Shown piece after piece: positions 1 to 64,000 of a stretch of 64,000 nucleotides of DNA. Source of the stretch: Vitrella brassicaformis CCMP3155 (Eukaryota; Protista; Chromerida); NCBI GenBank assembly GCA_001179505.1, contig CDMY01000318.1, forward strand, positions 1 through 64,000, given 5' to 3'. The translations under genes were made by a program, and so were the position numbers. Positions within the stretch are counted from its first letter, which is position 1. Every line of letters starts with the position of its first letter. The notes under the pieces were generated by a model. The model worked only from the letters and a program-made list of their open reading frames with translations. It was not told the origin of the DNA and did no database searches.

Positions 1-124
1 AGAACTGCGCAAGCAGAGGCAGCGAGGGGCGAGAGGAAGAACAGCAAAGAAAAGCCAGGCAGCATCGCAGAGCGTTGGGCAACGGTCACACAAAACAACG
101 CACACAAAGCTCGCCAACTCAACA

Positions 125-317
125 CAGTTTTCCACTGCAGATCACCAGTTTTCCAGTGCAGGTGGCCAGTTTTCCACTCAGGGCCTCAGTTTTCCACGTG
201 GGAGTGCCAGTTTTTCAAGCAGGTGGTCAGTTTTCCACTGCAGATCACCAGTTTTCCGGGCCCCTGGCTCAGTTTTCCGCATGGGGCCCCGGTTTTCCGC
301 ACAGAACACAGTTTCCC
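125..317. repeat. Degenerate tandem array: 10 units of a CAGTTTTCC core plus a 10-12 bp variable linker, period about 20-21 bp
   Basis: Cores start at 125,146,167,187,208,228,249,270,290,309. Units 1 and 6 are identical (CAGTTTTCCACTGCAGATCAC). Confidence 0.9.
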
Positions 318-1384
318 ACCCCCCTCGGTCAGTCTTCTGGCAATGTACCGCTTGTAGTGCTTGTCCTTTTTGTCTTTTTTCTCGCCGTCTCGTTCTCGAC
401 GGGCGAGCTTAGAGTGCGAGCTGCTTCTCGATCCTTGAAACGAGCGCAACAACATTACGTGACCTCGGCTGCCAGGTCCAGTAGCTGTCACAGTGATAGA
501 GTCACAGCCATTTGCAATGCCAGCGACGAGTGCCCCCATCGCCGAGACGTGAGACTGGGGCGAGACTGGACCGAGCCCGCACTTGATTTTCGTTTCTGAC
601 CGTGCTATTCCCCCCTCCCGCCTCTGTTCCACCCCCAAACAAGATGACCACATCGGCCGATGAGCCTCGGGACGGCCACGCCTTCGTGTCGGGCGAGTTC
701 GCCTTCGTCTGGAACAACCCTCTCGGCAAGGGTGGCTTCGCCCAGGTGTTCTGGGTTCTGCACAAGGCCGCCGAGTACGCCAATCGGGCTGTCAAGGTCT
801 GCTCAGCACCGAAGGGCGAGGACCAGCCGCACGACGAGGAGGAAGACGGAGCACCGGCCGAGGGAAAGTGTAACGAAATCGCATTCTTCGAGCTCATGGT
901 GCAGCGGGCGAAGGCCATCGCCACGGCAGCTGGGCATCCGGGCATCCGGAAGGCGACTTTCCCTCCTTCTGGCACCCGAATATGGTGCAATACTACGGCC
1001 ATCGCATGCCAGCCGACCCAGCCGCAATGAGCTTTGGAGATATGTACATGATCTTGGAGTTCCTCAGGAAGCCGTACGAGACGTTGGGTGCCTTCATGGG
1101 TGAAGGGTCATCCCTCCTCACTCTCACCCTCACCAACCTGCAGCTCAAGGCGGCGACATACCAGCTGCTCAAGGCTCTGCTCGCCCTTCATGAGCAGGCG
1201 GCCGCCCATCGTGATCTCCAGCCAAGGAATATCATGATGGACGCCAAAAGAGTGGCGACAGGGCCAGGTGCGCTGAAGCTCCTCGATTTCGGGCTGGCCA
1301 GTCACCCCCCGCCCTCGGGCAAGGACTGGCGGAAGGAGTTGAAGGAGCTGGTCTTTGGCACTCCGGGTGGGTGAGGAGACCTTG

Positions 1385-1494
1385 GCAGGCAGGCAGGCAG
1401 GCAGGCAGGCAGGCGCAGCGACGCGATCTGAATCTTGTGTGTCTGTGTGTCTGTGTGTGTGTCTGTGTGTGTGTCTGTGTGTGTGTCTGTGTGT
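1385..1494. repeat. Example intronic microsatellites, (CAGG)n then (GT/CTGT)n. Similar tracts fill most introns in the window
   Basis: ggcaggcaggcagg... and gtgtctgtgtgtgtgtctgtgt... lie inside the kinase intron 1367-1497. Confidence 0.95.
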
Positions 1495-2131
1495 CAGGAT
1501 ATTGGACACCGGAGGCGGTGCTGATTCAAAGGCTGCTCCACATCAATGAGGATGCAGGTAACACACGGCACCACTCTCCCACAACAGGCAGATACACGAA
1601 ATACAGACATGCACTCTGTTCGTTTGTATGTGTGCGTTGTCTTCCGTTAGACCTAAGTGGCCTGCCGCTCATCCACCCCAGTCAGCACGACGTGTTCCAG
1701 GCCGGGGTGCTGCTTTTGGAGCTGCACTTGTGCCGACGGCTGTTCAGGGTGCCCTGCACTTATGTCGAGGGCAACATGAGTGAGGAGGAGGTGTTCAAGT
1801 ACTACACAGAGATATACACTGACTTCCTGGGCTGCCCGGGAGAGGGAGACATGGCCAACATGCCGGCGGTGTGGGCCAGCAATACCGAGAAATTCTCTTT
1901 GGAGCGGACCAAGGAGAAGATACGCGCCGAGGCCCACGGCACCATGGCGGAGGACGCCATTGACCTGTGCGCAAGGTGAGGTGAATTAAAAGCTGCATGG
2001 AAAGGCACTGACTGGTGTGTGTCATTTATTTTGTGGCAACAAATGGCTGTCAGGATGATCAGCTACGCCCCACACCGCCCTTCCATAGCCGAGCTGCTGC
2101 AGCACCCATACATGAAGGACCCGGCCCTTCA

Positions 2132-2955
2132 GACGCTGAAGGACGCCTACTCCGCTGCCGAGCGCGGACCGTCCCCTCTCTCGCCGTGCCCCGCCGCCCC
2201 TGCTGCGCATCCACAGCTGTCAGACGACATGGACGAGGAGAGTGGCCCGTCGAGGTATCGCAGGGTCAAGAACCCAGGCGACAGGGTATGGAGGCATTGA
2301 GGAAGAAAAGACAAACACAGGACAGCTGTAGGTATATTCCATCTCTGTGTGGTTGTGTTTGTGTCGGTCGATCAGGGTGCCTTGCTGCTTGCGCGGGATC
2401 GGCCGTCCAACCATCCCCCGACTGCTGACAACGATGAGGAGGAAGGGCCGCGACGATATCGCAGAGTCAAGGGGTGGGCGCCACCTGGCCTGATGCCGCC
2501 ACCACCCACTTCGCCCCCACCCATCGCCCCTCCGCTCGGCGTGACGCTGAAGGACGCCTACTCCGCCGCCGAGCGCGGACCGTCTCTTCTCTCGCCGTGC
2601 CCCGCCGCCCCTGCTGCGCATCCACAGCTGTCAGACGACATGGACGAGGAGAGTGGCCCGTCGAGGTATCGCAGGGTCAAGAACCCAGGCGACAGGGTAT
2701 GGAGGCATTGAGGAAGAAAAGACAAACACAGGACAGCTGTAGGTATATTCCATCTCTGTGTTGTTGTGTTTGTGTCGGTCGATCAGGGTGCCTTGCTGCT
2801 TGCGCGGGATCGGCCGTCCAACCATTCCCCGACCGCTGACGACGATGAGGAGGAAGGGCCGCGACGATATCGCAGAGTCAAGGGGTGGGCGCCACCTGGC
2901 CTGATGCCGCCACCACCCACTTCGCCCCCACCCATCGCCCCTCCGCTCGGCGTGA
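2132..2955 (+). repeat. 411-bp near-perfect intragenic tandem duplication (321 bp exonic plus a 90-bp intron)
   Basis: GACGCTGAAGGACGCCTACTCCGC occurs at 2132 and 2543. Both copies include the same intron, and the peptide TLKDAYSAAERGPS...PPIAPPLG is repeated. Confidence 0.95.
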
Positions 2956-3668
2956 GGGATGACAGACCCAAGCCTGACAAGGCGAGAAGCAAAACCAAGA
3001 GGGCAGGAGCCGAGCTGGTCGAAGAAGAGCGCCCACCAAAGAAGAGCCGCAAATCAGCAGGTGTGCCTCCCTCCATACCAAAGTGATGCACTCCCCTGCA
3101 CTCGCTGTGCTCTTGATTCATTCAGCCGACAATGAGCATGAGAAGGGCGACCACATGGTGGATGCGAAGCAAGAGCAAGAACAAGATCATGATGTCAAGA
3201 TGGAGGATGAGAATGGGGAGGTGAAGCAGGAAGAGCATGACGGGGGTGGTGCTGGCGATCGTATGGAGGTGGAGCCACCGCACCAGCACAAGACAAGGAG
3301 GAGGCGCCGCGACGAGGCGGCCATGCTGAAGTCATCCTTTGGCGGCAGCGGCTACTGGTCCAAAGAGCTCACCAAGGATGACACTGCGGGGCGCGGGTGG
3401 TACCGCCTGCGAAAACGCAAATGCAAATGATACAGCGTGACGCTGCAGTGCGGAGGGGGTGCGGTGCATGCGTGTGTGTGCGTGTGTGTGCGTGTTTGTC
3501 TGTGTGTATCGTGATGCCAGTGTTCTTGTGAGGCGGGCTGTGTATGGATGGATGGATCGGCTGGCTGCTTGTACGGTGGGCTGTGTTGCTGGATGTACAC
3601 ATCGACCGCTTTCTCTGGCCATCGTGATGCGTCTCCGTTTGGCTGGCTGTGCAGTGCATTGTGCAATT

Positions 3669-3890
3669 CACCCGCACACCACACCACACCACACCACCTC
3701 TGCCAGCACTAGCTAGTTGCCCCATTGCCGCTCTGTCTGACCTTTGGCCGCTCTTTGACTGAGCTTGAGGATGTAGAGGGGCAGTGATGGGATAACTAGT
3801 GGGTGCTGGGAGGGGGAGGGATGGTGTGTGTGGCCTGGGTGGGATGTGTGTGAGTGGACGGACAGACTAACCGACAAGACAAACAGACAG
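3669..3890 (+). repeat. Left part of a dispersed non-coding element (intact copies at about 43130-43630 minus and 58581-59177 plus)
   Basis: CACCACCTCTGCCAGCAC...GACCTTTGGCCGCTCTTTGACTGAGCTTGAGGA...GGACAGACTAACCGACAAGACA is shared with the copy starting at 58581 and, reverse-complemented, with 43420-43620. Confidence 0.9.
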
Positions 3891-5430
3891 AGAGGTGTAC
3901 ACTAGCTAGTTATGCAAGACCAACAACAGAGACACATAAGAGACACTCGTGAGTGACGCGACTTCGATGAAGGACCACTTCCAAGGTGAGGTTGCGCCTG
4001 GCTGGTGCACTGCTGCGTGAGAGCTGCCGGTTGGAGTCGGCTGGGGGGTGGGAGATTGCGAATCAAAGTTGAGGGCATTACAAACACGAAACAGACGAGT
4101 CACCGCCGTCTCACATCCATCCATCCATGCCCACACACACACACACACACACACACGCAGAGAGATAGCAAGAAACGTGTGAGCGTCTTTCTTTGAAGCA
4201 AGTTGCCGAGACGTGGGATATCACAGACTGACAGATCAACTGTGGCATTGCCCGCCAGAGCATCACATCAGGCCGGCCATCGATCATGCGGGCACCCCTT
4301 GAAACACAAACACACCCATTTCGTTCTGAAAGGGACAGGCATCCCATTTCGGAATGAGGGCCCGTCTCGCGTGGGACCCGTCTCAGACAATGCTTCCAAT
4401 TGTGATCGTGTGTTGTGTGTGGCCAGGAGACTCACACACACAGTCCCTATGTTGAGTGAGACTTATGAAGAGTGAGGGCGAATGCCGCTAGAATCTGATT
4501 GAGCGAAGTGTTTCTTTGTCACACACTGTCAGAGTGGCTCGTTACATGCCTTAGTTACACAGATACATAAATGGCACAAGTCGACGTCACATATGTATGT
4601 TCGATCATATACAAGCAGCTGTCACGCAACGAGTGGACGCATTGCATTGGATGGCTGTCTTTTCCATCCTTCTGTCTGTCTATCCTTCTCTCCTTAGTGA
4701 CTGCATGGCTAGTGCGAGCAGAGAGGTCGGCACAGACAGACAGACAGACAGACAGCACACGCTATCCATGTACGTGTCTCCATTTCTTCGTCAGCTACAC
4801 ATGTGCAAGAGAGCATTCACTGTCGCTGTACTGTACGCCACAAAGCCCATGACACGATAAGAGCACGTACGCACCCTCAAAATGTCGTCGTTATGCATAC
4901 AAATGAATAGGCAAACGAGCCAAGGAGTCAACTATATCGGCAATGAAGGAGAGACCATAAAGTGCTACGCATCTATGTGCGCGTCGTATAGAATGGTGAG
5001 AAAAATCAGTATGTCTCCGACATCGCAATCGAGACAAATAGGCTAGACAGACAGACAACCGTGGGCAAATGCACTACGTATACCGTCTACACCGATAAAC
5101 AAGCTGGCCCGCCTACCTGCCTATCGACACAGTAGCACCCAATGAATAGGGATGAAAGAAGAAAGCGCACACATGAGATAAAGAACAACCAGGAAGGACG
5201 GCCATGCACATGACATGCCTGGACGGAAAGAAAATTCGTCCGTGCATGACATTGACATGCATCGCATCGCATCACATAGGCAGACATGAATGCGAATATT
5301 GACCATGCTGCCAGCCTGGGCTACCCACACTCTCAACAAACTTCTCCCCGCAGGGACGATAAGCCACCCATCCCCGCCAGGCCCCGCTCTCATCGATCGA
5401 TGGCGGGCCCCTCGCGTGTCGTCCGCTCCC

Positions 5431-6742
5431 TTAGTTGCCAGTCACGTGCACGGGGCAGGTCTTGCTGACCACCTGGCCTCCGTTTCGGAACTTGAACAAC
5501 ACCGGCACGATGGTCTCCTGCAACAAAGCAAATCCACACCACCAAATGACTATGGTCTTCAATGATGTCGTTTCCTTTCTCTCTTTGTCACCTGCTTCTG
5601 GGCCTGTCCCACATGGTCGCGCACCAGCTTGACGGTCTGCGAGTTGAGGTCGTCCTTGATGGCCACGCCCTTGTTCCCTCCCTTGGGGCCGTGCAGCATC
5701 GCAAAGTCAGTCGGGACCCCCACGTACGACGCACGCCAGCCACGCCCACCGCCAGCCACACGCGCGAACTCGCTGCACACATGTGAATGAGGCGAACCAC
5801 GGACTCATCGACCACTTTGCACGCACGCCTTCTGGCTGGGTTTCTTCCTTTCTTCCGCGCCTTACGTGATGAGCTTTGGCGAGCCGCTGCCCAAGTGGCC
5901 GCCGAGGCACTTGACACGTCCAGCGGTCCCCCCAGCGGTCTCAGGAGCGTCGATGTCCTCCGAAGGGGCGTCGATGGGGCCTTCGATGGTGGTGCAGCTG
6001 ACGGTCACCTGGCACGGGCCGACATCCACTCCGCCGACCGTATACGTCACCTCGTAGGTAATATTCTGCACCCACGCAGGAACCGAACCAGACAGCCCGC
6101 CCGCCCATTGCCTTTGACAGCCCGCCCGCCCATTGCCTTGTTTGTAAGTCAATCCATACAGGTAAGTAGGTCCCTACCGTGTCTAGCGGCGCGCCTGCCA
6201 GGCAGACGAGCTGCAGGGACTGGGTGTCGCTCGAGGCCTGGCAGTAGACAAACAATACAGATGTAGACACAACCGCAGGTAGAGACTGTGTTTGAGCCTA
6301 CCGTGAGGTAGACAAACTTGGTAGTGTTCTCAGGCAGGTCACCCAGCACGATTTCAGTCAGTATGGTGGTCACATTTGCCTCGTCGGGAGCAGTCAGGTA
6401 CGTCCTGCGTGCCATGCGATCAAAGGGACAGAAGCACAAGACACATGAGACCGTGCAGTGTGCTGCTTGCAATTGACTCACGGGATGACTTCCTCTGTGG
6501 TGACGTTGCAGTAGTTGGTGGTGATGGTGGGGGGGGCCGTCGTCGGGCACGCGGCCTGCTTCCGTCCTGCCAAAGAGCCATTACACAACACAACAGAACA
6601 CATCCGATATCATTCGTTCAATCTTCCCTCCGAATCATGCTGCCACCGTACCTTCGCCACGTGCAGCCGCCGCACCGGCACCGCAGAGCACAATGGCGAG
6701 AGCGACAATGGTGGAGGCGGGAACAATGCCGAGGCGCATCAT
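5431..6742 (-). CDS. Secreted hypothetical protein, multi-exon, beta-strand-rich
   Basis: Signal-like exon MMRLGIVPASTIVALAIVLCGAGAAAARGE. Phase-compatible exons RKQAACPTTAPPTITTNYC.., TYLTAPDEANVTT.., then ..VQNITYEVTYTVGGVDVGPCQVTVS.. and a last exon ETIVPVLFKFRNGGQVVSKTCPVHVTGN* (TAA at 5431-5433). Confidence 0.7.
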
Positions 6743-7030
6743 TGTCACGACAGAAGGGCGAGGGGAAAGGGGAGGAGCTCGAGAAGAAAGCACAAGAACT
6801 GTGAAGGAGGGAGAAGCAGGAAGAAGGCCTTTTGAGAACGAAGCAAGCCTTTGAAGCTTCTGTCGACCGAAGTCTGCCGTTGCCAACGGCTTTGCGGTTG
6901 CAACCGGCTTCAAGCTGCGGTTGCAACCGCCTCTCACCGTTGGAGAACAGCGGAGCGAAGTGGCGCCTCCTCGCTTCGTCCTCTCCCGCAATTGCTCTCC
7001 CGCCTCCCCTCCGTCCCTTTCGCTGCCATC

Positions 7031-8954
7031 ATGATGGGAAGATTGTCGCCTTGTCTCGCTTTGGTGCTCCTCGCCTCCTCAGGTGGACACACACACAACA
7101 ACACGCCACAGCTAGGCGCTGCACACCCACATATGTGCATATGCTTGCTGCCTGTCTGGCTGGATGTCATGTGTCGTGCCAGCCTTGCTGCCCGAGGCCT
7201 CGGCCGCCACTTCTGCGGCCGCCGCTGGCACTGGTAAAGGCCAGCCGCCGCCCAGCGAGTCGAAGCAGCCTGACGTGTCCTCCTTGTGCGACTGCTCGAC
7301 CTTCACCAGCCGCCACCTCCACGACACCTCCGCCCCCAAGAGATCACCCAAGTGGTTCGTCGCTTCTGAGTCGCCCGTGTGTGCGACGAGCCACATGGAT
7401 GAGGTCATCGACGGCATCACCTTCGCCTCGCCCTGCCTCGCGCTGTGCCAGCAGCAGCATATCCGCCACCGGGGCAGCTGTGAGGACATCGACAATGGGG
7501 CCTTCAAGCTGTCGGAGGACTTCTCCTTCGCCAGCCTCGCTGACATCCGCAAGTCCAAGGCCAAAGACCGGCAGCTGACGCCGGCGGTCGTCCATCGCTT
7601 CCGCTCTGACGGCTACGTGTTCGTCGGGCGCATCACCGGGGGGACGGAGCCGCAAGACCTGGCTGACGAGGGTGATGACGAGAAGAACGAGGAGCCGGAG
7701 CCTCGCAAGTATCGGAGCGTGAGGATTGTGCCGGGGGGTGACACCTACGCTCGTTTGCTGGCCAGCACCGACGAGGAGGTGCGCCAGAGGCTCATGGACA
7801 AGGGACTGCACGACGAAGACCAAGGTGGGTCAGCAGGCAGGCAGGCCGCCCGCATCCATATACCTTGATTGCTTGAGGTATTCTCTCTGGTGACTCCCTG
7901 CCTTGTTTGCTTCCCAGGCATCCGTGAGGGCAATGCGTCGCTGCCGACCAACTGGGCGGTGAGGCCCAAGAGCGCCCCCGACAGTGACTTCTCTCAAGGT
8001 GCCAGCAACATGACGACCGACGCTCGAGAGCCGAAGTGTGTGGTGGGCCCCGAAAGCCGCACCATCGGATCGGTGCAGACGGACTATCCCTGGAGCACCT
8101 GGGGCTACTTGGCCATTTCTACGCCGAACGGTCGCAGGCGCTGCACCGGCCTAGTTGCGGGCAGCTTTATTACAGGCATGACCGCCGCCAGCTGCTTCAC
8201 CAACCGCAGGCGGGGTGGCGGCAACGTGGAGGTGGACTGGGTAAGTAATTCAGTCAGTCAGTAAGACAGAGAAGACGGACCACCGACCATCCATCCGAAT
8301 GGAGCGCTGCTTGTCTGGTCTTTGCTTGTCTGCTGGTATGGACGTGCTGATTGATGCAGAGAGCGAGGTTCTGCCCCGGGCAGAGCGGCCGCTTCAGGCG
8401 TCCGTACGGCTGCGTTGTCGTCGTCTTCATTACGATTAACGCCAGATGGCTCAGCAATCGCAGGCGGCGGAGCAGCAACGATTGGGCTGTCATGACCTTC
8501 CAGAATTCCATCGGCTTCAGGACCGGCTATGTGCCGATTGGAAGCGCCTGCACGCGGGGCAGAAGGAGCGAGATCAACGTGTGGATGCTCTCCTACCCGC
8601 AGCTCCCCTTCGGCCGAGACCGCCTCCGAGTCTATTACGAGAATCGAGGTAGGTGGGCAGGCAGGCACACTTGATCATTAATGCGTGCCTTTCTCAATTA
8701 ACTGTGTGCTCGTACCAACAGATGACTTCGACTTCCGATGCCGGCGGAGCGCGAGACACAATTTCGACACGAATACCTTCGGATCATCCGGCTCCGGCAT
8801 GGTCGAGTACCGCAACGGCTACTGGTGGCTGCGGGCGGTGCACAACAAGGAGGTCGTCCGCCGCGGCCGATGCCGATTCAACGAGGCTGCCAAGATGACC
8901 GGCAGAAATTCGGACGAGGTGAAATTCATCATCTCAGAGCAGCAGCCGGAGTGA
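7031..8954 (+). CDS. Secreted Kazal domain plus V8/glutamyl-endopeptidase-like (trypsin-fold) protein, catalytic His replaced by Ser
   Basis: Signal MMGRLSPCLALVLLASS. Kazal-like PVCA..DGITFASPCLALCQ..HRGSC. Protease-like CVVGPESR..YPWSTWGYL..CTG..TAASC, PYG, NDWAVM, IGFRTGY, DTNTFGSSGSG. Confidence 0.75.
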
Positions 8955-10289
8955 TGCATATGAGTGAGTGATGGACGCATATGGGCGGGCGGGCGGGGGG
9001 ACGGGCAGCCGGTGGGCAGCCAGTGTGCGTGTGAGAGGGGCGATGTCCAGATGTCCAGACAGGCCAAGTTTTTCCTTGCTTTTGTCTCGTATATATACTG
9101 AGCCCCCATGCATTGACTGACATCTGTACTTGCCTTCTCTGTCAGCGAGAGACGAGACCCTTTGTGTGTGGCTGGCTGCTGTGCTGTCCTGTGCTGTCGT
9201 GTCTGTGCTGCGGCTGACGGACTGACTGACTGACTGATTGCAGCACACGTGTTTGTCTGTGTGGGGAGCGAAAGGGGGACGAACGATTGTCATCGCACGT
9301 ATATACTTTGGTGAGCGGGGGGCTCTGTCTGCCAGAGAGACACCTCCCTATGTCTGGCTGGCTGTCAATTTTGGTGGTTACGGCCTTAATGCCTTGATGA
9401 GATTGGCGGAAGATGGTCTGCTCACCTCTGCTCTGATCCGATGTTGCCTACACGGATGGAGGCGCTGCATGTTCCCGCTCATGCATGCATGCCTGTGATG
9501 GGATGTAATGCAGTGAGAAATTTTCCCTTCACGGCATATGTCATTCATGCGCGGTGGTTTGGCTTCACGGGTAGGTAGACAGATAGGTCGATAGATCCAT
9601 CGCATATAATGTCTGTCTGTCTGTCTAGCCCATTTGTTGTCGCAGATGCGTTTGTATGTATCGGAGACTTGACATTTCTTCGTAGGTTTGTGCAGCCAGG
9701 TAGGTGGTTAGATTGCGACCCATTCATTTGTTCGCGCACACGCTCGTCCATCGGGGGCCCCACTCGTCGCCTATGTCTTCCTTTGTAGATAGTGTGTTTC
9801 TTCGTCATGCATGCACATAAGCCGCCTGACAGTGTATGTCAATTGCTTACTTGCGTCGTCTCTGTAGATACCGGAGACCTGACATCTTATGTGTGCACGC
9901 ATTCTCTCGTATAGAGACACAGCAGTGTGTGTGCTCTGTCCATATTTGTGTGCGTGAGGATCGGATCAAACAAGGCAAACGAACGAACGCACTGACTGGG
10001 ACGTCTAAGCATCGGAAATTGTCATTGAAGCCACCCACACCCTTCCCACGGTGAATTGAAGCCATCAGACCGCTCAAGTGTCACCTGAGCGTGCATCCAT
10101 CCATCCACCCACCATGAACCGTCCATATAAGCAAGGTAGAGCGCCGACTGTGTGGCCAAGCCAACGGGCTGTGCATCAGAGAAAGCAGTGCAATGCAGGC
10201 AGGCAGCAGGCAGGTAAGCCACGTACACACCGCCGGGCGGGCAGACAGAGATAGGATAAGTGGATGGATGGATGGATGGAACCCAGCAC

Positions 10290-12017
10290 ACCCCACACAC
10301 ACTCACACACAGAGACCCTCCGTGCCGTCTCCCTTTTGTGTTTGCGTATCCATTTGCAATGGCAGCCTGTGTTGCCTATGTGTAGTGAGTGGTGTGTGGG
10401 TGTTTCCATGGATAAATGGATGGATGGATGGCTCAGTGCTTTGATGAATTGAGTCGATGCATGGGTATTGCATTGCCGTACGTGTGTTTGGCTGCTGACG
10501 GGCGTGGACGAGCGATGCGACACTTAGCGAGGCAGACCAGACAGACACAATTTTGCAAAAGCGACCGACGGACCGACCAAAACTGTGAAGGAATGATGTA
10601 TATGTATACGTATACGTATATGGATACACGCACCGTTCGTTCGTTCGTTCATCCATGCAGCATGTCCTCGTCCGCTCATTCACACCACCTCAGGTATCCA
10701 GCAGCAGCAACACGCACATCCAACATGAAGATGGGCATGACGATGCCGACATCGCCATGGTCGTCTCCAAGGCCTTTGAAGACAACGACCAAACAGCTCC
10801 TGTCTGCAGCCCATCTACGCAGCTGGCTGTTCTGTCCTGTCCTACTGTACACACACACACACACAGTGTCACATAAAACAGCCGAACAGCCCGCCCCTAG
10901 CCCAGGACGTCGACGCGATAAATGAGATAACACCACCTGGCCCAGTTGTAGACCAGCCGCATAGCTACCGTCCTGCTCCTCTCATCCCGCCCATCCCCCG
11001 GCCGCCCAGTCTGCTCGTCTGCCGCCGCCCGGCTGCCCCAGACCTTGACCAAGAAGACCATCACGTCATCGCTCTCATTCGATGGGGACAGCAAAGTCGA
11101 CCGATCCATAATCTGCAGAGGGACCATGGACAGAAAGGTCTGGTGCTTGGGGGGCATCCATCGATGTGACGTGACCGACCTCGTATCGGGTGAAGTCCAT
11201 CAGGAAGGGATAAAGCGTCTCGATCATTTGCCGGAAGGCCCCGTAGGTCAGCGTGGGACCCACAGGCAGACCTGGACAGACACATGACACACACACAGAC
11301 AGACACCAAATGAGTCGAATCAAGAATGCACACACACACACACACGCACACGACGGTCGATGCTCACCTCCCAGTATCCTCGTCTGCGTCCAATCCATTC
11401 GTTCATCGCTCGACGGCTGCCCATGGAGCGTCTGGCGGCCCGCGTGGTTGGCGGTGAATCGAAAAGCCTCCCTGACGCCGGCATCGTCGGCCGCGTCACG
11501 TCGGTCTCTGAGCGCCCGCATGACGTACTCGACGAGCCGACGGGGCGAGGTGAACTCGGCCGGTCCTCTCTCGCCCACCGCTCCAACTGATCCAACGACA
11601 CAGACAGACACCGCAGACATCATGATGGCAGACATGGTTTCTTCTGTCCCTCACTGGTTGTGCTACCTGGGTCCAGGCCTCTCTTGGCAACTTCGGATCT
11701 GAGTTGCAGAGCAAGATCTTCTTGTCCGTCCTCTCCCATCGCTGCATCATCACCTGACGCGCCGCCTTCATTGGCAAGAGCTGCAGCCGCTCGTCGTTTC
11801 TTGTGCGGCCTGATCTGGGGCAGCAGATTGCAGCGCAGCGACGAGAGGGGCGAGATGAACAACATTTGTGGCCGTGGAAGCCCCTTCGATGGGTCAGTTG
11901 CTGGGCTGTGAGGCATACCAGCCACCGTCAGCATTGTGAGCGATGCGAAGAGTCGGATGGAACCAAAAACGAAGCTGCTGCCTGTCCGTAGGTGTGGAAT
12001 GACCATCCATACCCTAT
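10290..12017. repeat. About 1.7-kb segmental duplication, inverted relative to about 41508-43400 (right part of the dispersed element plus the DUF4864-like gene)
   Basis: Near-identical sequence and translations, e.g. ORF 11620..12006(-) versus 41519..41881(+), and 11075..11635(-) versus 41878..42270(+). Confidence 0.92.
10897..12006 (-). CDS. DUF4864-like/NTF2-like protein with an N-terminal extension resembling a bipartite plastid-targeting leader (copy 1, 4 exons)
   Basis: SPRRLVEYVMRALRD..DAGVREAFRF..GP..YGAFRQMI..YPFLMDF resembles the DUF4864 pattern from memory. The gene ends RVDVLG*. The leader is hydrophobic and then Ser/Arg-rich. Confidence 0.6.
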
Positions 12018-12091
12018 GTACGGGTTTCCCTTCATCGACGCTCCGCCCTCACCCCCCCTCTTGGAATCTTTAGCAGAGTTGGCGGGCCATC

Positions 12092-15000
12092 ATGGACCTC
12101 CTGACGTTGGAGGGCGTTCTCTGGGCCTTCAGCGTGTCGATGCTCATCATCGGCCAGTATCTTATCTACGGCAAGTGCCATCCATCCATCCATCACAGAC
12201 CCGCTCCCCTCCCTCCCAGCCTCACCTCGTGTTGTTCTTTTGCACTGCAAGCTTCCGCTGTGGAGTGTTTGCGGCCACGGCAACGCCCCACACTGGCATT
12301 TGCCCGAATGGTTTTCGTCATCGGGAGGGCTCCTGCAGCTGTTACAAGCTCTTCACGTCGCCGCAGAAGAGCTTCAACAGTGCAAAGATAGCCTGCAATG
12401 TGGCAGGGGCCTCCGGAGAATATGACCACCTGGTAGGCAAGCCAAGAAATCGCCATTCATTCGACGAGCCTTCCATGCATCCTTCGCGTGCAGGTGACGT
12501 TGAGTGACCCTGCCGAGATGTGGTGGCTGCAGGAGTTCATCAGTGGGCAGACTTCATCACACGCCCACGTATGGGTTGACTACAGACGTGTAAGGACACT
12601 CGTGGGATGAATGGATGGCGTCATGTGGCGACGATTGGCCTAGCGTCTCTGTGGTGGCATCAGACCGAGAGTGGGTCGTTCTCGGAGCCCTCTACCCCAG
12701 ACTTCGGGGGCGCCGAGAGAGGTGCAGCAAGATGGCAAGGCCGGACACTGAAACAGAAACCGGACCACGGGTGTCTCCTTTGTGTGCCCTCCCTCGTGCA
12801 GACCGTGAGGGCATCCTGACGCCAGGCAGCTGGACGCCCAGCTCAGAGTACCACCAGGCTAACATCCACGAGGCCGAATGGGAGCCGTACCATCCCCACG
12901 GCGACAGCAATTACGCCTGCGCAGCGATCTACTGGGACGCACATGAGCACGACCACGGACACATGGCGGCTCTGCTCTCTGAAGATTGTTTCTCTTCGGA
13001 GCCTTACATTTGCGAGGTCGAGCCGTCCCCGGCCGGCGAGTGCAGTAACCCGAGAGACATAAATTGCCTTCCATTTGGCGAAGACATTCTTGTGTCTGTC
13101 TCTTTCCTGTCAGCCCCTGCTCCAGCTGTCGCTTTGACGGTGCCTAACGTGAATGATTTCGCCTCGACTGGATCCTTCAGCATCACTGTCAAGTTCTCCG
13201 TACCAGTTGACCAAGGCACGTTCAGACCGGAGCGGCTTGTGGTGCTCGGCACCACAAGTGCTGACGTCTCGGTGGCAGACTGGCCTGAGAGTGACATGAC
13301 AGCCACGGTCACCATCGATCCGACCCCTGCGAAAGGGTTATTTACGCTTATGGCTCTTGAGGGGCTGGCTGATGGGCAAAGCGATGGACAGGGGAGCCTG
13401 CCGTCGATGCCGCTGGTCATTCACAGGGGGTGTCGCATCGACAGACAGGAGTGGTCCACGGCCACTCAGCTGGATCATTACCCCAAGGTGCTCAAGCCTT
13501 TTGACTGCGCACTCAAGTGCCACCACACAAGGCATCCGGTCCACAGAGTCGCCAAACAACAGGGTGCATCTGTGCGTGTATGTGCGTGGTTTCAGCGGCT
13601 GCACTCACTACACAGTCAGGAGTGACTCCGGTGGCTCTTCCTCGAACGGCTGCTACCTGCACTCGGGGACCATCAGCAAGGAGTCTGCTGACGCTGCGGT
13701 CTCTGAACTCCTTTCATGCGGCCCAGTCCACGGTGGGGAGACACACTGGCGTGGACTGACTGCATTGTGTATTGCTTCTTTTGCATTTGATGAGAGACAC
13801 CTACGGTTCCTCTTTGGCACCCACTCCTCAGATGTGGACGAACCTCATGCGTGGATTGCCCAAAACGCCACCTCGTTCAACACGACCTCTTTCAGCGTCG
13901 ACATCATTTTCGACGAGCTGGTCCGCCGATCCGTGGCCGACCTAAGGCGCCTGGTCAACATGACGGCGGCCAACAGCACGGCGTTCGACTACAGTGTGAC
14001 CGACGTCAGCTCGCCCAGGGCCCTGGTGGCCCTGAAGGCTTTACGGGTGGATGTGAACGTCACAGAGGCAGCATTGGAGAACGGGAGTGTGTTCCTGTTC
14101 CAATTCAACAAATCGCATGCCATTGTTGACTTCGCCGATAACCAGCTGGCTGCAGAGAACCGATCGGCGGTCATAGCCCTGCATTATGGTGAGAGAGCCA
14201 GCATACCACTGCCTGTCTGTGTCTTGGTGAGATGCCCGCTTTCTTGTGCAGCCGGCCCCTCTCTGCCATTGAGTGTCTCCACCACACCCGCACCTGTGGT
14301 ACATATGCGCAAATGCGGTGTCAGCCACCGGCCACCTTTGTGTGTGTGCTCTCGGTCAGGTGACGACTGTCATTCCGTCAACCACTCCCAGCCCAACAAC
14401 CACAACTAGGTCAGATGCGAGAGGGCTTGTGTGGGTGGGAGACACAGGCATGAAATGTCCCCCTTTTGCAGCACGACAAGTACATCGCCAACCACCAAGA
14501 GCAGCACCACCAGCACAAATACAACAACGACGACGAGTGATCCCAGCACCACTCCTCCAGTCACGACCACACCCTTGCCCAGCACATCGATTAGCACCAC
14601 CACGATATCGATGCCACCAGATACCAGTTGGACATCGTCAGACAGCTGATCGACAAGAACAGCTGCACCGACATCTACCCCGGCCATCTCAGCAGATACC
14701 ACAAGCGCCATCCCTCCCATCGACCCAACCTCTGATTCCACTAGCCCCTTTCCCGATCTGAGCACGACCACTCAGAGCATCCCGTTGCCTAAGACAGCAA
14801 CAGCCAATGTCTTCACGCTTGATATTGAGGAAGTAAAGAGACACGGCAATGAATTCATTGCTCAAGCCGCATATTTATTTCTCTTGTGTGACTGCTGCAG
14901 GTGACCGATGACATCGATGCCTCGTTCAACCCAGTCGGGATCGACAGTAATGAGATTGAGCAAAGTGTCGAGTTTCTTGCTGCGGATGCCAATGTGACCG

Positions 15001-18000
15001 ATTCGCCCACCAGCGAGGAAGTCAGTGATGCCTTTAACATTCACACACAAAAGCTCAAAGCTGCAGTCACACTGGTCAGCAGGTGACAGGCCAGAAGTCT
15101 CATGTTAACCAGTAAGATGGCCTCCTTTGTCTCACGCAGGCAGGAACAGTTAAACACAAGCCGGTGGAGATTCCCGAAGCCCGTCCGCTGCTCGCATGCT
15201 CGATAGGGAGGGATGACAATGGTTACCCTCTTTCCGTCCTTGCACAAGACATACTCTGCTCCCTGATTGAGGTATGTCCGCAGCCGAAGATATAGGCCAG
15301 TTGGAAAAGCATTGTGGAAGATAACATTGTTCCTTGGTCAGACGCATCGGATACGCATCGAGCGACTTGCCAATATTTCCGTAAACTCATCAGAAGTGCC
15401 CCTGTCAACCGAGGCAGTAAAGGAGGCAGTGGATATCTTTGAGCGCGTAGAGGTCTTTGATCTGCCTGCGGGGCGGCAAGGCGCAGAAGTCTTCGATTTG
15501 CTAGCCAACATAACTCGCTCCACGATGGAGACATGGAAGTCCCAGGAAGAAGATATCACAAAAATGCGGCAGGCTGCACGAAGATCGTTGACCGCTGCCT
15601 CATCCCTCGTAAGGCAGGTCGGCGGGCTGTCAGCAAGCGTCTCTCGAAACGAGACCGTCCGGCTGACTGCTGACATTATTGCCTCAACAAGTCACCTCAC
15701 CGACTCGTATCTGCACTTCTTGGGGGACGGAGAAGCCCCTCTGCAGCTATCGGAAGGGTATGACAGCTGGATGGTCTCATTATCCTCAATTCAGTCACGA
15801 CTGGTATTGGCTGCAGCACGGTGGACATTGCACTGCGAGTTGTGAACAGCTCATCAACCATTGCCCTCGAAATCGCCAACAAAAACGTTTCAGTGGCTAT
15901 ACCAACATGACGATCGACAATCCAAGCTCACAAGGACCTCGAGAACTCCGCAGGCACCTCTGACCCGGCGGAGCTCCAGATTGTAATTCGAGTGCGGTCT
16001 CTGTGCCGACGGCGCAGCTGATTTGGTGGTAAGAAGGGCTGTACTCGGACGCCAGGCGGAACGATACAGCGGACGTGGAGGCAACTGTTAAGAGCATGCT
16101 GGATATGCCAGAGAGGGAAATGGAGACCACATGGGAGGGCAAGGGCGGCACTCTTACTGCTTCAGTAAGGACACAAACAAAGCATCATCAAAAATGCATA
16201 CGCGCCTGTGTCACCCTTCAGGTGCGTCACTGCGGTCAGGATGTGCCTTTGCAGCTCAACAGGACGGATGCCCCCATCATTCTGCACATTCCCGTGCCCG
16301 AGACCGACAGCGACGATCCTCACGGCCTCTTCGGTGATGAATACGGGATTGTCCAGATCGACGGCAAGCTGAAGGCGATGAACAGGACAGAAGCAGTGAG
16401 GCACGGTCGTCACTTCATTGTGAGGAGACAGCTGACGTGTGGATACTTTGACTATATGACGCAGCAGTGGAGCACAGAAGGTACGTAAGTGGCAATTTTC
16501 ACATCAGCCTTTCAGCTTCTGGAGTTCTCTCTCTCTCTCTCTCTCTCGCCCTGTTAGGCTGTTATCACAACACAACGCTCACGACCGATGAGACGATCGT
16601 GTGCCACTGCTTCCACCTTTCGGAGTTTGGGGTGATATTCAGGCAAGCCATCGACTGTATGCTATTGATGCCACAATGCGATAGACGGACTCGTGTCTTT
16701 GTCTCTTTAGGTCGGGAGTGCAAGTTGAAGCAGCTTTGAATGATGTCGGTTCAGCCCTTGCAAACAGCAGATTGGGCAAAGCGATCCGCGACAGCAGTTT
16801 CTCGTCGGTCATCGCAGAATCGCAGCAGTCACTCCAGCGGCTGACGAATACGACAGCATGGGGGAATAACGTGGCCGCCCGCTTCGTTGCCGCAGAAATC
16901 GGGTTTGTCTTGGTTCTCCTCATCCTTGCAGCCTGGTGGGACCGCAGATACAAGTAGGCACAGAGTGAACAGCATGTGACCGGCCACGAGTGCAGTGTGT
17001 GCCCATTTATCCCCTCGTAGGGTGTCAGAAACGGATCTGTTCGACACCTGGATGACCGACCCCTTGTTAGACAGTCGATACCAGTCATACAAGTGGATGC
17101 TGCAGCAGCGGAAGCGATGGCTTGGTTGGTTCCATCGGTGCTGCGGCGGCCAACCCTGCCGGGAGCTCCAACGGCTGTGCAATCGCCTGTCTGGTCGGCA
17201 ACCCACCATTCATGTGACGGAGCTAAAAGCAATCAGGTCAGTGACGGACTGAGGGCAACCACGCCAGATGAGTGATGTGTCTCTGTTCACGTGTCTGCAG
17301 GCGTATACGAGAGCAGGTCATTTTAAGCTTAAGGAAAGGGGACGACTTGCACGTCATTCGCGGCAGTCCTGAAGCGGCCGTCTTTGAGGCCCTTGCCGCT
17401 TCGCCAGCGTACAGCCATTGAAAGCGCTCTCGGTCTCTGCAAGGCGGCGTCAACTCGTCGACACGCAATGTCCTAGAAATGGCTTCCTCTCACAACGTCC
17501 ACCCTCCCACAAGAACATTGTCGTCGAACGTTGTACAACAAAACCAGAATACACAGAGGATTTCTACGGAGTGACAATGCCAGGGAAGAGCCGGCAAAGA
17601 GGACAGCCAGAGGCAGTTCTGACTCCGTAGTGGAAGGCCATAAGAGCGAACGAGGATCCTTCACGAGAGGATCTAACCTTTCCATAAACTCCGTCGCTGG
17701 CAGCAGTAGGAGGAAGAACAGGTGGAGCATAAACAGACTACCGAACCTCTTCCGACCATTGGGGGCAGGATGGACGGTCGAGCTCATCAGGTACGTCTCG
17801 CAAAGGAGCTCATCAGGTACGTCTCGCAAAGGATCTGCAACCTAATTCTTATGTCTTGTTCTCCTGGCAGCTCAGGAATTCTCTCAAACGCAATGCGAAG
17901 CTGCCTCCTCGTTCAAGTGCGGCGGCAGCAAGAAGCGGCGGTGACGGTGCAGCGATGGTGGAGGAAGACCCTCGCCGGCCGTCTGCCGTTTCGTGTTTCA

Positions 18001-20474
18001 TCCTCGTTCGCGAACGGCAAGTCATCTGACAACGCCAAGGCTGGCTCTCCGACTTTCCAGTCAACTGCTATACTCTCTGGCAGCTCCGTCATCTCCGTTC
18101 TGAAGTCGCCGCAGTCTCCCCAGTCGCAAGCCCCCGTGCACCGTGAGGAACGGGAAACCCTAGAGGAGGCAGATGCCGCCGCAGAGCCCGCAACAGCACA
18201 AGAACTTCACTTCCTCAGGCAGAAGTCTGAAACTCAGGACCACGGGAGCCCACAAGTCCTCAACAACGACCTGGAAAGGGCACACACAGCAGATCTCAAC
18301 ACAAGGAAGGTTAAGACGAGGAGGACTGTGAGTTTCTGCGCTGACATGTTGCATTCGGAGGACGATCCGGCCAAGACGCAAGGGAGAGAGATGCCAGTCG
18401 GAGCAGGCACATACACAAGACGAAGGGAGTCCACTGTGGAGGCATGCATGACGGAGGTGAGACGGCCCAGCGGGGGAGACATGATCCCATGGTGAGTGGT
18501 TGTTTCATTTAGGTGCAAAAAGAGGTCGACGCGATAGTGGAGAGGGCAATTAGGCGACACGAATACATAGAATGGAGCCGGAAAAGGATTTTCTTGACGG
18601 TGTTGAGACGGCATCATCCCATCCTCAGGTAGCGACAGGTCTGAGCGAAGGACCCTGCATCTTCCCTGTCTCATGTCTCAGTTTGTGCATTCCCAACCCA
18701 GTGCTGACAGGTATGGCGCATACATGTACATGTCACTTGTCTGCCCGGATTGACACGTGTCTTCGTGTATGTATGCAGCTGTGCAGAGATGTCTCATCGG
18801 CGGTGCGGTGCTAGTGGGTTTGTCAATGATATCAGCCGCTTTCTACTCTTACGAAGATGTATCCAATAAGCATGCTGACGACTGCCTTCTCAATTGTGGG
18901 GGCAAGCTGGGCGACTGGGCAATCACTGCGAGGCGTAAGTGCTCCCAGGTGCCTCTGCACTAACTGACACACAGACGAATCGTGTTGTACTTGCCGTGTT
19001 CTGCAGAGCTCGATATTTTTGTGTCGGCGTTGATTATCAGCAAGCCGGTATAAGTGCGAGAGGCAATCTGTCCAAAGCGGCTTTTTCATTGCCTGTCATC
19101 GCGTAGGTCCCATTCTGTATCTATTTGCTCTTCCGGAAAGAAGTGCCGGTGATCGCTCCCATCGTCAAGCGGCGTGACGATAGGATTGGTTTTCGGTCAT
19201 CGATCACCGACAGCCAGGCATCGGCATCGGCATCGGGCCGTGCCAGCTTCACAGATTCTTTTCGGTGGCCGTTTCGAGCTTCTCCAGACTTCCACAGGAA
19301 TAAGACCCTAGATCGCATGATAAAGTCGAAGCGCTCGTCTATCGACGCGACAGGGCGACATTCGGGGATCTTTCCGCTTGAGATGGTGCGCACGACAACA
19401 CATTTCAGCGCTCCATGTGACTCCCTTCCTTGTTTGTCTCTGCAGAAACTGGATCGGTTGGAGAAGTGGCGCAGGAAGGAGCGGCTTGGCTTCTTGCTTG
19501 CCTTTCTCTGGTGGACCTGGTGCATCTTCTTTATCGTGGTGTTTGTCTTTTCGCCAACGCTCGCTGCTATGGCAAGCGACGAGTTCAGCTCTCCACGGCC
19601 AGTCTATCGAGACTTCGTCGTGACGGCCCTCATCGACGTGATCGGACACCTGGTGCTGCAGCCTATCATTCATTTCCTTATCGTCACGTGTCTCATCGGA
19701 AGCGTGACGAAAACCGGCCTGCTGGACGGCTTTGTTGCTGCCTTTCCACGTTATCTGGACTTTACTTGGGCAGGTGCCCATTCGCCTCAGGAGCTGGCGG
19801 TGCAGCTGCACGTCATTCGAGACGCAAACATCGGCCGGCGTGTTGCGTCAGATGCCGAGTGGGCGCAAGATGAGGGCCTCAAGATCGCCCTCACGGCCGT
19901 CAAGCTGCTCTGCCATGGCCATCCAATAATACTCGAGGATCAGCCTGCCTCGGAATACAGGCCTCCCTTCAGCACCAAAGGTGGTCAGCCTGACGAGAAT
20001 ATGCTGAAATCAGCCAAAGAGGAGGCATCGGAGGTCTCCAGCATGTCGGCGCGTAAGAGGCAGATATTACGATCACTGCCGTACATGTCTTCCAACTACG
20101 AGACGCAATGGTACAAGCCGACCGACCGCGTCCGAGTGTCCATCTCGATCCAAGCAATGAACGACAACGCAGAGCACCCGCCCGACGCCTGTAGCCTTCC
20201 TGCAAAGCGCCCACTGAGACGCCCTCGCCCATTGGCGCAGCCACATGCACTTATTTCCGTGGAAAATGTGGGAGACACAGCTGAGACAGAAAGGTTCCAA
20301 CCACATCTACAGCAGCCGAAGCTCACGGAAGACGACTCGGCTGCGAGTTGGGGGACGACTTTTACCGACGTGAGCCTTGCCCCGCCTGTTGCAGTAGAGC
20401 ACCATCCGTGCCCCGCTTCTATTCCTCACGAGGGCGCTAAAGAAGGGAAACTTGGGGCGATCGAATGGATCTGA
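12092..20474 (+). CDS. Polycystin-1-like / GPS(GAIN) multi-pass receptor: C-type lectin, PAN/apple-like region, Thr-rich stalk, GPS, about 5-6 TM segments, IQ motif
   Basis: CPNGF..CYKLF..SFNSAKIAC..YICE (C-type lectin), CALKC..CTHYT..CYL (PAN-like), Thr-rich 14460-14800, CGYFDYMTQQWSTEG|CY..CHCFHLSEF (GPS), hydrophobic segments, AAVTVQRWWR (IQ). Confidence 0.8.
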
Positions 20475-21092
20475 CGGCCTGTAGCGTCAGTCCGGATGTC
20501 TGTATGCCTGCACGTCTGTATGTCGTAGTCTTGTGACCATCGCAAAATAGAAGCGCAGAAGTAGTGCTGTCAGTGTGCGCATTTCTTTCTTCTTGAGTAG
20601 TCGAATCGGCACAGGACGGTAGACCCCCTGTTGCTGTTGTGTGGGATGCACGTGTCTTGCCGATCGATCCTTCCTAGCACTTTGATTTATCCACAGTGAT
20701 CGATGCGCTGTTTTCTTGATGAATCAACAATCATGTCTCCACTGCGTTTGTCCAGTCTGCGCGGCGGTAGCGGCTGTGTGTGTGACACTCTGTGTGTTTG
20801 TGTGTGTGTGTGTTGGTGGTGGCGGCGTTCGTTCGTTCTTTCTTTTTCAAATTAGTCTTCACCACAGTCTGTCTGTGTGGGAGTGTGCGCTGGGAGCGGG
20901 CTGCGTATGCGTGTGGATTCTCCGTAATAAAGACCATGGATGAGACACCAGTTCGTTGCATGCGTCATTTCATGCAGCACGCAACGAAACGATCGATGCA
21001 CGAAACACACACATATATGATCGATATCCATCGGAAGGCAAAGACTGTACACGTGCACAATCAATATCGGTCACCCACACTACACATCATGA

Positions 21093-23736
21093 TCAACGCG
21101 CGAGAGGCGTGAAGTAGTCAGTGATTCTCCTCTGGCCGGCGGCAGGCACTGAGAGGCCTCGCCGGCGGACCTCTATGCGACAATCGACAGCTAGCTGAGG
21201 CAGCGCCACACACTCAAACCCACGAGCAGCCATGGCAGAGCGGAAGAGCACCGTACGGAAGTACACAGCGTCCTCCTTCACAGGGACCCTCGCCAGCTCC
21301 AGTGCGTCGAGCACAGTGGGCGGGTCGGCCGGCGGCTCCGGCGGCTCCTCCGCACACGCGTCATCTATTCTGACCTGCCTCTCTTCCTCGCTCCATGAAG
21401 CCAGCGACACCTCATCCCAGTCACACTCGGCATCCCACCGGAGCCACTCATAGTCCTCCTTGTCTACCGGCCCCTCAGTGCACTCCAACACTATCACATC
21501 CACATTGGGCAGCTGCGTCACGGAGACAGACATGCGGCGGCCAGGGCCGCGACAAAACCTTGCTCGTGCGGTGAGTAGGTGGGGCAGAAGACATGAGAAG
21601 CGAGGGCCTGCACTGTGGTGACCTGTGCTGTGATGCGCTGTATTCGCTGGCTGATGGAGCCCTCTATCGGTGCTTGCTCGCCTGTCTGCCCCCTGCTGAC
21701 TACAGTGAGTGTCCACGGCCTCTCTCTGTCGGCGAAATGGCCCTGCAGGTGGAACAAGGGGCCCTTGCCAGAGTAGTTGCGCAGACAGAGAGGCAGCGAG
21801 TAGCCAAACTCATCCACATCCTCATCAGCCGACTCGTCAGGCCAGAACCTGATGGTCTGCAGCTGCTTGATGCTCCTGACTGCTTCATGTACCACTGCCT
21901 CCCCCCTCTCCCCCCTCCCCTCAGCCAAGTCTAGCGTGCAGACGGCGGGAAAATACCGCTCAAACCACGACAACAGGCCCTGCGGGAGAGGCTCGAGCGC
22001 GTCAGATGCCTCGTCGAGTGCCAGTGTGTGTGCGCGAGAGAAGGTGAGGGACGGCAGCAGCTGGTATATTCCCATGGGCAGCAGCTGGCCTGGCTACAGG
22101 CCGGTGGGGAAGGTCACTCGCGTGGCGAGGGAGGCCAGGAGGATCAGTGTCGGCTTGTAGGTGCGCAGGTCGTCGTCGGTCATGGCGATCAGCAGGCTGA
22201 GTGGGAAGGTGAAGTCGCTCTGGCTGTAGTCCTCCTCTGCGCGGGGGGCCAGACAGTTCTCGCGGAAGCCATCGAGCTCCTGCAGACAGGTATGACAGGA
22301 AACAGGCACCACAGATGCATGTGTGTCGTGGGGATGAGCACAAGCATGTCCTCTTCCCTTCTCGTCTCACCTCAACAGTTCGGAGATCGAGTTGTCCTCC
22401 CGGCGGCTTGATGGTCGCTCGCAGCGCATCGACGTCCGTCGGCGGTCGCTGCACTTGAGTAGTCGATGACATACCCCGGCCTGCCGATGACCACCCCCTG
22501 GATGCGCTTGACGTGGCCAAGGCAGTGTCCCAGCTCCTTGACGGCATTCGCCAGGTCCCACCCATCGAGTGTCGCGGTGTGCACGCCCGCCTTGGACCCA
22601 CACCACTGCATCCAGGCTTCAGGACCTTCAGGGGCGGGATCGGGCAGCTCCGGCTCGCCAAACACACGGGGGGCGGGGGCAGGGTGCATTTCGAGCGACC
22701 GGAGATTGCTGAACAATGGAAAATGCAACACAGTGCAACAGAACACACGGTGTTGTCATGTCTTCTTGCTTGTGCTTTTTCCCTCATTCAACGCACCTCG
22801 GCCGCCACGACCGCATGTCTGCGACGTCACCCCACGCGCCCGTCACCACCACACCCTCGAGCAATGGGAAGATGAACGGCCGATCACACAAGGTCAGGTC
22901 AGGAACTCCTCTCTCTAGCTCCCTGTCTTGGTCGCACTGCCTCTCCCTCTCCGCCGTGTGCGCCTCCAGGCTCATCAGACTCGCTCGCGCACCCTCCACC
23001 AGTTTGGCCATCGACGTAGTTAGAGGGCAGCGCAGCACGGCCCGCTTGGCCTGGCGGAGCCGCGGCCGCCAGGCCTCCATCTGCTGATGGGTCATGTGGA
23101 AGGGCTGCTTGCTGGTGATGCACAGCTGGTCGGGCGCCATGATGGCGGGGGATGCGTTGACGGCCGGGTGTGTGCGGCTGAGGGATCCGACGAGTGCGAT
23201 GGTGTCGAGGAGGGGCATGATGTGGCCGGAGGTGACCACGTCCGGCAGGCCCAGCAGGGGATGCGGCGACAACGACTGACAGAAACCGCAGGGAGAGAGA
23301 GAGAGGGAAACGAGACGATTTGCCTGTTGTGTGGTGTGGTGTGGTGTGGTGGCCTCAGAAGTACACACCTCGTGTGTGATGGTCTCTGCGATCAGGTCTA
23401 GCCGACGATGAGCGAGTCGGATGTCGTTGACGGTCAGCCGCACGTCCGTGGCTATCTGACCGCCACCAACGCCGCCCATCTTCTCCAGCAAATCTACGCA
23501 CAGCTTGTAGTGCACCGACACGCGCTGACGTCACGTGAAGAGGAAGGGACACAAGTCGAGTGCATGGCATGACTCATGGACAGCGTGAGTGATCACCTGT
23601 CCCCCTCTCTCACCTTGTGCACGTGCGGGCATGCCTTCTTGCCAATCCCCGCTGCCCAGCGGCCCTTCGATGCAAACACATCCCTCGCCTGCACCGACCG
23701 TTCATGGGCATGAACGACGACAAACAAACCCGCCAT
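21093..23736 (-). pseudogene. Lineage-specific multi-exon gene with an F-box-like N-terminal motif and an in-frame TAG
   Basis: LLGLPDVVTSGHIMPLLD..L..LSRT is F-box-like. Exons join in phase, but ...RVTFPTGL*PGQLLPMGIY contains TAG at 22094-22096. The start is uncertain because it lies next to a gap. Confidence 0.55.
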
Positions 23737-23794
23737 CCATGTGTGTGGGGTGTGCGTCCTCTCTCTCTCTCTCTCTCTGTGTTGTGGGGGGGGG

Positions 23795-24094
23795 NNNNNN
23801 NNNNNNNNNNNNNNNNNNNNNNNNNNNNNNNNNNNNNNNNNNNNNNNNNNNNNNNNNNNNNNNNNNNNNNNNNNNNNNNNNNNNNNNNNNNNNNNNNNNN
23901 NNNNNNNNNNNNNNNNNNNNNNNNNNNNNNNNNNNNNNNNNNNNNNNNNNNNNNNNNNNNNNNNNNNNNNNNNNNNNNNNNNNNNNNNNNNNNNNNNNNN
24001 NNNNNNNNNNNNNNNNNNNNNNNNNNNNNNNNNNNNNNNNNNNNNNNNNNNNNNNNNNNNNNNNNNNNNNNNNNNNNNNNNNNNNNNNNNNNNN
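23795..24094. other. Assembly gap (300 N)
   Basis: Run of N. Confidence 1.
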
Positions 24095-24643
24095 GCCTGT
24101 CTGTCTGTCTGTCTGTCTGTTTGACCTGACCTTGTGTTGGAGCGATTGCAGTGCTGCCACCGTCCCCTGCAGCCCCAGGATGGCATTGTGATGCTGCAAC
24201 CGGATGAACGGATCAATGGATCGGATTCCCACGATGATGTGAGGCCTGGAGTGGTCTTCTCACCCTGTCAGAGTCCGCAGGCGCTGTTGTGGGTGGAGGG
24301 GTCTCGCCCTTGTGCTTCTTGGCGGGCTGGTCCATCACGTCGGCTCCCTCGTCCATCTTTTATGTGAGAAGCCGAGGAGCGCCTCGGACCTTTCTCCTTG
24401 TGGTGTGGCGCGTCGATTTCCTCACCTTCTGAACTATTTCATCATACGGGAATTCTTCCTGCTCTGACTGACGGGGAACGGGGAAAAAGAGAACTGCGAC
24501 AGCACGGCACCTGCCAGATTTTGTCGGGGTGCTTCCGATCTGAGGAGCTAGGAGCTATCGACCCTGCCCTTAAAACGAAGCGGAAAGGGCAGACAGCTCG
24601 ATGGCTGTGTGACACGAGTCTCGTTAAACACACTAACCAACCA

Positions 24644-24907
24644 ATGGCTGTGTTTCTGGCGTTTGGTTTGGGCATCAGCTACCTCAACTTCCCTCAGACG
24701 CCAGCCATCATCTACGGCAGGGTGGATGGCGAGGTCAAGACGGCGGCGTCGGAGCTGTCGAGGAGGCTGACCGGATCTGGCAAGGACTTCTCGCCCTACG
24801 CCACCCACCGAGTGGCGGCTGTGGTGGTGAGCGACAAGACCAATCCGCTGGGGCGGCCGCGCAAGTACAACACTGATGGCGGATGGATGTTCGGCAAGCA
24901 CTACTGA
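24644..24907 (+). CDS. Small intronless 87-aa protein with a hydrophobic N-terminus
   Basis: MAVFLAFGLGISYLNFPQTPAIIYGRVDGEVK...YNTDGGWMFGKHY*. Codons are GC3-rich like those of neighbouring genes, and no microsatellite is involved. Confidence 0.55.
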   Translation: MAVFLAFGLGISYLNFPQTPAIIYGRVDGEVKTAASELSRRLTGSGKDFSPYATHRVAAVVVSDKTNPLGRPRKYNTDGGWMFGKHY

Positions 24908-25064
24908 CTGATGGAGGGATGGAGGGTGGTGGTGGTGGTGCTACGCTGATGGCGGAGGGTCTGCTGTTATGTCTGAAGAACATCGGCAGGGGCTGCAGCA
25001 GTGCCAGCTGGTGCTTCTATGGCCACCGGAGGTGGTGCTTCTGTCTGTCTGTCTGTCTGTCTGT

Positions 25065-25095
<31 letters not shown>

Positions 25096-25893
25096 TCGTC
25101 TCGCCCAGCTGTGGTTTTGAGTGAGTGGGGGGCGTGTTGTCTTGTTTGTTTGAGGGTCTTGTCTTCCTGTATTGCCTCCTGTCTGCCTGATAGATAAAGC
25201 ATGCGTGGTGATGCGTGGACTCTGTGCATCCCTCTCGTTTGCCTGATGAGTGAATGATTGATCAACAAGTTTGCTCCTTGAGTGAATAATGACATCCATC
25301 ATTCGGTGCAGACAGACCAACCATGTCAGTCGTGTCAATTAGCAAGGTGACAACCGACCAACATACACCCAACACACACGCACGCCTACGTAGAGAGAGA
25401 TATGCGCCGCCATATTCAGCGGTCTTGTGTACGCCGTTGCAATGCAGCCAGCCTTTAAAACACCCAACCACCCTCCCTCCCTCCCACGGACACTAACAGG
25501 CCCCCGTCGCATACGCACGCACTCAGCCACACACGTGTGACGTGACCACTCGGACAAAACCAAGCCCAAAAGGCGACAGACAGATATGATGAGAAAGTGC
25601 GTATGTATGTATGTATGTATGTGTCCATCCAGGCGAGGGCGCTGTGGGCACGAAAATCTCGCGTGGAGGGCCGACCAACCAGGCAGACAGACAGAGAGAC
25701 AGAGAGACAAACCAAACACACCTCTCCAGCCAAACCTGATATACGATTTCTGCTTAGCCATATCGCTCTCTCTGTCTTTGTGCGTATGTTATGTATATGC
25801 GTGTGGTCCTCTCTTGTGGGTGGTCTCCATCCATTTATCCATCCATCCATCCATTTATCCATCCATCCCTCCACGGGCCGATTCGTCCATCAA

Positions 25894-28375
25894 TCAGAGG
25901 TCGAGGAGCATCTTTCTGGGGTCTTCGATGTAGTCCCTGATGGACCGCAGGAACGTCACGGCCTCTCTGCCGTCGACCAGCCGGTGGTCATACGTCAGCG
26001 CCAGATACCTGACACACACACATACGCACACGGGAGGGTGCGTCTACTGCGTGCATCAACCAACACAGAGCTACACAGGTGCAGACAGAGGTACATGATG
26101 GGCCGAATGACGATGTCTTTGCCGCGCGCCACTGGCCGATTGATGATGGCGTGCATACCTGCCAAGCCAAGACACACAGACAGCAGACAGACGCAGGCCC
26201 ATTCATCCATCCATCCATCCATCCACACATTTTGGTGTTGTGCATTTCTGCCTGTCTCACCGACCGAGAATGGAAGCCTGAGGCGGGTTGAGGATGGGCG
26301 TCCCCAGCATCGACCCATACACACCACCTGCGGACCGGGCCGGGCCACCACACGGACGGACATGCGCGCATGCACATGCGCGACACATAATATTTATGGA
26401 TTGACGCGTCATTATTCTGCGTGTTCTCGCCTCCCTCCCCGCTTGGTGTACCGTTTGAGATGGTGAAGGTGCCGCCCGCCATCTCTTCAAGCGCTATCTG
26501 GTTGTTGCGTGCGCGCTTCGCCAAATCAGCCAACGCCTGATGCACACACACAGACACAAATACACAAACACACGAAGACATGTGTGGCCTCTCCCTGCCC
26601 CCGCTCTCTTTTGCTTGCTGCTTCAGCATACATACTTTTTCCAGGTCTGCGAGTGTCATCTTATGGCAGTCCCTGATGACGGGCACCATCAGTCCGGTGG
26701 GGGTGGCGACGGCCACACTCATGTCGACGTAGTCCTTGTAGACAATCTCGTTGCCCTCGATGTCTAAGGCAGGAAAGAAAAGGACACACACAGCAAGATA
26801 TGGATGGATGGGCGGCATCAATTCTTTTGTATGTTCGTTGGGCTTGGTTCGTTCTTGCTTACATCCGTTGACTTCGGGCATCTTCTGGAGCGACTTGGTG
26901 GCCGCCAGCATGAAGGCCGACACGAACCCTGCGCAGACAAAAGCAACGAAGACAAGACAACAGCACAAATGACGCACGCAACGCAACGCACCGCTCCAGG
27001 GGGGCGGTCGCTGTCTGTCTGTCTGTCTGTCCGCACAGTCATTCGGTACTACCGACCCAGTTTGCAACCATGTTTCTCCAGGAAGGCCTCGTTGATCTCG
27101 CTACGCAGAGCCATCAGATTCCCCATGTCACACTGAACACACACACATAATTGATGATCCACCCACCCTAGCGAATATGCGCCGCCCAATCCCTCCCTAC
27201 TCCCCCACCTCATTGAATGTCGTCAGCATCGCCGCCGTGTTCTGCGCCCCCTTGAGCCGCTCTGCGATCCGCTGCCGCATCCGGCTCATCGGCACGCGCT
27301 TCTCACCACGCACATCCACCGCAGCAGCGCCCCGGCCAGGTGCAGCCGGCCGCTGGGGCGACGGAGCAGCCGGTGTGGGGGGTGACGGCCGCTTGGCGTC
27401 GGTGGCTGGAGGGGCGGGGGTGGAGGGAGGGGCTGCGGGTGATGGCTGTGCGGCGGGCTGTGATGGGGCGGGCTCTTTCTTCTCTGCGGCTGGCGCGGCT
27501 CCCTCTGGCGGGGCCGCCGCGGGCGTGAGTTTGTAGAGGGGAGCGCCGACCATCACCGTGTCACCTGCAGGCAGGCAGACCGACAGGGAGAGGAGACCGT
27601 GGTGTGGTGTGAGTGTCGAGCAACCTGCCAGCACAGGTATAGGTGGATGAGTGGATAGATACCTACCTTCGTTGGCCATGATGGTATCGATGACGCCGCT
27701 CTCGGGTGCCTGTATGTCGACCGACACCTTGTCGGTGTCGATGACCGCTATCACCTCGTCAGCCTTGACGAACTCACCCACACCTGACATACATGACAAC
27801 CATACACACACACACACACACGCACTCACATGAACGAACCCGCGCCGTGCTTGTGCTTGTGCAGGCATGGCACGCACCGCACCTTTTTTCCACGAGTTGA
27901 TGGTTCCCTCCGTGATGGAGTCGCCCATGTTGGGCACCGCTATCTCCTTCGGACCATCTGCACACACACACACACACACACGTGTATTGTATGCCAAGCT
28001 GACACTTATCCCTCATCCATCTCGTCCTTTTCACGCACCACTGAACAGCCGGCGCTGCTGCCCCACACACGGGGCCGGTCTGAACCATGAGCACCGGGGC
28101 GATGAGCCATCCCACCGATTCAGAATGCAGCTGTGGCGGCCGGTGAGCGCGCCAAACGGGCGTGAAGTGGCAAAGAGCCGCTCCGCCACAGTCAGGGACC
28201 GGTAGAGGGAAGATGCAGGTGCCCGCTGGTGGTAGATTCGCGCGATGTAGTTGCCGCCCGGGGCAGCCAGGCCCTGATGTGATCAGGACAGACAGGGAGG
28301 GAGAAGTGAATGGGATGGTTCTGTGTTGCTATAGCGTGTTGAATGACTCACCCGAAGCGCCGAAACGCGATGCAT
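25894..28375 (-). CDS. DLST: Dihydrolipoamide succinyltransferase (E2 of 2-oxoglutarate dehydrogenase), mitochondrial
   Basis: Lipoyl domain [84 protein letters not shown]. Presequence exons MHRVSALR|GLAAPGG... Confidence 0.95.
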
Positions 28376-29006
28376 TCTGCCACTCGCTGACGATGGACGC
28401 AAATCACGAGAAAAAACGGGACGATTCTCGTCAGAGGCGCTTCACTGAAGCCCTCCTGCGTGTGGTGCGGGGCCTCCCCTGCCGCTCCTGCACCTTCCGC
28501 TTCGAAGACGAGCTCGCAATCGCAAGCCGAGCAGGGGGAGGAAAAGCCTGGGTCTGAGGCATCAACGAGGAGGCAGTGGACTCACAACAATCGAGCTACC
28601 AAGGCGGCCAGGGGTCTAAAGGCTGATTGTGGAGTGGTGAGTCCCTTAACGCAGCCGTCGGCTCAGGGCATCAGCAGCCACCTCCAGCCGTCCCTGTGGC
28701 CTCTGCGGAGACGTCTGAAGGCCGCCAGCCCAGCTCGGCCTCGCCCTTGAGGCGGTGTTTCATCGACTCTTCCTGCGGCAGAGGCATTGACGGCCGTGAC
28801 TGTCTCGGTGACTGACCTTCGTTCATTCATTGAGGGGTGCGGCAGGCGGGGCGGCGGCCTGTCAGTCAGTCAGTCAGGACGGCGATGCCGTGACCGAACG
28901 GTTCATTGATCAACTCAACTCAACGCACCTCTGTCTTTGCTTTGTGAGGAAGTTTGGCGGCCTGGTCGGGTCGTCTGACATCCATCCATCTGTGTGTTAG
29001 TGGATT

Positions 29007-29166
29007 ATGATTCGCAACATCCGTTCCCGGCCTGTCGACTACGGCAAGCCCATCCCAATCACACGCAATGTGGGCGACCTCGCCAAACTCAAGGTAAGTA
29101 GGTGGGCAGCCGGAGGGAGGCAGGCAGGCAGTGTGTGCATCGGTTGACTGATTGCATCCTCCTGCC

Positions 29167-29197
<31 letters not shown>

Positions 29198-32100
29198 CAT
29201 GCAGGGTGAGGATCGTCTGGACCCCAACGAGGCGTCGTCGCTGCAGACGGAGTTCTTCCACCACACCAAGGTGCACAACCCCCTCAATCGCAAGACCATC
29301 GTCGTGCCGACCACTGGTATGCAGGCAGCTATGGCAAGGAAGGAAGCATGAATCAATCGCATTCGACGGACGGATGCCTTATCGATATCGGTGTTCTGTT
29401 GCTTTGTGGGTGCAGTGGTGCACAGCTCGGCTCAAGCCACCGACGCCCTCAGCGCCTGGCAGCGCCCCACACACTTCATCAGATTCGCAATACAACGAGA
29501 CTAGTAAGCCTCATTTGAATCAATCACTCAATCTCTCACACCTTGGACCGACCGACACGCAATAACCGTTTCCCCCCGGTACCGTCCTCTGTGTTCTCTT
29601 CATTCAGTTGCAGCGGCATCCGGTTCCCGTCTGACCGAGATCGCGAGAAGGAGCGGCACAAGCGGCGCCGCGACAAGGACAACAGGCACGCCCCCATAGC
29701 CGCAGCAGCCGCAGCAGCCGACCAACCCAACTCCTTCCACACGCAGCAGCAGCCGTATGGCTTCGGTTCGCCGAGCGACCCCTGCCGTGTGGACGTCCTC
29801 TACGACATGCTGAGGGAGGACGAAGAATGGCTGCAGCACTACAACCACACCGAGGGAGAGGGAGAGGGAGGGGGGCAGGAGGAGCCCAGGTTGACTGAGG
29901 AGGACTTTGTGCGCATCATGGACCACCTTGAGAAGCGGCAGCGGAACCACCCACAGCTGCCTGTCGGTCAGTGACACACAAGGGATGGGTGTGAGTGACA
30001 TCACTCATCGATGAGATGAGATGATGAGCTGGGGTGCGCATAGCTGCTGTTGTTTGTGTCCCTGTTTGTCTGTTTATCTGGCTGTGCGACTGACTGCAGC
30101 GGGCAATCAGGAGTTCCTGTTGCAGGTGCAGCGTGAGCTCAATCGGCACAGGGACGAGAAATCCGCCATCAAGGCCAAACCACTCCACAACGTTTTCATG
30201 GTCAGTCAAGTCAGCAACGATCCGCATACCATACCACACCACAAGACACACCTGAGTGTCCTGGTGTGTGTGTGTGTCGGCAGTATTGGCTGTCGCGCCG
30301 GCAGGCCAGGAAGGCCCCGCTGCTGCGAGTCTTCTGGCCACGGGCGGCGACAAACGATCCAAACCCTCTCGGGGTCAGTCAGGCACTGCACTCACCAACC
30401 ACCGACACACACCGATAGATACGAACAAGCGTCACCTGTCCTGTGCGCCCCTCTCTCCTGCTTCAGACATTCCGTCCCCGCCCAGGCAGCTCACGGATGA
30501 GCCTACGGCGACCTCGGCGAGGCGCAGGGGTGAGCAGAGGAACAGTACCTTTATTCTTGTGTGTGTGTATGTGTGTGTGTGTATGATGGCAGGACCAGGT
30601 GGTGGAGCGTTGCGCGACCCTGCAGGCGGACCTCGACAAGGCCGATGCGCTCATCAAACTCACCAAGCAGCGGGAGGAGAAGAAGATGCTCGCGGCAGAC
30701 CTCGCCCAGTGGGAGTTCGAGCAGGCCAGGCAGGAGCTCATCGACCCCTCCTACACACACCCCGAGTGGACCAAGCGACGCGACCAGGTCAAGGCCAAGA
30801 TCGCCGTGCGGCTGCCGCGGGGGGTGGGGCGGAAGCGCCCGAGACACGAGGCCTTTCCGCGAGATGGCCTGCACCTGGCCGTGCCGACCGCACCAGGCCC
30901 CGCTGACGCGTCTGCACAGGAGGTGACATCGCTGGGTGTGTCACGGGGTGAAGTGGCTGCTGCAGCGGACGGGAGGGGGGCAGACCATGGCGATGGGCTG
31001 CCCGCCTTCACCATGCGGTCACGATTGCGAAGAGGTGAGTAGACAGACAAGCCCGCCAACCGCCCCGATATGACATGACATGCACACACTCGGCCTGCTT
31101 GCTCGTTCGTGCGTGAACACGCAGGTCGTGGTGGCCGTATGTGGCTGGACCGCTTCCGCATGACCCCGGTCGGCGAACCGCCGCCCACTGCTGCCGCCTC
31201 TGCTGAGGATGCGGAGGCATGGCCCGCTCCGAGTGGCGCCATCGATCTGTACGGCAAGCGCGCTAAGGACCGGTGGGTGCGGGAGCCCTTCTGCGACATC
31301 GAGACGGACGTGTCGATCTTCGAGCCGCCCATGGCCACACCGGCAGAGTTTGACGGCTACCCTAGCGCAAGTGAGGGAGAAGACACACGATGGTTGGTTG
31401 TTGTCTGGGAGGAAGTGCCTCGACTGATTGATTCCCTTCTCCCTGTGTGTCAGGCTGGCACAGTATGGGTGCGCCTGTGTCGTGCCACCAGCTGCGGCGG
31501 CGGGAGAAGCACAGCGGCCTCGGCCTGCGTCCCAGGCGCGATCACGAGGCAGAAGAAGAGCGGGCTGCGCGTCTCAAGGCCGAGCTCGGTGCGTCCTATT
31601 CTTTCTTCAACAAGGTCGGTCCAATGGAGTGAGGAGAAGCATGTCAGTCATCTTGCTCTGCGTGTCTTATCTATCGTCTGTGATTGGTTGGTTGGGTGTG
31701 CAGGCTGTTGCCGACGTGGTCATGGACGCCGCAGCAGCGAGCAGCGACTGCTCGCCGCCGGGATGCCACAGCCACAACCCTCTGGGCCACGTCACGTCCG
31801 ACAGCAGCACGTCCACTAAGCCATCCCTCTCATACCCACCGACACACCCCAGCGCACACACCAACACCGACAGCAACAACAGCAACGGTCTGTACGTCAA
31901 CGGCCACAACAAAAGTCACAGCAACAACCACACCAACACCAATGGCTACATGCCCATGCCGTCGATGCAGCCATCCCGGTCGCCCTCGTCATCGCCCCGA
32001 TCGGTGGACAGCCCCCACCACAAGCACCACCACCACCATCACCACCATGGACCCCATGCGGCCATGTACGACCCCCTGCTGGTCAACGGCCACGGTGGCG

Positions 32101-32281
32101 GTGTGGGGTGCGGCGGGCAGGTCATGCACATCAACAGGGCGTATGGCAATGGCAGGTGAGGTGCGACGGAAGGGAGGGACGGAGGGAGGGAGGGATGGAC
32201 ACACACAGAGAGAGAGAGAGAGATGCACATGACGTGTGGCTGTGTCGTGTGTGTGTTCGTTTTGTCAGGCCCATGAAGTAG
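29007..32281 (+). CDS. EPL1: Enhancer of polycomb-like protein (NuA4/Tip60 subunit)
   Basis: N-terminal IRSRPVDYGKPIPI, then YDMLREDEEWL..LTEEDFVRIMDHLEK, a coiled-coil exon and a low-complexity tail. Confidence 0.8.
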
Positions 32282-33125
32282 CATGACCTACCTACCCCCA
32301 CACACACAACCGCCGCCTGACTGACGAGAAGGTCGGAGGGATCGACCGATGGCAATCGTATAGGCAATTGGCCGTGCGTCCTTGTAGACGTGTCTTGATG
32401 ATAATGATGATGATGATTATTGCATAATTAACGCCCACAAAACACCAGGCAGGAAGGCAGACAGACAGGCAGACAGGTGGATCGGGTCAACGAATGCATC
32501 ATATCGATCGGTCAACGTGTGTGTGAGCAATTTTTGGCCACAGCCGGCCGGCTGGCTAATGTCTCCCCCTTCGTGACGTCTCGCTACCTATACCTCTAAA
32601 GGGCAGCAAATGGATGTGGGAGGGGAGGGGAGGGAGAGGAGGGGCTTGTAGAGATACGTGTGTGTGTGTGTGTGTGATGACGCGTGGATGGATGGATGGA
32701 CGTTCGATGTTGGTCCGTTGGTTCCCTCCTTGGTTCCTTTGTCTGAGACGGGGATGCGTGACCCTCTGTCGGTCTGTCTGGCTGGCCTCTCTGTGTGTCT
32801 GATATCATGTGGATGGATGGATGGACCTTGACTTGTCCTTCATTGTATGGGTACCTGTGAAATCAGCACGTGTCTCGTGTCGTGTCCACACACATGGGAG
32901 CGAGAGTCGAGTCATGCAGAGAGCCTTCCCACCCATCCATCCATCCACCGCACCCAAATCACTTACACAAGCACCTCGAAATAAGTCCGACCATGAAGTC
33001 AGTCAGTCAGTCAGTCAGTTTCACCAACCAGACGTACGTTAAAACAGTACCAGCCATGACACGCCTGATCCGCCCATCCCATGCAGTGGCTCACCCTGCC
33101 CATTCGCTCGTTCCCTCAAGTGACT

Positions 33126-33520
33126 TCACTGTGGAGCGGCCCCCCCTCCCGTCGGCTGTGTGGGCGGGGTGGTCTGCTGCGGTGCAGCCGCTGGAGCGGG
33201 GGCCGCGCCGGGCGCTCCGGGGGCGGCACCGGGGGCACCGGGCGGCCGCATGCCCTGTCAAACAGCACGACAGACAGAAGAAAGATGTGGGCGGCCTGTC
33301 TGCTTCTAGTGGTTGTGTGGGGAAGGAAGGTGCTTACGGGCGGCATCATGCCTGGCATCATGCCACGGCCGGCCTGACACACACAAGGGCAGACAGAACA
33401 GAAATGAACACAATGCAGTCTGTGTGGTGAGGTGGATCCGTCGTGTGCCTTTCTTCCGTCAGGCGTGTGTGGTGCGCACCATCATTTGCTGCATCATGGC
33501 CGGGGGAGGCATGCTGACAC

Positions 33521-33552
<32 letters not shown>

Positions 33553-34850
33553 CAGAGAGAGAGAGACATATATCCACGCGCAAGTGTGTCCATCCCTGTG
33601 TGCCTGGTGTGGTGGTGGATGTGTGTGTGGGTGTATGTTGGTAGTGAGCTTACGCCGGCATCCTGCCCGCCATCATGCCCATCATCCCCGGCGGCATCGC
33701 CGGGCGACCAGCCGCATCCCTACACACAACACGACACACCAACGGCAGCCCCAATAATCCCACATCAAGATTGATGATCCCTAGCTTCCATCGACTTACT
33801 TCGCCCCAGCTGCTGCAGGCATCGCACCTGCCACACCACACCAAACCACACCAAAATATCGATTTGTAAGTATGTCAGTCAGTCAACGAGGTGGTTCGGT
33901 TCGCACCGGGCATGGGCATGCGGGGCATCATGGCCGCCATCCCAGGACCGCCCACACCGCGAACAGGACCTGCCAAACCTGTGTTGTGCGTGCGAGGGGG
34001 GATCATGTCACAGGATATATCAACACAATACATCACCATGATGAGCGTGTTCTCCAGTGGCAGAATCAGTTCTAATTACTCGTGAGTGCGCACGCAATGG
34101 TACCTGCAGCGGGTCCGCCCATGGGGGCGACGGGCACTCCTCGTCCAGCAGCCACGCCGCGACCCGGACCGGCTACCACTCCCTCGCCCGCCTTCTTCTG
34201 CACACACACCCACACACACACCCCAGCCAACCAAGGCAGATGAGCGTGTGTGTATCTGCGTTGAGTGTGGTGTCTGTGTGATAGACAGGCCACGCCAGGC
34301 CACGTACCCCCGAGGGCGGTGGCGCCTCGGCTGTGAGCGATATGATGTTCTCGCCGCGCAGGATCACGAAGCCCAGCGAGCGCTTGATCTCCTTCTCCTC
34401 CTTCTCTGAACAAGAAAGAAAAAAGACACAACACAAACCACATCCTTCGTATGTCAGTCAGTCAGGTGACGTGACGACCGCATGTACCTTTGCCCTTTTC
34501 TCTCTTCTCCTTGATGCGCCTGAACTCCTCGCAGTCGGCCAGCACGATGTTCATGTGCCGGTCAAAGGCCAGCAGGGTGCCCACCAACATCCGGGTGTCC
34601 TGCACTCACACACACAACACACAACACACAAAACACAACACACACGGTGGTATGGCGCTCACTCCCCTCCTCTCTCTGGCTTGACTGACTGACCTGAATG
34701 GTGACTCGGACCCTGTAGTTGATCCATTGCTGCATACGCGTGTTCTTGCCCGGCTGTGTGAGCACACACACAACACACACGCACACACGACAGACACATA
34801 GGATAGGCAGAGAAGAGCGGACAAGTGTGCAGCACATCGTCACTCACCAT
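33126..34850 (-). CDS. SNRPB: Small nuclear ribonucleoprotein SmB
   Basis: MQQWINYRVRVTIQDTRMLVGTLLAFDRHMNIVLADCEEFRRIK..RSLGFVILRGENIISLTAEAPPP, followed by a GRG/Pro-Met-rich tail. Confidence 0.95.
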
Positions 34851-35119
34851 TTTCGCAAGCTGATGGAAACCTCAATATCTCAAATCAGAGAGCGTCTCGG
34901 TGGCAGGAGGCCTCTGCGTCACCCCACACACGCCGGGAACGACGAGATCTGCTTCTACCTTCGCATGCGAGCTTTTCGCCGATCGCTCGCTGCGGATCTG
35001 CTTGTGGACGACAGGGCAGCTTGTCTGCACGTCTGCACACGTGAGAAACTGACGCTTTGCGAAGAAGGAATCGGCTGATTTGGTCAGAGGCACAGTGAGT
35101 GACACCACATCAGTCAGTG

Positions 35120-38100
35120 ATGCCGCCCGAATCGGTCAAGGTGCAGCTTGCTGACCTCCCCGGTGAGTCAAGGCACTGGGCGCTGCACCATGCTCGCAGC
35201 GGCCAAACGACATGCCTGCCTTCAAACGCCTTCTGTTGTCTGTCTGTCTGTCTCTGTGTCAGAGGGGGAGGAGGATCTGTTGGAGTACCTGAGTGACCGT
35301 GAGGAGTGCATTGAGGACTACGAGGATGAGGGCGAGAAGGAACACACATTCCCCAACACCGTCATGGGTCAGTCAGTGTGTCGCGTCACTCATTCACACA
35401 CCCGACACACGCGCATCATGTCTGTGTGTGTGTGTGTGTTGCAGTGGGTGGTGCGCCTTGTGTGGGTCCTGAGAAGCAGGAGAAGCTGCAGAAGATCGTG
35501 CTCAAGCTGTTCGAGCGGTTCGGGGAGGTCACCGAGTGCGAAATGATCACTGACGACAACAAGCAGGGACTCGGGTCAGCCACACACACACAGAGACAAA
35601 CAAACAGACAGACAGCCACCGACGCACGCACAGACAAACCGATGGATGGATGGATGGATGGATGGATGTGTGTGTCTGCCTGTCTGTCTGTGTGTGGCTT
35701 GTATAACAGATTTTTCTTTGTGACGTACTCATCGGCCGATGACGCCAAGCTGGCGTGCGACAACCTCAATGGCCACGCGCTCGACAGATCACACACATTC
35801 AAGGTCGGTCGGTCGGTCAGCCAGGATGGACAGGACACGAGTAGGTGTATCTCGTCGCTCCATCCTGTGGTGTCTTGTCTTTTGTTGTGTGGTGTAGGCG
35901 GTGATGCTCGACAACTACGACCAGATCATCACTCGCACCGAGGACTACAGACCGCCCCCTTCAGTGCCTTTCTTCGTCAGAGTGAGCCTGCCGACCGACG
36001 AAAGAAAGGGCACACAGGCAGGCAGGCCATGAAAGGTGCAGTGCGCCACTGTTCGTCTGTCTGCCTGTCTGTCTGTCTGTCTGTCATTCTCCTTCAGGAG
36101 CATCTGTGGTGGTGGCTCAACGACGAGCGTCAGAGGGAGCAGCTGCTGCTCAGATACGCCGTACGTCACAACACACACACACACGTCTCCCCACCCCCTA
36201 GACATCCTCTGTCTGCTGTCTGTGTGCGTCGGTCGGTCGGACAGGATGAGACGGAGATCTACTGGCACGACCCGGTTGAGCGTGCGCCGATGCTCGTCTA
36301 CAACGGGTCGCGGGAGCGCGCCAAGGGCAGCAAAGTCTGGACGGAGTTCCGCGCAATGTGGTCGCCAAGAGGCTCATACGTCACCACTTTCCACAGACCA
36401 GGTAGGTGCCTCCCACACCCACAATTGGATGGATGGATGGATGGATGGCACATTTTTCTGCCGCCGTCATAATACGCTGTCAGGTGTGGCGCTGTGGATG
36501 GGGGAAGGTTTCCGCAAGGCCATGAAGTACGAGCACAAGGAGGTCAAGCACCTGGAGTTTTCGCCAGACGAGGAGTACATCATCTCCTGGGACGGCACCC
36601 CTCACGCAGCCAAGTACGACAAGGCCGTCAAGATATTCCGCACACAAACCGGCGAAGTGCTGCGCTCATTCCCGGTGAGGGAGGGAGGGAGGGAGGGAGT
36701 CGAGGCAATGACCTCTCCTCCCATCCCAGCCAGACTGGCGAAATGGACGGCATATTGTGCTATCTTGTGCTGCTGTGTGCAGACGCCGATGGTTGCCCCG
36801 AAGGGCGGTGAGTTCCCCCACTTCCTGTGGTCGGCCGACAGCAAGTACTTCGCCAAGTGCAGCGACAAGGACATTCTCGGTGAGCAAAATGACCAACGGT
36901 TCCGACGCGGATTGTTCGTCTCTCTGCAATGTGCCTCTCTCCTCCTTCCTTTGCTGTGCAGTGTACGAGACGGCGACGATGAAGCCCCTCATGGTCGAGG
37001 GCAAGACCGCACCGCTCAAGTTCCCCGACGGACTCGACAGATTCGAATGGTACGGAGCAGAGCGCACAGACACACACACCCACGTCAGTCGCCACACACA
37101 CATCTTCCCCCTTCCCCCCCCCCCTCTCCCTCTGCTTGTGTGTGCAGGTCGCCGACCGACCCCGTGCTGTCCATCTGGACGCCCGAGCGCGGCAACAGCC
37201 CCGGCCGTCTGGTGCTGATCGAGATTCCGTCCCGTCGCGAGCTGGCCACCAAGAACGTCTTCCAGGTGCGTGACGCGCAGCTGCACTGGCAGAGCAGGGG
37301 CGACTACTTCTGCCTCAACGTCACCCGCACCAGCAAGAGCAAAAAGACCGGACACAACCAGCTCGAGATTTTCAGACTCAGGTACGTGTCAAGCAAAGGA
37401 GGGAGGGAGCCGTGGGGATTTGATGTGTGGGTTATTGTGGCTGTGGCTGTGGGTGCATCCGTGTGTGTGTGTGGTGGACAGGGAGAAGAATGTGCCGGTG
37501 GAGATGGTGTCGCTGCGCGAGAATTTGAAACTCTTCCAGTGGGAGAACTCAGGTCAGTTTCTGTGTGTGGTGGGTGGTGGTGGGTGTGTGGAAAGTCCTC
37601 TGATCTTCCTGTCCTGTGTGATCATATCTGTGTCCACAACAGGTAGTCGGTTTGCGGTGCTGCTGCAGGACGAGACGACCCACGCGCAAATGATCCGCTT
37701 CTACCAGATGAAGGGCAGGGGCAAAGGCACCTGCGAGGTGCGTCTGACAGACACAAACACTCACCTACACACTCTCCCTACAATCAGTCAGGTGGCCGGA
37801 ACACATAAAGGTGCTTTGCTATGTGTTTGTGTGTTGGTGCAGATCATCACATCGTTCGACATCTCGAGTCAGATCAACCAGGTCTACTGGTCGCCCCTCG
37901 GCACCCACTTCGTGCTGGCCTCACTGGGGTCTGACGGCACTCTCTTGTTCGGCAACCTCAGCGCAGACGGCAAACCTGACGTAAGGACGCAGGCGTACAT
38001 ACAAATCACAGACAGACATTGGCGGCAGCGGACGGACAGTATCCCTGTGCCTGTGTGTCTTGGTGTGTGTGTTCATTCAGATTGTGCACAAGGACGAGCA

Positions 38101-38265
38101 TTTCATGGTGAATGAGGTGATGTGGGACCCCACTGGGCGGTACGTCATCACTGCCGTGACCGTGCCCATGGTCTCGGGCGGCGCATCCGCATGGAGATAC
38201 AACATGGAAGCCGGGTGGGGTACACACGCTCACTACCAGCACACCAGCACACACACGTCCCTTCA

Positions 38266-38303
<38 letters not shown>

Positions 38304-39136
38304 TCAGGTTTGCCATCTGGTCGTTCCAGGGCCGTTTGCAGTACAAGGCGCAGAAGGAGCGGCTGTACCACGTGGCCTGGCGGCCCAGGCCTCCAGCGCT
38401 CGTGTCGCCCGAGAAGATCGACGAAGTCAAGAAAAACCTCAAGGAATACTCCAAGAAGTAAATACGATGACTGACTGACGGCACCATACCGTGTTGACCA
38501 CACACGGGCGGGATGTGGTGTGATGGATGCCCTCATCCAAGCCACATGTGTGTGTGTGTGTGTGTGTGTCAGCTATGACCGTATCGACGAAGAGTTGAAG
38601 CGGTCCAAGAGGGAAGAGTTCCAGGGGGCCAGGAAAGAAAAGGTGAGGGACCACAGACCGACCGACCCACCCACCGACGGCCGTCCATCGCGTCAATCTG
38701 TGTCGGTATCTGTGTGTGTGTGTGGTGTCACTGAAACAGATGGACGAGTTCCTCGAGATGCTCCGAGCCATGGACGACGCCAGGAAAGACCACGTAAGCA
38801 CACCATACAAGACACAGGCAGGCAGACAGACGCCACGGAAGATACACTAACGCTACACGGCCGCGTGTTCGTGTTGTGTTATACGGCAGCCGTCTTACGA
38901 CGACTGGGAGGACGGGTGGGACGATTTGGAGGACCAGATCGAGTGGGAGGAGATCGAGGAGCAGTTCGAAGAGGTAGGCACACACACACAAACACACACA
39001 CACACACACACATACGTCTGCCTGAGGCTGACGGGCCACTTGTTCCCTCCCTCTCTCTCTTTCTGTGTGTGTGTGTGTGTGTGTGTGGCGTGTGCAGGAG
39101 ATCGATTCCAAGATGGAGGTGGTCGCAGACTCATAA
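35120..39136 (+). CDS. EIF3B: Eukaryotic translation initiation factor 3 subunit B
   Basis: RRM VVGGAPCVGPEKQEKL..LNGHALDRSHTF, WSPRGSYV, FSPDEEYI, FLWSADSKYFA, LHWQSRGDYF, WSPLGTHF, WDPTGRYV, WRPRPP, acidic tail. Confidence 0.95.
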
Positions 39137-39667
39137 TAATCGACCCTTTTTCAACGGCGGCGGCGCACATGTGCGCTGTTGCCCAGCCGTCTGTCCGTGT
39201 CGCGAGTATTCACTGATGGAGATGGAGATGGCGGTCTGTCCGTGCGGTGCGGTGCGGTGTGGTGTGGTGTGGTGCATGGTTCTCTGTTCCACGCTGAGGA
39301 CTGTGAGGACAGTGTCTCCTCGGCGTGTCCGTGACGTGGTGGTGCTTTAAGAAAGATGTTTCTGTCTACATGACCTAATGCGATGCCGTGCCTTGATTCA
39401 ATCACCTGCTCATCTCATACACACACCGAGGCGAGGCCGCAAACGTCTGTCTTTCAGCCTTGCAAGCATGCACAACCAAGACATCAACCTGCTACAGCAA
39501 GACTGAGACAAGACCTATCTACCCGTTAGTTCAGGAGCAAAGAAAGAAAGATACACTGCGTGGAAGCCACGCCAGGTGGCACGCAACCATTAGAGCGCAG
39601 CCAAACACGCGCGCAGGAACTCAGATAGCTGATCACGAGGTAGATAATTCGGCGTTCGCCCCACCCC

Positions 39668-41180
39668 TCACTGATCGACACTCTCAGTATCAGCTCTCGC
39701 CTCCTCCTCACGAGCATCGACCAGCCACTGCCCATCCTCTGTCCTGGCTGAATACACATTGACGACTCCCGTCCGGTATGCCAGGCCCTCTTGCTCTGGC
39801 AGCGGCGAATCCTCAGTTTCACTACCAAGCCAGCTGAGGAAAGCTTCAGAAACCGCCAGCCAGTCGCGAGATCCGTGGCGCTCTCCAAGGTGGACATGGT
39901 ATCCCTTGTTGGCTGGCCCCGCCATGACCAATTCGTTTTGATCCAGGTCGATGATATACTGATAGCGGGCTCTCGGAAGTGGAAGCCAGATGGATCTGGG
40001 GGCCCGGAAGGCGCTGCGGAAGAATCGATCTTCCAGGAGCCTGTCCAGTGGCCGGCCTGAGTCGCTCCCATAGTCATCGCGTCTTCGGAAGCCCCGAACC
40101 ACCCATCCATCGGTCGTCTCGACCACAACATTGCCCCGGAAGCGAGCGGCCAGTACGCAGAGAGGGGTGTTGTCTAGGTCAATCATGTCTGGCAGGAGCC
40201 GCCTATAGCGCTCCAGGGAGGGGTCGAAGGTGTACTCGCACCGCAGCTCGTCGAGGATCTGGCGACCGAGGCGGTCGGGCTCGCCATTCTTCTCCTGGCG
40301 AACCAGGACCGAGCTGTTCTGATAAACAAAGCCAAAGATAGCCGGTGTATCGGTGTCCTTCGGCCGCTTCTTCCCCCCGCTGCTGCGCTTTTTCTTGGTC
40401 GCTGGTGGGGCACCTTCGATCGGCTCCACCGTCGACCCTTCAGAGCTGAGGAACTCATCAGTGCTCTGGTTCTCAGAGGCACACATCGCCTTGCCCATTC
40501 TTCCCAGAACCTCCCAAGCTCCAGACGGCTCCTCTTTATCTCCCGTGAGTGCCTTGATATCATTCTGAGACAGACTCTTAAGGAACCCTGGGGGCTTCCT
40601 GTCTAAGACTTCCTCGTCCTCCTCCAAGTCTCCCATTGCCTCGACGATTTGAGTGAGGTTGCACTTCAGGATGTCCCCAAAGGTGATGTAACTCCACTGG
40701 CCGTATTTGTAGTAGATGAGTCTCTGTTTGTCCAGGTCGGCCCAATACCCATACTCGATGAAGACGCCATCTGGCGGGCCAGCATCGTGGTATCGCTCAC
40801 GGTGGAGGATGTCCTCGAGGGACACGTGGTCGATGCTTTCGTCCGGATCGTAGATGGACTGCAGCTTCCCCAGCTGACACACAAGACACAATGGACAGAC
40901 AGACACAAAGCAGCTACAACACTGCGTGCAGCGTGTACCTGGTCCTTCCATCTCTGCATGCTCCTGTCCTCCTCGAGGGCCGCTCTGACCTCCTTTAGGA
41001 CACTCTCACCCAGGCCTGGGAAGTTCGGGTATGCATCATATTGCTGATCGACATGCACACACAGACAAGACGGCACATTCGTGTCGAAACCACCCATGGC
41101 CTACCCGTTCCTTTGCTCACGTTGAATATGTTGTACGTTCTCGCCTGGAACCTGAAGCCAGCAAGGCCTCGAGTGCCCAT
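39668..41180 (-). CDS. Uncharacterised protein with two tandem 'MGTRG..YN.YD.YP.GLG / Y.IDLD' units (3 exons)
   Basis: Exon 1 MGTRGLAGFRFQARTYNIFN (41180-41121), exon 2 QYDAYPNFPGLGESVLKEV.., and a long exon 3 with EYGYWADLDKQRL plus a second unit TPAIFGFVYQN..EPDRLGRQIL..RYQYIIDLDQNEL. Confidence 0.75.
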
Positions 41181-41518
41181 GGTTGTTGTGCATGTCCGCC
41201 GGCAGTGATTGGCGGCCACCCGGCGAAGCAAGAGGCCGCGAGAGTGATGATGACGATGATGTGTATGGGCGAAGCCAACACAGCCAGCGGTAAGGGCGTC
41301 GGCAACCCGGAGCGCATCTCCTGATGGAAGCCAGACCCTGAGGAAGAATAAAGGTGAAGAGCAGATGAGCCGGAAGATGAGCGAGAAGAGATACATGGTA
41401 AGCACTGCGCGTTGGCTGTTGCTAGGGCGTGGCGTCCGTTATCTTGTGCGCTGTAGAAAGTGGCAGGGATCGCTAGGGAGCTCGCAATTGTTGACTGCCA
41501 AAGCAGGTAGGGCTATGG

Positions 41519-42621
41519 ATGGCCATTACACACCTACGGATAGGCAGCAGCTCCGCTTTCTGTTCCATCCGGCTCTTTGCATCGCTCACAATGCTGCTGA
41601 CGGTGGCGGGTATGCCTCACAGCCCAGCAACTGACTCATCGAAGGGGCTTCCACGGCCACACATGTTGTTCATCTCGCCCCGCTCGTTGCTGCGCTGCGA
41701 TCTGCTGCCCCAGGTCAGGCCGCACAAGAAACGACGAGCGGCTGCAGCTCTGGCCAATGAAGGCGGCGCGTCAGCCGATGGTGCAGCGATGGGAGAGGAC
41801 GGACAAGAAGATCTTGCTCTGCAACTCAGATCCGAAGTTGCCAAGAGAGGCCTGGACCCAGGTACCACAACCAGTGAGTGACAGAGGAAACCATGGCTGC
41901 CATCATGATGTCTGCGGTGTCTGTCTGTGTCGTTGGATCAGTTGGAGCGGTGGGCGAGAGAGGGCCAGCCGAGTTCACCTCGCCCCGTCGGCTCGTCGAG
42001 TACGTCATGCGGGCGCTCAGAGACCGACGTGACGCGGCCGACGATGCCGGCGTCAGGGAGGCGTTTCGATTCACCGCCAACCACGCGGGCCGCCAGACGC
42101 TCCATGGGGAGCCGTCGAGCGATGAACGAATGGATTGGACGCAGACGAGGATACTGGGAGGTGAGCAACGACCGTCCTGTGCGTGTGTGTGCATTCTTGA
42201 TCCAACTTATTTGGTGTCTGTCTGTGTGTCATGTGTCTGTCTGCAGGTCTGCCTGTGGGTCCCACGCTGACCTACGGGGCCTTCCGGCAAATGATCGAGA
42301 CGCTCTATCCATTCCTGATGGACTTCACCCGATACGAGGTCCGTCACGTCACATCGATGGATGCCCCCCACGCACCACACCTTTCTGTCCATGGTCACTC
42401 TGCAGATTATGGATCGGTCGACTTTGCTGTCCCCATCGAATGAGAGCGATGACGTGATGGTCTTCTTGGTCAAGGTCTGGGGCAGCCGGGCGGCGGCAGA
42501 CGAGCAGACTGGGCGGCGGGGGGATGGGCGGGATGAGAGGGGCAGGACCGTAGCCGTGCGGCTGGTCTACAACTGGGCCAGGTGGTGTTATCTCATTTAT
42601 CGCGTCGACGTCCTGGGCTAG
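41519..42621 (+). CDS. DUF4864-like/NTF2-like protein (copy 2)
   Basis: Four phase-compatible exons, near-identical to 10897-12006. Confidence 0.6.
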
Positions 42622-43129
42622 GGGCGGGCTGTTCGGCTGTTTTATGTGACACTGTGTGTGTGTGTGTACAGTATGACAGGACAGAACAGCTAGCTGCGTA
42701 GATGGGCTGAAGACAGAAGCTGTTTGGTCGTTGTTCAGAAAGGCCTTGGAGACGACCATGGCGATGTCGGCGTCGTCGTGCCCATCTTCATGTTGGATGT
42801 GCGTGTTGCGGCCGCTGAAAACCTGAGATGGTGTGAATGAACAGATAGAGAAGCTGAATGAACGGCCGATAACCACAACCAGCCAACGCAGATAGATGCA
42901 CCCACCGGGATCAGTCAATGAATCATCTGTGTGTGACAGGGTCCCTGCGCACCGTGAGGTACTCGTCGGCTTCTTTGAGTCCCCAGCCTCATCCCAACCC
43001 CGTGCCGATGCCCGTGATGCGGAAGCTTCTCTGTATGTGCGTGGACGGCTTGAATGAACGGCCGAGGACATGCTGCATGGATGAACGAACGAATCATGGA
43101 TCATTCCTTCACTGATTCGGTCGGTCCGT

Positions 43130-44630
43130 CGGTCGCTTTTGTGTCTGTCTGCTGTCTGTCTGCCTCGCTAAGTGTCGCATCGATCGTCCCGCCTGCCAGC
43201 AGCCAAACACGTGCGGCAATGCAATCAACCCATGCGTGGAATCGATCCATCAAAGCACTGAGCCATCCATCCAGCCATGGAAACTACCGGACACACCCAT
43301 ACACTCACATGCATATAGGCAGGCACCACGGCCGGCCACAGCACGGAAACGCGCAAAAAAGGGGACGGCACGGAGGGTCTCTGTGTCTCTCTGTGTGTGT
43401 GGGTTGCGCTGTCTGTCTGTTTGTCTTGTCGGTTAGTCTGTCCGTCCACTCACACACATCCCAGGCAGCCCACACACACCACCCCTCCCAGCACTGACTA
43501 GCTATCCCATCACTGCCCCTGTACGTCCTCAAGCTCAGTCAGAGAGCGGCCAAAGGTCAGACAGAGCGGCAATGAGGCAAGTAACTAGTGCTGGCAGAGG
43601 TGGTGTGGTGTGGTGTAGTGTGCGGGTGTGTGTGTGTTTGTCGGTTCGGCTCACCGTCTGCCAAAAAACAAAACCAATGATTGATAACCGCCCATCCACG
43701 CAATACCATCATGGGTGCGGTTCGTTATGTGTGTGGGTGTGTGTGATCAAAACAGATGCAGAGCTGCGCGCGTGTGGCTGACGTGTGTGTATGAGACCGC
43801 TCTCTCTCTCCCAAAAAGCAAAATCACTGAGAGAGACAATACCATACAATACCATACGAACGGACAGGCAGACGAGGCCACACAGCACAACAACAAACAC
43901 TCATACTCACCACAGCCAGGCGGCCACAGCATTCTCACACATACAGACACTCCCCCCTTCAACACGTCCATCTGTGTATATGTGTGTGGTGTGTGGTGTG
44001 TGTTGGTGCTCTATTTGGCGTGGCCGTCGCGGTCGCGCTTCTTGCCCTTGCCCTTGGACAGCTGGGCGTAATTGATAGGTTCCTGGCCGTTCTCCCGCTT
44101 CTCCTGCAGACGGGGCGACATCCGCACCCCCTCCCCCCCGCCCCCGGCAGCCTGGTTGTTGCCCTGTGTGGGGCCACGGCGGACACGGCGGCGCTTGGAG
44201 CCACTGCCACTGCCACCACCGCTAGCAGCAGCGGCGGCGGCGGCGGCCGGTGCCGGTCCGTCGTCGATGTCCATCTTGTCATCGTCGATGTCCATGTGGT
44301 CGTCGGGGATGCCGTAGTTGACCTCGGGGAAGGGCGGGTTCGGCGGCATCACGGGATACCCTACGTGGGATGGATGGATGAATGGAGAGAGAGAGAGAGA
44401 GAGAGAGGGGAAGAGGTGATGGGTGGGTGGTGGGTATCTCTCTCTCTCTCTGTGTCTCTCTGTATCTTTGTGTGTGGGCAAGGGGGGCAGGAGGGAGGGG
44501 GTTTGTGTCTCCTCTCTCTACCATACGTATACGTACCTTCAGGATAGTTGGCCTGCAACTCGCCCAGGAAGTGGTGGTACCTGCACACACAAACGACAAG
44601 AAGCAAAGAAGAGACGTGTCCATTCGTCCA

Positions 44631-44665
<35 letters not shown>

Positions 44666-47433
44666 CTGTGTGTCTGTGTCTGTGTGTGTTCTCCTTGGCC
44701 CACTTACTTTTTTTTTGTCAACGATGTCGAAGAAGGGGTGGTACAACGCCTGCACAGCCGTGATGCGACGGTCCGGCTGATACGGCAACATACTGAACAT
44801 CCACACACACAACCGCATCCACATCACACACATGACCCTCACCCCCGCTCCCCGCTCCCCAGCCCACCGAGTGATCAGATCCACCAGCAGTGAGTTGCGA
44901 TCCACATCGGTGCGGCCATAGGGATGGTACCCGGCGGCCTGGGAGATGGAGTCGTCGCTGCGGCGCAGCAGCGCCGTGATGCCGTCGCGCGGGTCGCGCA
45001 CAAACTTGGGGAAACTCTGCACACACACAGACACACAGACACACAGAGAGAGAGAGAGATGAATGAGTTGTGTTGTGTTGTGTTGTGTGTGTGTGTGAGG
45101 GGTGTGAGGGGCGCACATTGAAGTGGTCGGCGTAGGTGAACGCTTCGCTGCGCGGCCAGATGGCATTGGTGGGCGTGCCCAGGGTGTTGAGCATCTTCAT
45201 CAACGTCTCAAACTGACAAACATGTGGCAACACAGACACAGACAGACACACACACGTAAACACGGACAGATGGGCACACAGGCAGACAGGTGTGTGTGTG
45301 TGTGTGGTGTTTGGTTGTGCAGCGCACCTCAGTGTGGCCGTTGAAGGCCGGCATGCCGCTCGTCAACTCTATGAAGATGCACCCAGTGGACCTGACGACG
45401 GCACGTGACCCACACACATACACACACCATAGTGCACAGGTCTCCTCCCTCTCCCTCTCCCTCTCCCTCTCTCTGAGTGTTGTGTCGTTCGTCGGCTGAC
45501 CAGATGTCCAGGGCATAGGTGTACTTGAAGTCGGCCGGTCCCATGAACAACTCGGGCGGGCGATACCTGCACACACACCAACACACACAGAGAGAGAGAG
45601 AGAGAGAGACACTGCTGAATGCACTGTGCGATGCTCTGTATGTCTGTGTGTGGGGGGGGGGGGCTAATGGGTTGTGTGCTCACCACTGAGTGGCCACCTC
45701 GTGCGACATCAACTTATTCGGAATCGTCACCGTGCGGGCCAAACCTGAGTGAGGCACACACACACACATACACACAAACACACAGAGAGGGAGAGAGAGC
45801 AAAGAGGCCGAGTGGATGGATGGATGTGTGGGCGGATCTCTTGTGTGCGGTTACTGACCGAAGTCGGCGATTTTGACGATCCAGTTGTTGGTCATGAGGA
45901 TGTTCTGCGGTTTCAGGTCACGGTGGATGACTGCACACACACACACACACAGAGATACGTCAGAACATGGCTGTGGATGGAAGAGGGGTTGGTATGATGT
46001 GCGCCATAGTGCCAGGATGGCGTACGTCCTTTGCAGTGCATGTAGGCGATGCCGTTGAGTATCTGGTACATCACGCGGGCCAACTGCTCCAGCGTCGGCA
46101 CTGCACACACACCACAACACACAAACACATAGAAACCAACACATGAGCCCCTGCCCCTCTCCCTCTCCCTGTCCCATGTGTGTGTTGTCGTTGTGTGTGT
46201 GTGCGTACCTGTGTTCTTGGGGAGTAGTTTGTTGGGGTTCCAGTAGGGGTAGTTGATCTTGTTCTCCTTGGCACAGATGGTACGGAGGCGTCCGAGGTCG
46301 CCGGCCTCGCACAGCTCGAAGATGAGGTACACGATGGTGGCCATGGGGTCGGAGGGGTCCATGTCCACCTTGTGGAGGGTGACGATGTTCATGTGGCCCC
46401 TCAACGCCATCAACGCATTCACCTGGCACACACACACACACACACGGAAAGATGGGAGGGAGATGGGGAAGATGGTTGCTTTGTTGTGGTGGTCGGCTTG
46501 TGTGTGGGATTGCCAACGTGTGGTAGGCCTCACCTCGCGCATCGTGGTGGATTCTATGCCCTCGCCCCCATTCCACTTCCTCATCTGCACACAACAACGC
46601 ACCATATCACACCGCACCAAATGAACGGCGGGTGAGAGAGACGTCACCATGAGTTCCCCCAGGATGATCAGTCAGTGGCGTGGTCACCTTCTTGATGGCC
46701 AGTCGTGTGCCCTCGGGGACCTCCGTCAACGTGCGATTCGTCACGGCAGCTACGCAGCCATAGACACCTGCACACCAACAGAATACGCAGACAGAGGGAA
46801 AGAATGAAAAGGAGGTAGTACGTAATGGAAAGCCTCAAGAATATGCCAATGCATCAGCCACGCGTCCACGCACCCACACAGAGCAAAATGCACCATCCAT
46901 CCGACGCATTCCATCCCGCCTCCCTCAGTGCATCACGTCCCACGCCGTGTCTCACGCTTCCCCGGCTTCTCTCGCCCTCCCACTCGTCCCGCCAGCTCAC
47001 CTGATCCGAGCATTCGAGAAAAGTGGAAGTTTTGGACCACATAGGGGTCGTGCTCCATGGTCTCGGCGACTTGCGCCATCCTCAACAACCCAACGACTCG
47101 CAGAAACCTTCTCTACGGCCTTTTAGGCGGCTGGGGGCGATACTGATCAGACGGAAGGCACTGTGCATGCGAGTGGCGGCGTCTCGATCTACACGTGTTG
47201 GCCAACGCGTGAGGTCGGCTGAATCAATGTTACATACATATTATGTGCTAGATGATTCATGGTATGCTGATCAGGCAGCCAAACCCATAGGCCGAAAGAT
47301 GGGTCCTGCGTTTACATCACCATGGCTCCTGCGACCGTTATGCGGCCGTGCCAACAGGGACGTCAACCAGGAGGCAGGCCTCTGCTGGCCACGCGCACGA
47401 CTCAAAGGGGTCTGCAAACCTCCGAAGACGCAA
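43130..47433 (-). repeat. Left arm of a large inverted repeat (partner about 55494-59100)
   Basis: Reverse-complement identity from GGGGTCTGCAAACC..GACGCAATT (47408-47433 versus 55494-55520) through the CDK-like gene and its downstream element. Confidence 0.92.
44011..47079 (-). CDS. CDK-like kinase copy A (ESTTMRE helix). Kinase domain intact, C-terminal tail frameshifted at an A9 run
   Basis: LGSG|VYG, LAIKK, EGIESTTMRE, HRDLKPQN, ADFG|LAR, SHEVATQW|YRPPE, DIWSTGCIF, LGTP, PDRRITAVQALYHPFF. Confidence 0.85.
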
Positions 47434-47543
47434 TTTGAGGCCATATCATCGACGATGTCAACTCGCACTGTTTGCATCAAACAGCCGGTTCGATATGCAT
47501 CATGGTCAACAAGTGTCATGCGACAAGCGCTAGCCCGTCTCCA

Positions 47544-48616
47544 TCAGGCTGTGATTGCCACGGCATGCACCCTACACCGGACGTAGTCAGCCAACCACAC
47601 ATTCCCCTTCTCGTCACCAGTCAGCTCCCCCTCCCACCGGCCAAACACATCGTCTCTCACAGGCCGATACAGCCGCCCCTTTGCCCGCTCCTGGGCATCC
47701 TGCTGCATAGCCTCGCGCTCATCGCCGCTTATACCTTCGAAGAAAGAATCACCGAATGTCGTCAGCCTGCAGTGCACCACAGAGAACCAACATAGATGAC
47801 CACCGCGTCTCTGCCGGCCTGGCTGAGTCCACATCCATTCATCCGTACCATCCGGCGACGTCTGTGGGGAGGGGTGTCGGCCGGTCGATCAGCACACATG
47901 ACCGGACCTCAAAGCCATTCGCCTCCAGCAGGGCCGTGTACTCCTCCGCTGTGGGAAAGAACCACGGGTGCCGGCTGTCGAAGTCGGAGTGCCCGCGGGC
48001 AGCCAGCGCCTCCTTCACTGAACGACGGACAAGGCAGCATGGCATCGAGTCACCCCATCCCTCCCTCGCACTGGCTCACGTGCGTCGACGATGCACTGTA
48101 TGTTGCCGTAACCGCCAAACTCTGCGACGAACCGCCCGCCCTTCTTGAGCAGCCCTCGCACATTCCGCACCACCTTTGCCGGGTCGCTCTTCATCCAGTG
48201 CAAAGCCGCGTTGCTGAAGACGGCGTCGAACGCCCCCTCCCACTCAGGCATCTTCTCGTCCAGCCGGTGGCCGTCGATGACGTGCGCGTCAGTGATGCCA
48301 TTGTCGCGGGCTGCGTGGATCATCGGCTCGCTGGCATCGACTGCGGTGACGGAAGCGCCAGATGATTGGAGCTGCAGGGTCAGGACCCCATCGCCACACC
48401 CTGAGAGCGACAAACACATTGCAATGATTGAATCAGATGCGCTGCGTTCGGTCACTTTCTTTCGTCGCTCTTACCGAGATCTAAGATGCGCTCGCCTTTC
48501 TGAGGGCTGAGGTCATTCAGCAGAGGCGCGCCGAGCTTCGGGACGAACCCGGCGTGTGTCTGATATTGAAGGCTACTCCATTCATTCGAGCGCTCTCCAG
48601 TGAAGTCGCTGGGCAT
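47544..48616 (-). CDS. Class I SAM-dependent methyltransferase (Tam-like), copy 1
   Basis: WSSLQYQTHAGFVPKLG..GERILDLG|CGDG, VDAS, FDAVFSNAALHWM, GGRFVAEFGG, PWFFPT..Y..LLEANGF, ADYVRCRV. Four exons join in phase. Confidence 0.9.
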
Positions 48617-48903
48617 CAGGACGATGCAGAGTGGCTGCAGGTCTCCTTCCACTTCCTCTCTCCTTTCCCCTCTTCCTTTCTCCTCATCCGTTTCCCCTCT
48701 ACCTTTCTCCTCTTCGCTAGGACTGCGAGCTCAACTCCGAGGCGATCAGCAGGTTGGGCTGGCGAGAAGGGGATCATGAGCATGAAGACGGATCCGTCTC
48801 ATCACGATACATAGGTAGGTCAGGTGCCTTCCACACCAAATCCATCCTCGAACCATCACATGGCAAACAGCATCTTGTTGTGTCTGTGTGATCATGCAGA
48901 CAC

Positions 48904-49203
48904 NNNNNNNNNNNNNNNNNNNNNNNNNNNNNNNNNNNNNNNNNNNNNNNNNNNNNNNNNNNNNNNNNNNNNNNNNNNNNNNNNNNNNNNNNNNNNNNNN
49001 NNNNNNNNNNNNNNNNNNNNNNNNNNNNNNNNNNNNNNNNNNNNNNNNNNNNNNNNNNNNNNNNNNNNNNNNNNNNNNNNNNNNNNNNNNNNNNNNNNNN
49101 NNNNNNNNNNNNNNNNNNNNNNNNNNNNNNNNNNNNNNNNNNNNNNNNNNNNNNNNNNNNNNNNNNNNNNNNNNNNNNNNNNNNNNNNNNNNNNNNNNNN
49201 NNN
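48904..49203. other. Assembly gap (300 N)
   Basis: Run of N. Confidence 1.
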
Positions 49204-50121
49204 CCTGCTGCATAGCCTCGCGCTCATCGCCGCTTATACCTTCGAAGAAAGAATCACCGAACGTCGTCAGCCTGCAGTGCACCACAGAGAACCAACATAG
49301 ATGACCACCGCGTCTCTGCCGGCCTGGCTGCGTCCACATCCATTCATCCGTACCATCCGGCGACGTCTGTGGGGAGGGGTGTCGGCCGGTCGATCAGCAC
49401 ACATGACCGGACCTCAAAGCCATTCGCCTCCAGCAGGGCCGTGTACTCCTCGGCTGTGGGAAAGAACCACGGGTGCCGGCTGTCGAAGTCGGAGTGCCCG
49501 CGGGCAGCCAGCGCCTCCTTCACTGAACGACGAACAAGGCAGCATGGCATCGAGTCACCCCATCCCTCCCTCGCACTGGCTTACGTGCGTCGACGATGCA
49601 CTGTATGTTGGCGTGACCGCCAAACTCTGCGACGAACCGCCCGCCCTTCTTGAGCAGCCCTCGCACATTCCGCACCACCTTTGCCGGGTCGCTCTTCATC
49701 CAGTGCAAAGCCGCGTTGCTGAAGACGGCGTCGAACGCCCCCTCCCACTCAGGCATCTTCTCGTCCAGCCGGTGGCCGTCGATGACGTGCGCGTCAGTGA
49801 TGCCATTGTCGCGGGCTGCGTGGATCATCGGCTCGCTGGCATCGACTGCGGTGACGGAAGCGCCAGATGATTGAAGCTGCAGGGTCAGGACCCCATCGCC
49901 ACACCCTGAGAGCGACAAACACATTGCAATGATTGAATCAGATGCGCTGCGTTCGGTCACTTACTTTCGTCGCTCTTACCGAGATCTAAGATGCGCTCGC
50001 CTTTCTGAGGGCTGAGGTCCTTCAGCAGAGGCGCGCCGAGCCTCGGCACAAACCCGGCGTGTGTCTGATATTGAGAGCTACTCCATTCATTCGAGCGCTC
50101 TCCAGTGAAGTCGCTGGGCAT
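49204..50121 (-). CDS. SAM-dependent methyltransferase, tandem copy 2 (3' end runs into the gap)
   Basis: Near-identical to copy 1 at offset 1505 bp, with a few substitutions (GGYG/GGHA, PKLG/PRLG). Confidence 0.85.
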
Positions 50122-50277
50122 CAGGACGATGCAGAGCGATGCAGAGCGGTATACCTTGCTCTTCGAATGCCTTGAATTCGGGAAGCGTTCTCTTGTCAGC
50201 AACGGTTTCATGGAGCACCCTAGGCAGAGAAGCTCGCACAGAACCCCCGGGCGTGAAGACCTCGCGCGAGTGAAGCA

Positions 50278-53200
50278 ATGCAGCGCCAATGCAACGGTTC
50301 GCCAGATCCCGCTGCATTGACTCATGACCGGCCATCGCGGAGGTGGATCTGTCGGAGAAGAAGACTGTGGCGTGGGGCGTTGGTGGCTGCATCGGCAGCG
50401 CTGATATGGGGGAGGGCAGCACACGCCATCGACTACAGCAACGACCGGTGCAGGCTGACCAACGCATCGTTCCTTACCAATGACGAGCTGGTGAGTTGTG
50501 CTCTGCTTCATTGATTCATTCATTGATTCACTGACCTGTACTGTGTGTTGGTGGGGCTTTTTGCATGCTGCAGTTTTGGTACGATTCGAAGGAGGGGCGG
50601 GTTAAGCCCAGATGTGAGAGCTGCTTTCCTCTTGAAGTCACCGGTGAGCGATGGGGCGACGCACGAGGGGTGGGCTTCCGTTCTCTCATCCGTGTGTGTG
50701 TGTCTGCCTACATTGCAGCCACGCAGCTCTGCCTTACCGATTGCTTCTTTCCATACCAAAAGTGAGTGAGTGAGGCGGATGCCACAAATGAGCTAATGAC
50801 CATATCTGCCGGTGTTGTATGTGTGTGCGTCATTCCCTCAGTGGCACACACGACTTTGACAGTGTGGTTGACACGCTGTTCCGACTGCCCTGGGAGCACC
50901 TGGTGCAGCCGCCATTCGCCAACGTGACTCTGGCCAACCCAACATTCATCGTCGGTAAGTGAGAAGGACCGTCCTGCACACAAAGACTGTGTGTGATTCT
51001 GTTTGTGTGCAGGTTATGGCCCTCCCGGCAGCGGCAAGAGCCACATAGTAGAGTGGCTGTCGTATCTGGCGCCTGAGCTGCAGGTGACCCGGGACAACAC
51101 GATGGACGGCAACATCGACAGTGAGCAGTGTGTGGGGACCAGACCCACAGTGCCCGAGCAGACACGCACACCCCACATGTGTGTCTGCTCTCTCAGTGGT
51201 GTTTCAGTCGCTTCGTCAGTTCCGCGTCGAGTACGAGAGCATGAGCCAGGCGTGTGCCAACTGCACGTGCACCACAGACGAGCTCCTGGGCTTCAGACAG
51301 AGACTGTAAGCTACACTCGCTGTCCACACAGCTACCAGCCGGAGAATTGCTGTGTGTGCATGTGGCATCAATGTGGCATCAGGTACTCGGTGTACCGTTA
51401 TTTTTCTGACCAAGTCAACGACGAGTTGCTCTACCTCAGCACGCTCGAAAGGTTTCAGCCGGATTCCTTTCACATAACACGACAGGCACACATGCGCGAA
51501 GGACGCTGAGCACTTTTGTCTGCCTGCCTGCCCCTCTGGTGTCAGGTTGAACATATACTGGGAGACGACCGGCTGGGCCACGACATGGACTCTGCCGATT
51601 GTCGAGAAGATGAAGCGCTGGGGGTACAGAGTAGTTGTCGTATACCCACTGGTGAGGCAAGCAATCACATACCCACCCAAGAGGCACTCACTGACCTTGC
51701 CACCTGCTCGCTACGCCTGCAGGCTTTCACCCATCAGCTGCAGCAACGTGCTTCAAAGCGGGAGAAAGAGAAAGGTCACCACACTACACATACATTTCTC
51801 CGTCCATCGATCACATGCGTCGCTCTCTGCATTCGTGGACGCAGGTCAGATCCTGAACTATCCTGTGTCCATTGCGCGCAACGCCGAGCGGGCCACGAGC
51901 AACTTTCTGCTGCTCGGGGCGAGCCCGAACGACACCACGCTTGACGTGACCGGCCGGCGGGTGCTCAAGGGTGCAGACAGGCTGCTGCTGGTCGACAACA
52001 GCGGTAGGAAGACCAGCAGGCGGCCCCTCATATTCGACCGTCGGTGCGACACCGGCATTAGTGTGTCGGGAGAGGCCAAATTCGAATGCTTGTAAGATAC
52101 GGAAAGGGCAGATCTGACGGACCATTGCTCTCTGTGTGTGCCAGCACGACCTGCAATCCATCGTTCTGCGACCGGCTTGACGTGTGGCTCGGTGCTGGTG
52201 GCATTTCTGCGGCTGAAGAGGATGGTGGCATGAGCGGCATTGAAAAGCAGATGATTGAGTGCTGCACAGCCGACTGGCGGGCGAGGGAGTGCGCGAGGCG
52301 GCTTGCTGGCAAAGTGCTGGCAACATACAGTGACGAAGAGATCATACAGGCACGCCCATGCACGCTAGGCGAAAACATGCGCACGCATCTCATCTCTGCC
52401 ACGTGTGTTCTGTCAGCTGCGGTCGCTGGGTCGCATGCCATGGGACAGTCGGCTGGCGCGCGATGCCTTCCGGCTGATCCACGTGCCGTCCGACCAGCCC
52501 ATCAGCATTCCGCAGCGTTGCGTGGCCGAGGCGCACACCCTGCACGCCAACCAAGTGCTCCATGCCTACATCATCCAGCAGCTCAAGCAGACGCAACAAA
52601 CAACCGATCTTCAGAAACACGTCCAAGTGAGCCACGGGGGCGTCTGTACCAATGCACTTAAGCCGATGCGTCTTCTCTTGTGTTGTATTGTCGACTGGAC
52701 TGATGGGCTGACAGGAGGTGATCGACGCGCAGGAGCAGCTCGCCTTTGAGGGCTATGCGGCCAGGTGTGCACTGATGGCGAATGCGCACATGACGCTGCA
52801 AGAGACCTTCTCGATCGTCGAAGAGGTGAGTGACACACAAAAATGTCCCTTGTTCGTCTCGTCACATCCACTGGTCTCTCTCTCCCTCTCTCTCTGTGGT
52901 GGGCGCAGGTGCTGCATTTGGAGAAGGGCATGCAGTTCTACTGGACAAAGGACAGGCAACTGTGCGCCCTACGCCGCTACCCGTCCCCCTCCCTCCCCCC
53001 CCACCATTTCTCGGGACTCGGCCCTCCTCGTCCCCCGCCAAACAGCCGCCAGCATCATCACAACAACACGACAACAACAGCCGCCCTCGGTCACCCCCAG
53101 TTCTTCAAGTCGAATCTCTGCGTGTCTGTGATGCCCTTCAACACGCCATGTGGCCTGCCCGGCCTCCAGGACGGCCGCCACAAATGCTGGATGATCGCTC

Positions 53201-54227
53201 TACGGGAGCGTGTCAACGTGACGGCCAGCAGCCGGTTGGGCGGTGACGGTCATTACTCGATGGACGACCATCTTGAGAGGAGATGTCGTGAGGCTCTTGG
53301 AGTGCCGTCCTGCCAGCACTGGGAGTTCCGAGAGACCAGCAGCAGCAGCAGCAGCGGCAGCGGCAGCCGTCAGCAAATGCACACAGACGGGCGGCAAAGG
53401 GAGACCATCCGACGGCTCTATCTCAAAGGCAGCAACATGGTCTTCTCGATGGTATTCCCCACCCCCCGGAATGTATTCTGACACGCGTGAGCGCCTGTGT
53501 GTGCAGGTGGGCGGCAGCGTGACCAGTCGCTCGCCGGAGGACATTGCGCGTGAGGTGGCCACGGACAGGGGGCGGCCGTCGATCACGGAGGAGGTGCGGG
53601 ACGGAGTGCGCGTGGGCCGGAGGAAGCTGTCCATCCTGGCGCCTGAGTGGACTGGCGCCGACTCGTCGATGGACGACCCTCAGTCACTATCAGGTGAGTC
53701 AAGACACCGTCACGCCATTGCGGTGTGTGTGTGAGTGTTGTGGATTGTGTCGTCGACGAATGCAGACAGCCGCGCCCGCCTCTTGTCGCTCTACAGCAGC
53801 GACATCAACGAGTGCCGGTCAGCGCAGTGCCACGCACCCACCTGCCAATCTGTTGTCCTTTCCATCGGTGTACTTCTCTGTCTGTCTGTGTGTGTGTTGG
53901 TGCTGCGGTAGCGATGTATGGGATAAGCGTCGCGGCAAACCCACAGACGCGTTGTCGGATCCCTTCACTGCAGCATTTCGAGGCGAAATGGACAGAAAAG
54001 GTCAGCCACACAAGGACCAGTCAGATAAGCGCATCTCGGTCATCACTTGGCCTCCCATCACGGCTGCAGTTCCCCGCTCGCCACTGCACTCGGCAGACGT
54101 GAGCATGCGACTGGCTGCCGTGCATGAGCATCCGAGGTTGCCGGCGGCCATCGATGGTGCAGGGGAGGGTGCATGGGGCGTGGGGATGTGGAGGTCGCTT
54201 GCTGAGCAGCTCAGGCTATTCGCTTGA
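50278..54227 (+). CDS. Signal-peptide-bearing zeta-toxin-like P-loop kinase with a long C-terminal region
   Basis: LWRGALVAASAALIWGRAAHA|IDY leader. Phase-compatible exons give TFIVG|YGPPGSGKS, GNID|MVFQSL, R|LNIYWETTG, GYRVVVVY, QQRASKR..GQ, ADRLLLVDNSG. The 3' end is approximate. Confidence 0.7.
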
Positions 54228-54431
54228 GTGAGTGAATGGGAGGGATCGATGCTCTGTCTGTGTAAGGTTGTCAGTGCGTGCATGTGTGTGCACTGCAACA
54301 TGAGACATAGGACATATAGACAGACAGACACATTCATGCCCTGACGTCTGCGCTGTGCAGCTGCTGCGATGATCCGTCCATCCGTCCATCGGTCACATGT
54401 TCCATAGCCCTGTTGCCGCTCTGATCCATCC

Positions 54432-55369
54432 TCACACTCTCAGCTGCGGATACTCCGCCAGAACGGCGGGATTTCTGCACGCAATGCAATGATACATGCC
54501 ACATCAGTTGTGACTCTCACGCGCCGACCCTCACCTCTCATTCTTGACTCGTGCAATGATGAAGAGCACGCCAGGCACGGCAGCCAGGGCAAGGCCCACG
54601 ATGAGAGAGGAGGGCAGGCTGTGGGGAATCCCATACGCCAGACCCACATATGCGATGCTGCATGTCGGGTGGCGCACACGGACGAATGTATCGGAATGTT
54701 CAATGAAGCGGGCGGGTGTCTCGCTTGCTCACAGGCATTCGACGGCGCCCCTGACGGCAAAGTCCCGCAGCACGAGGGGATTCTGCGTCGGATTGCACCA
54801 CGGCTTACAGCACGGCAGGTGGGGGGCCGTGGTTACAGCACGGCAGGTGGGGGGACTGAATGCAGGCGGGAGAGACACACGAACACGCATGTCTGCTCCT
54901 GTTCTGTCATATTGGCGGCCTCTTGCTCACTTCAATCACGAGGATGCAGGCGGCGCACAGCCTGCTCAACCACAAAGCACAGCGGGGGCATGGATACATC
55001 GCAGACTTGCGATGGCCTTTGCCTTTGCAGTGGATGATGTGTCTCGACTGCTCACCATGCCCAGAGGGCGACGAAGAACGTCCTCCTGTTGTTGAGTAAC
55101 ATCAGGAAGGCAGAGATCAAGATGAAGACGGCCACAGGTATCGAGAGATAGTTGGCCCAGCCCCATGCCTTCTCCAGTCGGCCAATCCAGGGCCTCACGC
55201 GGCGTATCCGCCTGCTGCTGCTGTCTCTCTCTCCCTCTCCCTTGCTGGGTGGCCGTCCTGCTTTGGCTGTCTTTGATGGGCTCTTGGGGCTTCCTTGGTC
55301 ACGCGGGCTTCTTGACGGCTGAGAGCGCGGGCTTCTCGAAGGTGCCGGGGAACGGGACTTAGAACTCAT
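54432..55369 (-). CDS. Small multi-pass membrane protein with a Ser/Pro/Arg-rich N-terminus (possibly COPI-associated/Tvp15-like)
   Basis: MSSKSRSPAPSRSPR.., TM YLSIPVAVFILISAFLMLL, exons PWCNPTQNPLVLRDFAVRGAVECL|IAYVGLAYG..LIVGLALAAVPGVLFIIARV|NPAVLAEYPQLRV*. One internal junction is unresolved. Confidence 0.5.
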
Positions 55370-55493
55370 GTGCTGAACTGCGCTGCGATAGTCACGGAAG
55401 GATGTCAGAAGGAGAAAGGTGTGTGGGCGTCTTGGGGGCGTCCTTCGCCGGCCAAGACTGGTACCGGCCAATTGATGCAAAGTTTCACGGTGC

Positions 55494-57154
55494 AATTGCG
55501 TCTGCAGGTTTGCAGACCCCTTTGAGTCGTGCGCGTGGCCAGCAGAGGCCTGCCTCCTGGTTGACGTCCCTGTTGGCACTGCCGCATAACGGTCGCAGGA
55601 GCCATGGCGATGCAAAGGCCATGGTGATGTAAACCAGAGGATTGTTTGGAGTTGTCGGCCTTTGCATCGCTCTCTGGGTTTGGCTGAATGATCAGCATAC
55701 CATGAATCATCTAGCACATAATATGTAACATTGATTCAGCCGACCTTACGCGTTGGCCAACACGTGTAGATCGAGACGCCCCCACTCGCATGCACAGTGC
55801 CTTCCGTCTGATCAGTATCGCCCCCAGCCGCCTAAAAGGCCGTAAAGAAGGTTTCTGCGAGTCGTTGGGTTGTTGAGGATGGCGCAGGCCGCAGAGACCA
55901 TGGAGCACGACCCCTATGTGGTCCAAAACTTCAACTTCTCTCGAATGCTGGGAGCAGGTGAGCTGGCGGGACGAGAGGGAGGGTGAGAGGAGCCGGGGAA
56001 GCGTGAGACACGGCGTGGGACGTGATGCACTGAGGGAGGCGGGATGGAATGTGTCGGATGGATGGTGCATTTTGCTCTGTGTGGGTGCGTGGACGCGTGG
56101 GTGGATGTATTGGCATATTCTTGAGGCTTTCCATTACGTACTACCTCCTTTTCATTCTTTCCCTCTGTCTGCTTATTCTGTTGGTGTGCAGGTGTCTATG
56201 GCTGCGTAGCTGCCGTGACGAATCGCACGTTGGCTGAGGTCCCCAAGGGCACACCGCTGGCCATCAAGAAGGTGACCACGCCACTGACTGATCATCCTGG
56301 GGGAACTCATGGTGACATCTCTCTCACCCGCCGTGCATTTGGTGCGGTGTGATATGGTGCGTTGTTGTGTGCAGATGAGGAAGTGGAACGGGGGCGAGGG
56401 CATGGAATCCACCACGATGCGCGAGGTGAGAGGCCTACCACACGTTGGCAATCCCACACACAACACGACGCACCACAACAAACTCATCTCCCCCACGTCC
56501 CCGCCATCTTTCCGTGTATGTGTGTGTGTGTGCCAGGTGAATGCGTCGATGGCGTTGAGGGGCCACATGAACATCGTCACCCTCCACAAGGTGGACATGG
56601 ACCCCTCCGACCCCATGGCCACCATCGTGTACCTCATCTTCGAGCTGTGCGAGGCCGGCGACCTCGGACGCCTCCGTACCATCTGTGCCAAGGAGAACAA
56701 AATCAACTTCCCCTACTGGAACCCCAACAAACTACTCCCCAAGAACACAGGTACCACACACACAGCGACAACACACACATGGGAGAGGGAGAGGGAGAGA
56801 GGCTCACGTGTTGGTTTGTATGTGTGTGTGTGTTGGTGTGTGTGCAGTGCCGACGCTGGAGCAGTTGGCCCGCGTGATGTTCCAGATACTCAACGGCATC
56901 GCCTACATGCACTGCAAAGGACGTACGCCATCCTGGCACTATGGCGCACATCATACCAACCCCTCTTCCATCCACAGCCATGTTCTGATGTATCTCTGTG
57001 TGTGTGTGTGTGTGTGTGTGCAGTCATCCACCGTGACCTGAAACCTCAGAGCATCCTCATGACCAACAACTGGATCGTCAAAATCGCCGACTTCGGTCAG
57101 TTACCGCACACAAGAGATCCGCCCACACATCCATCCATCCACTCGGCCTCTTTG

Positions 57155-57189
<35 letters not shown>

Positions 57190-59100
57190 TGTGTTCTTCA
57201 CTCAGGTTTGGCCCGCACGGTGACAATTCCGAATAAGTTGATGTCGCACAAGGTGGCCACTCAGTGGTGAGCACCCAACCCAATCCAACACCTACACCCT
57301 CACACACACACACACAGACATACATACAGAGCATCGCACAGTGCATTCAGCAGTGTCTCTCTCTCTCTCTGTGTTGGTGTGTGTGCAGGTACCGCCCCCC
57401 CGAGTTGTTCATGGGACCGTCGCATCACGGCTGTGCAGGCGTTGTACCACCCCTTCTTCGACATCGTTAACAAGAAAAAGTAAGTGGGCCAAGGAGAACA
57501 CACACAGACACAGACACACACACACACAGAGAGAGTGAGAGAGAGAGATGGACGAATGGACACGTCTCTTCTTTGCTTCTTGTCGTTTGTGTGTGCAGGT
57601 ACCACCACTTCCTGGGCGAGTTGCAGGCCAACTATCCTGAAGGTACGTATACGTTTGGTAGAGGAGACACAGACCCCCTTCCCCCTGCCCCCCTTGCCCA
57701 CACACAAAGATACAGAGAGACACAGAGAGAGAGAGAGAGATACCCGCCACCCACCCATCACCTCTTCCCCTCTCTCTCTCTCTCTCTGTGTCTCCATCCA
57801 TCCATCAATCCGTGTATCCATGCAGGGTATCCCGTGATGCCGCCGAAGCCGCCCTTCCCCGAGGTCAACTACGGCCTCCCCGACGACCACATGGACATCG
57901 ACGATGACAAGATGGACATCGACGACGGACCGGCACCGGCCGCCGCCGCCGCTGCTGCTGCTAGCGGTGGTGGCAGTGGCAGTGGCTCCAAGCGCCGCCG
58001 TGTCCGCCGTGGCCCCACACAGGGCAACAACCAGGCTGCCGGGGGCGGGGGGGAGGGGGTGCGGATGTCGCCCCGTCTGCAGGAGAAGCGGGAGAACGGC
58101 CAGGGACCTATCAATTACGCCCAGCTGTCCAAGGGCAAGGGCAAGAAGCGCGACGGCGACGGCCACGCCAAATAGAGCACCAACACACACCACACACCAC
58201 ACATACACAGATGGACGTGCTGAAGGGGGAGTGTGTGTGTGTGGGAATGCTGTGGCCGCCTGGCTGTTTGGTGACTCACTGGTGAGTATGAGTGTTTGTT
58301 GTGGTGCTGTGGTCGTCCGCCTGTCCGGTCGTATTGTATTGTGTTATATTGTGTTGTGTTGTATTGTATTGTCTCTCTCAGTGATTTTGCTTTTTGGGAG
58401 AGAGAGAGAGAGAGGTCTCATACACACAGGTCAGCCACACGCACGCAGCTCTGCATCTGTTTTGATACCATCACACACACCCACACATAACGAAACGCAC
58501 CCAGGTATTGCGTGGATGGGTGGCTATCAATCTGGTTTTGTTTTTTGGCAGACGGTGAGCCGAACCGACAAACACACACACACCCGCACACTACACCACA
58601 CCACACCACCTCTGCCAGCACCAGTTCGTTGCCCAATGCCGCGGTCTCTGACCTTTGGCCGCTCTTTGACTGAGCTTGAGGACAGACAGGAGCAGTGATG
58701 GGATAAGTAGCTAGTGCTGGGAGGGGGAGGGGTGGTGTGTGTGGCCTGCCTGGGATGTGTGTGAGTGGACGGACAGACTAACCGACAAGACAGTCAGACA
58801 GACAGACAGCGCATCCCACACACACAGAGAAACACAGAGACCCCTCCGTGCCGTCCCCTTTTTTGCGCGTCTCCGTGCTGTGGCCGGCCGTGGTGCCTTT
58901 CTGTATGCATGCGAGTGTTTGGGCGTGTCCGGTAGTTTCCATGGCTGGCTGGCTCAGTGCTTTGATGGATCGATTCGATGCATGGGTTGATTGCGTTGCC
59001 GTACGTGTGTTTAATTTGGCTGCTGGCGGGCGTGGACGATCGATGCGACACTTAGCGAGGCAGACAGACACGGAAGCGACCGACGGATCGACTGAATCAG
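55494..59100 (+). repeat. Right arm of the large inverted repeat
   Basis: Reverse complement of 43130-47433, minus a 767-bp internal deletion. Confidence 0.92.
55879..58175 (+). pseudogene. CDK-like kinase copy B, pseudogene (767-bp deletion with frameshift, catalytic-loop Asn to Ser)
   Basis: ..FMGP jumps to SHHGCAGVVPPLLRHR* at GGACCG 57414-57419. The catalytic loop reads HRDLKPQS (AGC at 57050-57052). Confidence 0.9.
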
Positions 59101-59203
59101 TGTGAAGGAATGATATATATATATATACGTATATGGATACACGATGACTTCGTTCGTTCATTTACACCATCTCAGTATCTCTCACTGAGAACTTCGAAAC
59201 GTA

Positions 59204-61575
59204 ATGGAACGAAGGAGAAGACATGGGTCAACGTGACTGTCTGATATCGCCTCACAGGATGGTGAAGCGGCAGCGTCAGTTGATTCATGAATTCGATCCA
59301 TCTCTCTTTGCGAGCTCAATTGTGAGTTGCGAAGCGAAGGGCCAGAAGGGAAGCGCATTCCCGAGTCAATTCGCCGGCATAGATGCTCATCTCGGCGAAG
59401 CAGCGCCTCACTGCTATCCGGAAGGCTGCTGCGGAAAGCAGCGACTTCGAGCTTCGCCGCTTCCGCGTTGGCAAGGAGCGCCTCATCAAGCAAGGGAGGA
59501 AGCCGAGCAAACTGAAGGCAACCATCCTCATCGAGCGACTCGCGAAGAAGGAGATCATTGCTGAGGCCAGAAGGACCAACAAAGGGGATGACAAGAGCAG
59601 CAACCAAGGAGATGAAGGAGAGGAGCGCGAAGAGGAGGAAGACGGTGAATGGACTGACGACAGTGACCAAGATGACGCGGCTGACGATGTGAGTCGGGCA
59701 AGGATTCAGGCGACGAAGGCCAAGATCCTCTCGGCGATTCGCTCGCAGCCCGTTGCCCTTCCGCCATCCGAGTCCCCTGTGTGTCATGGCGTCCCTGGCA
59801 GCTCCCCCGCTCCCTCTGCCCCCCGCCTGCGAGGCCGCGGCAGCCACCACCTCTACGTGCGTGACTACGTGAGGCAGGAGCTCAGCGATGCCCTCAACAA
59901 AAAAGTGGAATCATTGCTCCAAGAGCTCGCTCGCTTCCAGCAGCGGGCCAAGACGGACAACCCACAGCGGTTTTCCAAGCTGAAGCGCTACGTCGCCGGC
60001 ATGAGCGAGAGCGAGAGGGCCATCAAAGAGGACCGGGCCAAGGCGCTGGTCGTGGCGCCAAACGTCGAGCCGAGTGTGTCTGCCGGCGGCCTGGACGACA
60101 TGATGCAGTCCCTCTTGGCTGAGTGCGAGCAGAGGAATGTGCCCGTGATTTTCGCCCTGAGTCGCAACCTGCTGGGGCGGGCCATCGGCAAGAACATGCG
60201 GCAGAGCGCGGTGTGCATCGTCAGCGCCGAGGGCGCCCACCAGCTGCTCAAGGAGAGCATTCAGATGGCCAACGAGCAGAGGGACGCCTTTGAGAGGAAG
60301 AGCCGGGCTTCTGACGCGACGACGGACGCGGGGTGCGCCTCTACACCAGCAGTGAGGGTGCACTACCCTTTGACGGAGGAGCATGAGCAGCCGGACGAGG
60401 CCGACATGACGCCCGAGCAGCTTGCTGCCATGGAGAGGCGTCGCGAGCACAACCGACGGAAGCGCGAGAAGAGGAAGGAGAAGAGGCGCAGCGAGGCTGC
60501 GGCTGCGACAGCAGTGGCAGACAACAAGACCGAGCCAGCACCCCCACCCTGCCCACAGGCACCCAGGACCCCCACACCCACCATGAGCGAGGCTCGACCG
60601 CCGCGGCCATCGGCGAGCAGCAGCAGCGTCGGCACGCGTCCCTCCCAGCCATCCAGTCTCGTCGACAGCAGCCGCTCTTTACTGCTCAACATGTATTCGT
60701 CGCAGCTGAGCAGGAGAGGCCGCAAAATGATCAAGCGCATCGAGTACAAGCAGCAGAAGGAGAGGGAGCGGTTGGCTGCTGAGGCCGAGAGCGGCCCAAC
60801 GGGCGAGGGGCGTCAAAGCAGGAAGCGCACACGCAGGAAAACAAAGCGAGCGGCAGGTGCATGCGAGGGGGGGGAGTGGGATGAAGAGGTCGACGACCAA
60901 GAGTCTGGGCAGCACGGCCGCGAGGCGCATGAGAGTGCTACCGCACCAGGCCCGCCAGTCCTTCGTCACGAGAATGGGCCTGCCAGCCGCGGTCGGTCTG
61001 GCGGTGTGGTGCGATCAGCGTGGGACGCTGGGCCGCCCTGCCTGCCACCAAAACCACCATCTGCGCCAGGTACGCATCATGCACACGGGACGACCATACA
61101 GCTGGCATAGCTCATGAATGCTATTCTTCTCTGCTCTGTGTGTGTGACAGCAGTGACAGCACGCGGAGCCAAGGCGCCGTTTGCCCCTGGCCGCCCTCCT
61201 TCCCTCCCCAGCACCAGCTGGCCGTCTCTGATGTCGCAAGACACCTGTTCCGACTGGAAGCCCAGCCATGCGTCCTCCAGGACGCCAGCCTCTGCATGGA
61301 CGAAAGACACTGCGCCGAGGGACGACAAGCCGACTGCTGGGCCAGCCCAACCACCCCCTTCTCGACACACCCTCGCCAACCGTGCGGACGACTTGTCGGC
61401 GACGTCAGAGGCGATATCGACGACGTCTATGCCGGCGAGTGTGTCGTCTGATGGGCCGATCATCTTGCCGCCTCCCAAGTGTGGTGTGCCGTTCCCAGGG
61501 GGCGGCGGCCAGAGGGGGAGAGGGGCGGGCAGGGGACGGGGAAGGGGACGAGCGAGTCGGGGATGGGACGGCTAG
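59204..61575 (+). CDS. SECISBP2: SECIS-binding protein 2-like (L7Ae domain)
   Basis: K-rich RKPSKLKATILIER, then YVRDYVRQEL..LLQELARFQQR..RYVAGMSE..APNVEP..GGLDD..VPVIFALSRNLLGRAIGK..SAVCI. The start is approximate. Last exon RGRGRGRGRASRGWDG*. Confidence 0.88.
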
Positions 61576-62032
61576 CTGACTGACGTACTTCGTCTGCGTG
61601 CGGTGCTTCATGGCAAGACTCGATGTACATATGTGATTCTGACAATCCCGCATGAATCACGGTATCTCACCTCTCTCCGGTCAAGGTCCACATCTGGCTA
61701 CCAGTCCTGAACCGAACGTCTCTTGATGATTCTCCCATCAGACGAGTCCAACCAAGCAGTCGGAAAAATTTTGTCAGTGCAAATGAGAGACCTAAGGTCA
61801 GTAGCACCACACCATATACCACAAGCACTCGAACACGTCGTCTGGCGAGCATGTCATCCGCCACGAACGGAGAGCAGTGGATCGCTCGACCCTAACCCTT
61901 CCAAAAAAATCCGTAACTGTCCGACCGCAACGGTGCGCCATTCCTGTCCCTCCCTCTGCCAAAGCTTTCCCAAAGCTGAATCGTCCCTTCCCTTTGTCCC
62001 CAGCGTTGCGCTCTGTGCAGCTGTCGCTCAAC

Positions 62033-63518
62033 ATGTCATCAACAACAATAACAACTCTCGTCATTGCCCTCGCCCTGTGCCTTTCCCGTGTGGCTGGGCA
62101 GTCGGCGCCTCTCAGCAGAGAATCAACGAGGATGAGCGGCGTCCCACACCAGTGGGTGGAGTGGGACTGCAACGCCCAGGGTAGGAGTGGTCAAGGGTCA
62201 CCAAACTGGCCTGCGCTGTTTGTTCAGAGGTGGGCACGATGAGAGAAGGAGATGAATGAGAACATCCATCCCCTGTGCTGTGTGTGTGTGCGTGTGTGTG
62301 TGTGTGTGTGTCCAAAGGGCCAACAACCCTAGCGCACCGGCCTCTGGCCTTGGTAGGCAAAGCGAAACAGGAAGCAACAGAAAGCAACCACACGCTTATT
62401 TGGCTTTCAGGCAGTATTGGGTGCGGCACTCAACTCTCTGGGAGAATCTCTCGCATTTATGCACACATTCTATACAGCCGGTATGATGTTCGACTGCAAG
62501 ACTCGCGAGGCACCAGGAACGAGAAGGTGAGGGAGGGAGGGAGGGAGAACTAAGGCTTCGACACTCTCAGGGTGTTTGTCCTGCGTGCCGCCTGCCTGCC
62601 TGCCTGCAGCACGTGACTCCTGAGTTCAAGGCAGCAGCATACGACAACGTGAGGGGGGGGGGGGTNNNNNNNNNNNNNNNNNNNNNNNNNNNNNNNNNNN
62701 NNNNNNNNNNNNNNNNNNNNNNNNNNNNNNNNNNNNNNNNNNNNNNNNNNNNNNNNNNNNNNNNNNNNNNNNNNNNNNNNNNNNNNNNNNNNNNNNNNNN
62801 NNNNNNNNNNNNNNNNNNNNNNNNNNNNNNNNNNNNNNNNNNNNNNNNNNNNNNNNNNNNNNNNNNNNNNNNNNNNNNNNNNNNNNNNNNNNNNNNNNNN
62901 NNNNNNNNNNNNNNNNNNNNNNNNNNNNNNNNNNNNNNNNNNNNNNNNNNNNNNNNNNNNNNNNNGTATTTGGCAAAGAGCGGTCGGTTATGTCACTTTT
63001 CTGTTCGTGTTCAGTTCGCCAAGCTGGGTCTAACGTCGTTCCAATTGGCCCCTGAGGAGGAGGAGGAGATGGCGATGAGCACCCAGGAGGAACTAGAGAA
63101 AGAACACATCGGTAAGTAAGTCCAGGTGACTTACGCGCCCACCTATGTTCGCTTACGTTTGCCTGTCTATATAGAGGTGACGGCCCGCGACCTGCAGCGA
63201 GTGTTTCCCGGTGGGTGAGAGCTGCAACTCGGCAGGCCACCAGTATGATCCATCTTTGATGTCTTTTCTCCTTCAGAGGCCGTGACGTCGGACCCTCAGA
63301 GCGGCAACAACGAGACAGACGTCTTCTACGTCGACATGGATTACATGAATTCCGTCCAGACTGTCGTGATCCAGCAGCTTCAGGAGCGCGTCAAGTCGCA
63401 GCAGGAGCGTCTCGAGGCTCTTGAGAAGAAGCTCGCCGACAATCAGTCGGAGCGTGAGAACGGCTTCATGAGCATGCTCGAACAAGCCCTGAAGGACTTC
63501 AGAGGCGGCCGGGACTAA
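62033..63518 (+). CDS. Secreted protein dominated by a peptidase-S74 (intramolecular chaperone) domain with degenerate catalytic residues
   Basis: Signal MSSTTITTLVIALALCLSRVAG. GSIGCGT..RISRIYA..YDVRLQ, then AAYDN|FAKLGLTSFQL, HI|EVTARDLQRVFP|EAV..VDMDYM..VIQQLQERV..LEALEKKL. The N gap appears to lie inside an intron. Confidence 0.7.
62666..62965. other. Assembly gap (300 N)
   Basis: Run of N. Confidence 1.
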
Positions 63519-64000
63519 ACTGATCTCTATGACTTACTGCCTGTCATGCCCCCTGCCTGAGCGAAATCACATGTATGCAATGTTACTTTCCTCGTGATCT
63601 TGCCGGTGGGTCAGTCAGTCTATGACCAGTCACTTTACTCAACGAGCGGACTGCCCACATCTCTGCATGGCGTCATGATGCATGGATTCAGTGGATTATC
63701 TGACTGTCTGCCTGTCTGTCTGTCTGGCTGTCTCGTATTGTATTTGTCCGTCTGATACCTCCAAACACCCGTACATATGCATGTGCTTCGGATCAGTCAG
63801 GGTCAGCCAGTCGTTCGTTGTCGGTGCATGTCTGCACTGTGCGTGCGTTGGCTTTTCCGGCACTGTAGTGGGTGAGTGTGCCGAAATTAGGAAGGGCGCC
63901 AAGCCGGTTGAGCCGTACGAAGTCCGTACAACGCAAGAGGGGAGATGGGGGGGGGTTGGGGGGACGGGAGGGGGCCGGGTCAGTTGGAATGTGACGGAAT

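Follow-up and report, generated by a model that had tools for sequence, protein, structure and literature searches.

A zeta-toxin-fold kinase gene with a putative targeting leader in the chromerid alga Vitrella brassicaformis

The gene and its transcripts

The window, meaning the whole 64,000-nucleotide stretch of DNA that was analyzed, carries one expressed Vitrella brassicaformis gene at positions 50278-54227 of the plus strand. Its 18 exons encode a protein of 894 amino acids, from an ATG at position 50278 to a TGA stop codon that ends at 54227. All 17 introns are backed by spliced transcript contigs, based on splice joints and on the piece arithmetic of a 1,945-nucleotide contig (X7 record 14), and splicing is complete, with transcription seen in three runs. 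One intron (52350-52416) is of the GC-AG type, and its joint 52346|52414, which has a 3-nucleotide ambiguity, equals 52349|52417. In an exon-by-exon comparison, 18 of 18 exon peptides map in order to the database protein P0001 (894 aa), with 11 split-codon residues falling between them. P0001 is a public V. brassicaformis protein that is identical to the product of this gene, and it carries the UniRef name 'Zeta toxin domain-containing'. An earlier reading made from the sequence alone had described the locus as one multi-exon gene with this strand and these limits. The spliced contigs and the P0001 mapping agree with that description, although its estimate of about 15 exons must be raised to 18.

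The first exon (50278-50490, aa 1-71) runs from the start codon through the leader into the beginning of the conserved region, and its joint with exon 2 (50490|50574) is present in X7 and X8. A four-cysteine lead-in is divided between exon 2 (50574-50643, aa 72-95), which contributes C85 and C88, and exon 3 (50719-50761, aa 95-109), which contributes C99 and C103. Exon 4 (50842-50954, aa 109-147) encodes the helices preceding the P-loop strand. It is followed by exon 5 (51013-51120, aa 147-183), which carries the Walker A motif GPPGSGKS (51018-51041, including K155) and the sequence NID, whose D182 is encoded at 51117-51119. A CANCTC insert is present in exon 6 (51197-51305, aa 183-219), and exon 7 (51383-51451, aa 219-242) encodes YRYFSDQVNDELL and includes D232. 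Exon 8 (51546-51651, aa 242-277) encodes NIYWETTG, with E248 at 51562-51564, and GYRVVVVYP. Exon 9 (51723-51774, aa 278-295), whose length fits the arithmetic of X7 record 14, supplies the lid-like residues R286 (51747-51749) and R290 (51759-51761). The single-copy exon 10 (51845-52091, aa 295-377) carries LVDNSG (51988-52005) with N346, and exon 11 (52145-52349, aa 377-445) completes the kinase region, with cysteine clusters, begins an orphan C-terminal region and borders the GC-AG intron on its 3′ side.

The C-terminal region continues through exon 12 (52417-52626, aa 446-515), exon 13 (52715-52825, aa 516-552; 111 nucleotides by record arithmetic), exon 14 (52909-53451, aa 553-733), exon 15 (53507-53693, aa 734-796), exon 16 (53766-53817, aa 796-813), exon 17 (53912-54000, aa 813-843) and exon 18 (54070-54227, aa 843-894 plus the TGA stop codon). 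A coding (AGC)n microsatellite in exon 14 (about 53330-53375) is the only place where the transcript contigs break, and the reading frame continues through this repeat. Besides the transcript joints and the mapping to P0001, further evidence comes from the structural model for exon 4 and from alignments for exon 7. The protein ends in ...LRLFA, and neither of the ER-retention sequences KDEL and HDEL is present at this C-terminus.

The least secure part of the gene model is its 5′ end. Sequencing depth over 50244-50350 comes from run X7 only and was deduced from bin arithmetic, and thus transcript coverage of 50278-50350 is inferred from one run. The ATG at 50278 is the sole methionine codon before Walker A, and an in-frame TGA (50254-50256) lies 24 nucleotides upstream of it. 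A segment that includes the 3′ half of exon 1 and most of intron 1 (50351-50563, plus strand) is duplicated on genome contig C459, where the copy is 97% identical over 150 scored bases and is fused to another exon. This copy accounts for the 49-letter loose ends that precede 50351 in transcript contigs, and for variants at 50384, 50407 and 50423. An alternative 5′ exon built from the 49 loose letters was therefore rejected. Transcribed in the divergent direction, the upstream neighbor reads like a SAM-dependent methyltransferase in translation, which is the only basis for this assignment.

The kinase module and its relatives

The protein consists of a leader of about 60 residues, a conserved module from aa 64 to about aa 400, and about 490 C-terminal residues. 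The conserved module comprises the four-cysteine lead-in and, after it, a P-loop kinase with the zeta-toxin/PezT fold. Direct comparisons with the Vitrella sequence fall short of family thresholds. Residues 120-400 of P0001 score 15.5 bits (E 0.012) against Pfam Zeta_toxin (PF06414), under the gathering cut-off of 22.3, and P0001 scores 18.1 bits against AAA_33, which is slightly above its own Zeta_toxin score and under the cut-off of 27. Exon-by-exon Pfam scans gave generic P-loop matches on exon 5 only and none on the C-terminal exons. A six-frame PF06414 scan of the genome missed the locus and gave only P-loop-level matches elsewhere, and NCBIfam gave no meaningful match. A word search with the stop-free read-through 51478-52092 had no match, and one with full-length P0001 returned only P0001 itself. 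Because phmmer of the domain against PDB sequences yielded noise only, a family profile was needed.

In every relative scored, Zeta_toxin is the top family and AAA_33 is second. Zeta_toxin scores above the 22.3-bit cut-off were obtained for P0004 (38.7 bits), P0007 (56.9 bits) and the L023 and L024 proteins (48.6 and 43.2 bits), and precomputed PF06414 matches are on record for P0008-P0013. With the profile of family alignment A2, zeta toxin 1gvn_B is matched along 135 positions (E 0.0028), and this match includes Walker A, D67 and the EGTG loop. When an AlphaFold model of moderate quality (mean pLDDT about 65, core about 80) was used as the Foldseek query, ranks 1-8 were all zeta/PezT structures (3q8x, 1gvn and 2p5t; E 8e-6 to 4.5e-4). 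VIA-align Z scores are 16.6, 16.5 and 15.8 for zeta/PezT, 12.1-12.4 for AvrRxo1, at most 11.9 for polynucleotide kinases and at most 12.4 for others. The best zeta alignment (Z 16.6) spans 209 residues, versus about 160 for polynucleotide kinases. These profile and model comparisons support the prediction that the kinase domain has a zeta-toxin fold with its catalytic residues intact. An AAA_33/polynucleotide-kinase-like assignment was rejected as the best match, given its sub-threshold score for P0001, its second place in the relatives, and its lower Z scores.

All motifs quoted in the sequence-only reading are present (AHA|IDY at aa 48-53, GPPGSGKS at 149-156, NID at 180-182, NIYWETTG at 244-251, GYRVVVVY at 268-275 and LVDNSG at 343-348), and the zeta-toxin order it assigned to them is borne out by the profile and structure matches. 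Its suggestion of an undescribed system does not hold at the level of the domain, since UniRef already names a zeta domain in this protein and eukaryotic zeta-domain kinases (NADKc) have been published.

In alignments A2 and A3, the family shows no variation at K155, E248, T250, G251, R286, R290 or N346, and very little at D182. Column K56 of A2 is invariant and D83 is nearly invariant. WETTG is invariant in A3, and in the profile alignment its counterpart is zeta IEGTG (with E116 and T118). R286 and R290 are invariant in both alignments. The family profile aligns D182 of NID with D67 of 1gvn_B, which is the catalytic base of zeta (PMC3062530), making D182 the candidate catalytic base here. 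In zeta, R120 contacts the UDP phosphates and T128 contacts the uracil (PMC3062530). The HMM alignment, which involves no ligand-bound structure, pairs R120 with W252 and T128 with I260 at a position that is variable in the family, whereas other UDP-GlcNAc contacts appear to be kept (T118 with T250, E100 with D232). Given the replacement of these two UDP contacts, the substrate is probably not UDP-GlcNAc.

The resemblance to zeta/PezT (PDB 1gvn, 3q8x and 2p5t; PF06414) includes the N-terminal helices of the fold, spans about 210 residues (Z 15.8-16.6), and encompasses Walker A, the Asp after the second strand (D67 and D182), the E-x-T-G loop and the GY strand in the same order. However, identity is only 12-14%, P0001 falls below the Pfam cut-off, and R120 and T128 are replaced. 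The Vitrella gene is also eukaryotic and intron-rich, adds a leader, the four-cysteine lead-in and about 490 C-terminal residues, and shows no recognized antitoxin partner.

The closest sequence kin of the kinase module are giant-virus proteins (Harvfovirus A0A3G5A9B8, Moumouvirus M1PLX6, Indivirus and Tupanvirus) and other members of a 'WETTG' subfamily, for which metagenome and genome collections were scanned with the narrower alignment A3; P0004, P0007-P0012, L017, L018 and L023 were compared. These proteins are 23-30% identical to the Vitrella module and share YGPPGSGK, VDxD, YNIxWETTG, GYRxxxVYP, an R-x3-R lid and YDNxG. Unlike the Vitrella protein, they stand alone at 220-350 aa with neither leader nor long tail, and two carry an N-terminal zf-MYND domain in place of the leader. 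The sources of the relatives are giant-virus contigs (two relatives lie on GVMAG contigs), a Legionellaceae MAG (one relative), and AT-rich marine contigs or microbes. The gene for P0009 adjoins genes for a ribonucleotide reductase large subunit and RNA_pol_N, and the best BFVD matches are zeta-domain proteins from viruses of the Mimiviridae type. No antitoxin-like gene was seen beside relatives in the neighborhoods viewed. A scan of the genome for the antitoxin family PF08998 gave no match, and the control genomes gave none either. We know of no established function for any of these relatives.

The leader and the C-terminal region

The leader (50278-50427, plus strand, aa 1-50) has an Arg-rich segment (aa 18-32), the core GALVAASAALIWG (aa 33-45, 50374-50412) and RAAHA before IDY. 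The core is an uninterrupted run of 13 uncharged residues and is the sole hydrophobic stretch in the protein, with A-H-A occupying positions -3 to -1 relative to I51. Net charge over aa 1-50 is +8, acidic residues are absent from aa 18 to 51, and R46 is located two residues before A48. The Arg-rich n-region, core and A-H-A resemble signal-peptide architecture, but the n-region extends over 32 residues and Kyte-Doolittle means for 19-residue windows peak at 1.32. Overall, the leader exceeds the typical length of a signal peptide, the hydrophobicity of its Ala-rich core is only moderate, and aa 15-35, where the amphipathic moment reaches 0.6, partly resemble a mitochondrial presequence.

Homology with the closest relative begins at aa 64, and that relative itself begins about six residues before the shared region. 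Thus, as judged from these alignments, the leader and the C-terminal region of about 490 residues are Vitrella-specific additions. The hydrophobic leader noticed in the sequence-only reading is found in the Vitrella protein only. The mature part contains eight N-glycosylation sequons, a weak excess over the 3.7 ± 1.7 of shuffled sequences (P about 0.02), and all the sequons listed previously (NAS, NGT, NVT, NCT and NDT) are there. It also contains 24 of the 26 cysteines, with the other two in the leader. The lead-in motif C-x2-C-F-P-x-E-V ... C-x3-C-F-F-P is common to the Vitrella protein and the leaderless marine relative L025:2510-2950. With the same four cysteines in that relative, the lead-in does not count as evidence for disulfides in a lumen, and metal binding is suggested instead.

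The leader features and the weak sequon excess make ER entry plausible. We place close to even chances on a cleavable signal peptide that would be cut after AHA (aa 50) to yield a soluble lumenal or exported protein. Delivery to the mitochondrion or to an organelle surface seems unlikely, though it deserves consideration, and a leader with no targeting role takes up the rest of the probability. Plastid proteins of chromerids carry a bipartite signal that often has Phe at +1 (PMC6668581). Such a signal was rejected here, as residue +1 is Ile and the stretch from the putative cleavage site to the domain (aa 64) comprises only about 12 residues and leans acidic.

Residues 400-894 have no family match and no detectable relative in Pfam, NCBIfam or among structure neighbors, as the sequence-only reading had anticipated for a long C-terminal region of this kind. 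The ESM Atlas neighbors of this region all have TM <0.25, and its AlphaFold single-sequence model has a pLDDT of 36. Such low scores indicate that no confident fold is predicted, and do not thereby establish either disorder or newness.

Function and origin

We consider it reasonably likely that this nuclear gene joins a zeta-fold kinase module to a Vitrella leader and C-terminal extension, and that its product is a resident enzyme rather than the toxin of a toxin-antitoxin pair. We infer from conserved positions that the domain is an active ATP-dependent kinase, in which K155 and S156 would hold ATP and Mg, D182 would act as the base on the substrate hydroxyl, E248 and T250 would lie in the Walker-B/substrate loop, and R286 and R290 would form a lid. 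By analogy with the characterized members of the fold, which act on UDP-GlcNAc or NAD, the substrate is probably a small molecule that contains a nucleotide. To our knowledge, kinases of this fold have only three known activities, namely UDP-GlcNAc 3′-kinase (toxins), NAD 3′-kinase (AvrRxo1) and NAD 2′-kinase (plant NADKc).

The sequence-only reading had proposed that the protein phosphorylates UDP-GlcNAc, or another nucleotide sugar or glycan, and is either sequestered in the ER/Golgi lumen or sent out of the cell as an antibacterial effector against peptidoglycan synthesis. In its favor, zeta/PezT are a better match than any other kinase in fold and in the catalytic Asp, Glu and Thr, and a signal-peptide-like leader, a mild excess of sequons and many cysteines were found as described above. 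However, two zeta residues that contact UDP are replaced at a position that varies in the family, and the leaderless relatives from giant viruses and the Legionellaceae MAG are solo genes with no antitoxin seen beside them. This subfamily is thus evidently tolerated in the cytosol. The protein also has no ER-retention signal, and an exported effector would require ATP and entry into the bacterial cytoplasm, for which no translocation module is detectable. We therefore assign this proposal a low probability. A role as UDP-GlcNAc kinase, toxin or antibacterial effector is unsupported, and nothing marks the Vitrella protein as a toxin.

An arrangement like that of the CaM/Ca2+-dependent NAD+ kinase NADKc (At1g04280), in which the N-terminal segment would serve as a mitochondrial presequence or anchor the protein in an organelle outer membrane, strikes us as similarly improbable. 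Plant NADKc-1 has a hydrophobic helix (aa 24-45), a region of unknown function and then a zeta-toxin domain, resides on mitochondria and makes NADP+ (10.1101/521658). Its authors report this organization only from plants and some green algae, and it exemplifies recruitment of the zeta fold to a housekeeping or signaling role (10.1101/521658). The likeness noted to the Vitrella protein is one of architecture: both are eukaryotic proteins with an N-terminal hydrophobic segment followed by a zeta-type kinase, but in NADKc the kinase domain is C-terminal and is preceded by a calmodulin site, and the protein is anchored to mitochondria. The Arg-rich, amphipathic Vitrella leader, which lacks acidic residues over aa 18-51 and has R46 near A48, fits an organellar destination, but the uninterrupted uncharged core followed by A-H-A is more typical of a signal peptide. 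For a membrane anchor, this same core lacks the necessary length and hydrophobicity. AvrRxo1, which phosphorylates NAD (PMC5491322), is the next structural match after zeta/PezT, although zeta/PezT are clearly better. This Xanthomonas type III effector (an NAD 3′-kinase; PDB 4z8t) likewise has a zeta-like fold and uses a dinucleotide rather than UDP-GlcNAc, but it is an injected bacterial protein with an antitoxin-like partner.

Very unlikely is a cytosolic enzyme or decaying acquired gene with a non-targeting leader or wrong start and a disordered filler at its C-terminus: this would suit a leader absent from all relatives, a C-terminal region with neither relatives nor confident structure, the finding of no orthologue in other eukaryotes, and indirect transcript support for 50278-50350, but no stop interrupts the 894 codons across the 18 exons, every catalytic column is intact, the gene is transcribed in three runs and fully spliced, and no other methionine is available between the upstream in-frame stop and Walker A.

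Returning to the resident enzyme that we favor, a genuine ER signal peptide would make this protein the first small-molecule kinase with the zeta-toxin (P-loop) fold in the endomembrane lumen or outside the cell, a tentative prospect that we regard as possible but doubtful. Its catalytic module would then come from a gene pool common to giant viruses and intracellular bacteria. The lumenal kinases of which we are aware all have the protein-kinase fold, and it would be new to biology for a nucleotide-type P-loop kinase to act in the secretory pathway. If the leader does not provide ER entry, the gene would represent another 'toxin' fold recruited to ordinary metabolism, as with NADKc. Either way, the gene provides no evidence for a toxin-antitoxin system in a eukaryote.

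Database searches with P0001 found no orthologue in any other eukaryote. In a maximum-likelihood tree of 17 relatives, in which branches are long and most forks have <95% support, no donor can be named and the Vitrella protein groups with P0003 and L020. The module most likely passed horizontally, in one direction or another, among protists, the viruses that infect them and the bacteria living inside their cells, and the Vitrella lineage would later have gained the introns, the targeting leader and the C-terminal extension. The finding delimits a rare, uncharacterized WETTG branch from giant viruses, a Legionella-type bacterium and one chromerid alga, whose common thread is life inside protists or infection of them. 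Since the Vitrella copy alone in this branch has a leader of the targeting type and a large additional region, it offers a handle on the substrate and compartment of the branch.

Gene structure and transcripts

The zeta-toxin-fold kinase gene (window 50278-54227, plus strand) has 18 exons, running from an ATG at 50278 to a TGA ending at 54227, with a coding length of 2,685 nt or 894 codons. The exon model was built by reading three frames with GT-AG boundaries, and the first database searches used the exons singly or the stop-free read-through 51478-52092, in which exons 8 and 10 are in frame. A word search with this read-through gave no match, and an exhaustive HMMER search with it recovered the 894-aa database protein P0001. 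P0001 contains all 18 exon peptides in the same order, and the sole residues that separate them are 11 from split codons. The protein is titled 'unnamed protein product [Vitrella brassicaformis CCMP3155]', and its UniRef name is 'Zeta toxin domain-containing', so the zeta domain label was already public.

Contigs from four public sequencing runs were placed on window 50100-54400. Three of the runs (X1, X7 and X8) are spliced transcript assemblies, and the contigs of the fourth (X6) are unspliced and DNA-like. The spliced contigs show plus-strand joints at 50490/50574, 50643/50719, 50761/50842, 50954/51013, 51120/51197 and 51305/51383 on the side of exons 1-6, at 51451/51546, 51651/51723, 52091/52145, 52349/52417 and 52626/52715 in the middle of the gene, and at 53451/53507, 53693/53766, 53817/53912 and 54000/54070 in its 3' part. 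The joint 52349/52417 is listed as 52346/52414 with a 3-nt ambiguity, and a shift of +3 yields a GC-AG intron. This intron 11 (52350-52416; CAG|GCACGC ... TGTCAG|) is supported by spliced contigs from all three runs. Two more joints, 51774/51845 and 52825/52909, were derived from a 1,945-nt contig of run X7 (record 14) that spans exon 1 to position 53329 within exon 14. Exactly 225 and 109 nt lie between neighboring pieces of this contig, which correspond to exons 7-9 and to exon 13 after subtraction of 2-nt overlaps, and thus the two unprinted joints follow.

Further contigs extend from exon 14 past the stop codon. The sole break between contigs is a coding (AGC)n microsatellite in exon 14 (window 53330-53375), which encodes a Ser/Gly run and was skipped in contig placement. 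Every transcript contig stops there, and therefore the complete mRNA is not covered by any one contig. Because contigs cover both sides and this coding repeat is the only interruption, the locus is one gene. The sequence-only reading had proposed a single phase-compatible gene of about 15 exons. The transcript joints and the mapping of P0001 bear out the single gene, and the exon count is revised to 18. A division into two genes is thus rejected. The 17 introns indicate a resident nuclear gene, and exon 10 is single-copy in the Vitrella genome assembly (72.7 Mb in 1,064 contigs).

At the 5' end, ATG 50278 is the sole in-frame Met codon ahead of the Walker A motif, and an in-frame TGA lies 24 nt upstream. 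Contigs of X1, X7 and X8 carry 49 unmatched letters before position 50351 that are absent from the 64-kb window. An alternative first exon was considered for these letters and ruled out, as they are found on genome contig C459 directly ahead of a copy of window 50351-50563. This copy of roughly 210 bp (G000:C459 ~69690-69901, minus strand; L010, L014) is 97% identical to the window over the 150 bases scored, with the alignment continuing to ~50563. It contains the 3' half of exon 1, from codon 25 onward and including the hydrophobic leader core, together with most of intron 1, and is joined after an AG to a different exon, with no stop in the same reading frame along the entire exon. This transcribed copy may represent recent exon shuffling of a leader-like segment. 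The loose ends, along with variants at 50384, 50407 and 50423, therefore belong to this transcribed partial duplicate and not to the kinase gene. By bin arithmetic, depth over 50244-50387 in X1 and X8 is indicated as wholly duplicate-derived, and X7 has extra depth over 50244-50350 with the methyltransferase side (50100-50243) nearly empty. The X7 depth fits, indirectly, the kinase gene's own 5' end.

Fold and relatives of the kinase

Single-exon family scans returned P-loop matches only. The kinase portion of the protein (P0001:120-400) scores 15.5 bits against Zeta_toxin (cut-off 22.3) and 18.1 bits against AAA_33 (cut-off 27), and phmmer of the domain against PDB sequences gave only noise. 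Read directly from the P0001 sequence, the likeness to zeta toxins thus appears weak, and the evidence obtained through relatives, profile and structure is stronger and more consistent.

Exhaustive searching, together with a word search seeded with P0007, revealed a small family (P0003, P0004 and P0007-P0013) that we call the WETTG subfamily after a shared motif. Pattern scans add members from two IMG/VR giant-virus MAGs (L017, L018), metagenomes (L019-L023) and a Legionellaceae MAG (L024). Four members were scored against Zeta_toxin and AAA_33 (38.7/35.9, 56.9/50.3, 48.6/37.3 and 43.2/32.2 bits), and each of them passes the cut-off for Zeta_toxin and scores higher with it than with AAA_33. 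Hence, the earlier assignment to Zeta_toxin (PF06414) over AAA_33 holds for the tested relatives, whereas P0001 itself passes neither model.

The family alignment (A2) includes the shared motifs F-x-I-x-YGPPGSGK, VDxD, LY...R..(A/S)D.ISD and YNIxWETTG...WT, followed by GYRxxxVYP, an R-x3-R pair, TGQ and YDN.G. Its invariant columns include K155, E248, T250, G251, R286, R290 and N346, with D182 almost so. When the PDB was searched with an A2 profile, zeta toxin 1gvn_B matched across 135 positions (E 0.0028), and the remaining matches were P-loop-only. In this alignment GSGK is paired, the zeta sequence V-I-D-N-D-T-F is placed with VDxD (D67 = D182), and G-Y-N-L-V-I-E-G-T-G is paired with YNIxWETTG.

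An AlphaFold2 model built on A2 has a mean pLDDT of 65.5, with the core near 80. Foldseek ranks zeta (3q8x, 1gvn) and PezT (2p5t) structures 1-8 (E 8e-6 to 4.5e-4), followed by PFK-2 kinase, 2rhm and polynucleotide kinases with E near 1e-3. VIA-align gives Z scores of 16.6 and 16.5 for zeta and 15.8 for PezT over ~210 residues that include the N-terminal helices, compared with 12.1-12.4 for AvrRxo1 and at most 11.9 over ~160 residues for polynucleotide kinases. Both methods therefore favor zeta/PezT over another P-loop family. By its fold the domain is one of the zeta/PezT/AvrRxo1/NADKc P-loop kinases, and it probably works like them. The observation made from sequence is confirmed, and the interpretation then placed on it is partly supported.

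The long C-terminal region (aa ~400-894) belongs to no recognized family, as first suggested. It has no Pfam or NCBIfam match, all of its ESM Atlas neighbors have TM < 0.25 with an Atlas model pLDDT of 0.44, and an AlphaFold single-sequence model reaches a pLDDT of only 36. Failure to model this region is not evidence of novelty.

The closest relative occurs on AT-rich marine contigs from TARA and two other assemblies (L025-L027; also L020). There the gene (L025 2510-3675) is divided between neighboring ORFs of 147 aa and 221 aa, the latter being P0003, that are ~56 nt apart with an identical split in three independent assemblies. A short intron, a programmed frameshift and a fixed break could each account for this split. 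Neighboring genes code for a Branch-type glycosyltransferase, hemerythrin and a PEP-utilising enzyme. The 147-aa ORF is 32% identical to Vitrella aa 64-198, with C-x2-C-F-P-x-E-V ... C-x3-C-F-F-P present in both, and P0003 is 37% identical to aa 218-360. The marine relative has ~6 residues ahead of the shared part and stops shortly beyond the kinase, and thus aa 1-63 and aa ~400-894 of the Vitrella protein are lineage-specific additions. A database word search with P0001 found no full-length orthologue.

Another member, P0009, is encoded on a metagenome contig amid closely spaced genes that include those for a ribonucleotide reductase large subunit and RNA_pol_N. Such a setting is typical of giant viruses. 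The best structural matches in BFVD are 'Zeta toxin domain' proteins of Harvfovirus, Moumouvirus, Indivirus, Tupanvirus and Terrestrivirus. The Legionellaceae member (L024 2839-3882; 347 aa) lies beside ordinary bacterial genes, among them an NlpC/P60-SH3b gene and one for an alpha/beta hydrolase. Protist hosts or their viruses may share this gene with the bacterium, and it possibly codes for an effector. In P0011 and P0012 (L016 151-1134), an N-terminal zf-MYND zinc finger is fused to the WETTG-type kinase, suggesting that protein-protein recruitment might take the place of a targeting leader. Horizontal exchange is suggested by the spread of the family over viruses of protists, an intracellular bacterium and a single alveolate. 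In a 17-sequence tree, Vitrella groups with P0003 and L020, and because branches are long and most forks are unsupported, the tree names no donor.

Substrate and destination

In the zeta toxin, the proposed base is Asp67, which is in contact with the 3'-OH of UDP-GlcNAc, and Thr118 contacts the beta-phosphate, Arg120 the UDP phosphates, Thr128 uracil and Glu100 the ribose 2'-OH (PMC3062530). The profile alignment equates D67 with D182, T118 with T250 and E100 with D232, all conserved or conservatively replaced, and so the catalytic machinery looks intact. It also places W252 at R120, where family members differ, and I260 at T128, and UDP-specific contacts would accordingly not be retained in this HMM alignment. 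The proposal that the enzyme phosphorylates UDP-GlcNAc as the toxins do is disfavored by these two replacements, and its substrate is probably a different one. AvrRxo1 (PMC5491322) and NADKc (10.1101/521658), which have the same fold, use NAD, and by analogy the substrate is probably a nucleotide-containing small molecule. No partner gene was noted beside the Vitrella gene, the related genes stand alone, and the contacts to UDP-GlcNAc are only partly kept. On these features the Vitrella protein is probably not the toxin of a toxin-antitoxin pair, and the toxin role considered earlier is unsupported.

The leader (aa 1-50) has a net charge of +8, with no acidic residues over aa 18-51 and an Arg-rich stretch at aa 18-32 whose amphipathic moment reaches 0.6. 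Its uncharged, uninterrupted core, GALVAASAALIWG (aa 33-45), is the sole hydrophobic segment of the protein and is followed by RAAHA and then IDY. The positive n-region, the length of the h-region and A at -3 and -1 are signal-peptide-like, whereas the 32-residue n-region and Ala-rich core are not. On these features, ER entry would have close to an even chance. The mature part has 8 sequons against 3.7 +/- 1.7 in shuffled sequences (P ~0.02), two of them overlapping, and 24 Cys. The marine relative, which has no leader, keeps the four-Cys lead-in, and leaderless viral relatives keep the C-terminal CxC...CxC cluster, which points to metal sites rather than disulfides. The sequon excess and Cys content are weak support for a lumenal life, and the protein carries no C-terminal KDEL/HDEL. 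Overall, a secretory-pathway zeta-fold kinase, as originally envisioned, is possible but doubtful. Should the leader turn out to be a signal peptide, the Vitrella protein would be the first zeta-fold kinase to be lumenal or exported.

The Arg-rich amphipathic part resembles a mitochondrial presequence, and a mitochondrial or organelle-surface destination seems rather unlikely; what likelihood is left would fall to no targeting. In chromerid plastid proteins, Phe tends to follow the cleavage site (PMC6668581). Here the +1 residue is Ile and only ~12 acidic-leaning residues precede the conserved domain, making a plastid bipartite signal unlikely. With a best 19-residue Kyte-Doolittle mean of 1.32, the core is both too weakly hydrophobic and too short to be a typical membrane anchor.

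Among published eukaryotic proteins, plant NADKc is the nearest analogue. Its hydrophobic helix at the N-terminus (aa 24-45) is followed by a stretch of unknown function and a zeta-type kinase, and the enzyme resides on mitochondria and produces NADP+ (10.1101/521658). Repurposing of a toxin-family enzyme in a eukaryote is thus an established theme. Given this precedent and the UniRef label, the locus does not qualify, at the level of its domain, as the undescribed system for which the sequence-only reading made it a candidate. What is new is the rare WETTG subfamily spanning giant viruses, a Legionellaceae MAG and a chromerid, the leader present only in Vitrella, and the large orphan C-terminal extension of the Vitrella protein.

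Genomic neighborhood

The plus-strand kinase gene is flanked by long inverted-repeat arms at roughly 43983-47236 and 55722-58203, confirming its predicted location within the spacer beside methyltransferase-like genes. Four collinear arm pairs, 95-98% complementary, surround the 8.5-kb spacer that holds these genes and the kinase gene. An adjoining tandem duplication (window 47699-49503) has a 1,505-bp period and 99% identity over a 300-nt repeat unit, and includes an N run (assembly gap) at ~48900-49230. The translation of the duplicated minus-strand gene reads like a SAM-dependent methyltransferase. The first exon of its proximal copy begins ~150 bp upstream of the kinase gene ATG on the opposite strand, and thus the two genes share a short divergent promoter region. 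The inverted-repeat arms themselves carry protein-kinase-like ORFs.
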